Below, one piece after another: positions 1-41,767 of a DNA stretch of 41,767 nt. Source of the DNA: Campylobacterota bacterium (GTDB lineage: Bacteria; Campylobacterota; Campylobacteria; Campylobacterales; Sulfurovaceae); the NCBI GenBank assembly GCA_034722955.1, contig JAYEOM010000069.1:1-41767 (forward strand), in the 5' to 3' direction. The first letter of the stretch is position 1. Each line of letters begins with the position of its first letter. Below the pieces are notes generated by a model, which was not told where the DNA came from, ran no database searches, and worked only from the letters and a program-made list of their open reading frames with translations. The translations under genes and the position numbers were made by a program.

Positions 1-1
1 A

Positions 2-97
2 GCCTACAAAGATGGGTATTCTCAACAGATGATTGCTAAAGTATTGGGAATAACACAACAAGCTGTGTTTGCTGCGATCAAGAGGAGTAGGAGATGA
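2..97 (+). CDS. C-terminal end (HTH) of a protein entering from the left edge, probably a Y1/RAYT-like transposase with C-terminal HTH
   Basis: Hand translation, frame 2: AYKDGYSQQMIAKVLGITQQAVFAAIKRSRR*, a helix-turn-helix (SQxxIAxxLGITQxAV). The stop is followed immediately by the 25-bp repeat ending in CCTGACCCC. The transposase assignment rests on recalled family architecture; the catalytic part is not visible. Confidence 0.55.
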   Translation, partial: AYKDGYSQQMIAKVLGITQQAVFAAIKRSRR

Positions 98-122
98 GTT
101 GTAGTTGTTACCTGACCCCTTT
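98..122 (+). repeat. 25-bp inverted repeat, copy 1 (GTTGTAGTTGTTACCTGACCCCTTT)
   Basis: Exact reverse complement of 1766-1790. Confidence 0.95.
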
Positions 123-316
123 CTATTGGCTGATATCCTTATTCCCATACTTGATAATCAGTTGCCTTATGGTGAGCTTTTTTATAAAACTGGAAGTTGC
201 TCCAATAGTGTTTTGGCATTCTCTTTTCTTGTAAATATTGGTAGCCAATGCAGTATAGTGCATGTTGCAAAATATGGATGTGTTGGCTCATATATCTTAT
301 ATCTACTTCTTCCCAT
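123..316 (-). pseudogene. REP-associated tyrosine transposase (RAYT) pseudogene: internally deleted, frameshifted and truncated
   Basis: Minus strand from ATG 316: MGRSRYKIYEPTHPYFATCTILHWLPIFTRKE-NAKTLLEQL, then shifted frame FYKKAHHKATDYQVWE*GYQP. It matches the RAYT N-terminal F.TCT..WLP.F motif and the Q.W..G..P motif. The HUH segment is missing. Confidence 0.8.
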
Positions 317-360
317 CGGTTATTGTAGCTATTTTGGGCTTGATTGTTTACTAGATGTTG

Positions 361-393
361 GTATGCATTCCATATCGGGAGATATGGAACGAG
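361..393 (+). repeat. REP-type palindrome GTATGCA-TTCCATATC-GGGA-GATATGGAA-CGAG
   Basis: 9-bp perfect stem (368-376/381-389) with a 4-nt loop. It resembles the GCATTCC...GGAACGAG REP family and lies 45 bp upstream of the RAYT start. Confidence 0.8.
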
Positions 394-582
394 CTAAATG
401 GAAATGGGAGATGTGCCAGATTGTTTACTGATCTATGGCTTGTGTCCATAGGTAAAAACATGCTTGAGTGGGGTAGTGAGAATATTGACAACGTAAATAA
501 TACAAGAGTAGAGTATATCAGTGCATTACAGGAAGTTGATAATGGAAATTATGAGCGATTAAAAAGTTTTATGTTTCCTTAG
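394..582 (+). pseudogene. C-terminal fragment of a Fic-family protein (mobile mystery protein B-like)
   Basis: NGNGRCARLFTDLWL...WG...RVEYISALQEVDNGNYERLKSF is the second half of the Fic HPFxxGNGR motif plus an MMPB-like tail. The HPF and the N-terminus are replaced by the REP. Confidence 0.75.
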
Positions 583-724
583 CGTGAATCTTCTGCTATC
601 ATATCCTAGTTTATAGGGAGTTTTATTCAAAGCACTCACCTTTTCAAAAAAATAAATCCTCATAAGCAGTAGATAACAAATTCTTTTCTATCACTAATAT
701 GATGAGTCCCATCACAGCAGAGTG

Positions 725-1270
725 TTATTTAAACTTAACATAATAAATATGTCCTGAAGCTTTAAGAGCATATATCACACCTTTTTTCAAATTATCAATA
801 TTATCAGGCTTATTAATAAACGAATCTATACCAAACTTTTTAATTCTCAAATCCATACTAAAGCTATTGTCTTTACAATAATATTTTCCATCTTTTTTAA
901 TATTTTTTGTATCTGTTATATATAATCCCTTATTATCATAAATATCAACTTTATAAAAATAATCACCTTTGATTGTATAACCACCTTTTTCAACAAAAGA
1001 ATGAAACTCACTTAGAGGAATAGTTGTAATTTTGGGTTTTACATCGGTTGTACAACTATGTAATACTATTTGTTTACCATTCTTTTTTCCATAAGCAGCA
1101 TATAGACCATTTAAAAGTTTCGTTCTATATCCACGATGACCATGATCCATTTCTATATATTTGCCACTATCTAATTTTGCATATAAACCATTAAATTCAG
1201 GTTCTACCATTTGTTCAGCATAGCCACTACTTGATAAAATGACTAATAAAACTAAAATAAATCTCTTCAT
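725..1270 (-). CDS. Hypothetical exported protein (low GC)
   Basis: Open ORF. Likely start is ATG 1270 (MKRFILVLLVILSSSGYA, signal peptide) with a GGAGGT RBS upstream. Confidence 0.8.
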   Translation of the reverse strand: MKRFILVLLVILSSSGYAEQMVEPEFNGLYAKLDSGKYIEMDHGHRGYRTKLLNGLYAAYGKKNGKQIVLHSCTTDVKPKITTIPLSEFHSFVEKGGYTIKGDYFYKVDIYDNKGLYITDTKNIKKDGKYYCKDNSFSMDLRIKKFGIDSFINKPDNIDNLKKGVIYALKASGHIYYVKFK

Positions 1271-1320
1271 AAGAGACCTCCATAATATTAAATTTACCTT
1301 CTTTACTCTCATAAATTAGG

Positions 1321-1359
1321 TATATTCAAAATTCCAAATAATATGGATTTTTGAATATA
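1321..1359. promoter_or_regulatory. 16-bp imperfect inverted repeat (possible operator or hairpin)
   Basis: TATATTCAAAATTCCA-N7-TGGATTTTTGAATATA, 15/16 complementary, about 50 bp upstream of the exported-protein start. Confidence 0.45.
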
Positions 1360-1765
1360 ATCATTGACCCAAAATATAAGTATGACTTACCAAACTTGAC
1401 AAGTCATTGCTACCTGAACATAATATGCATGATAAACACTTGAACTCTTTAGAGCCACTTGCAAATTCACACAAAAATCAGCTAATTAAAATATATAGTA
1501 GTCCAAAAGTTGAAATCTAATTTCAGATAAGTTATAATTTTTTACGACAAAAATCTAACAGAAAAGAGATTCAACTAATGACTAAAAGTATAGCATCACT
1601 TTCTAAAATTTTTATAAATTATGTTGAAAATTAGATTGTAAATACAACTTAAATTAGTTAATTATTACATAATAATAGTAAATATGTAAGTCTGATTTAT
1701 TTTCATCAATATATTTTTTCTAGGTCAACGCATTGCATTTGCTAAGGCAAAGAGGCAAAGGAGGC

Positions 1766-1790
1766 AAAGGGGTCAGGTAACAACTACAAC
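1766..1790 (-). repeat. 25-bp inverted repeat, copy 2 (AAAGGGGTCAGGTAACAACTACAAC)
   Basis: Exact reverse complement of 98-122; preceded by and partly overlapping AGGCAAAG x3. Confidence 0.95.
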
Positions 1791-1838
1791 CTTCAATACC
1801 AATACCACCCCCAAAGTAAAAACAAGCTAAAATAAAAA

Positions 1839-2618
1839 ATGTCACATAACCCAAAAATCACAACCATCCAAACCCCAGAGGAGACAACAAACTACAACTA
1901 CCTATGTCAAAACAACATAAGCAGTATCACCAAAGGCAATGAGAGCTTCAACTTCACCTATGATGGTAATCTACTAACACAGATAGAGCAGAGAGGTATA
2001 CTCAACCAGACATTTAGCTACACCTATAACAATGACTTCCAAATCACTACTGCTACTTACGCTAACCAAACGAATAACTACAGCTATAACAGTGATGGAG
2101 TGCTAATATCTATCGGTGCGTTGGGAAACGCACCCTACACTCTCACTAGAGATACAAACAGTGGTTTCGTCAAACAACTAACAGATGGAACAATAACACA
2201 AAAGAGAAAACACAACAACTACGGTGAACTAAATGAAGTAGAAGATGATCTCTTTGAGTATAGACTTAAAAGAGATAACCTAAAGATATCATCCAAAACA
2301 GAGACTATCACAAAAGAGATACCTAAACAAAACGGTAAAGGTACTCAGAGAGTAAAAGAGAGAACTAAATATGAATATACTTATGATAGTATAGATAGAC
2401 TTATAGAGGTTATCAAAGATAAAGAGATAGTAGAGCAGTATAGCTATGATGCTAATGGTAATAGAGCCTCTGCTATAGTCAATAATATTACTACTACAGC
2501 ATCTTATACTTTAGATGATCAACTTGTAGTCTATGGAGATGATACATATAGATATGATAACGATGGATATCTCATAGAGAAAGTCACACCTGATGGGACG
2601 ACTTTTATACTTTCCTGA
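1839..2618 (+). pseudogene. Internal fragment of an Rhs/YD-repeat protein
   Basis: YD repeats (FTYDGNLL, YTYDSIDRL, YSYDANGNR, YRYDNDGYL). It lacks the N-terminus, the Rhs core end and the toxin tip, and ends in a fusion with IS sequence. Confidence 0.85.
2115..2138 (-). repeat. GTAG-type REP element inside the Rhs fragment
   Basis: Minus strand reads GTAG-GGTGCGTT-TCCC-AACGCACC: a GTAG foot plus a perfect 8-bp stem. Confidence 0.8.
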
Positions 2619-2812
2619 CAAAGATATAGATGAAGTACTTGATAAAATCTATCAACAGTTACGAACTAATAAGATTGTCATTCGTCCCAATAGAAAATAT
2701 GATAGACCCTCTGCTAGAGAAGATAAAAATAGTAAAGGAATCAAAAGTGCTAATTATCAAAAAAGGAAGAAGAAAATGGTTTTTTAGGAGTTGGAAATGC
2801 TTAACGCCATTG
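2593..2812 (+). mobile_element. IS4-family remnant: transposase C-terminus (2593-2787) and putative right terminal repeat CTTAACGCCATTG (2800-2812)
   Basis: IRPNRKYDR motif and basic tail resemble IS4-family transposase C-termini; the terminal sequence resembles IS4-type ends. Based on recall, not a database search. Confidence 0.6.
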
Positions 2813-2877
2813 ACCCTGACCCTAAGATTTTAAAGTAGCCTGTCCCCTTTTATTTATTTCTATGATTATCAAGAGTG

Positions 2878-2912
2878 ATAAAAGTGGAGATTGAACGGCA
2901 GGGGTGAATGGC
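2878..2912 (+). repeat. 35-bp dispersed repeat, copy 1
   Basis: ATAAAAGTGGAGATTGAACGGCAGGGGTGAATGGC, 33/35 identical to 36684-36718. Confidence 0.9.
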
Positions 2913-2937
2913 AATAGATGCTAGTTCCCAATTTCAC

Positions 2938-3894
2938 TCAAAGCCTCTCAGGCATCTCATCTTTGAAGGCGATATCTTCTGCTTTGGAGAGTATATCCAA
3001 AGCACCCTCTGAGATCATCATATCAGCAAGCAGATGACCCAAGCCATCTGACTCTCCTAGTGGGGCTGTGAGCATCTCCTCCATGATATGTGTACCATCA
3101 GGGTATCCGATCATAGATCTGATAGTCATAGTCTCATCCTCTCCTATCACTGCATTGACAGCTACAGGTGCTGAGCATCCTGCACCAATCCTAGAGACAA
3201 AGTCTCTCTCTTGCTTAGTACAGAGATAACTCTTCTCATCATTTAGACTCATAGCCACCTCCCTCATAAGTGCATTGTCACTTACTATCTCTATGCCTAG
3301 AGCAGCCTGACCCATAGGAGGGATCATAAAAGAGAGCTTCTCTACGAAGGGGATATCTTTGAGGAGATCGAGGCGTGCCAAACCGATATAGGCTAGAATG
3401 ATAGCATCATACTGACCCTCTGCAAGCTTCCTCAAACGAGTGTTTACATTGCCACGAAGATCTTTGACTCTCAAGTCTGGTCTCTGCTGTAGTAGCTGCA
3501 TGCGTCTTCTCAGGCTGGTGGTTCCTACTACTGCACCATTGGGCAGATCATCCAAGCAGCTGTAGGTGTGTGACAAAAAGAGATCACTCTGGTCTTGTCT
3601 CTGCGTAATAGCCACTAGCTCTAGTCCATCGGGTATATAGGTAGGGACATCTTTGAGTGAGTGCACTGCTAGATCAGCATTGCCTGCCAACATCTCATCC
3701 TCTAGCTCTTTGGTGAAATGCCCTTTGCCTCCTACTAGAGCTAGGGGTTTGTCTAGGATCTTATCTCCCATGCTAGTGATCTCATTGAGTTCTACTTCGA
3801 TATCAGGAAAACTATCCTCTATGCGTGCCTTGATATGATAAGCTTGCCAAAGTGCCAGATTGCTCGCTCTGGTTGCGATAATGATCTTTTTCAT
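2938..3894 (-). CDS. hemC: Hydroxymethylbilane synthase (porphobilinogen deaminase)
   Basis: IATRxSxLALWQA, GKGxFTKELE, VHSLKDVP, GTTSLRR, LRGNVNTRL motifs. Confidence 0.97.
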   Translation of the reverse strand: MKKIIIATRASNLALWQAYHIKARIEDSFPDIEVELNEITSMGDKILDKPLALVGGKGHFTKELEDEMLAGNADLAVHSLKDVPTYIPDGLELVAITQRQDQSDLFLSHTYSCLDDLPNGAVVGTTSLRRRMQLLQQRPDLRVKDLRGNVNTRLRKLAEGQYDAIILAYIGLARLDLLKDIPFVEKLSFMIPPMGQAALGIEIVSDNALMREVAMSLNDEKSYLCTKQERDFVSRIGAGCSAPVAVNAVIGEDETMTIRSMIGYPDGTHIMEEMLTAPLGESDGLGHLLADMMISEGALDILSKAEDIAFKDEMPERL

Positions 3895-3903
3895 CAAACT
3901 ACT

Positions 3904-4731
3904 CTACGGCATAAAAGATTTGTATCTGTTACGCATCTTGTCCCATTGGCTATCAAAATAGATCGTTGGTGTGCCTGTGACCATAACTTTAGCAGCAGCA
4001 TCTTCATCTGACTCTATCGCCTGTTTGACAGCTTTTCTCTCTATCTCTGCCTTGGTAACTGAAAAGCCCGTTTGCGTTTTCACCGCAGCGAGTACCTTGT
4101 CGATATTGGTCTCGTTGGGGTTGATCTTCAGAGAGTATAGTTTCTCTACGACATCACTCTTTTTCCAATCCTGAGCTACATGCATCACGCGAACCAAGAT
4201 ACCTGATACAGGGTGTATACTCAATAGTGGTAGATGGTAGTAGTATAGTGCGAAAGTATCTGGATATTTTCGTGCTGCATCCATGATCTCAGGCACTATC
4301 TCCATACAATACGGACACTGAGGATCAGAGAATATAACTATCTTATGTTTAGCATCTTTATTACCAAAGAGCAAGTGATCATCGCTATAGTATGAGTCAG
4401 GAATCGATGGTTTATACTCATTGGAGTAGTTTTTATTTCTCTTTAGATTCATCAATGCCGGTGTGATCAAATCTCCATTGACAAATATAGTTTGAGGAAC
4501 AGATAGATCTTTACCATTATGTATCAACTTCATATTGGTAAGATATACTTCCCACCCCTCTTCACCATCTACCTTTTGTATATCCACAATCTCTACACTA
4601 GATACCCTGACAGCAGGATTTTTTACAATAAATTTTTTGACATATTTTGTAAGTTTCGCTTCACTCATACTAGCATCAAGAGTGGCTGTTATTACGATCA
4701 TACTCATCAATAACTTCAACATCAATGACAT
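3904..4731 (-). CDS. Periplasmic thioredoxin-fold disulfide oxidoreductase (DsbA/DsbC/DsbG-like)
   Basis: Signal peptide, FSDPQCPYC active site, GTPT cis-Pro loop; AAGGAG RBS. Confidence 0.85.
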   Translation of the reverse strand: MSLMLKLLMSMIVITATLDASMSEAKLTKYVKKFIVKNPAVRVSSVEIVDIQKVDGEEGWEVYLTNMKLIHNGKDLSVPQTIFVNGDLITPALMNLKRNKNYSNEYKPSIPDSYYSDDHLLFGNKDAKHKIVIFSDPQCPYCMEIVPEIMDAARKYPDTFALYYYHLPLLSIHPVSGILVRVMHVAQDWKKSDVVEKLYSLKINPNETNIDKVLAAVKTQTGFSVTKAEIERKAVKQAIESDEDAAAKVMVTGTPTIYFDSQWDKMRNRYKSFMP

Positions 4732-5095
4732 CATCATCTCCTTTTTGATTAAAATTTGGTTTTTCCGGTGTTACTTTAGCTACAAATTGTAAATAAACTG
4801 TGTAGCAGAGTGCAAATAGACCTATCGTATCACTCAAGATACCCGGAATGATCAACAATATAGCACCTAGCAGATACGCCATACTGGCATTTTGGAAATT
4901 TTGCAGATTTAGCTTTCCTCTGGAGACGGCATTGAGGTTCCCCATGATTGCATATTGTGAATTTTTTAGAAGCAGAGTACCGATAAAGATCGTACCTATG
5001 ATCCATATAACGCTCCAGAGTGCACCTATACTCTCCACTACCTTGAGTGACAATATCAACTCTGCCAACAGAAATGGAATAATAACAAAAATCAT
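4676..5095 (-). CDS. fxsA: FxsA family membrane protein
   Basis: Hydrophobic helices, LLIIPGxxSDxxG motif, C-terminal DVIDVE. Confidence 0.85.
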
Positions 5096-6795
5096 AATAG
5101 ACCTGCTATCTCTTCGATGATATTCTCAGCAGAGATAGTCTGCTTCTCCAATCCATCTCTCTCTACCAGCTCCACAGAACCCTCTGCAAGGTTTTTACCT
5201 ATCACAACTGCTAGAGGGGTACCAATAAGTTCAAAATCTTTCATCTTAAAGCCAAATCGTTCTTTACGATCATCCAGAAGAACTTCAACTCCCTTAGATT
5301 GTAGTGTGACATAAGTATCTTCTGCTAGTGCCAGCTGTGCTTCGTCTTTGATATTGGAGACTATGATAGTCACAGCAAAAGGTGTACTCTCTTTGGTCCA
5401 CATGCACCCTCTATCATCGTGATGCTGTTCGATAATCGCTGCAAGCAGACGACTAACACCTATGCCATAAGTTCCCATGACAAAGGGTTGTGATTTGCCA
5501 TTTTCATCAAGAAAAGTAGCTTTCAGAGGCTCAGAATATCGACTGCCAAGCTGAAATATATGACCCACTTCAATCCCTTTGGTGTAGCGAAGTTTTCCAC
5601 TACAGTGGGGACACTCATCACCCTCCTGTACAGCTACTATATCACTGTAGTTAGCATCATAGCCCTTGAGATCTATCCCTACCAAGTGATAATCTTTTTC
5701 ATTTGCACCACAAATCAAATGTGTCGCATCTTGGAGCATGGCATCAAATACAACCTCTACACCATCAGGCACTATAGTAGGACTCATATATCCAGCAACC
5801 AAACCAGCTTTTACCAACTCCTCTTCTGAGATATCTACAAGCTCATTGGCTCCTACGGTATTGCATGCTTTAACCTCTTGAAGCTCATCAGAACCACGAA
5901 GAGCAAAAAGAACTACCCTACTCTCGCCATCATCTAGGAGTGCTTTTTTGGCGACTGTCTTGATCAGATAGTGCGGATCTACCTTAAAGTAGTCACTCAG
6001 TGCCTCTATAGTAGTGGTATCAGGTGTGCAAAACTTGGCATATACTGCCTCAGGCGGCTCTGCTTCAGATAATTTTGGTGATCTAGTGGCTGCCTCTATG
6101 TTGGCGGCATACTCACACTCGCTACATACTACGATCGTATCTTCACCGCTATCTGCCAACACCATAAACTCTCTGCTGCCACTTCCGCCTATAGCACCAC
6201 TATCTGCCTCCACTACACGAAACTCTAAACCCAATCGCGTGAAGATTCTCTTGTAAGTCTCTTCCATATGAGCAAACTCTCGCTGCATATCCTCTTCTGA
6301 AGCGTGAAAGCTATAGCCATCTTTCATCAAAAATTCTCGTCCTCGCATCAACCCAAATCTAGGTCTTATCTCATCACGGAACTTGAGATTGATTTGATAT
6401 AAGTTGAGTGGCAGTGCCTTATAGCTCTTTACACTTCCCTTGACGAGGTTGACCATCATCTCTTCATGTGTTGGTCCTAAAACAAAATCGTTATTTTTAC
6501 GATCCTTAAAACGCAAAAGCTCCTTGCCGTATTTGTCAAATCGTCCACTCTCTATCCAGTAACTCGCTGGGGTTACAAATCCCAAACTTACCTCTTGACA
6601 GTTAGCTTTATCTAACTCATCTTTGACAACATTGCGTATCTTATCTAGTACTCTTTTGCCCAGAGGGAGGTAGTTGTAGAGTCCACTTCCTACCCCTTGT
6701 ATATACCCTGCACGAATGAGATAGATATGGCTTGCCAAAGTAGCATCATTGGGTCTCTCTTTGCTAGTAGGTATTAGCATCTGTGTTACTCTCAC
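5092..6795 (-). CDS. proS: Prolyl-tRNA synthetase
   Basis: [45 protein letters not shown]. Confidence 0.98.
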
Positions 6796-8096
6796 GATCG
6801 ATATCCTTTGTGATGATCTTTTTTGTATTGTTTGAAATTGATATTTTCTGTATCTACATTGAAAATATTTTTGAGAGAGTCGATACCGACTGCCCCCTCT
6901 TTTTCGCGTGAACTTTGACGCATACGAACGGTAGGTTTATGGAGAAAAGTGTTAAACATCTGTTGAGCCATTTTTTTCATGTTAGCTTCTGCTTCTGCTG
7001 GGACAAAACCCTTTTTGATAGCCCTATCCAACTCTGCGTTTATCACATCTGCAACTTGCAGACGCATATCTTTGATGATAGGTTCGACAGAGAGAGCTCG
7101 AAGCCACTGAAAAAACTCATCTCTATACCGCTCGACAATTTCACTAGCTCTCAGTGCCTGCTCTTGACGCAGAGCATGGTTGTCCGCAGAGATATCTTTG
7201 AGATCATCAATACGGAAAATCTGCATCTGCTCCATATCCATATCTTCTATATCTCGCGGTATTGCCATATCGAACCAGAGTCGCTTAAGATCACGAACCT
7301 CTACCATATCTTTGGTGATGATAGGTACAGGGGAGGATGTCGCTGTGAATAGCAGACGGTATCGATTGAGGTATTTTGGTAAATTACCTATATCATCTAC
7401 CTTGACATTCTCTCCCAACTCTTGAGAGATCCGCTCTATCTTCTCTCTATCTCTTCCGAGCATAACTACATCACAACCTGCTCTGAGTAGATGTTTGGCT
7501 GCAAGTTTTCCCATATCACCAGCACCTACAACTACACCTGTCATACCTGCAAGGTTATCACCCATGATCGCTGCTGCCTGTGCTACAGCTACTGATGCTA
7601 TGGAGATAGGGTTTTCAGATATCTTCGTCACATTGCGCACCTCAGCAGCACACTTTACGGCATATGAGATAATACGGTTGAGTTTTCTACCTGCTGTCTC
7701 ATTGGCATGGGAGAAACGAAATGCCTCTTTGACTTGACCAGTGATCTGAGACTCTCCTATGACTAGTGAGTCGAGTGAAGATACAACAGAGAAGAGATGC
7801 TTTATCGCCTCTTCGTCATTGACCTGCTCACTCATCGCCTCTAGCTCATAAAAATTGATGCCGCTACTGCGGGCGAAGAGACCCAAGACGGCATGGTAAG
7901 TTGCAAAATTATCACGAGTTGCTGCGACTATTTCAATACGATTGCAAGTAGATACGATAAAGACTTCATAGACAAAATCAAAACCAACAAGGCGGTCAAG
8001 CATCTTCTTCTTCTCATTGTCATCTGCAAATGCCAGCTTCTCTCTGCTAGATAGATCACATTTTTTATAATTGAAACTCACCACTTGATAGTACAT
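6792..8096 (-). CDS. hemA: Glutamyl-tRNA reductase
   Basis: [39 protein letters not shown]. Confidence 0.97.
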
Positions 8097-8992
8097 CAGA
8101 AACTCCTTTCGATCATCTCTCTAGCTATATCAGTCAGAGCTGTTTCGCCTGCCCCACTCATCAACTCTATCGCCTCATCAATCAAGAGTTTGGCTTCACT
8201 GTAACAGAGTGGTATGATATGATGCTCCTCCATAGACTCCATGATCCATCTCTGATCATGCTCTGTAAGCTTTTTGGCATGAAGTCCTCGTAGTCTTCCC
8301 TGTTGTGTAGATGAGAGACGCTCATAGAGATAGATATAAGGTAGTGTTGTTTTTCCCTCTACAAAATCATGCAGTGCCGGTTTACCCAGTGTCTTGGAGT
8401 CTGATGTGATATCCAAAAGATCATCAATCATTTGAAATGCCAAACCTAGATTGCGTCCATAGGTACGATATGGCTCTGGTGCTTTCCCTGCCAATAGTGC
8501 GGCAGCCTCAGCACTAGCTTCGATCAGAGAGGCGGTTTTTTGGTAAATCATCTCCATATATAGACTCTTGTCTATGTTAAATCTATCAGAGAGAGAGACA
8601 TCTTTCAACTCTCCCAAACTCAACTGGATTACAGCATTGGATATAGTTTTGGAGACTCTTCTGTCGATATGATTTAGCTCAAAAAACCCTTTGGAGTAGA
8701 GGATGTCTCCCAGCATTATAGCTGTTTTGTTGCCATATAGTGCATTGATAGAGGGTCTGTTGCGTCGAGTAAATGCTTCATCTATCACATCATCATGGAG
8801 TAGACTTGCAGCATGTATCATCTCTACGATAGCAGCTGTTTTGATGACACGAAGATCATCTCCTGCTATCTTCAGTATCAGTTTGGCACGAAGTCGTTTT
8901 CCCTGCGGAAGTTTGCGATAGAGACTCTCCACCTCTTTATCGTTGAGCTCTTTGACATATTGTTCTATTTTTCTCTCTACAACACTTAGCAA
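8096..8992 (-). CDS. ispB: Polyprenyl (octaprenyl-like) diphosphate synthase
   Basis: GKRLR, HAASLLHDDVID and FQMIDDLLD aspartate-rich motifs. Confidence 0.88.
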   Translation of the reverse strand: MLSVVERKIEQYVKELNDKEVESLYRKLPQGKRLRAKLILKIAGDDLRVIKTAAIVEMIHAASLLHDDVIDEAFTRRNRPSINALYGNKTAIMLGDILYSKGFFELNHIDRRVSKTISNAVIQLSLGELKDVSLSDRFNIDKSLYMEMIYQKTASLIEASAEAAALLAGKAPEPYRTYGRNLGLAFQMIDDLLDITSDSKTLGKPALHDFVEGKTTLPYIYLYERLSSTQQGRLRGLHAKKLTEHDQRWIMESMEEHHIIPLCYSEAKLLIDEAIELMSGAGETALTDIAREMIERSF

Positions 8993-9013
8993 ATCTACTC
9001 CTGACTCTCTCTA

Positions 9014-9289
9014 CTACTCACACTGAGTAACGATATTACCCACCAACTCGAGAAAGATGCTATTGGTTCGATCTTCAAGCTCTTTCTCAATCACCATACT
9101 CTTCAAAAGGTTTTCCTGTTCCTCTTCAAGTCCTCTCTCCTCGAGAATCTTCTCGGCGATAGCAAGCCTTTGAAACATTTTTTCAACTTCCATCTCTACT
9201 ATATTCTCATTGGCTGTTTTTGCAATAGCAAAATAGTTATCTTTAGGTGTACTCACCATATAATCATCTTCATCATCAAATATATTCAT
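9014..9289 (-). CDS. Small acidic conserved protein (DUF2018-like)
   Basis: Size, sequence (TPKDNYF...IVTQCE) and position upstream of ispB-hemA-proS, as in other Campylobacterota. Confidence 0.75.
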   Translation of the reverse strand: MNIFDDEDDYMVSTPKDNYFAIAKTANENIVEMEVEKMFQRLAIAEKILEERGLEEEQENLLKSMVIEKELEDRTNSIFLELVGNIVTQCE

Positions 9290-9317
9290 CTCTATCTCCT
9301 TGGGTTTAAGTTAGAGG

Positions 9318-9326
9318 ATTATAGCA
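9318..9326 (-). promoter_or_regulatory. Extended -10 promoter (TGCTATAAT) of the DUF2018-ispB-hemA-proS-hemC operon
   Basis: Consensus TGnTATAAT about 30 bp upstream of the first start. Confidence 0.7.
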
Positions 9327-9359
9327 AAATTTTATTAATCAAGAAATCCTTTTATTTTT

Positions 9360-12300
9360 CTACTCTTTTATTCTATAGATCACCGCATACAGAAGAGGAA
9401 CATAGTATAGATTGAGTATAGTTGCCCAAGCTATTCCAAAACCTAATGATATCGCCATTGGCTGAATGATCAGAGCCTGCCCACTGGCAAAAAACATCAG
9501 AGTCAACAGACCCAAAACAGTGGTGATAGACGTTAACAGGATCGGGCGCAGACGATGCCCTGCCTTCTCTACCAACTCATCATAGTTTTTGGATCTTCTG
9601 ATAAAACTCAGCATGATCAATCCATCATTGACTACCACTCCTGCTAGTCCGATGATACCCATAATTCCCGGCATCGTCATGTTGATCCCTAGGAGATAAG
9701 TACCCACCAAAGCACCCACTACAGAGAGAGGGATAGTAGATATAACTATTAGTGGCAGCACCAGAGAGTTAAACATCCAAACTAGAGAGATAAAGATAAG
9801 GAATAGGGCTATCATTGCCGCCTGTATCATCTCCTTTTTCATCTGTTCATTCTCTCTCTCTTCGCCTTTGATGATAACCTTGATACCATCTTTTTTGATC
9901 TCTTCGAGAAGAGGTCTGATGCGATCCATCACCTCTGTAGAGAGTATCATCTTGCTATCAACTCTAGCAAAAACAGAGCGAACCCTCTCTGCATCCTCTT
10001 TGAAGATCTTGACAAAACTCTTCTCATAGTAAAAGTCACAAATATCACCCAGTCGGACAACTTGTTTGCCATTTGGTGTCGTGAGCTGTAGAGACTCCAT
10101 CTGCATACTTTGATCTTTTTGGGGATCTTCGATACGGATACGCACTAAGCCTGTATCATTAAACATCTTACCATACTCGGCTTTTAGAAGTGTTCCTTTG
10201 AGGGCAGTTGTCACATACCCCTCGGTAAAGCCCAGCTGCTGACCATACCCATTGACACGAAGTTTAAGTTCTCGTACACCTTTTTTGGCGTTGTCTGAGA
10301 TATCATGTACACCATCTATCGAATGCAATGCCCCCTTTATAGATGAAATAGCTTCGAGAACTTTACTAGAGTCAGAAGCAACCAACCCTATCTCTATATC
10401 ATGACCCACTATACCTGTCTGCGGCACAAAAGTGTTGATCTCTTGAAACATTAGAGCATCATTGGAGAGTTTTTTTCTTTTAAAAGGATCTACAACATCT
10501 TTTTGAACAACTTTAACAATCTCTTGTGCTTTCTTTTGACGGATCATATCACTTCCATCACACTCTAAAGAAAAGATAGGATTGATATAGGTATCAAAGA
10601 AGTTCTCTGGTGCTTTCTCATGCAGATTGATAAAAATTTGAAAGAGATTGCTCCCAGTCTCAAAACTTTGATCAGGATTGAACTTCAGACCGATGATTGA
10701 AGTGACAGAGGAGACTTCACTATCCTTCAAGCTAGCCATCAAAGCTCTCTCCACCTCTGTGATCAGCACCTCAGTATCTTCTAGTTTAGAGTTAACATCA
10801 ACTTTACCATTGATATATATCTGAGTTGTATCAAACTCCGGAAAGAGTTGAAACTTTGTGAGACTTGCCATCCCTGCTGTAGCTAGAAAGATAAAGGAGA
10901 CTAGCATAGCAAGAGAGGACTTTTTATAAATTAGAAGTCTCTTTAGTATCCTGCCATATAGTGCTATCATAGTATCCCAAAAGCCACTTCGTTCATGCTC
11001 TTTTTGGAAATCACCCATAGAGAAGAGCTCTTTTGCATGAAGAGGAAGAAAATAAAATGCTTCAAAAAGTGAACTCAGGAGAAGTATAGTGATCATAACC
11101 GGAAGCACTTTCATAAACATACCCATCTCACCACTCATGATTAGCAGTGGCAAAAAGGCAAAGACTGTTGTCAGAGTAGCTGTCATAACTGCTGGAAACA
11201 TTTCAACCGAACCATCGATCGCAGCTTCTCTAGGAGATTTACCCATCTCCATATGACGATAGATATTTTCTGCTACGACTATAGCCTCATCGACCAACAT
11301 CCCCAGTGCGATCAGTGCACCTAGCAGAGTCAGCATGTTGAGACTATATCCGATCAGATCAGCACCAATCAGAGTGATCAAGAAGCTCGCAGGAATACCA
11401 ATCGCGACTATAAGAGCGATCTTGAAATTGACACTCAAAAATAGTGCCATAAAGACCAAGATCAATCCAAAAATGATATTTGAGGAGACAAGGTTGAGTC
11501 TATTTTTGATCCATACAGAGGTGTCTGTGTAGGCTTCTATATCTACACCCCGATAATCTTTGGCAAACTCCTTTAGCATCGTTCGGATCTCTCTGCTCAG
11601 AGCGATAGCGTTTCCCTCTTTGGTTTTATTGATATTGATGGAGATATTTTTCTTCCCGTTAAAGTGGGAGATCTCATCTGTATCACTCAGTCTGAAAGAT
11701 ACTGTAGATATATCTCCAAGCCGTAGACTCTTACCGGCAACAGTGATGAGCTGATCTTCAAATGCCTTGGCACTCTTCTCGCCATTGATGGTGGAGATAT
11801 AGAGGTGACTTCCATACTGCTCGATAGTACCGATAGGGAAGATAGAACTCAAACTATTGATAGCTTGATAGACGGCACTCTTGGGCAAACCATAAGCTTC
11901 AAGTCTCTTCTCATCTATCTGAATCAAAACCTCATCATCAGCATCTCCGCGTATCATAATACCACTCAAATTTTTATAACTGCTCAATTTACTTTTGAGC
12001 TTATCTGCAATATCCAGCAACTCTCTAGTTGACTTATCCCCAGAGATAGCTAGCAGTAGCAGCGGATAGTCATATTGAGAAATCTTTGCTATAGGTTCAT
12101 CCATATCAGAGGGTAGATCACGACGAGTATTAGAGATGACATCTTTTACATCACCTAGTACCAGCTGATTGTTACTGCCCGGTTTTATATCTGCTTTCAT
12201 ATAGAATATGCCATTTTGTATAGTTGTATCGATCCTCTCTATTTCACTGATACTCTTTATCTCATCTTCGATCGTTTTTACTACCATTTTGTCCAAAACA

Positions 12301-12476
12301 TCAGCACTAGCACCTGGATAGCCACCTGTAATCATGATCTGATCGAGCTGGGAAGGGGGAAATATCTCTTTGGGAATATTTTGATAGGAGAAGATAGCCA
12401 ATACCAACATAAAGAGCATGAGGATATGGTTGATGATCGGTCTATCGACCGAAAAAGTTATAAAAGATCTAATCAA
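9360..12476 (-). CDS. RND efflux permease, AcrB/AcrD/AcrF family
   Basis: 1038 aa, two large periplasmic loops, GMLVDEAIVVAEN and RLRPILLTS motifs. Confidence 0.93.
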   Translation of the reverse strand: MIRSFITFSVDRPIINHILMLFMLVLAIFSYQNIPKEIFPPSQLDQIMITGGYPGASADVLDKMVVKTIEDEIKSISEIERIDTTIQNGIFYMKADIKPGSNNQLVLGDVKDVISNTRRDLPSDMDEPIAKISQYDYPLLLLAISGDKSTRELLDIADKLKSKLSSYKNLSGIMIRGDADDEVLIQIDEKRLEAYGLPKSAVYQAINSLSSIFPIGTIEQYGSHLYISTINGEKSAKAFEDQLITVAGKSLRLGDISTVSFRLSDTDEISHFNGKKNISININKTKEGNAIALSREIRTMLKEFAKDYRGVDIEAYTDTSVWIKNRLNLVSSNIIFGLILVFMALFLSVNFKIALIVAIGIPASFLITLIGADLIGYSLNMLTLLGALIALGMLVDEAIVVAENIYRHMEMGKSPREAAIDGSVEMFPAVMTATLTTVFAFLPLLIMSGEMGMFMKVLPVMITILLLSSLFEAFYFLPLHAKELFSMGDFQKEHERSGFWDTMIALYGRILKRLLIYKKSSLAMLVSFIFLATAGMASLTKFQLFPEFDTTQIYINGKVDVNSKLEDTEVLITEVERALMASLKDSEVSSVTSIIGLKFNPDQSFETGSNLFQIFINLHEKAPENFFDTYINPIFSLECDGSDMIRQKKAQEIVKVVQKDVVDPFKRKKLSNDALMFQEINTFVPQTGIVGHDIEIGLVASDSSKVLEAISSIKGALHSIDGVHDISDNAKKGVRELKLRVNGYGQQLGFTEGYVTTALKGTLLKAEYGKMFNDTGLVRIRIEDPQKDQSMQMESLQLTTPNGKQVVRLGDICDFYYEKSFVKIFKEDAERVRSVFARVDSKMILSTEVMDRIRPLLEEIKKDGIKVIIKGEERENEQMKKEMIQAAMIALFLIFISLVWMFNSLVLPLIVISTIPLSVVGALVGTYLLGINMTMPGIMGIIGLAGVVVNDGLIMLSFIRRSKNYDELVEKAGHRLRPILLTSITTVLGLLTLMFFASGQALIIQPMAISLGFGIAWATILNLYYVPLLYAVIYRIKE

Positions 12477-12488
12477 AACTATACCTTC

Positions 12489-12761
12489 CTATTCATCCAC
12501 TAAAAAAATCGTATCAGAGACTCTATTTTTAAATTTTAATTTTTGTACTTGATTCTCTAACATAACATGCTCTTCTCTGAGTGCAGAGACCTCTCTCTCT
12601 ATATAGTTTACTCTTCTGCTTTTATAATAGATCTGGTTACTCAGATATATCTTTATCATCGACAGGATTATTACAATAACCATAGAGATGATGATAATTA
12701 AAAGTAGACTAAATGAGACACCATTTACTGTTGCTCTTTTTTTTACTTTAGCTCTACTCAT
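12489..12761 (-). CDS. FtsL-like cell division protein
   Basis: Short cytoplasmic N-terminus, one TM helix, coiled coil; directly downstream of rsmH. Confidence 0.65.
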   Translation of the reverse strand: MSRAKVKKRATVNGVSFSLLLIIIISMVIVIILSMIKIYLSNQIYYKSRRVNYIEREVSALREEHVMLENQVQKLKFKNRVSDTIFLVDE

Positions 12762-13690
12762 CACTGCTTCTCTATGGATTTAAATTGAAATGATCTCAGC
12801 TTGGCACTTCTGCTTCGTGGGTTTATTCTCAACTCCTCACTGCTAGCCGTGATAGGTTTGCGTGCAAGGAGTCTGCCTAGTGCATGATTTTTCCCACAAC
12901 TGCATCGGATGGTATGCGGGTCACATATACATGATCGTGTCCATCTTCTAAAACGGTTTTTCACCAGACGATCCTCCAGTGAGTGAAAAGTGATAAGCGA
13001 AACAATCGCCCCCGATGGCTTCATCTCCTCCAGTGCATCAAGCAGCCCTTCGATCTCACCTAGTTCATTGTTGACTTCGATCCGTATGGCTTGAAACATG
13101 AGGGTTGCAGGGTGTATCTTGCCACTTTTGGGTATAACCTCCATCGCTATCTGGCTCAATACCTTGGCACTCTGTATGGGGGCTTTAGCTCTAGCTTCTA
13201 TGATGGCTCCGGCGAGTTTACGATAGGAGCGAACCTCTCCATATTGATCCAAAATATACTCTAGTGCTTCACGATCATAACCGTTGACTACTTCATAGGC
13301 ACTCAATGGAGCACTGCTATCCATACGCATATCAAGTGTTTCACTCTCAAAGCTAAATCCCCGTTCTCTCTTGTCCAACTGTAGTGATGAGACACCAAAA
13401 TCAGCCAACAGACCCACGAGGGGAGACTCTTGTAGCTGTGGCAACACCTCTGCAAATGTACCTCTGTATAGTCTACTTCTATCTCCCAAAGCAGCTAGTC
13501 GTTTCTGTGAAAAATCCAACGCCTCCTGATCTCTGTCTATCCCAATATGGTGTATTTGAGGGTACTTCTCTAATATCGCTGCACTATGCCCTGCATACCC
13601 TAGTGTACAATCGACAAAATGCCCCTCATCTATTTTGGAAAAACTCTCCAGTACTTCATCCAGCAATACAGGAACATGGGGTATCTGCAC
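12761..13690 (-). CDS. rsmH: 16S rRNA m4C1402 methyltransferase
   Basis: HVPVLLDEV, DCTLGYAGHS, DFGVSSLQLD, FHSLEDR, NPRSRSAKLR. Confidence 0.97.
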   Translation of the reverse strand: MQIPHVPVLLDEVLESFSKIDEGHFVDCTLGYAGHSAAILEKYPQIHHIGIDRDQEALDFSQKRLAALGDRSRLYRGTFAEVLPQLQESPLVGLLADFGVSSLQLDKRERGFSFESETLDMRMDSSAPLSAYEVVNGYDREALEYILDQYGEVRSYRKLAGAIIEARAKAPIQSAKVLSQIAMEVIPKSGKIHPATLMFQAIRIEVNNELGEIEGLLDALEEMKPSGAIVSLITFHSLEDRLVKNRFRRWTRSCICDPHTIRCSCGKNHALGRLLARKPITASSEELRINPRSRSAKLRSFQFKSIEKQ

Positions 13691-13717
13691 ATAAAATCCT
13701 TTTTACTCTATTTATAA

Positions 13718-13726
13718 TGCTATAAT
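13718..13726 (+). promoter_or_regulatory. Extended -10 promoter (TGCTATAAT)
   Basis: Consensus motif upstream of the class II aldolase-domain gene. Confidence 0.65.
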
Positions 13727-13781
13727 ACCCAAATAATACATAAATTTATAATTTTTCTATTCTGATAAAAAAGGGGTTGGT

Positions 13782-14360
13782 ATGGTCATAGATGCCCACT
13801 TATTTGAAGAGATCAAACATGTCTCTCTCTCAATGTTCAACAAAAATTTCTTTGGTGTATTTCAAGGATCAATCTCTGCACGAGTTACTATGCAGAGCTT
13901 TCTCATCAACAAAGAGAGTACGATTCTTGATGAAGTAACAGAGGAGTCTCTCATCCGCCTAGATTGTGAAAAGAAGGATTATCGCTGGAAATCTGCCAGC
14001 AGTGATGTCGAAATCCATGAACATATCTACAAAACAATATCAAGTGCCAAGTATATATCATATACGATGCCCCCCTATGCTACAGCTTTTTCACTCAAAC
14101 ATGGAAAAGTAATCCCCCAGGATTACTTTGGTAGGAAGATTTTAGGAGAGATCATAGTCTATGACCCCAAAAAATTTGATGACTGGCACGAACGAGCACC
14201 ATATGAGATCCCTCAGTTTTTTAAAAAAAGTGACTCCCATCTACTCCTCATCAAAGGCTTTGGACTGATCTCTTATGATCGGGATATCATTGAGATGGCA
14301 AAAAAAGTTTCGATACTTGAAAATAGCTGCCGTCTCTTGGCATTGAGTTCATCACTTTAA
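13782..14360 (+). CDS. Class II aldolase/adducin N-terminal domain protein
   Basis: GSISAR, ASSDVEIHEHIY, LLIKGFG pattern; typically divergent from rsmH in this phylum. Confidence 0.8.
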   Translation: MVIDAHLFEEIKHVSLSMFNKNFFGVFQGSISARVTMQSFLINKESTILDEVTEESLIRLDCEKKDYRWKSASSDVEIHEHIYKTISSAKYISYTMPPYATAFSLKHGKVIPQDYFGRKILGEIIVYDPKKFDDWHERAPYEIPQFFKKSDSHLLLIKGFGLISYDRDIIEMAKKVSILENSCRLLALSSSL

Positions 14361-14419
14361 ACAAATCAAATAAACTTTTGATATACTAACGCATCATAAA
14401 TTATGGGAGTACACCAACA

Positions 14420-15613
14420 ATGGCACCATCAGGACAGATTGAAAAACGACTGAAGATCATTCAAATAGCTATCTCCATCACAGATAATGAGACTGTTACT
14501 CTACAGCGATTGAAACTTATGAAATATAAGGATAACAAACAGTTGGAGAATATTCTCAGTGTATTGGATGATGAAAATTTTGCACTAGCTAGCAACCTAA
14601 TAGATCACTATCTCCAAAATCCTCATAAAGAGGTAACACCAACACCCCCCCCTAGTCAAAATCAACGAGATAGAGAAGAGGAGGAGTTGATCAAGAAATT
14701 TGGTCTTTTTGAAGAGGCTGGCAGGGAGAAATACCCCTCTATAGAAGATGATGAGATGTTTTCACTAGAGGCACTGAAATTAAATGAGACAGCACTCTCC
14801 GAAGAGATAGAGAATGAAACAGTTATACCTCCCCAGCCAACAACTGAAGAGATAATGGAACGCTACAATATGATCGAAGAGGATCAGCTTCCAGAAAAAG
14901 AGATCCCTATTCCCACCTCTGTAGAGGATTTTCATAAAGAGGAGGATCAGAAGGTTGAAGAGTTTGAAGATACCACTCTAGGTCAAAACCAAGATAAAGA
15001 GGAGTACCGTGAGGAGATAGAGGAGTCTATAGAGACTGATCCCAAACAAGAGACCCAAGAGCCTCAAGAGAGGGAGAAGATAGAGTATGCACCTATATCC
15101 TACATAGATCAAAAGATCAGAAATATGATCAACCAGTATCCACAGGTTGTTGAAAACTCTGAACAGTTTCCAAGTGAAGAGAGACTCCTTGATATGATTA
15201 GGGTAGAGGGCTACACAGATGAGGATATAGAAAAGAGTATCATCTCTATCTATGCACTAGAGGAGGAGGGGAAGCTAGATGAAGCTGCCCATCTACTCTT
15301 GATAGTAGCAGCAACAGAATCACTATATGCCCAATTTATACTCGCTAGAGAACTATTCAAGGGAAATATAATCCAAAAAAATCTCTCTGAAGCATTTACT
15401 CAGATCAACCGCTTGGCACTAGATGACTACCCAGAAGCAGTTTGTGATCTTGCACAGTTCTATGAGCATGGCATAGGTATCGAGAAGAATAGAAAGAAAG
15501 CCTTCAACCTCTATGAGGATGCTCTTGATCTAGGTGTTGAACGGGCAGATATTCACCTGACCAGAATGGAAAATGAGTCCAAAGGGATCCTAGGTGGACT
15601 ATTTGGGAAATAG
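14420..15613 (+). CDS. Sel1-repeat protein with long acidic linker
   Basis: C-terminal AVCDLAQFYEHGIGIEKNRKKAFNLYEDA Sel1 repeat. Confidence 0.75.
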   Translation: MAPSGQIEKRLKIIQIAISITDNETVTLQRLKLMKYKDNKQLENILSVLDDENFALASNLIDHYLQNPHKEVTPTPPPSQNQRDREEEELIKKFGLFEEAGREKYPSIEDDEMFSLEALKLNETALSEEIENETVIPPQPTTEEIMERYNMIEEDQLPEKEIPIPTSVEDFHKEEDQKVEEFEDTTLGQNQDKEEYREEIEESIETDPKQETQEPQEREKIEYAPISYIDQKIRNMINQYPQVVENSEQFPSEERLLDMIRVEGYTDEDIEKSIISIYALEEEGKLDEAAHLLLIVAATESLYAQFILARELFKGNIIQKNLSEAFTQINRLALDDYPEAVCDLAQFYEHGIGIEKNRKKAFNLYEDALDLGVERADIHLTRMENESKGILGGLFGK

Positions 15614-15711
15614 GATTTTGACCATCGTCACGAGATGAGATGGTAGAGGGGTCTATCATTAAAACTAGCAAGAGACAAAGCATAATCAGCTAAGTTTCAA
15701 CTCTGAAATCG

Positions 15712-16365
15712 CTATTTTCTCTCATTTGCTCTTGACTGATACTCTTGAGGATGTTTGCAGACAGGGCAGACTTTTGGCGGTTTTTTACCTCTATGGATAT
15801 GACCGCAGACTTCACAGATCCACTCCTCTTCTTCATCCTTGCTCTCATACTCTTGACCTGATTCGAGCCGCTCTAATAGTTCTCGATACATCTTTTCATG
15901 CTCTACTTCTATCTTGCCTATACCTTGAAAGAGTCTGGCTGCCTCTTTTTCCCCATCCTCTTTGGCAATTTTCTCAAAATCAGGATACATAGTGAGGTTT
16001 TCATAGCTCTCTCCTGCGATGGCATCTTTGAGATTGGCCACTGTATCACCAAACTCCTCTCCGCTCTTCATCATATTGTAGAGCTTTAGTTCTAGCTTGG
16101 CATGTGTTTTTTCGTTGTCGGCAGCACGCTGAAAATGTGCAGCGATATCACGGTATCCCTCTCTTTGTGCTACTTTTGCATAATACTCATATTTGTTTCT
16201 AGCCATTGACTCTCCGGCTACGGCTTTCATGAGATTGACCATTGTTAGGTTTTCTGTTATAGACACCATATCCTCTTCACAGCAGACAAGTGTTCCACCT
16301 CCCACTCTGCTCACCTCTACTTCATTGCCACATCTGTTGCACTTATAAGTCTCATATTGTCTCAT
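15712..16365 (-). CDS. Rubrerythrin with N-terminal desulforedoxin domain (desulforubrerythrin)
   Basis: CxxC...CC N-terminal domain, GESMARNKY, ExxH diiron motifs, C-terminal CxxCGH...CPVC rubredoxin domain. Confidence 0.92.
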   Translation of the reverse strand: MRQYETYKCNRCGNEVEVSRVGGGTLVCCEEDMVSITENLTMVNLMKAVAGESMARNKYEYYAKVAQREGYRDIAAHFQRAADNEKTHAKLELKLYNMMKSGEEFGDTVANLKDAIAGESYENLTMYPDFEKIAKEDGEKEAARLFQGIGKIEVEHEKMYRELLERLESGQEYESKDEEEEWICEVCGHIHRGKKPPKVCPVCKHPQEYQSRANERK

Positions 16366-16411
16366 CTATTCTCCTTTTTGATTTTTTATTCTTATTGGAA
16401 ATTCCCTTATT

Positions 16412-16936
16412 TTACTGTAGGGCTGCTTTGAGCTCCTCTTTGCTCTTGAGATAATCTACTTTTACAATCTTTCTGTTGTCGAGTGTTACTATAGTGATAC
16501 TATCTGTTTTTGCATCTTTTGTGAAAGATTCAGAGATCTTCTTGTCATATATGAGTTCTACACTATAGTGCTGTTTTTTGAGGTCAGGCAGAGCAAATGT
16601 ATTTCGTATCACTACAGGCATTGGGCTGATATCTGCGACAAATGAAGAATGATGTGTTGACAGATAGTCGGCAGGTTGATCTTTGAGATACTCTTTGACT
16701 GTGTGTCCTGTATCTTTGGCAAAGACCAAGATCAGTTTTTGGGTCGAGTTATCAAGAGTATGTACTTTATCAAACTGGTCCGGGAGTGTATAGCTGATGG
16801 TTGAACCTCTATTGAGTCCATCGCTTAGTGAGGCAGAGTATCTGCTCGCATCATAAGTATCTTTGCCCTTGAGAAAGAAGAGTGTACCAGCAGCAACAAC
16901 TGTCAGTATAAGGACTCCTAGTAGTATTTTTTTCAT
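16412..16936 (-). CDS. Hypothetical membrane-anchored or exported protein
   Basis: N-terminal hydrophobic helix, LPDQF and ADISPMP motifs; TGCTAAAAT promoter at 16994-17002 (-). Confidence 0.75.
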   Translation of the reverse strand: MKKILLGVLILTVVAAGTLFFLKGKDTYDASRYSASLSDGLNRGSTISYTLPDQFDKVHTLDNSTQKLILVFAKDTGHTVKEYLKDQPADYLSTHHSSFVADISPMPVVIRNTFALPDLKKQHYSVELIYDKKISESFTKDAKTDSITIVTLDNRKIVKVDYLKSKEELKAALQ

Positions 16937-17045
16937 GTTAAGTATTCCTTGTGAGGCTACTCCAAAGGGGAAGCCAATTAAAATTTGTGCCGTATTTTAG
17001 CAAAACGGCATTAAGTATCTATAAACTCTTAGTTATAATATCAGC

Positions 17046-18194
17046 ATGAAAGCAATCATCAATGGAACTATAATAGATAACAGAGAATATTTAACTGGAT
17101 ATCATCTGCTATTTGATGAAAATATCATCTCCTTAAGCCAAGAGGATTTGCCAGATCAGTGTGAAATCATAGATGCAAAAGGATCTTATGTTAGTGCAGG
17201 GTTTGTTGATATGCATATTCATGGTAGTGGTGGTGCTGATGTGATGGATGCGACACCCCAAGCGCTGGAGACTATCTCGCGAACTCTTCTACAGACAGGT
17301 ACCACCTCTTTTATCGCAACTACGATGACGATGAGCCAAGAGGATATCAACAAAGCACTGGATGTGATCATAGAGTATGGAGATAGAGTAAGCGGTGCAA
17401 AGATCGAAGGGATTCACCTAGAGGGTCCATTCATCAATCCTCTCAAATGCGGGGCACAAGACCCCAAGTATATCCAGGAGGCAAGATTTGAGTGGATAGA
17501 ACCATATCTGCCACATATCAGAGTGATCACAATCGCTCCGGAGATGCAAGGGGCTGAAGATTTTATCAAAAAGATAGGAGAGATCTCTCCTCATACTCTG
17601 CTGAGTATCGGTCATAGTGATGCCAATTATGAGATATCGATGCAGAGTTTTGAGTGGGGTATTTCACATGCAACTCATCTCTTCAACGCTATGCCCCCTT
17701 GGCACCATCGTGAACCTGGGGTCATTGGTGCTCTATTTGAGAGTGATGTGACAGCAGATATCATAGCAGATCTCATCCATACCCACCCTGCAACCCTACA
17801 TAGTGTAGAGAAGATCAAAAAAGATCAGTTGATACTCATCACAGATGCTATGAGGGCGGGGTGCCTGAAGAGCGGTTGTTATGATTTGGGTGGGCAGAGT
17901 GTGAGAGTAGAAGATGGTAGAGCTGCACTGGAGAATGGAGTATTGGCAGGGAGTGTTCTGAAGCTCAATGATGCTGTCAAAAATTTCTACAACCATACAG
18001 AAGCGACACTGATAGAGGCTATCACAGCTGTGACTTCTCTACCTGCTAAGCGGCTCGGACTTCCTATCGGTGAACTCAGAGAGGGGTATTGTGCTGATAT
18101 TGTGATATTTGATGCAGATATATCCATAGAGAAAGTCTATCTCAATGGAGATCTTGCTTATGAGCTTGATGCAACTTCAAATATTTCGAGTTAA
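17046..18194 (+). CDS. nagA: N-acetylglucosamine-6-phosphate deacetylase
   Basis: GFVDMHIHG, GIHLEGPF, ATHLFNAM, LITDAM, LAGS. Confidence 0.95.
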   Translation: MKAIINGTIIDNREYLTGYHLLFDENIISLSQEDLPDQCEIIDAKGSYVSAGFVDMHIHGSGGADVMDATPQALETISRTLLQTGTTSFIATTMTMSQEDINKALDVIIEYGDRVSGAKIEGIHLEGPFINPLKCGAQDPKYIQEARFEWIEPYLPHIRVITIAPEMQGAEDFIKKIGEISPHTLLSIGHSDANYEISMQSFEWGISHATHLFNAMPPWHHREPGVIGALFESDVTADIIADLIHTHPATLHSVEKIKKDQLILITDAMRAGCLKSGCYDLGGQSVRVEDGRAALENGVLAGSVLKLNDAVKNFYNHTEATLIEAITAVTSLPAKRLGLPIGELREGYCADIVIFDADISIEKVYLNGDLAYELDATSNISS

Positions 18195-19481
18195 ATTTTC
18201 AATCCCATCGAAAGCTACATCTACTACTCTATCTATCTCATCATAACTGATAATATATGGTGGCATTATATATATGATATACCCCAATGGGCGGAGAAGC
18301 ACACCATGATCTAATCCATATTGATAAACCTTGAGTCCTATCCGCTCTTCCGGGGCATATCCCTCTAGCTCAATAGCTGCGACCATTCCGGTCTGTCGTA
18401 CCTCTTTGACATTGGGCAGGCTCTCGAATGCTTTGAGTCTCTCTGCTATGTAGGCACTTTTTTTTCTATTCTCTCCTAATATATCCTCCTGCTCAAAGAT
18501 ATCGAGTGTAGCCAATGCTGCACTGCAGGCTAGAGGATTGCCTGTATAGCTGTGTGAATGCAAGAAAGCTTTGTGTTCACTATAGTCACAATAGAATGCA
18601 CTATAGATATCATCGGTAGTCATGACAACAGAGAGGGGCAGGTAACCACCCGTCAATCCCTTGGAGAGGCACATCATATCGGGGGTTATCCCTGCTTGGT
18701 CACAACCAAACATCGTCCCTGTTCTGCCAAATCCTGTCATGATCTCATCTGCTATCAGATGCAGACCATGCTCTTTGGTCAATGCTCTAGCACCCTTGAG
18801 GTAGTCGGGGTGATACATATGCATACCTCCCGCTCCCTGAATAAGCGGCTCTAGTATCAGTGCAGCTATCTCATCCCCTCTATCATCAAGAAGCTTAGAG
18901 AGTGCCTCTAGTGCCTCTTTCGCACTCTGGAGACTCTGATCTTTAGGAACTGGAGTCTGAATACACTCTATCAACAGTGGAGCATATGTCTCTTTATAGA
19001 GTGCTACATCACCCACACTCAAGGCACCTAGTGTTTCACCATGATAACTATTGGTCAGAGAGAGAAATAGTGAACGATCCTCCCCTCTGTTACGATGGTA
19101 GTGATAACTCATCTTCAAGGCAACCTCTACCGCACTAGAGCCATTATCCGCAAAAAATAGTTTCTGCAGACCATCCGGTGTCAGCTTGACCAACCTTTTA
19201 GCCAAGGTAACTGCCGGTTCATGTGTAAAACCTGCCAAAATAACATGCTCTAGCGTATCTAGCTGCTCTTTTACTCTTTGATTAATTTTGGGATTGGCAT
19301 GTCCGAAGATATTGACCCACCAGCTACTGATCGCATCAATATATCGATTTCCATCAAAATCATAGAGATAGACCCCTTTACCTGATTTGATAGGTATCAA
19401 TGGGAGTACTTCATGATCTTTCATCTGTGTACAGGGGTGCCAAATATAGTTTAAGTCCTCTTCTATTATCATATTATTCAT
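18177..19481 (-). CDS. bioA: Adenosylmethionine-8-amino-7-oxononanoate aminotransferase
   Basis: IWHPCTQM, DAISSWWVN, DEIMTGFGRTG, SKGLTGGYLP, HSHSYTGNP. Confidence 0.96.
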   Translation of the reverse strand: MNNMIIEEDLNYIWHPCTQMKDHEVLPLIPIKSGKGVYLYDFDGNRYIDAISSWWVNIFGHANPKINQRVKEQLDTLEHVILAGFTHEPAVTLAKRLVKLTPDGLQKLFFADNGSSAVEVALKMSYHYHRNRGEDRSLFLSLTNSYHGETLGALSVGDVALYKETYAPLLIECIQTPVPKDQSLQSAKEALEALSKLLDDRGDEIAALILEPLIQGAGGMHMYHPDYLKGARALTKEHGLHLIADEIMTGFGRTGTMFGCDQAGITPDMMCLSKGLTGGYLPLSVVMTTDDIYSAFYCDYSEHKAFLHSHSYTGNPLACSAALATLDIFEQEDILGENRKKSAYIAERLKAFESLPNVKEVRQTGMVAAIELEGYAPEERIGLKVYQYGLDHGVLLRPLGYIIYIMPPYIISYDEIDRVVDVAFDGIENLTRNI

Positions 19482-19606
19482 AAACCTCTCCTACTTTATA
19501 AATGATTTATCTAAAATAATCAACCATATTTAACCACAAGTTGACTAAAATATTAAAAAATTTTAACCGTAGGGTACACTATAAACCCTGAAGAAGGCAG
19601 AAAAGA

Positions 19607-21073
19607 ATGATAAGTTGGATGCAAAAACACAACAAATACCTGATCGTAACCATTTGGATCGCTACAATCGCATTTATTGGTGCAGGATTTGTTGGCTGGG
19701 GTAGCTATCAGTATGGGGCAAAAGCTGGAGCTATTGGTAAAGTTGGAGATATAGAGATAACCAAAGAGGCATTTGATTTAGCTTATGGAGATACTTATCA
19801 ACGCTACAACCAGATGATGCAGGGAAAACTTGATGAGAAAAAAGCTAGAGAGATGGGACTTGCACAGCAGACATTTTCTACTTTGGCGGCACAGGCTCTA
19901 CTGCTTAACTTAGCTAAAGAGTTTGGTATTGTTGTCTCTGATGAAGAGATACTCGAACAGCTGCACAAGATCGGCTCCTTTCAAAAGAGTGGGAAATTTA
20001 ACAAAACCATCTATGAAGGATTTCTAAAAAGTCGTCGTCTAAAGGCAAAAACATTTGAAAAGGTCATTCACGAACAGACTATTATTCAAAAACTATTTAC
20101 TCTCTTAGGTGTCAAAAGCTTACCATTTGAGAGAGAGGTGCTTAGTGCAGCGATATCAGTCTCAGACAAAATTGCATATAAGGTTCTAACCTCCAAAGAT
20201 ATCAACTTAACCACAGATGAGAAACAACTCAAAAGCTACTGGGAGAGTCAAAAAAGCTCATATATGACACCCAAAAAATATCTATTGGATATTCTCTGGA
20301 CAGAGAGTGCCGATACTGTTGTATCCGAAGAGGAGATAGCAGAGTTCTACAAAGAGAACAGCTATAACTATATCGATCAAGAGGGCAAACAGCTTCAGCT
20401 AGAGGAGGCTAAAGAGAGAGTCATTGCTGATACAAAGATGAAAAAATCTAAAAAGAGTGCTCAAAAACAGTATATAGCTTACAAAAAAGGGAAGAGCCAA
20501 AAGAGCCAAACGCTAACTCTTGCACTAGATGATCAGGCGTTGACAGCTGAAGCTTGGAAAGAGATTCAGATCAAAGATATCAATAGTATCTTAAAGCCAA
20601 AAGCGATAGGTAGCCGATATGCTACGATCAAAGTTGTTCAAATGATAGATCCTAAAGAGATGAGTTTTGAAGAAGCTAAACCTCTAGTAACGGTAGAGTA
20701 TGAAAAAACATCTACTACTGAGGCTTTGACAACACTAGCCGAGTCAACACTCAAGGGGTTTGATGAGAGCAATGCAACTCTCTCTGATTTTGTTACACTT
20801 GATAGCAGAGTTACATTAACCCCACTTGATGCTCAGGAAACTCTAAAATTTCTACAAAAACTATTTACTTCTCAGAAAGAAAAGGGTATCATAACGATAG
20901 GAAAAAAAGTGATAGTTTATAATATCATAGAACAGAAGATGGGAATGGACAATAGTAGTACAGAATTTATCAAAAATAGTACAGAGCAGATAAAAATAGA
21001 GGATTTTCAATCCAATCTTCTCAAAAGTTTAGATAAAAAATACAAAACCCAAAAATTTGTGGAAGGAATATAA
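19607..21073 (+). CDS. ppiD: PpiD/SurA N-terminal domain periplasmic chaperone
   Basis: MISWMQKH...IAFIGAGFVGWG N-terminus; conserved position upstream of ftsA. Confidence 0.8.
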   Translation: MISWMQKHNKYLIVTIWIATIAFIGAGFVGWGSYQYGAKAGAIGKVGDIEITKEAFDLAYGDTYQRYNQMMQGKLDEKKAREMGLAQQTFSTLAAQALLLNLAKEFGIVVSDEEILEQLHKIGSFQKSGKFNKTIYEGFLKSRRLKAKTFEKVIHEQTIIQKLFTLLGVKSLPFEREVLSAAISVSDKIAYKVLTSKDINLTTDEKQLKSYWESQKSSYMTPKKYLLDILWTESADTVVSEEEIAEFYKENSYNYIDQEGKQLQLEEAKERVIADTKMKKSKKSAQKQYIAYKKGKSQKSQTLTLALDDQALTAEAWKEIQIKDINSILKPKAIGSRYATIKVVQMIDPKEMSFEEAKPLVTVEYEKTSTTEALTTLAESTLKGFDESNATLSDFVTLDSRVTLTPLDAQETLKFLQKLFTSQKEKGIITIGKKVIVYNIIEQKMGMDNSSTEFIKNSTEQIKIEDFQSNLLKSLDKKYKTQKFVEGI

Positions 21074-21074
21074 C

Positions 21075-22499
21075 TTGAATGAAAGAATTTTAGCAATTGA
21101 TATCGGCTCAACTAAAAACTGTGCCATAATTGCCGAGATCAATAACAACAGAATTCAAATTATTGGTCATGGGATCTCAAGGTCTCAAGGTGTCAAGAAA
21201 GGTATCATTACAAATATCGAGCTTGCATCAAAATCGATCAAAAAAGCTATCAATGATGCAAAAAGGATCTCTGGAAGCACCATAACCACAGCAACTATCT
21301 CAATATCCAATGCTTATGCCAAGAGTATCAATGCAACTGGTATCATCAATATACCTCACAAAGATATCTCTCTCAAAGAGATAGAGAGAGTCATACATAC
21401 AGCACAATATAATGCAAATGTGCCAACTGAATATGATATTGTCCATATACTTCCGTATAACTTCAAAGTAGATGATCAGGATTTCATCGAAGATCCTTAT
21501 GGGATGAATGCCAGCAGGATGGAGGTCAATGTAAACATTATAATGACCCAAAAATCAAGTCTCAGCAATCTGAAAAAAGCTGTCCGCTCTGCAGGTGTAG
21601 AGATAGATGGAATTGTACTGAGTGGTTATGCATCTGCTATTGCGACTATGGGCGAAGATGAGAAAGAGTTGGGTGTAGCAGTGATAGATATGGGTGGACA
21701 GACAAGCAATCTGATCATACATACAGGAAATTCTGTCAGATACAATGACTTCCTTGGTGTAGGATCTAACCACATAACAAATGATCTCTCCATGGCACTG
21801 CATACACCTCTGCAAGCTGCAGAGAGTGTAAAACTGCAATACGGTAATCTTATCAACAGTGATACAGATACTATTGAGCTACCAGTCATAGGTGATGAAG
21901 AGAGTAAAAATGAAGTCTCTCTTGAAATTGTTCATGCTGTCATCTTTGCTAGAGTAGAGGAGGCACTTATGATTCTCTCAAAATCACTTGACAAAAGTCT
22001 CCTCAAAGAGCAGATCGGTGCAGGTCTGATTTTGACAGGGGGAATGACCAAACTCAAAGGCATGAGAGAGTTGGCACAAGCTATATTTGATGGGATGCCT
22101 GTAAGGGTAGCACAACCTGATGAGAGGGTGATAGGAGGGCTTTTTGAAGAGCTCAAAGATCCAGCTTTCTCGACGATCATCGGTCTACTCTTCTATAAGT
22201 CTAGGAAACATACTGAGTATGAGATCAACACAAACAATGAACTCCTGCACTCAAAACATATGCAGACGGACTCTCTATCTAACCTAGAGCCACCCAAGGT
22301 AGAAGAGGAGTATAGCGATGATATGTTAGCTAAAACAAATCTAGGCAATATAGAGCTGGGTGAAACTATCAAAGCTGCAGAGACCAAACAGAAACAAAAA
22401 GAGGTAGATACATTTATATTTGAACGATTGCCTAGCGATCCAACTGAGAAGAGCAGTTCTTTTAAAAAGCTTGCCAATTGGGCGAGACAATTATTTTAA
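21075..22499 (+). CDS. ftsA: Cell division protein FtsA
   Basis: AIDIGSTK, IDMGGQT, ILTGG actin-like motifs; probable TTG start. Confidence 0.96.
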   Translation: MNERILAIDIGSTKNCAIIAEINNNRIQIIGHGISRSQGVKKGIITNIELASKSIKKAINDAKRISGSTITTATISISNAYAKSINATGIINIPHKDISLKEIERVIHTAQYNANVPTEYDIVHILPYNFKVDDQDFIEDPYGMNASRMEVNVNIIMTQKSSLSNLKKAVRSAGVEIDGIVLSGYASAIATMGEDEKELGVAVIDMGGQTSNLIIHTGNSVRYNDFLGVGSNHITNDLSMALHTPLQAAESVKLQYGNLINSDTDTIELPVIGDEESKNEVSLEIVHAVIFARVEEALMILSKSLDKSLLKEQIGAGLILTGGMTKLKGMRELAQAIFDGMPVRVAQPDERVIGGLFEELKDPAFSTIIGLLFYKSRKHTEYEINTNNELLHSKHMQTDSLSNLEPPKVEEEYSDDMLAKTNLGNIELGETIKAAETKQKQKEVDTFIFERLPSDPTEKSSSFKKLANWARQLF

Positions 22500-22519
22500 T
22501 GATAGAGGAGGAGAGAGAA

Positions 22520-23692
22520 ATGGAAGAGTATTTTGAGATAGAAGTGATAGAGACATCCACAGAGACCAATGGTGCCAAGATAAAAGCTATCGGTGTAGGT
22601 GGCGGTGGCGGCAATATGATCAATCATATGATCAATGAGGGTATTCACAATATTGATATGATTGTTGCCAATACAGATGCACAAGCACTTCAGTCATCTT
22701 TGGCTCCTCTGAAACTGCAACTTGGGATAAATGCAACACGCGGTTTGGGTGCAGGAATGGTTCCAGACAAAGGAAGAGAAGCTGCTCTGGAGAGTTTCGA
22801 AGATATTAAATCTATGTTAGATGGCTCTGATATTGTTTTCATCTCTGCTGGTCTTGGCGGAGGGACTGGTACAGGAGCTGCACCTGTCATTGCACAAGCA
22901 GCAAAAGATGTCGGTGCATTGACTGTCTCTATCGTTACAAGTCCTTTTAAGTTTGAGGGTCGCAAACGAACAAAACTTGCAAAAGAGGGTCTTGAAGAGC
23001 TCAAGATGGAGAGTGATTGTATCATCGTTGTACCAAACGAAAAACTCTTGGCAGTTGTCGAAAAAAATCTAGGTATCAAGGAGAGTTTCAAGCTTGTAGA
23101 TGATATCCTATCTCAGGCAGTAGGAGGGATCTCCAATGTTATCCTATCTCATGGTGAAAATGATATCAATCTTGACTTTGCAGATGTGAAAACTATTATG
23201 AGCCATAGAGGACTTGCCTTGATGGGTGTAGGATACAGTTCAGGGAGCAGTGCAGCGTATGATGCAGCAAAAGCTGCGATCGAATCACCACTGCTTGACA
23301 ATATCTCTATAGATGGTGCATTGGGTGTCTTGGTACACTTTGACATTCATCCAGACTACCCGATATTGGAAATATCATCGGCTATGAATATCGTAGAAGA
23401 GCATGCTGATGAGGATGCTAGTGTTATATTTGGAACAACAACAAACCCAGATATGGATATAGAAGAGGTGAAGATCACTATTATTGCTACAGGTTTTGAT
23501 GGATATATGGAGAGAGCAGCATCTGCAAATTCAAAGCCAGAAACTACAGCAGCACTTCTCAACTCTGTGGGAAAGTCATCAGCCAATCCTCTACCACCGA
23601 GAGCGATTAGTAGAAAGGTTGTAGGTGCAGACTATGGTGAACATGAAGATATACTTGATGTTCCAACATTCCTCAGAAAGCAGATGGATTAG
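22520..23692 (+). CDS. ftsZ: Cell division protein FtsZ
   Basis: GVGGGGGN, GLGGGTGTG, INLDFADV, C-terminal LDVPTFLRKQMD. Confidence 0.98.
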   Translation: MEEYFEIEVIETSTETNGAKIKAIGVGGGGGNMINHMINEGIHNIDMIVANTDAQALQSSLAPLKLQLGINATRGLGAGMVPDKGREAALESFEDIKSMLDGSDIVFISAGLGGGTGTGAAPVIAQAAKDVGALTVSIVTSPFKFEGRKRTKLAKEGLEELKMESDCIIVVPNEKLLAVVEKNLGIKESFKLVDDILSQAVGGISNVILSHGENDINLDFADVKTIMSHRGLALMGVGYSSGSSAAYDAAKAAIESPLLDNISIDGALGVLVHFDIHPDYPILEISSAMNIVEEHADEDASVIFGTTTNPDMDIEEVKITIIATGFDGYMERAASANSKPETTAALLNSVGKSSANPLPPRAISRKVVGADYGEHEDILDVPTFLRKQMD

Positions 23693-23837
23693 AGATCTCC
23701 TCTCTCTTCTCCGCTTTCTCCCTCGCTTTTTCTTCTTAGGAGCAATAGGCATTTATCTGTTTTTTACTCCTTAATTAAACTTTTTTTGCTATGATTAGCT
23801 CCATAATTACTTTACAATCAATATAGAAGGAACAACA

Positions 23838-24425
23838 ATGAAATACCTCAGAAAACTCTCTGATTATGCTCTCGTGAGTGGTGTCGGTGCCCTGCTTGCA
23901 ACAGGATTGACAGGATGTCAAGATAACACTGCCGAAACTGCTCCACAAGCCGAAGCGACTGCTAAAGGAGCCTTTGTCATCATAGAAGAGACGACTGCCG
24001 GCAAATATGTAATCAAAGATGAATTTCCATCCGAAGAGACAAGAATAGTTCTCAAAACTTTAGATGGTACAGAGAAAGTATTGACCAAGGAGGAGCTAGA
24101 TGCTCTCATGCAAGAGGAGAATGCCAAGATAGATAATGGCACATCCGAACTAACAAAGCCCAGAGAGGAGCAGGTCAGCTCTCAGGGGATGGGACTTGGA
24201 GAGACTATCTTGGCAAGTGCAGCAGGTGCTATGCTAGGTGCCTGGATTGGGAGTAAACTCTTTGGAAATTCAAACTATCAAAACAATAGAAAAGCAAGTT
24301 ATAAATCTCCATCTACATACTCCAAGAGCAACAAGAGTTTCAACAAATCAGGCTCCTCAGGCACATCTGGCAAATCAGGTAAAAGTGGTTATTTTGGAGG
24401 CAAATCAGCCTCCAATGGTGGTTAA
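23838..24425 (+). CDS. UPF0323 family lipoprotein
   Basis: LTGC lipobox, GAFVIIEE, Gly/Ser-rich tail; adjacent to the Gsp-synthase-like gene. Confidence 0.85.
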   Translation: MKYLRKLSDYALVSGVGALLATGLTGCQDNTAETAPQAEATAKGAFVIIEETTAGKYVIKDEFPSEETRIVLKTLDGTEKVLTKEELDALMQEENAKIDNGTSELTKPREEQVSSQGMGLGETILASAAGAMLGAWIGSKLFGNSNYQNNRKASYKSPSTYSKSNKSFNKSGSSGTSGKSGKSGYFGGKSASNGG

Positions 24426-24428
24426 GCG

Positions 24429-25610
24429 ATGGTATCCCTTCAGCAAACCCAGTCACTCGACCTTGATTATCTGGAGTCTTTAGGTTTTGCCTGGCATACG
24501 GATGAAGATGAGACACCTTATGTCTCTGACCAGCTAGTGGTACTCTCCGAAGAGGAGGCAGAGGCCTACTATGAGGCAGGCAATCTACTATATGAGATGT
24601 TTATAGAGGCTGGAGAGTATGTAGTAGAGAACAATCTATTCCATGAGATCGGTATTCCATTTAACCTAGTAGACCTCATAAAGGAGTCATGGGAAAATGA
24701 TGTCCACTGGCACATCTACGGTAGATTTGACCTTGCAGGTGGTATCGACAGTAGAGATATCAAACTTTTGGAGTTCAATGCTGACACCCCTACGGCACTC
24801 TTTGAGACAGCGATAGTACAGTGGGCTATACTCAAACAGAACGATCTTGAAGAGGAGAGTCAATTCAATACTCTCTATGATTCACTTGTCGACAACTTCA
24901 AACGAACGGTTACACTCGAAGAGAGTGTAGATAATTTCGATGATCTCTATGATGGATGGAAATTTCTATTTACCTCCATCAAGGACAATATCGAAGAGGA
25001 GAATACAGTAAGACTTCTACAGCACATTGCGCATGAGGCAGGATTTGATACTGAGTTTGCCTATATTGATGATATAGAGTTTAGCGATGAGGAGGGTATT
25101 GTCTATGAGGGAGAGGAGTATGAACTCTGGTTCAAGCTCATCCCTTGGGAGGATATAGCACTAGAGGAGCCAGATTTGGCAATGCTACTCAAAAACATCA
25201 TCCAAAACCAAAAAGCTATCATATTTAACCCTGCTTATACTCTCATGTTTCAAAGCAAAGGGATACTCAAGATCCTCTGGGATCTCTATCCAAACCACCC
25301 TCTTCTACTAGAGAGTTCATTTGAGCCGCTAGAGGATCAAAGACAGGTTGTCAAACCTGTCTTTGGAAGAGAGGGTGAAAGTGTTACGATACTCGATGGA
25401 GATGGCTCTATAGTCGCAGAAGCATCAGGAGCCTATGAGAATCATAAGATGCTCTATCAAGCATACACAGAACTCCCAACAGACCAGTCAGGTACCAGCT
25501 ACCAAGCCGGACTCTTCTATGTCTATGAGTCATGTGCAGTAGGCTTTAGAAAAGGTGGTCTTATCTTGGATAATATGTCCAAATTCATAGGGCATATAGT
25601 CCGATCATAA
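24429..25610 (+). CDS. Glutathionylspermidine synthase family ATP-grasp protein
   Basis: YGRFDL, LLEFNADTPT, FKLIPWE, KPVFGREG. Confidence 0.92.
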   Translation: MVSLQQTQSLDLDYLESLGFAWHTDEDETPYVSDQLVVLSEEEAEAYYEAGNLLYEMFIEAGEYVVENNLFHEIGIPFNLVDLIKESWENDVHWHIYGRFDLAGGIDSRDIKLLEFNADTPTALFETAIVQWAILKQNDLEEESQFNTLYDSLVDNFKRTVTLEESVDNFDDLYDGWKFLFTSIKDNIEEENTVRLLQHIAHEAGFDTEFAYIDDIEFSDEEGIVYEGEEYELWFKLIPWEDIALEEPDLAMLLKNIIQNQKAIIFNPAYTLMFQSKGILKILWDLYPNHPLLLESSFEPLEDQRQVVKPVFGREGESVTILDGDGSIVAEASGAYENHKMLYQAYTELPTDQSGTSYQAGLFYVYESCAVGFRKGGLILDNMSKFIGHIVRS

Positions 25611-25613
25611 GGA

Positions 25614-25700
25614 GTATCAGTAGATACTAGGAGTGGTGTTGCGTGTTTTGTGAAGCGTAGCTGAATGAAACAGTCGACACATGACCCCTGCTGTGCTAGT
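25614..25700. other. Structured intergenic element (long imperfect hairpin with GC-GTA-GC minihairpin)
   Basis: ACTAG/CTAGT, GTGTTG/CGACAC, TGTTTT/GAAACA and AGC-GTA-GCT pairings. Confidence 0.5.
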
Positions 25701-25912
25701 TTATGTTTCTCTAAAACATCTCTTTGAATTCATCAATATTAATCAGAGTAACTTTAGGAAAATCTGCCTCTTTTAAGACATCAAAGTGTCTACAATTAGA
25801 AACCAATACAATATTTGTATCTAAAACAACCCTAAATCTATTTTTCATTTAGCCATCTGTCCATTTCGTTGTTATCAAAATTTTTTGCATCCCAAATAGT
25901 ATCTGCTTTAGG

Positions 25913-27226
25913 CTACCTCTCTCCTCTGATCTGATAAGTGATATCTCCTGCTCCAAATGCGGTGACTAGTCCTTCCGAGAACTCTTTGACGATATGACCA
26001 TCTTTGAGTACTTTGACTATGCCATCTTCTCTAGTCACGCTATCTGCCATGGTGAGATTGTATCTGCTGAAAGCTCCCTTGAGATCTATATCTACCTTTA
26101 GCTCTCCTGCTGACCATATCGGCAGTATTACCAGCTCATCAGCTCCCTCAAAACACTCTACAAAACCAGCGAGGTTATCCATCGTTCGGCTATATTTGTG
26201 AGGTTGCCAAATGATCTTCATCTGTCTAAAGTCACGCAGTGATGCATACTCTTGAAGGGATTGCATTGTCGCTTTGATTTCAGTGGGATGGTGTCCATAG
26301 TCATCTATAACGGCTATATTTTCTCTGTTTTGTATGATATCAAATCGTTTTTTGATCCCTTTGTAGTGCAGAAGATTGAGACGGATATCTTCGGTATCGG
26401 CACCTAGCTCCATAGCTGCCAATATAGCCAGTGCAGCATCCAATGCGATATGCTCACCAAGACCAAAGAGATCAAATATGCCTAAATCCAGCAGTTCAAA
26501 TCTAGTATGAGGCTCTCCATCTATGAGGATATAATGAATATTGCGTATATCTCTGCTCGGATATAGCTTGATACTATCATCGTCCAGAGAGGCTAGAAAC
26601 TCATCCTCTGCATTGATCACTCGAAGTGGTGCGAGAGACAAAAACTTTCGATAGGCATTGTAAAAACGCTCTTCATCATACTCATAGTACTCCATATGCT
26701 CAGGCTCTACATTGGTCACGATCGCTAGATATGGATTGGAGTTTAGGAAGCTCTCGTCGCTCTCATCAGCTTCAAACACCACTCTATTGTTCTCATAATC
26801 TCTTACATTGGAACCAAACTCTTTGGAGATAGCACCGATGAGTGCATTGGTATAGGGCAGGATCGAAGAGAGGATTGCTGATGTTGTACTTTTGCCATGG
26901 GCACCGCCTACAGCATAGACCTCCTTCTCTCCCAAAATAGAGATGAGAGCATCTTTGCGAGAGAGTAGCTCTATACCAAGAGCTTCTGCATTTTGATACT
27001 CTGGATTGTTTTTGCGTACGGCGGCAGAGTAGATCACTCTATCAACCCCTTCAACCGCCTCCTTATGGTGAGGGATGGTGATTTTGGCATGGTAATTAGT
27101 CGCTAAGTCATTGGTGATTTCACTCTGTCTGATATCAGATCCACTGATCGTATGCCCGTCATTGGCAAGAAACTTTGCCAATGCAGAGAGTCCTATCCCG
27201 CCAATGCCGATAAAATGAATCTTCAT
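25913..27226 (-). CDS. murC: UDP-N-acetylmuramate--L-alanine ligase
   Basis: IHFIGIGGIGLS, GAHGKSTT, EADESD, DDYGHHPTEI. Confidence 0.97.
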   Translation of the reverse strand: MKIHFIGIGGIGLSALAKFLANDGHTISGSDIRQSEITNDLATNYHAKITIPHHKEAVEGVDRVIYSAAVRKNNPEYQNAEALGIELLSRKDALISILGEKEVYAVGGAHGKSTTSAILSSILPYTNALIGAISKEFGSNVRDYENNRVVFEADESDESFLNSNPYLAIVTNVEPEHMEYYEYDEERFYNAYRKFLSLAPLRVINAEDEFLASLDDDSIKLYPSRDIRNIHYILIDGEPHTRFELLDLGIFDLFGLGEHIALDAALAILAAMELGADTEDIRLNLLHYKGIKKRFDIIQNRENIAVIDDYGHHPTEIKATMQSLQEYASLRDFRQMKIIWQPHKYSRTMDNLAGFVECFEGADELVILPIWSAGELKVDIDLKGAFSRYNLTMADSVTREDGIVKVLKDGHIVKEFSEGLVTAFGAGDITYQIRGER

Positions 27227-27227
27227 A

Positions 27228-27818
27228 CTATTTTTCTTCGAGAACTCTGAGCTCATCTTGTGCTTTGGTCACGAGGAGAGTGTTCTCTTGGAGGAAACGC
27301 TCTGTATTGATGTTGAAGTTGAGTAGGAAATAGGCAAGTTTATCTGTAACATCATATCTGCTCGTATCAGCAATCTCAGAGATAAAGGTATCAAAATCAT
27401 TGCCTTTCATCACAGAGACAGCATGAACCATCATAGAGTCTTTGAGTCGCTGCTCATCCACCATGTAGTGCAAGACTTGAAAGAGCTCCTTTGCACCCTT
27501 CATATCATTTTCACTATATCGTTCTATCGCATGCTCATAGATCGCCCTAGCAGCAAAGAGCTCCTCCTCTTTGGAGAGATCAAAGCCTTTTTGTTGGCTA
27601 AGATACTCTGCAAGTCTATCAAATGCCTCTTTGAGTATGAAAGTAAAGACCTCATTGATCTTCTCCTCATCTTCACTGACCAGCAGAAGTGCATCGAGGA
27701 GTTGATATGCTTTTTGGATACTCTTCTCATCTCTCATCTCCTCCTCTAGCAGTACCAGATTTGCCAAAAACTCCTCATTTTTTTTCAATGCTTCTATATC
27801 TATCTCTTCTTGTTGCAT
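27228..27818 (-). CDS. Conserved hypothetical helical protein
   Basis: 196-aa ORF with RBS, host-like codon usage, own TGTTAAAAT promoter (27845-27853, -), adjacent to murC. Confidence 0.8.
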   Translation of the reverse strand: MQQEEIDIEALKKNEEFLANLVLLEEEMRDEKSIQKAYQLLDALLLVSEDEEKINEVFTFILKEAFDRLAEYLSQQKGFDLSKEEELFAARAIYEHAIERYSENDMKGAKELFQVLHYMVDEQRLKDSMMVHAVSVMKGNDFDTFISEIADTSRYDVTDKLAYFLLNFNINTERFLQENTLLVTKAQDELRVLEEK

Positions 27819-27940
27819 GTTTTTCCTTTTTTAAACTAGATCAGATTTTAACATAAAAAAAGAGATATATCCCAACTTTAGTTAAAAATTAGCAAGATAA
27901 AGATATCATAAAACTACAATACCAAAAAAAGGATATGACG

Positions 27941-28282
27941 ATGAGTAGCAAAGATGAAAAGATAGCACTATACAGAGAGTTTGTCACTAGCCATAAGTTG
28001 ACACTTGATGATGAACTATTGGTGAAGGTCACTACAGGATTGGGACCATCTATCTACAATAAAAATTCTGAATTGATAGCATGCTCTCAAGCCACTGAGC
28101 TAGAGACAGTCAGAGAGAACTTTCTGAAGAAAAAACTTGGACTTACAGATAGTGATAGTGAACTTGACCAAGCTATAGAGGATGTATGCCAAGAGATAGG
28201 AAGCTCAGTCAAAAATAAATATAGAGCTGTATTCTATACCCTATTGGTGACTAAATTTAACAAACAGAGTGTCTACGCCTAA
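27941..28282 (+). CDS. DUF2853 family protein
   Basis: GLGPSIY, ELETVRENFLKKKLGL, KYRAVFY. Confidence 0.85.
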   Translation: MSSKDEKIALYREFVTSHKLTLDDELLVKVTTGLGPSIYNKNSELIACSQATELETVRENFLKKKLGLTDSDSELDQAIEDVCQEIGSSVKNKYRAVFYTLLVTKFNKQSVYA

Positions 28283-28308
28283 CCTCTAAACTTCTCTGAT
28301 GGAGGGAA

Positions 28309-29436
28309 CTATATCTCATCCATCAGCAATTTGACCCTCTGCAACGCTTCGCGTGTTTTCTCCTCTTCATAGACTAGTGCCAAACGGACAAATCCCCTAC
28401 CCTGCCCATCTCTGCCTAGATAACTTCCTGGGATTACTTTGAGATTGTAGTCTCTATAGAGTCGTATAGTAAAATTTATCTCATCCTCAACCCTCAACCA
28501 GATATAAAAAGTAGCTTCAGGGGTATCTACCCCCAATATCTCTCTTGCCAACTCAAAGTTACGGATATATTTTTGACGGAAAATTTCGACATGGGTCTGA
28601 TCTGCCCAAGCTGCAGCAGATGCATACTGTAGCGGCAGAGGTGAAGCGGATCCCACATAGGTACGATAGACCATATAGTCTTTCAATATCCGAGCATCAC
28701 CAGCTATAAATCCACTACGCAATCCAGGAGCAGAGGAGCGTTTGGAGATAGAGTTGACAACCAAAATATTTTTGAACTCCTCATTGCCCACCTCTATGCT
28801 GGCATTGAGCAGTGATGGCAATGGCTCTTTTAGATATAGATCAGCATAACACTCATCGTTGAGGAGGACAAAATCATACTTGAGTGCCAGTTTTACCCAG
28901 ACTTTGAATCTCTCCATATTTATAACTGAAGAGGTGGGATTGTTGGGTGAGTTGAGGATCACAAAGTCACAACGACTCAACGCCTCTTCGTCTACCATAG
29001 GCTGAAAACCACTCTCTCTATCAAGATCGAGATAGATCACCTCTGCTCTACTCGCTTTTGCCGCCCCCTCATATATCTGATAGAATGGGTTTGGAAATGC
29101 CATTACAGGATTTGCTATATCATAGAGTAGAAACTGCGGAAAGTTAAAGAGAACTTCCCGTGTCCCAAAAGTAGGGATGATTTGACTATTGTCCAACTCC
29201 AAATCAAAACGATTTTTGAGATATGAGAGCATCCCGTCACGAAGCACTGCTTCACCTGCTGTCTTGGGATATTTGTTGAGCAGTGATGCATGCTGATCTA
29301 GAGCATCCAAGATAAATGATGGTGTCTCAAACTGAGGCTCACCAATCGTCAAACTCAATGGGGTATACTCTTCATTTGGACAGATATCGCTCAGTAGAAG
29401 ATTCAATTTTTCAAAAGGGTATGTTTCAAAATTCAC
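28309..29436 (-). CDS. dapC: Succinyldiaminopimelate transaminase
   Basis: YPFEKL, LTIGEP, GTREVLF, PNPFYQIYEGAA, SISKRSSAPGLRSGF. Confidence 0.9.
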   Translation of the reverse strand: MNFETYPFEKLNLLLSDICPNEEYTPLSLTIGEPQFETPSFILDALDQHASLLNKYPKTAGEAVLRDGMLSYLKNRFDLELDNSQIIPTFGTREVLFNFPQFLLYDIANPVMAFPNPFYQIYEGAAKASRAEVIYLDLDRESGFQPMVDEEALSRCDFVILNSPNNPTSSVINMERFKVWVKLALKYDFVLLNDECYADLYLKEPLPSLLNASIEVGNEEFKNILVVNSISKRSSAPGLRSGFIAGDARILKDYMVYRTYVGSASPLPLQYASAAAWADQTHVEIFRQKYIRNFELAREILGVDTPEATFYIWLRVEDEINFTIRLYRDYNLKVIPGSYLGRDGQGRGFVRLALVYEEEKTREALQRVKLLMDEI

Positions 29437-29555
29437 AACTGTTGCCTATTTTTTGAAGACATTTTAACAAAATATTCCCTTGGAGTAGCCTTACTATTGT
29501 ATATTTCGTGTTTAATGCTATAATCATCTCCAGAAAACCCAAAATGGAGTTCATA

Positions 29556-31523
29556 ATGAAAATAGTGATTTGGATACTTCTCCTACTGACACTACTCAAT
29601 GCCACAGCCAAAGAGATCACAGATCCCTATCAAAATATCAACTATTTCAAGCTTGATAATGGACTGAGTGTCTATCTGTTGAGTGATGAAAAAGCAGTCA
29701 ATACACAGATATCACTCACGGTCAAAGTCGGATATGATCTGGAGGATAGTGAGAACTATGGTCTCTCTCATCTGGTAGAACATATGGTATTTCGGGATCA
29801 GAGAGTCCCCCATCATGACTATCTGGACTACATCAAAGAGGAGGGAGGTACCTATGTCAACGGCTATACCAAACGCTATGAGACGGGCTATGTAGCTACT
29901 ATAGAGAGTGCCAAATCCTACTGGATCACTGATATATTTGCCCAGATGATTTTCGACAAAAATGTAACAGATAGAGATTTGAGTATCGAAAAGGGAGCAC
30001 TTCAGACAGAGATAGGTGAATCTCACTGGTATATCAAGCTTCTATGGTCTGTCGGAGAGTTTTTCAAGGGGATCTCTCCGGTAGCAGAGGATTTTTCAAG
30101 GGATGAATTTTCTCTTGCCAAGCTCAAAGATCTGCCGGCATCATACCACGCCCAAGAGAACAACCAAAACTTTACCCTTGATGAAGTGATGCAACACTAC
30201 AGAACCTACTACTATCCTGCCAATATGACTCTCTCCATCGCAGGTAACTTCTCTACACCGAAGATGAAGAGACTCATAGAGGAGAGATATGGCAAGATCG
30301 ACAGCAAAGGGACTCTATGGACTATCAAACCACCTAAAAATCCAATACTCAATCACAAACCATATCGCCGTTTTTATGAAGGAGCTGATGAAAATGCAGG
30401 ATATATAGGTGCAAAATATATACTAGATGACTACAGGAAGTATCTCATCCTATCTAGCTATACAGACAATTTGGCACAACGGTTGCAACAGCAGATGCGC
30501 AACAGGGATGGTAGATCATATAGTGTCAACGCCTATATGTTTCATGACAGACATGCCGGCACCTCTACAGTATCGTTTGATGGGCTCAATAGTGAGTTTC
30601 AAAGCAACATCAACCAAGTCAAAGCGACTATCGCAGCAGATTTGGAACATCTTGATGATAGCACTATCACCGAAGCACTTAACAACTATATCCAAAAGTA
30701 CTACGCATCTATCGAACATGATAGTGCCTCACTCATGGCACTTATAGGTACAGCCAAGTATCTGCGAGATGAACATAATATCACAGACAGGAGCTCATTT
30801 GAAATCTTTCGCTCTATCACGCCAGAACTCTTCAGAGAGACAATATCCAAGACATTTACCCCCGAAAACAGCTATAGTTACATCCAGAGGGATTACTACT
30901 TTTTTCCTCTTGAGATGATTGTTATCTCTATTTTATCCTTAATACTTTTTTTCTTTGTCTACTTTAGACTCTATCGTATCGATCTGATAAAAGAGGGGAT
31001 TGTTTATACTCATAGAGATATCATAATGCAACGAAGACTCAGTAACCGATTTATCGGTTTTTTAGTTTTTTTGATAGTGATGATGGCTGCATCATTCTCT
31101 TGGGAGTGGATCAAGTATATACTCTTTGATGCCCTATTTGGTGACCCCTTCTACCTACTGACGATTGATGTACCATACAGCTATATCGCTACTGTAGCTG
31201 ATCCTATCTGCTATATGATGATATTTGTCCTCATGTATCGCTATCTCTTTAGCTACTATGCACGCATAGATATCGTCCAAGATAACATATATGCCATAGG
31301 TAGCCGTGTAAAAGCCTACCCTAGAGATGAGATCAAAGAGATCAGCACTGTAGCTTGGCATCCGAGATACTTTGGTAAAACGCTAGGCTCTGCTATGCGA
31401 TTTTGGAAACCTTTGATTCACATAGATATGATGGATGGAGGGGTCTCTTATCTCAGAGCTGATCGGGCCAAACATCTAGAGGAGGATCTCAACGGATGGC
31501 TCAACAACTCTGATAATAAGTAA
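29556..31523 (+). CDS. M16 (insulinase) family metallopeptidase with signal peptide and C-terminal membrane domain
   Basis: FKLDNGL, GLSHLVEHMVF (HxxEH), YYYPANMTLSIAG; three hydrophobic helices near the C-terminus; TGCTATAAT at 29516-29524. Confidence 0.88.
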   Translation: MKIVIWILLLLTLLNATAKEITDPYQNINYFKLDNGLSVYLLSDEKAVNTQISLTVKVGYDLEDSENYGLSHLVEHMVFRDQRVPHHDYLDYIKEEGGTYVNGYTKRYETGYVATIESAKSYWITDIFAQMIFDKNVTDRDLSIEKGALQTEIGESHWYIKLLWSVGEFFKGISPVAEDFSRDEFSLAKLKDLPASYHAQENNQNFTLDEVMQHYRTYYYPANMTLSIAGNFSTPKMKRLIEERYGKIDSKGTLWTIKPPKNPILNHKPYRRFYEGADENAGYIGAKYILDDYRKYLILSSYTDNLAQRLQQQMRNRDGRSYSVNAYMFHDRHAGTSTVSFDGLNSEFQSNINQVKATIAADLEHLDDSTITEALNNYIQKYYASIEHDSASLMALIGTAKYLRDEHNITDRSSFEIFRSITPELFRETISKTFTPENSYSYIQRDYYFFPLEMIVISILSLILFFFVYFRLYRIDLIKEGIVYTHRDIIMQRRLSNRFIGFLVFLIVMMAASFSWEWIKYILFDALFGDPFYLLTIDVPYSYIATVADPICYMMIFVLMYRYLFSYYARIDIVQDNIYAIGSRVKAYPRDEIKEISTVAWHPRYFGKTLGSAMRFWKPLIHIDMMDGGVSYLRADRAKHLEEDLNGWLNNSDNK

Positions 31524-31534
31524 GAAAAAGAAAG

Positions 31535-32779
31535 ATGAAAAAGCTAGATAGATATGATCTCATCGTCATAGGCTCAGGTGCAGCAGGGATGATGGCGGCG
31601 ATCAGAGCAGCTAGAGATGACAGGAGTGTTTTACTGCTCGAAAAACTCTCCGAGATAGGTGCCAAGCTCAAAGCGACAGGCGGTGGCAGATGCAACTTGA
31701 CCAACACTCTTGACAGTGATACATTTATGGAGAGCTTTGGAAGAGAGGGGCGGTTTATGACTCCTGCTCTTGGGGCTATGGATCACCAAGCTCTTATCTC
31801 ATTTTTTGAGCAGATAGGTGTCGATTGTCATGCACCGGATGGATTTCATGTCTTTCCACTAACACATAGTGCCAAGACGATCATCCATGCACTCGCAGAG
31901 GAGATGAATCGACTAGGTGTAGAGGTACTCTCTTCTCAAAAAGTAGAGAGACTACTCTATGACAAAGAGCAGATCACTGGTGTAGCGACTAAGAGGGAGG
32001 ATTTTTATAGCCCAAGTGTCATCATCGCTACAGGGGGTCAAGGATACCCTATGCTCGGAGCCGAGGGTGACGGATATGCCTTGGGTAAATCCGTAGGACA
32101 TAGTGTCACAGCACTATATCCTGCCATGATGCCACTCAAAACTAGAGAAAAGTGGGTAGCCTCTTGCCGAGCCGACACTATCCCAAAAGTCAAACTTATC
32201 GTCAACATCAAAAAATATAGAAAACTACAAGCCACAGGGGATCTCATATTTACCAAAGATGGGATCCGTGGACCTGTAGTACTCGATCTCTCCAGAGAGA
32301 TCACACCGATCTTGAGCAGACTAGGAGAAGTTCCTCTGCTGATGAATCTAACCAGAGGTATGAATGAGGAGCAGATAAGAGTTCACATCCAGTCAGAGCT
32401 TGCTCAAAATCCACATAGAGACACCATCACACTCCTGCAAACACTCTTGCCTGAGAGGTTGGCTATGGTACTCTCCACTTTGGCCAAGATAGAGCCTACT
32501 ATAGGGTGGAGCAGACTACTGGGTATCAACAGAGATAGACTGATCAAACTCTTGGCATGGACACCACTGACTATCACGGGTCATGATGGATTTAGGATGG
32601 CTATGATCACCCGTGGCGGTATCAGCCTCAAAGAGATAGACCCAGAGACTATGCAGAGCAAAAAACTCAAAGGTTTATACTTTTGCGGTGAAGTGGTAAA
32701 TCTCGATGGGCCCTGCGGAGGATACAACCTACAGTGGTCATTTTCCAGCGGATATTTGGCAGGGGCTATCCTAGGATAG
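31535..32779 (+). CDS. HI0933/BaiN-family FAD-dependent oxidoreductase
   Basis: IGSGAAG, TGGGRCNLTN, IATGG, GPCGGYNLQ. Confidence 0.92.
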   Translation: MKKLDRYDLIVIGSGAAGMMAAIRAARDDRSVLLLEKLSEIGAKLKATGGGRCNLTNTLDSDTFMESFGREGRFMTPALGAMDHQALISFFEQIGVDCHAPDGFHVFPLTHSAKTIIHALAEEMNRLGVEVLSSQKVERLLYDKEQITGVATKREDFYSPSVIIATGGQGYPMLGAEGDGYALGKSVGHSVTALYPAMMPLKTREKWVASCRADTIPKVKLIVNIKKYRKLQATGDLIFTKDGIRGPVVLDLSREITPILSRLGEVPLLMNLTRGMNEEQIRVHIQSELAQNPHRDTITLLQTLLPERLAMVLSTLAKIEPTIGWSRLLGINRDRLIKLLAWTPLTITGHDGFRMAMITRGGISLKEIDPETMQSKKLKGLYFCGEVVNLDGPCGGYNLQWSFSSGYLAGAILG

Positions 32780-32831
32780 TCAATTTTCTGTTATACTATG
32801 AGATGATTTTATTTTGAATTAAAGGATTAGA

Positions 32832-33707
32832 ATGTCAGCAGGTTTTTTTGCCGTATTTGATGATATAGCGATGCTTCTCGATGATGCGGCGGCGATGAGT
32901 AAAGTAGCCACCCAAAAGACAGCAGGAATACTCGGAGATGATCTCGCAGTAAACGCACAAAAAGCCTCAGGATTTGCAGCATCCAGAGAGCTGCCCGTAC
33001 TCTGGGCTATCTCCAAAGGATCTATGATCAACAAATTGATCATTTTACCTTTTGCTTTTCTGCTCAGTGCTTTTGCACCTTGGTCGATCATCCCTATATT
33101 GATGATAGGTGGAGTATATCTAGCGTTTGAGGGTGCAGAGAAGATATATGAGTATTTTACTTCGCACCCCCAACACGAACGAAAACTTGACCTCACACCC
33201 CGTTCGGAGGAGGAGATACTAGAACATGAAAAGAAGAAGATCAAGTCAGCGATAGTGACAGACTTTATCCTATCTGTAGAGATCATCATCATAGCTCTAG
33301 GGACAGTTGTCGATCAAACACTTCCTATCCAGATCTTGGTCGTATCCTTCGTAGCTACTATAGCAACGATAGGTGTTTATGGTATCGTTGCTATGATCAT
33401 CAGGATGGATGATGTAGGATTCAAGATGATAGAGGTGGGTGAGAGAAAGAAGAGAAGGTATATGACAAAAATCGGTCAGCATCTAGTCTTGGCACTCCCT
33501 GGAGTCATAAAGGCATTGACTGTTATCGGAACAGTAGCTATGCTCCTCGTAGCGGGAGGTATCTTTGTTCACAATGTCCCTGCCATTCATCATGCTATAG
33601 AGTTTATACCTAGTATTTTAGGAGAGCTATTGATAGGGGCTGTAGTCGGATTGATCGCCTTAGTAGCAGAAAAGGGAGTTATGAGAGTCAAAGAGAACTA
33701 TGCGTAA
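32832..33707 (+). CDS. DUF808 (YedI-like) inner membrane protein
   Basis: DDIA, GDDLAVNA, RELPVLWAI, TDFILSVEI. Confidence 0.92.
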   Translation: MSAGFFAVFDDIAMLLDDAAAMSKVATQKTAGILGDDLAVNAQKASGFAASRELPVLWAISKGSMINKLIILPFAFLLSAFAPWSIIPILMIGGVYLAFEGAEKIYEYFTSHPQHERKLDLTPRSEEEILEHEKKKIKSAIVTDFILSVEIIIIALGTVVDQTLPIQILVVSFVATIATIGVYGIVAMIIRMDDVGFKMIEVGERKKRRYMTKIGQHLVLALPGVIKALTVIGTVAMLLVAGGIFVHNVPAIHHAIEFIPSILGELLIGAVVGLIALVAEKGVMRVKENYA

Positions 33708-33770
33708 TTCGGGTTATAGCCAGATCTGCTCTTTGCCTTAGTTTGGGTAACCAAAAAAGGATTTTTAAAA

Positions 33771-36611
33771 ATGAAAAAGATAGTAGTGATATTGATTTTG
33801 CTATGCAGTAGCATATCCGCAACCGAAGCGATCCTGCAACTAGACACTGGTGGACATACAGCCCTAATATGGGATGTTGTAGCCACCAAATCAGGAGATA
33901 TAGTCACAGCAAGTGATGATAAAACAATCAGAGTATGGGATAGCAAAAGAGGCAAAGAGAAGAGAAAAATATTAGGACAAATCGGAAAAGGAAGCGAGGG
34001 CAAAATATATGCCATAGCACTGAGTCCAGATGAGAAACAGTTAGCTGTTGGGGGATATGGATTTATAAAAGGTGATCAAAAAACAATTTCAAAAGGAAAA
34101 TCAGGAGGTGAAATAAAAATTTATAATTATAAAACAGGAAAATTAATTAAAAATTTAATATCACACTCGTTAGCAGTCCTTGACCTCTCCTACAGCCCAG
34201 ACTCCAAATACCTAATCTCAGGTTCAGGCGACTTCACGGCAAAAATATGGGATGCCAACTCTCTAAGCCTAGAAGATACAATCACCCACCACACAAAAGA
34301 GGTATATGCAGTAAAAATAGTGAAAGATAAGAATAGATACTTAGCAATAACAGCAGGATTGGACAACCAAATAGCTATATACGATCTGAAAAAGAGAAAA
34401 ACAGTAAAAAAAAAGAGATTAGACTATAAATTAAAATACTTAGCAACCACAAACAAACATATAGCACTGTGCGGATTCGATAAAGAGATACTAATCTACG
34501 ATTACAACTTAAATTTAATAAAAAAAATCAACTCAAAAACAGAACCATCAGGACTCTCCTACTCCCCAAATGGAAAACTCTCAATAGCAGGAACAGGAGC
34601 ATATCCATATAATATAAACATCTACAACCCAGAGCAAAACTACACCCTAACAAACACATTCCAAAAACATAAAAACCTAACCCAAGCCGTAACATTCCTA
34701 AACAACACTATGGCAGTAACAGCAGGAGGAAGTAATAATGAGATCTATATATGGAGTAGCAAATCAACAAAAACAGAAAGAAAAATAGAGGGAGCAGGAG
34801 CAATAGTCTGGAGTGTAGGAGTAAGAGGAGATGAGATAGGTTGGGGGAACAGATGGACAGCAAATTATGGAAAAAGCAGTCTCCAAAAGACCATAAATCT
34901 AAAAACCTTTAGAGTGGGTTTGGCACTGCCAAACAACAAACTCAAGAGAATAGCAACAACAAAAGGGAAATTAACCCTAACTCACACAGGCGGAGGAGAT
35001 TACGGATATAGTGATGGAGTCCTAATCCTAAAAAGAGACCAAAAAGAGATAGCAAGAGTAACAAGAGGCAGTACAAATGGATATAGACATAACTGCTATG
35101 GCTTCTATAAAAACCATATCATATCAGGAGGATCAAACGGACACTTAAAGATCTATAACCAAAAAGGCATAGAGATAGCAAACTTAATAGGACATACAGG
35201 AGAGATATGGAGTATAGCCCTAGACGGAGATAGATTAGTAAGCGGGAGTAGTGACCAGACAATCAAAATATGGAACCTGCACCATATAGAAACAGAAAAA
35301 GAGATCTATCCTCTCCTGAGTCTCTTTGTCTCCAAAGACGATGAGTATGTCATCTGGAGTCAAAGCGGCTACTATGCCTCCAGTGCAGGGGGTGACAAGT
35401 ATGTAGGCTATCATATCAACCAAGGGGTCGACAAAGAGGCTCGATATGTGGGGAGTGATAAATACTTCGATACACTCTACAGACCTGATATCATCCAGCT
35501 GATACTAGATACAGGCAGCCAGAAGAAAGCGATAGCGTTTGCAGACCAAAAACGAAAAGTCCGTCAAGTAGATATCGCCTCTTCTCTACCGCCTGTAGTG
35601 AGTCTGCTGAGTGCATCCCATATCAAAACAGACAAAAACAATATCACCATAGAGTACAGCGTAGAGAGTAAAGAACCCATCAGAAAAACAGTTATTGTGC
35701 TCAACGGCAAACAGCTCAACACCAGATCTATCGTACGAAAAAAGAACCAAACCAAAACTGTAATTGTCGATCTGGAGGATGGTGAAAATATCATCTCCAT
35801 CAAAGCAAAGAACAAGTTTGCCCTGAGTGATGAGATACTGGTCTATGCCAACAAGACAAGCCAGACAGCCGATATCTACAAACCAACCCTATATCTGCTC
35901 AGTATCGGTGTGAGTCAATATAAAAACCCTGAATACAACCTAGGAGTAGCCGACAAGGATGCGGAGTCCATAGCTAGGATGTTTCAAAAACAGAGCGGTA
36001 AACTCTATAAAGAAGTTGTTGTAAAAACACTGGTGAACAGAGAAGCAGACAGTGACAATATACTCGATGGACTGACCTGGATAGATAGGGAAGCGACAAG
36101 TAAAGATGTCGTGATTATCTTTATCGCAGGTCACGGGATCAATGACGATAAAGGTAACTACTACTTCCTCTCCTATGAAGCCAACCTCGACAGACTCAGA
36201 AGAACAGCGGTAAAGTGGACAGAGATACAAGATACGATAGACAATCTGCCATCAAAAATCATCCTGCTAGCAGATACCTGCCATAGTGGAAACATAGCGG
36301 GGATCAGAAGAGACATCACAAGTGCTGTCAAATCTATCATCAACAGCGGTACAGGAAGTATCATTATGACAGCTACAACAGGAAGCGGATACAGCTACGA
36401 ACAACCAGGGTGGGGACATGGTGCATTTACCAAAGCACTACTGGAAGGTATTGATCATACCAAAGCTGATTATGACAAGGACCAAAGTGTATCCATTAAA
36501 GAGATAGACCTCTATGTAACCTCTAGGGTCAAAGAGCTGACCAAAGGCAGACAGAAACCAACTACTATCGTACCAAGAAGCATACCAGACTTTGCTGTGG
36601 GGGTGAAGTAG
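33771..36611 (+). CDS. Exported WD40-repeat protein with C-terminal caspase-like (peptidase C14) domain
   Basis: Signal peptide; GH...SGSxDxTxKIW repeats; LSIGVSQY, IAGHG and ADTCHSG (His/Cys dyad), GHGAFTKAL, QKP. Confidence 0.92.
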   Translation: MKKIVVILILLCSSISATEAILQLDTGGHTALIWDVVATKSGDIVTASDDKTIRVWDSKRGKEKRKILGQIGKGSEGKIYAIALSPDEKQLAVGGYGFIKGDQKTISKGKSGGEIKIYNYKTGKLIKNLISHSLAVLDLSYSPDSKYLISGSGDFTAKIWDANSLSLEDTITHHTKEVYAVKIVKDKNRYLAITAGLDNQIAIYDLKKRKTVKKKRLDYKLKYLATTNKHIALCGFDKEILIYDYNLNLIKKINSKTEPSGLSYSPNGKLSIAGTGAYPYNINIYNPEQNYTLTNTFQKHKNLTQAVTFLNNTMAVTAGGSNNEIYIWSSKSTKTERKIEGAGAIVWSVGVRGDEIGWGNRWTANYGKSSLQKTINLKTFRVGLALPNNKLKRIATTKGKLTLTHTGGGDYGYSDGVLILKRDQKEIARVTRGSTNGYRHNCYGFYKNHIISGGSNGHLKIYNQKGIEIANLIGHTGEIWSIALDGDRLVSGSSDQTIKIWNLHHIETEKEIYPLLSLFVSKDDEYVIWSQSGYYASSAGGDKYVGYHINQGVDKEARYVGSDKYFDTLYRPDIIQLILDTGSQKKAIAFADQKRKVRQVDIASSLPPVVSLLSASHIKTDKNNITIEYSVESKEPIRKTVIVLNGKQLNTRSIVRKKNQTKTVIVDLEDGENIISIKAKNKFALSDEILVYANKTSQTADIYKPTLYLLSIGVSQYKNPEYNLGVADKDAESIARMFQKQSGKLYKEVVVKTLVNREADSDNILDGLTWIDREATSKDVVIIFIAGHGINDDKGNYYFLSYEANLDRLRRTAVKWTEIQDTIDNLPSKIILLADTCHSGNIAGIRRDITSAVKSIINSGTGSIIMTATTGSGYSYEQPGWGHGAFTKALLEGIDHTKADYDKDQSVSIKEIDLYVTSRVKELTKGRQKPTTIVPRSIPDFAVGVK
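34914..34934 (+). repeat. REP-like hairpin inside the WD40-caspase gene
   Basis: GTGG foot followed by the GTTTGGCA-C-TGCCAAAC palindrome. Confidence 0.55.
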
Positions 36612-36683
36612 ATACACTGCACCCAAAAACAGACACCCAAATTGATAATAGTATTTGTCTCTTTTTTACTTTGGAATTATGTC

Positions 36684-36718
36684 ATAAAAGTGGATATTTA
36701 ACGGCAGGGGTGAATGGC
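36684..36718 (+). repeat. 35-bp dispersed repeat, copy 2
   Basis: 33/35 identical to 2878-2912; followed by CCTGACCCTAAG (36725-36736), also present at 2815-2826. Confidence 0.9.
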
Positions 36719-36762
36719 TCAACGCCTGACCCTAAGGTTGAGAGGGGGCAGAAGGTAAATAG

Positions 36763-36951
36763 TTACGCATAGCGAAGAAAAAGTCCTATAGATAGAGATA
36801 GCAGCAGGATGATGAAAAACATCAGTGGGTTATACCACTTCTCAGGAACAGGTATCTTGCTATCTATCCATTCAGTGATCTTCATGGCAGGAAATATCAT
36901 AAAGATCAGCATAACAATACTGAAAACCAGTGTCAAAACAATATTTAACAT
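36763..36951 (-). CDS. Small two-TM hypothetical protein
   Basis: 62 aa, two hydrophobic helices, 3 bp downstream of the upstream ORF. Confidence 0.75.
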   Translation of the reverse strand: MLNIVLTLVFSIVMLIFMIFPAMKITEWIDSKIPVPEKWYNPLMFFIILLLSLSIGLFLRYA

Positions 36952-36954
36952 CTG

Positions 36955-37350
36955 TCAAATACCGTAAAAGTGGTGGACAAAATCTATCTCATCTTGACTC
37001 TCTAAAGAGATGATATTTACTCTGCTGCCATTATCATCAAGTATGATCAGTTTAGAGTTGTCAAGCTTGAGATGTTTTTTGCCCCACTCCTTTTCTAGCT
37101 CGTCAAGCCTGTGAAATAGTTCGACATTATCGGGCTTCTCCTTGAACTCTTCATCGTCTCTACTCTTGATATTTAGACCACCTACTCGTTTATCTATATA
37201 GTATGGGCTATATTTTTTGACCTCTTGGTAGACTCGTTTGTTTTTTGATTCAGGTTGACTTTTGATCAAGGTGTTGATACCTATGATCAGAAAACCGGCA
37301 GCCATTACCCAGATGAGATATTTTCGTACTGCTTTTAAGTATTTTTCCAT
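36955..37350 (-). CDS. Hypothetical membrane-anchored protein
   Basis: One N-terminal TM helix followed by a soluble domain (YSPYYIDKRVGGL). Confidence 0.8.
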   Translation of the reverse strand: MEKYLKAVRKYLIWVMAAGFLIIGINTLIKSQPESKNKRVYQEVKKYSPYYIDKRVGGLNIKSRDDEEFKEKPDNVELFHRLDELEKEWGKKHLKLDNSKLIILDDNGSRVNIISLESQDEIDFVHHFYGI

Positions 37351-37411
37351 AGTGTTGCAAAGCCTTATCTTATATTTTTTTGTAGTATAGAGAGTTTAAT
37401 TTAAAGTCTGC

Positions 37412-37425
37412 TTGATAAATATCAA
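37412..37425. promoter_or_regulatory. CRP/FNR-family (Dnr/NssR-type) binding site
   Basis: Perfect TTGAT-AAAT-ATCAA; TGaTATTAT -10 at 37445-37453. Confidence 0.85.
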
Positions 37426-37498
37426 TTTGCCTTGATATAAAGTATGATATTATCCAATAATACAAAAATCATAACAAAAAGATAGGAGTAGCTGGTAT

Positions 37499-37864
37499 AT
37501 GCAAAAATTTTTTATTTTAGAGGGTGGATACCTGATACTTGGTTTTATCATTATCTTGGTGACACTATTTGTTACGACTAGACCATTTATGTCTAAAGGT
37601 GCAGTAAAGAGAGGATTGATAGGGGTCACTTTGGTATTGGCTATCTTTATCGGTGGTCACTTCTATGCGACAACAAGTCGTATGACAGCAGTCAAGAGTG
37701 CATTTGAAAATGATCAAATTGTCATATGTGAGAGTCGTATGCAGCGAAAAGCAGCACAAACTGTTATGGTTCAAAAGTCAAATGAGTGGTTTATGGATGG
37801 TGATAACTTTACCTCACCCAACTACAGCAGACCGTTCTTCTCTGCGAGATGTATCGTTAAGTAA
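37499..37864 (+). CDS. Hypothetical two-TM membrane protein
   Basis: AGGAG RBS, two TM helices, C-terminal domain with two Cys. Confidence 0.8.
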   Translation: MQKFFILEGGYLILGFIIILVTLFVTTRPFMSKGAVKRGLIGVTLVLAIFIGGHFYATTSRMTAVKSAFENDQIVICESRMQRKAAQTVMVQKSNEWFMDGDNFTSPNYSRPFFSARCIVK

Positions 37865-37878
37865 TTGACCATCATCAA
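37865..37878. promoter_or_regulatory. CRP/FNR-family binding site (distal)
   Basis: TTGAC-CATC-ATCAA. Confidence 0.6.
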
Positions 37879-37900
37879 GAGGTGTTTTGCACCTCATTTT
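37879..37900 (+). terminator. Probable intrinsic terminator
   Basis: GAGGTG-TTTTG-CACCTC followed by ATTTT. Confidence 0.5.
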
Positions 37901-37950
37901 GTTAAGATTAGACTAACTTCTTTTTTTAAATTTCCAAAATATTCACTTTC

Positions 37951-37964
37951 TTGACACATATCAA
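37951..37964. promoter_or_regulatory. CRP/FNR-family binding site of the nor operon promoter
   Basis: TTGAC-ACAT-ATCAA; TGtCATAAT -10 at 37984-37992. Confidence 0.8.
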
Positions 37965-38033
37965 TTTCTTTCAAGCAGGAAACTGTCATAATTCAGAATG
38001 CTTGTGTAAATGAGTAGATGAAAGGATACATTG

Positions 38034-38387
38034 ATGGAAAATATAGCTATACGACCAGAGATTGCATTGGATCAATTCCTACCGATTTTTGTTGAATCGA
38101 CACTTGTACTTATTTTTGGAGTGGCATACGCAGCACTTATTACGCTCTCAAAAATGGGATACTTTTCCAAAAAGTGGATGCCTATCGGATATCTGTTTTG
38201 GGCATTACAAACTTACTGCTTGTACGATGTCTCTGTCATGATCCAGAGTAACGACTTTACTACCAAGGTATTGATGGTTACGATGGTTGCATATCTCTTT
38301 GTCCCTCACCTCTATTTCCATCTGATTACTGAGGCGGATAAACGATATGACTCTATAGCAGACGATACAATACAGCAACAAAAATAA
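38034..38387 (+). CDS. Hypothetical membrane protein, first gene of the nor operon
   Basis: AAGGA RBS, about three TM helices, 10 bp upstream of norC. Confidence 0.8.
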   Translation: MENIAIRPEIALDQFLPIFVESTLVLIFGVAYAALITLSKMGYFSKKWMPIGYLFWALQTYCLYDVSVMIQSNDFTTKVLMVTMVAYLFVPHLYFHLITEADKRYDSIADDTIQQQK

Positions 38388-38397
38388 AGGAGGAGAC

Positions 38398-39069
38398 ATG
38401 GCGAAGGAAAATCTTTCAGTCTGGACCAGTATACCGTTCTGGCGACGATCGGCAGGATGGGTGACAGGTTTTGCGGTTATGTTGCTGATCTGGCTATCGT
38501 TTGATACGCTAGGACAGATCAGTATGGGTACAGATGAAGATCTCAAGAATAGGGTTACCAAAAGAGTTCCTGCTGCAACGGTAATCAATTATAATATTGA
38601 TTATAAGTTTAGCAAAAAAAGGGGGTCAGAAGTTCCGGTTATCGGTGAAAAAGAGCCATTTTTTGGTAAAGAGTGGAGTATAGATGAGGCGGCAGAGTTG
38701 CTGCATCTTGGAAAACTTACTTCTCAATCAAAGAACTGTATGAATTGCCATACACTCTTGGGTAATGGTGCCTATTATGCTCCAGATCTTACTAAATCAT
38801 GGTTGGATCCTATGTGGAGTGCAAAAGGTCCTATGTTGGCAATGACTGGAAAAGCGACAAAAGAGGAGGCGATGGCTGAATTTTTGATCAATCCATCACA
38901 ATATCCTACTCATGCTCGTATGATGCCAAATCTTGGGATTACAGCAGATGAGGCTAAAGGATTGGTTGCATTCTTGAAGCATATGAGTAGTATTGATACG
39001 AATGGTTTCCCTAGAAACTTCTCCAAAACAGTTGAACAGTTCGAACAAGGAGGAACCAATGCTCGCTAG
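38398..39069 (+). CDS. norC: Nitric oxide reductase cytochrome c subunit
   Basis: N-terminal TM helix, CMNCHTLLGNGAYYAPDLT, RMMPNL. Confidence 0.93.
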   Translation: MAKENLSVWTSIPFWRRSAGWVTGFAVMLLIWLSFDTLGQISMGTDEDLKNRVTKRVPAATVINYNIDYKFSKKRGSEVPVIGEKEPFFGKEWSIDEAAELLHLGKLTSQSKNCMNCHTLLGNGAYYAPDLTKSWLDPMWSAKGPMLAMTGKATKEEAMAEFLINPSQYPTHARMMPNLGITADEAKGLVAFLKHMSSIDTNGFPRNFSKTVEQFEQGGTNAR

Positions 39070-40504
39070 TATTAAATCAAATCACTTGAAGACAGAATCC
39101 CAAAAATTGGGGATGATGTACTTCAGAGTAGCTATTATACTCTTTGGTGCACAGCTTTTGATGGGACTTATCGCAGCGATACAGTTTATTGTTCCTGGAT
39201 TCTTATTTGAAATCTTTGACTTTTCAGTTGCTAGAATGGTGCATATCAATGCTCTCGTAGTCTGGATGCTCTATGCTATGATCGGATCAGTATATTATAT
39301 GCTGCCTGACGAGACGGGAGAAGATGCTGTTGGTATAGGTCTTGGCAAACTTGGATTTTGGGTATTGACAGCAGCTGTAGCAGTTGTGGTTCTCGTCTAT
39401 ATCTTTGTTCAGGTTGGGCCGGGAACTGAAGCATCTATCTGGTTCATCAATGAAGGACGAGAGTATATCGAAGCACCTAGATGGGCTGATATCGGTATCG
39501 TTGTTGTAGTTCTTATCTTCTACTGGAATGTCTTTGCTACCTATATGAAGGGAACACAGACAGGTATCATGACTGTTATGGTCGCTGACTTGCTTGCACT
39601 CGCAGGTCTCTATCTGACAGGTATGTTCTTTACAGATAACATCTCAATGGATCAATTCTGGTGGTGGTGGGTAATACACCTTTGGGTTGAAGCTACCTGG
39701 GAAGTATTTGTCGGTGTATTGGCTGCTTATGCATTGATTAAAATCATTGGTGCCAAGCGAGAAATAGTTGAGATGTGGCTCTGGATCGAAGTGTTGATGC
39801 TCTTTGGTTCAGGTATCCTTGGTTTGGGTCACCACTACTTCTGGATCGGTACTCCTGAGTACTGGTGGGAGATAGGTGCACTCTTCTCAGCACTAGAGCC
39901 TGTTCCGTTGGTTGCGATGTTTGTCCATGTCCTATATGATTGGGGTAAAGAGCAAGGTATCGCAAAAGCCAAAGGTGAAGCTGGTTCTGTTATGAACAAT
40001 GGTCCAGCTATGGCTTGGATCGTGACCAATGCGTTTGGTAACTTCCTAGGTGCAGGTGTTTGGGGATTCTTCCATACACTGCCACAGGTCAATATCTATA
40101 CACACGGTACACAGTTTACAGCAGCGCATGGTCACTTGGCGTTCTTTGGAGCCTATGCAACGATCCTTATCGGTATGATGTATATGGGGCTACAGGGTGC
40201 ATACGGGATAGAGCGTATGAAAGCTACATTTAAATCCAAGATGGGACTATTCCTGGTTACATTCGGTGTACTTGGTATGGGTGTTGCCTTAACGATTGCT
40301 GGCTATGAACAGGTTCTAGTCGAGAGAGCGGAGCTTGGTGGCGGATGGCAGGCATTCTTCACAGCGCAAGAGCTTCCTTGGTATGTGCAGGCACAGCTTT
40401 GGAGAGCCATCATGGGTGTTGTGACCTTTGTAGGATTTATCTATCTTGTCTGGGATCTTCTTACTATCGGTAAGCAAGCTGCTCAAGCACAAGAGGCCAA
40501 ATAA
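39059..40504 (+). CDS. norB: Nitric oxide reductase large subunit
   Basis: ARMVHIN, GREYIEAP, WWVIHLWVEATWE, GHHYFWIG, HGHLAFFGAY. Start ATG 39059 follows a GGAGG RBS. Confidence 0.95.
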   Translation: MLASIKSNHLKTESQKLGMMYFRVAIILFGAQLLMGLIAAIQFIVPGFLFEIFDFSVARMVHINALVVWMLYAMIGSVYYMLPDETGEDAVGIGLGKLGFWVLTAAVAVVVLVYIFVQVGPGTEASIWFINEGREYIEAPRWADIGIVVVVLIFYWNVFATYMKGTQTGIMTVMVADLLALAGLYLTGMFFTDNISMDQFWWWWVIHLWVEATWEVFVGVLAAYALIKIIGAKREIVEMWLWIEVLMLFGSGILGLGHHYFWIGTPEYWWEIGALFSALEPVPLVAMFVHVLYDWGKEQGIAKAKGEAGSVMNNGPAMAWIVTNAFGNFLGAGVWGFFHTLPQVNIYTHGTQFTAAHGHLAFFGAYATILIGMMYMGLQGAYGIERMKATFKSKMGLFLVTFGVLGMGVALTIAGYEQVLVERAELGGGWQAFFTAQELPWYVQAQLWRAIMGVVTFVGFIYLVWDLLTIGKQAAQAQEAK

Positions 40505-40528
40505 GAGATACGGGGAGACCCGTATCTC
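40505..40528 (+). terminator. Strong stem-loop after norB (terminator or mRNA-stabilising hairpin)
   Basis: GAGATACGGG-GAGA-CCCGTATCTC, 10-bp stem, GNRA loop, no U-tract. Confidence 0.6.
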
Positions 40529-40549
40529 AATACTTAAAGGAGGATACAA

Positions 40550-40705
40550 ATGTTATTTGAACCAATGACTGATGTGGTGCCAAGTTTTTTTGCTTGGCTC
40601 AATCAGGGGCCATTGACTCTGACAATCTTTTTGCATACGGTGATCATATTGCCTATGTTCTGGATCTACTTCCAGGAGAAAAAGAAGTTAGAAGAGGGTA
40701 AATAG
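40550..40705 (+). CDS. 51-aa single-TM protein between norB and nirS (absent from the ORF track)
   Basis: AAGGAGGA RBS; MLFEPMTDVVPSFFAWLNQGPLTLTIFLHTVIILPMFWIYFQEKKKLEEGK*. Confidence 0.8.
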   Translation: MLFEPMTDVVPSFFAWLNQGPLTLTIFLHTVIILPMFWIYFQEKKKLEEGK

Positions 40706-40791
40706 TCAATAGATTTTGTTGTCTAGGAAACTGGACCTATTTTTACAAAAATGAACTCTCTAAAGGGTTCATTTAAAAAAAAGGAGAAAGA

Positions 40792-41767
40792 ATGAAGTTA
40801 AACAAGTTATTGAGTGTTGCGGCTGCAACATGTGTGGCAGCGACTATGGCAACAGCAGGTACATCAAAGATGGATATGGCTGCAAAGTATGAGAAAGAGT
40901 GTCAGGGATGTCATGGACCTATTCACCAAGGTGGTGTTGGTTCTGACTTGAGACCTGCAGCTTTGAAGAAGAAAACTAGAGAATTCTTAACAGAAGCAAT
41001 TATGGAAGGTGTACCCAATACGGCAATGCCGGCATGGAATACTACATTTTCAGCTGATGATGCAGCAGGTATGATTGATTGGCTACAGGATTGGAAAAAT
41101 ACAGTTGAGTTGACTTTGGATCTTGATGAAGTCAAGAAGACTTGGACAAAATTGGCTGATAGAGAAGCATTGGCCAAGAAGTATCCAGTAGCAAAAGATG
41201 GTAAACTTGACTATAAAGGTGCAGAAGTCGCTAATGTAAAAGATATTACATTTGCAACTGAGAGAGATGCATCTTTGGTTGACTTCATCGATTCAACTAA
41301 CGGAAAAGTTCTTTCTCGTCACAAAGCTGGATTTGCGGTACATGTTACTGTAACAAACAAAGCGAACCCTAGATATGCATACTCTATCTCTCGTTCTGGT
41401 AAACTATCTATGTTTGATATCGGAGCTCCGGGACAGCCTACATTGGCAACAGTACAGGTTGGACAAGAGTCTAGAGGTCTTGCAGTATCTCCAGATGGTA
41501 AATATGTAATCGCAGGTAACTATAACCCGGGTGGTGCAGTTCTTTGTGATGCAAATACACTTGAGCCGCTCAAAGCATATGACACTAGCCGTGTTATCGA
41601 CCCTGATGGAGAGATCGGACCATCAAGAGTTGCATCTCTAGCAGATACTCCTTATGGACCATACTTCGCAATGGCACTTAAAGATGGTGGACACACTTAT
41701 ATCATCGATTACTCTAAAGAAGGTTTCCCAATCGTTGGAGATATTCCAAATATCGGTAAGATCCTTC
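40792..41767 (+). CDS. nirS: Cytochrome cd1 nitrite reductase (3' truncated by the window edge)
   Basis: AAGGAG RBS, signal peptide, ECQGCHG haem c motif, AMP ligand, d1 domain motifs (TERDAS, GFAVH, SRGLAVS, SRVAS); next to norCB. Confidence 0.92.
   Translation, partial: MKLNKLLSVAAATCVAATMATAGTSKMDMAAKYEKECQGCHGPIHQGGVGSDLRPAALKKKTREFLTEAIMEGVPNTAMPAWNTTFSADDAAGMIDWLQDWKNTVELTLDLDEVKKTWTKLADREALAKKYPVAKDGKLDYKGAEVANVKDITFATERDASLVDFIDSTNGKVLSRHKAGFAVHVTVTNKANPRYAYSISRSGKLSMFDIGAPGQPTLATVQVGQESRGLAVSPDGKYVIAGNYNPGGAVLCDANTLEPLKAYDTSRVIDPDGEIGPSRVASLADTPYGPYFAMALKDGGHTYIIDYSKEGFPIVGDIPNIGKIL

Follow-up and report, generated by a model that had tools for sequence, protein, structure and literature searches.

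Near the start of a 41,767-nucleotide stretch of Campylobacterota DNA (hereafter the window; contig C69), a 25-nt sequence occurs in two inverted copies, at 98–122 and 1766–1790, and the question is what such a pair represents: the borders of one unit that moves or inverts, or ends that belong to different elements. The preliminary description of this DNA took the copies as ends of a distinct Y1-transposase system that carries cargo, with an invertible or exchangeable cassette as the alternative.

The two arms and the DNA around them

The arms are 100% complementary, with a spacing of 1643 nt. Allowing up to three mismatches, there are no further matches elsewhere in the window, and none of 100 shuffles gave any match, which bears out the perfect 25-bp repeat first described. 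Arm 1 indeed begins directly after a stop codon: the frame at 2–97 (+), the last 31 codons plus TGA of a gene of the kind termed TIRYT (a Y1/HUH domain with an HTH tail), its remainder lost at the contig start, ends with TGA at 95–97, and the arm runs from 98. It forms part of a right terminal inverted repeat (TIR) of family A at 98–125 (+), in which a 22-nt unit (98–119) lies within the 25-nt arm (98–122) and an element-specific tail, TTTCT(A), extends the end to 124–125; C69 and two other contigs, C126 and C138, are identical until there and then diverge. Arm 2 (1766–1790, −; 22-nt unit 1769–1790) is a solo family-A unit of the class with inner flank CTTCAATAC..., and its outer end lies towards the left, where a short tandem stutter of GGCAAAG-type units (1740–1768, +; unit CCCCTTTGC / CTCCTTTGC when the minus strand is read) is found directly outside it. 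Since the outer ends of both arms face each other, the segment 123–1765 is DNA between elements. To judge by sequence, a TIRYT-gene copy that the contig start interrupts has its right end in arm 1, while arm 2, a solo end, adjoins an Rhs leader.

To the right of arm 1 lies a degraded paralogue of a classical RAYT gene (126–316, −), with an internal deletion and frame shifts, truncated at the TIR junction. Window positions 313–173 and 195–127 (minus strand) match a full-length paralogue (C134:1366–1878; tblastn, blastn) that scores 100.8 bits on the NCBIfam profile REP_Tyr_transpos (NF047646, cut-off 80). The nucleotide homology starts at 126, three bases beyond arm 1, and this alignment, ending beside the arm, agrees with the earlier view of a RAYT pseudogene cut off there. 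Further along, an intact ORF with a signal-peptide-like start (725–1312, −) lies between the elements and is part of neither; a public contig of 1157 nt covers 370–1526 without differences. Pfam searches with E-values up to 0.01 gave no family for 182–316 (−), 355–579 (+) or 725–1270 (−). By eye only, a Fic-like GNGR motif can be seen in 355–582.

The DNA that follows arm 2 (1791–2618, +) consists of an Rhs-type leader (1791–1838) and a 259-aa internal Rhs/YD-repeat fragment. That an Rhs fragment follows this copy had been suggested from the letters alone, and it is confirmed both by Pfam (ORF 1839–2618, RHS_repeat, 26 bits, cut-off 22) and by alignment inside long open frames (1841 and 1402 aa) in two relatives. 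We found no full-length Rhs gene in the assembly by tblastn, only short Rhs pieces; this search supersedes a regular-expression screen for YD repeats, which had returned one ORF only. The fragmentary state of the neighbouring Rhs and RAYT genes can be attributed to the TIR repeats. A −10 box had also been placed after arm 2, but a consensus scan finds nothing promoter-like in 1790–1839; over positions 1–3000 promoter-like sites are not enriched (18 versus 15.4 expected). Rfam has no matches in 1–4000 at E-values up to 0.1.

The motif GGGTCAGG is found at five places in the window (111, 1770, 2815, 3306 and 36725), compared to a mean of 0.81 and a maximum of 4 in shuffles. The copy at 3306 lies within the ORF 2938–3897 and was assigned to no repeat family. 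The copy at 36725, said to stand beside a second accessory gene, is present, as a truncated solo end of another family, but it lies between ORFs with no transposase gene beside it: genome repeat comparison gives a solo unit of a fourth end family, R2, at 36681–36718, and then a truncated family-D end (...TCAACGCCTGACCC), together spanning 36681–36732 (+). Comparison with R2 units also identifies the right end of another TIRYT family, with the last codons of its HTH tail, at 2855–2910 (+).

The transposase family and its terminal repeats

The window copy of the gene is itself a 31-codon stub, and the evidence for a Y1 domain comes from its paralogues and orthologues. Its tail is 81% identical to that of a full-length orthologue of 256 aa (alignment A1). 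At the nucleotide level, 2–97 matches C126 and C138 at their contig ends with 100% identity, and C9 over 60 nt; C69, C126 and C138 carry the identical gene tail and repeat with different flanks in each. As C9 carries the same tail in a truncated fragment, the window copy may not be full length. On Pfam Y1_Tnp (cut-off 23), three paralogues in the genome score 52.6–67.0 bits. Among NCBIfam profiles they match REP_Tyr_transpos (NF047646) best, at 63.4–73.9 bits, short of the cut-off of 80, and they reach 17.5–25.4 bits on the IS200 profile NF033573 (cut-off 55). Alignment A1 shows conservation of an HUH motif (NHYHLL) and a Tyr motif (YIEQNP), and in it the window tail aligns at the HTH end. For the tail the profile matches are all sub-threshold (Pfam HTH_23 at 21.4, cut-off 24.6, and Sigma70_r4_2 at 19.0, cut-off 25.7; NCBIfam sigma70-ECF at 23.9 bits, cut-off 42.9).

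An AlphaFold2 model of the orthologue (pLDDT 79.9 overall) has helices at 203–254 with pLDDT 73–88, and together with the profile matches these would agree with the C-terminal HTH extension (HTH_23, HTH_28 or DnaA_C-like) that marks TIRYTs. A fold search with this model gave as best match the E. coli RAYT–REP complex (PDB ID: 4ER8; E 1.5e-6, TM 0.67 on target), followed by IS608 TnpA, with matches of the IS200/IS605 type at ranks 2–17; a PDB sequence search with the C67 protein gave no matches at E-values up to 0.01. The prediction that the HTH-tailed gene upstream encodes a Y1 enzyme thus holds for its family, through the Pfam scores of the paralogues, the motifs in the alignment and the fold match. 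Profiles, motifs and modelled fold show the family to have an IS200/RAYT-type Y1 (HUH) domain, followed by a predicted C-terminal HTH tail. The gene is present in 23 of 41 genomes, with 15 matches in the source genome compared to 0 to 6 in relatives, and in 61 of the 201 genomes of a larger set. Within the assembly we found no intact family-A gene: the copy on C130 has an early stop, and those on C104 and C108 are cut at contig ends.

Terminal repeats bracket this gene both in the source genome and in related ones. A complete element is found at C130:7152–8018. All 11 full-length genes examined have a GGGTCAGG-type left repeat, and nine also have a right repeat at the stop codon. Among 27 distinct genes, 18 have a repeat pair scoring at least 12, the right repeat lies −3 to +1 nt from the stop in 17, and at least 20, as we read their flanking sequence, carry a GGGTCA-type core at one end or at both. 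In relatives the outer core of the repeats, (G)GGGTCAGGT, is conserved while their inner part varies, and the right repeat abuts the stop codon. The bracket architecture, the outer core and its co-varying inner part are thereby established together with the family of the gene. Two earlier proposals fare well here, namely that GGGGTCAGG...CCTGACCCC are the ends of a Y1 element (C130 and both gene surveys) and that copy 1 is the right end of a gene-bearing copy.

The class is not a new one, however. The names TIRtron and TIRYT were given in 2013 to Y1 transposase genes that lie between terminal inverted repeats sharing GGGGWSAS, repeats known to occur singly, as dimers or in groups (Di Nocera, De Gregorio, Rocco; PMC3733652). 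They were equated in 2018 with TnpA-REP subclass 2.1, which is HTH-tailed and present in 14.9% of the strains of that study (Quentin et al., PMC6006769). The window elements belong to this class: a Y1/HUH gene resembling RAYT, with a predicted HTH at the C-terminal end, lies within long inverted repeats, the family-A outer end (GGGGTCAG) fits GGGGWSAS exactly, the repeats are dispersed as singles, dimers and groups, and the gene lacks the typical adjacent REP hairpin. The source genome differs in its many copies and fragments, in having at least six end families with one core, and in its internal-deletion derivatives and end-adjacent stutters.

Two related systems can be compared. Like a REPtron, which combines a classical RAYT with REP/REPIN sequences (Bertels and Rainey 2011), the TIRYT elements have 4ER8 as best structural match, REP_Tyr_transpos as best NCBIfam match and doublets that, like REPINs, are hairpin-forming inverted pairs; the source genome also contains a classical RAYT. 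However, the single TIR unit is non-palindromic and unfolded, and the TIRYT gene has a predicted extra HTH domain and is multi-copy, whereas RAYTs are typically single-copy (bioRxiv 10.1101/119735). With no self-complementary REP hairpins and a family score below the cut-off, we rejected membership of the classical RAYT/REPtron class. The IS200/IS605 elements (IS608, ISDra2 TnpA) share the Y1/HUH fold, and asymmetric left and right flanks fit their strand-specific, single-strand mechanism, but the TIRYT ends are inverted repeats rather than subterminal hairpins, there is no tnpB, and the NF033573 scores fall below the cut-off, so that this assignment was rejected as well.

The ends are abundant. 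The 22-nt unit has 43 copies in the 2.5-Mb draft genome and is patchy among relatives (six of 40 other genomes, with no matches for the reversed control). A genome scan for the core motif, suggested as a check in the preliminary description, gave 116 places compared to 14 for the reversed control, a strong over-representation, and about 100 of these lie within recognisable end families, at least six of which share the one core. R2 alone accounts for 24 units. Internal-deletion derivatives exist among the TIRYT elements, for instance on C31, where two R2 units enclose a Y1-HTH gene with an internal deletion. Among families the HTH type matches the inner repeat, a match confounded by shared descent.

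The ends occur as singles, palindromic doublets and groups. Seven exact doublets with 28-nt spacing are found among the 43 family-A units. They are perfect 50-bp palindromes (folding energy −28 kcal/mol, z −11.7), whereas single units, at 0 to −1.4 kcal/mol, fold no better than shuffles. On a reading of the printed flanks, GTAG stands just outside the stem on one side in most doublets. We found no clean empty site for the doublet at C134:27385–27440 among 13 same-genus genomes; the one that aligned (74% identity) did so only to 5 nt before the doublet, no right flank was found, and no target could be read. Short tandem stutters of 6–16 nt adjoin about 29% of ends, with random sites as the control. 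A control on the inner side (13/39) was uninformative; 11 of its 13 cases come from the hexamer repeat of the partner arm itself, and two from one shared leader.

Weighing the explanations

We consider it probable (about 85%) that the arms are two independent TIRtron ends, arm 1 a right end and arm 2 a solo end, with ordinary DNA between. The preliminary description instead saw 1769–2822 (or 1769–2847) as a non-autonomous element with a captured Rhs fragment, in a system that shuffles such cargo. The core motifs at 1769 and 2815 do stand in left-end and right-end orientation, and a remnant of an IS4-family gene likewise has ends on either side that begin with this core. Moreover, eight family-A units join an Rhs-type leader at the identical base with different outer flanks, on our reading, and the repeat is therefore a true boundary of a multiplied unit. 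However, the inner parts of the ends at 1769 and 2815 are of different families. The supposed closing end at 2815–2822, CCTGACCC, belongs to what is left of the 3′ part of an IS4-family (DDE) element with an internal deletion (2674–2826, +; 87% identical to C114:31045–31227), whose right terminal repeat, at about 2797–2823, ends in this motif. The second supposed closing end, CCTGTCCCC at 2839–2847, has seven occurrences genome-wide, none of which share related flanks, and is not a member of any repeat family. The segment 1769–2822 is a mosaic whose pieces match C30/C18/C120, C77, C31, C127 and C114 separately, with no second whole copy. Among the eight Rhs-leader junctions only that of the window is followed by more than 100 aa of Rhs, and the 12 other family-A units of these two classes all lack a matching right end of that family within 3.5 kb. 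Given the IS4-family closing motif, the mosaic structure and the missing partners, a copy with Rhs cargo is very unlikely.

Terminal inverted repeats are typical of DDE elements, and the repeats could delimit miniature elements that a DDE transposase mobilises, for example one of the IS4 family, with the Y1 genes as passengers. The IS4-family element has miniature copies in the genome, which, like the remnant, start with GGGTCAG, and a gene of this kind in a relative scores 139.8 bits on the IS4 transposase profile (NF033592, cut-off 115). Internal-deletion derivatives and solo ends are also seen in DDE insertion sequences and MITEs, and the T just outside the unit in nearly all copies recalls TA-type targets. 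However, the TIRYT elements encode a Y1 tyrosine transposase: the Y1-HTH gene is the sole gene between the repeats, with its stop abutting the right one in those 17 of 27 genes, across many genomes. The IS4-family gene is found in 3 of 41 genomes (a search of the species genomes for more copies gave one locus), versus 23 for the Y1-HTH gene. The element-specific flanks, TTAA-type on the left and TTTCT on the right, are not direct duplications, and no fixed target duplication was seen. DDE mobilisation is accordingly a highly improbable account of these ends. Still less credible, and in our view to be discarded almost entirely, is inversion or exchange of 123–1765 by recombination at the arms, which a perfect 25-bp inverted repeat around a 1.6-kb segment with one intact gene might suggest. 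Both outer ends point into that segment, which is a patchwork of pseudogene pieces, and the arms are members of a 43-copy family in which eight other neighbouring pairs on one contig lie 321–3527 nt apart. The neighbouring gene belongs to a Y1 family, not to the serine or tyrosine invertases, and a Hin/Gin-type segment was rejected on this ground. No inversion joint is present among the public contigs compared, which are too short to exclude one.

The same contigs bear on a further explanation, in which assembly of a repeat-rich metagenome bin produced the pair as an artefact. In its favour, the window opens at a contig end that falls within the repeat, 28 of the 43 units are no more than 600 nt from a contig end (compared to 6.7% of the genome), and none of the public contigs listed spans either arm with 31 nt of flank on each side. 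However, contigs, short throughout, from four of the five public runs found, all four from one study, cover 1–127, 95–171, 126–258 and 370–1526 without conflict, and the same unit is found with varied flanks inside longer contigs and in other genomes. One joint among them links 1786 to 97 with three letters between, which is the doublet form present elsewhere in the genome. The concentration of units at contig ends indicates that the draft assembly breaks at the TIR repeats, and we hold an artefact to be highly unlikely.

A possible mechanism and its implications

If the arms are independent TIRtron ends, a TIRtron here would be an element of about 0.9 kb with a single TIRYT gene between terminal inverted repeats. 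Arm 1 would be the right end of a recently multiplied copy abutting an old RAYT pseudogene, and arm 2 a solo end that became fixed upstream of an Rhs-type leader. The conserved Y1 domain may recognise and nick a single strand, a few bases beyond the GGGGTCAGG core, and the difference between left and right flanks points to a strand-specific mechanism as in IS200/IS605 and RAYT. The HTH tail might read the variable inner hexamer pair and so confer family specificity. On single-stranded DNA, a long stem would form from doublets or paired ends. Abortive or one-ended nick-and-rejoin reactions could leave solo ends, internal-deletion copies and stutters as by-products. No transposition event was seen directly, and the public contigs compared contain no excision or circle junction.

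A more speculative suggestion, which we think rather unlikely, is that the GGGGTCAGG core serves as a common nick-and-join site for co-resident TIRYT paralogues, making the intervening DNA movable and the stutters footprints of the reaction. Rhs leaders and the IS4-family transposase gene are candidates for DNA moved between left-type and right-type cores.

TIRYTs are a large subclass of the HUH tyrosine transposases, and the literature we searched contained no biochemical study of them. The source genome is a natural experiment in this respect, with families that have one outer core, different inner repeats and different HTH tails. Its identical recent copies, deletion derivatives, palindromic doublets and stutters lead to testable predictions about which domain reads which part of the repeat and where the enzyme cuts. 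If the suggestion of a common nick-and-join site is true, the stutters would mark the cleavage position of the TIRYT enzyme class.

A recently multiplied inverted repeat

The 25-bp inverted repeat reported at the left of the window is real and perfect, as the arms at 98–122 and 1766–1790 are complementary throughout, with 1643 nt between them, and none of 100 shuffled controls gave a match, even allowing 3 mismatches. Its first arm starts on the base after a stop codon, as the preliminary description had it, the frame 2–97 closing with TGA at 95–97. The window takes up the first 41,767 bases of contig C69 in the source draft genome (140 contigs, 2.51 Mb, G+C 40%). Across this genome the exact 25-mer has 6 occurrences, and the 22-nt unit GTTGTAGTTGTTACCTGACCCC, which defines the end family of both arms (family A), is found 43 times with up to 4 mismatches and 33 times with up to 2, compared to 0 for the reversed control at the latter threshold. 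The inverted repeat is a member of a dispersed family rather than a private pair, and the family has multiplied recently. Since 8 other pairs of neighbouring family-A units, each pair on one contig, lie 321–3527 nt apart, the pair in the window (1671 nt) is one of several groups.

We grouped the 43 units by the sequence on their inner side. Seven, including arm 1, lie directly 3′ of the TGA of an HTH-tailed gene, and five lie 40–50 nt upstream of the ATG of such a gene. Fourteen pair up as 7 exact doublets, in which TAATTA joins a unit to its inverted copy, and three sit at contig ends in doublets that are partial or degenerate. A further seven, arm 2 among them, have an inner flank beginning CTTCAATAC (two of these entries being one locus seen on overlapping contig ends), and for the last seven it begins with TCT or similar. 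In these last two classes, none of the 12 units besides arm 2 has a matching family-A right end within 3.5 kb; two show another right-oriented core. Of the 43 units, 28 are no more than 600 nt from a contig end; such zones make up 6.7% of the genome.

The enzyme and its bracketing ends

The window holds only the last 31 codons of the gene ending at 97; the suspected Y1 domain is borne out only through paralogues and orthologues. The gene tail and repeat are 100% identical at the ends of two further contigs (C126 and C138), with flanks that differ beyond 124–125, and 60 nt of the tail recur identically in a truncated fragment on C9. A tblastn search with a 182-aa paralogue places gene pieces on 20 contigs. 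The longer paralogues (C104, C130 and C67) score 52.6–67.0 bits on Pfam Y1_Tnp (cut-off 23), 63.4–73.9 on NCBIfam REP_Tyr_transpos, under its cut-off of 80, and 17.5–25.4 on the NCBIfam IS200 transposase, under its cut-off of 55; the C-terminal tail gives matches to HTH_23, Sigma70_r4_2 and ECF-sigma, all sub-threshold. An alignment of 14 sequences shows conservation of the HUH (NHYHLL) and tyrosine (YIEQNP) motifs. The stub in the window aligns on the C-terminal HTH of a 256-aa orthologue with 81% identity, and the AlphaFold model of this orthologue (mean pLDDT 79.9) has as its top fold match the E. coli RAYT–REP hairpin complex (PDB ID: 4ER8; E 1.5e-6, target-normalised TM 0.67), followed by the IS608, IS200 and ISDra2 transposases.

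Elements of this type already have a name. Di Nocera et al. (2013; PMC3733652) describe TIRtrons as RAYT-like genes between long terminal inverted repeats, the enzymes being termed TIRYTs. They report that these repeats are found alone, as dimers or in groups, and that many have the motif GGGGWSAS in common. The end in the window, GGGGTCAG, matches this published motif exactly. Quentin et al. (2018; PMC6006769) assign 20 of 26 TIRYTs to TnpA-REP subclass 2.1, which they characterise by C-terminal HTH domains (Bac_DnaA_C, HTH_23, HTH_28) and by the lack of nearby REPs. A literature search under the names TIRYT and TIRtron found no biochemical work.

Of 41 genomes in an initial sample, 23 have the gene (E up to 1e-10), and among 201 genomes from the order it turned up in 61 (E up to 1e-40). 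By our reading of the tables for both samples, most of the genomes with the gene have one to three matches; the 15 in the source genome are the highest number in the 41-genome sample. Repeats bracket the gene: all 11 inspected full-length genes are preceded by a left repeat whose core is of the GGGTCAGG type, and 9 of them have a right repeat at the stop codon as well. In the larger set, from which we dropped one duplicate locus and two C130 rows with a start misplaced by the script, 18 of 27 distinct genes reach a score of at least 12 for their repeat pair, and in 17 of these 18 the right repeat has its inner end −3 to +1 nt from the stop. One same-family relative has two identical TIRYT genes 3 kb apart on one chromosome (L083).

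The outer core (A)GGGGTCAGGT is constant across proteins that are merely 35–45% identical, while the inner part of the repeat is clade-specific, yet matches between the two ends of any one element. For the clade nearest to the window it consists of two tandem hexamers, GTTGTA-GTTGTT in family A and GATAAT-GATAA, ATGCTA-ATGCTA or GACAAC-AACAAC elsewhere. Loci from relatives (L028–L032 and L082–L086), viewed together with family A of the source genome, illustrate hexamers that vary beside an unchanged core. Across clades the inner hexamers change together with the recognition region of the HTH, a co-variation that could stem from shared descent without a functional link.

Neighbours of the two arms

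Arm 1 is a family-A right end. The copies on the window's contig, C126 and C138 are identical up to TTTCT(A) at 124–125, and the element end thus lies a few bases past CCCC. From 126 a degraded classical RAYT paralogue follows on the minus strand, with 313–173 and 195–127 matching C134:1366–1878 (100.8 bits on REP_Tyr_transpos), in support of the earlier view that a RAYT pseudogene is cut off at this arm. The C134 gene is itself a classical RAYT above the NCBIfam cut-off, coexisting with the TIRYT families, and a family-E end lies directly 3′ of it. Arm 2 is a solo unit with its outer end to the left. Since both outer ends face 123–1765, this segment, once suggested to be an invertible or exchangeable cassette, sits between two elements and inside neither, and the cassette is unsupported. 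Besides the RAYT remnant and A+T-rich DNA, the segment carries an ORF that matches no family and an intact one of 195 aa, which starts like a signal peptide. In the public contigs of 3 out of 4 runs, 690 connects to 886 through 4 other letters, a strain variant without the 3′ part of the ORF at 725–1312.

Beyond arm 2, the ORF at 1839–2618 is indeed an internal Rhs/YD-repeat piece. By our reading, an Rhs-type leader adjoins 8 family-A units, always at one fixed base and with differing outer flanks; five lead into an MSHN-type start or partial leader and three into a signal-peptide start, and the window copy is the only one with more than 100 aa of Rhs beyond the junction. Most of these solo units (C24:21388, C8:24752, C97:133, C18:4223, C30:17778, C75:202, C89/C132 and window 1769) lead merely into stubs, and the assembly has no full-length Rhs gene. 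The stretch 1769–2912 is a mosaic with pieces that match different contigs. Positions 2674–2826 are what is left of the 3′ part of an IS4-family element with an internal deletion (full frame at C114, about 30416–31200; miniature copies at C49, about 100–260, and C117, about 335–452), and a relative's gene reaches 139.8 bits on NF033592 and 45.3 on DDE_Tnp_1. The CCTGACCC at 2815–2822, proposed to close an Rhs unit, is actually the terminal repeat of this remnant, the CCTGTCCCC at 2839 belongs to no family, and 2855–2910 is a right end of R2, another Y1-HTH family with 24 units in the genome. Because the pieces have these separate origins, an Rhs-cargo element at 1769–2822/2847 finds no support. 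What stands of the proposed Y1 element with CCTGACCC-type ends is the enzyme and the ends; cargo and cassette fall away, and the element is not distinct, its type being already named.

Deletion derivatives do occur. On C31, two R2 units enclose a Y1-HTH gene with an internal deletion, a miniature in which a 103-aa ORF (1462–1816) fuses the enzyme N-terminus directly to the HTH tail. The terminal repeats of the IS4-family remnant and miniatures begin with a GGGTCAG core, as TIRYT ends do, and one IS4-type end bears the same flank-plus-core stutter (a short tandem duplication beside an end). The shared core could reflect convergence, or a DDE gene between TIRtron-type ends.

End families, stutters and doublets

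The motif CCTGACCC occurs 116 times in the genome compared to 14 for the reversed control, and about 100 of these places fall in at least six families with a common core and different inner parts: about 28 ends in A, about 31 in D, about 22 in E, 6 in F, and 4 each in the B-like and IS4-type families. At 36725 a truncated family-D end adjoins a solo R2 unit (36681–36718). Tandem duplications of 6–16 nt are found in the outer flanks of 27 of 94 distinct family ends, compared to 668 of 29,918 random sites (2.2%), and in family A alone at 10 of 40. These stutters often take in the last core bases and are present in related genomes too; 1740–1768 in the window is one such site. An inner-side control (13 of 39) is uninformative, as what it picks up is two shared sequences.

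As single-stranded DNA the doublet, a perfect 50-bp palindrome, has a folding energy of −28 kcal/mol, whereas single units do not fold. The source genome has doublets on C3, C20, C30, C42, C62, C132 and C134, most of which, by our reading, carry GTAG immediately beyond the stem at one end and TTAA at the other. Doublets of the family-A unit in a same-genus relative (L066, L074, L078 and L079) have a different centre (TCAAGA), which suggests that each lineage forms its doublets afresh. At C80:7016–7278 one end with the core, its inner part ending GTCGATA, is present four times within 260 nt, forming a small tandem cluster.

We suggest that the Y1 domain would act on the core, nicking one strand a few bases outside it, and that the HTH tail may read the inner hexamers. 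Inverted units would pair into stems on single-stranded DNA, and abortive or one-ended events might leave solo ends and stutters. Transposition events, empty sites or junctions were seen neither in an empty-site test of one doublet nor in the short public contigs. As a rich and possibly active example of these elements, the genome offers testable clues to an unstudied class of enzymes.
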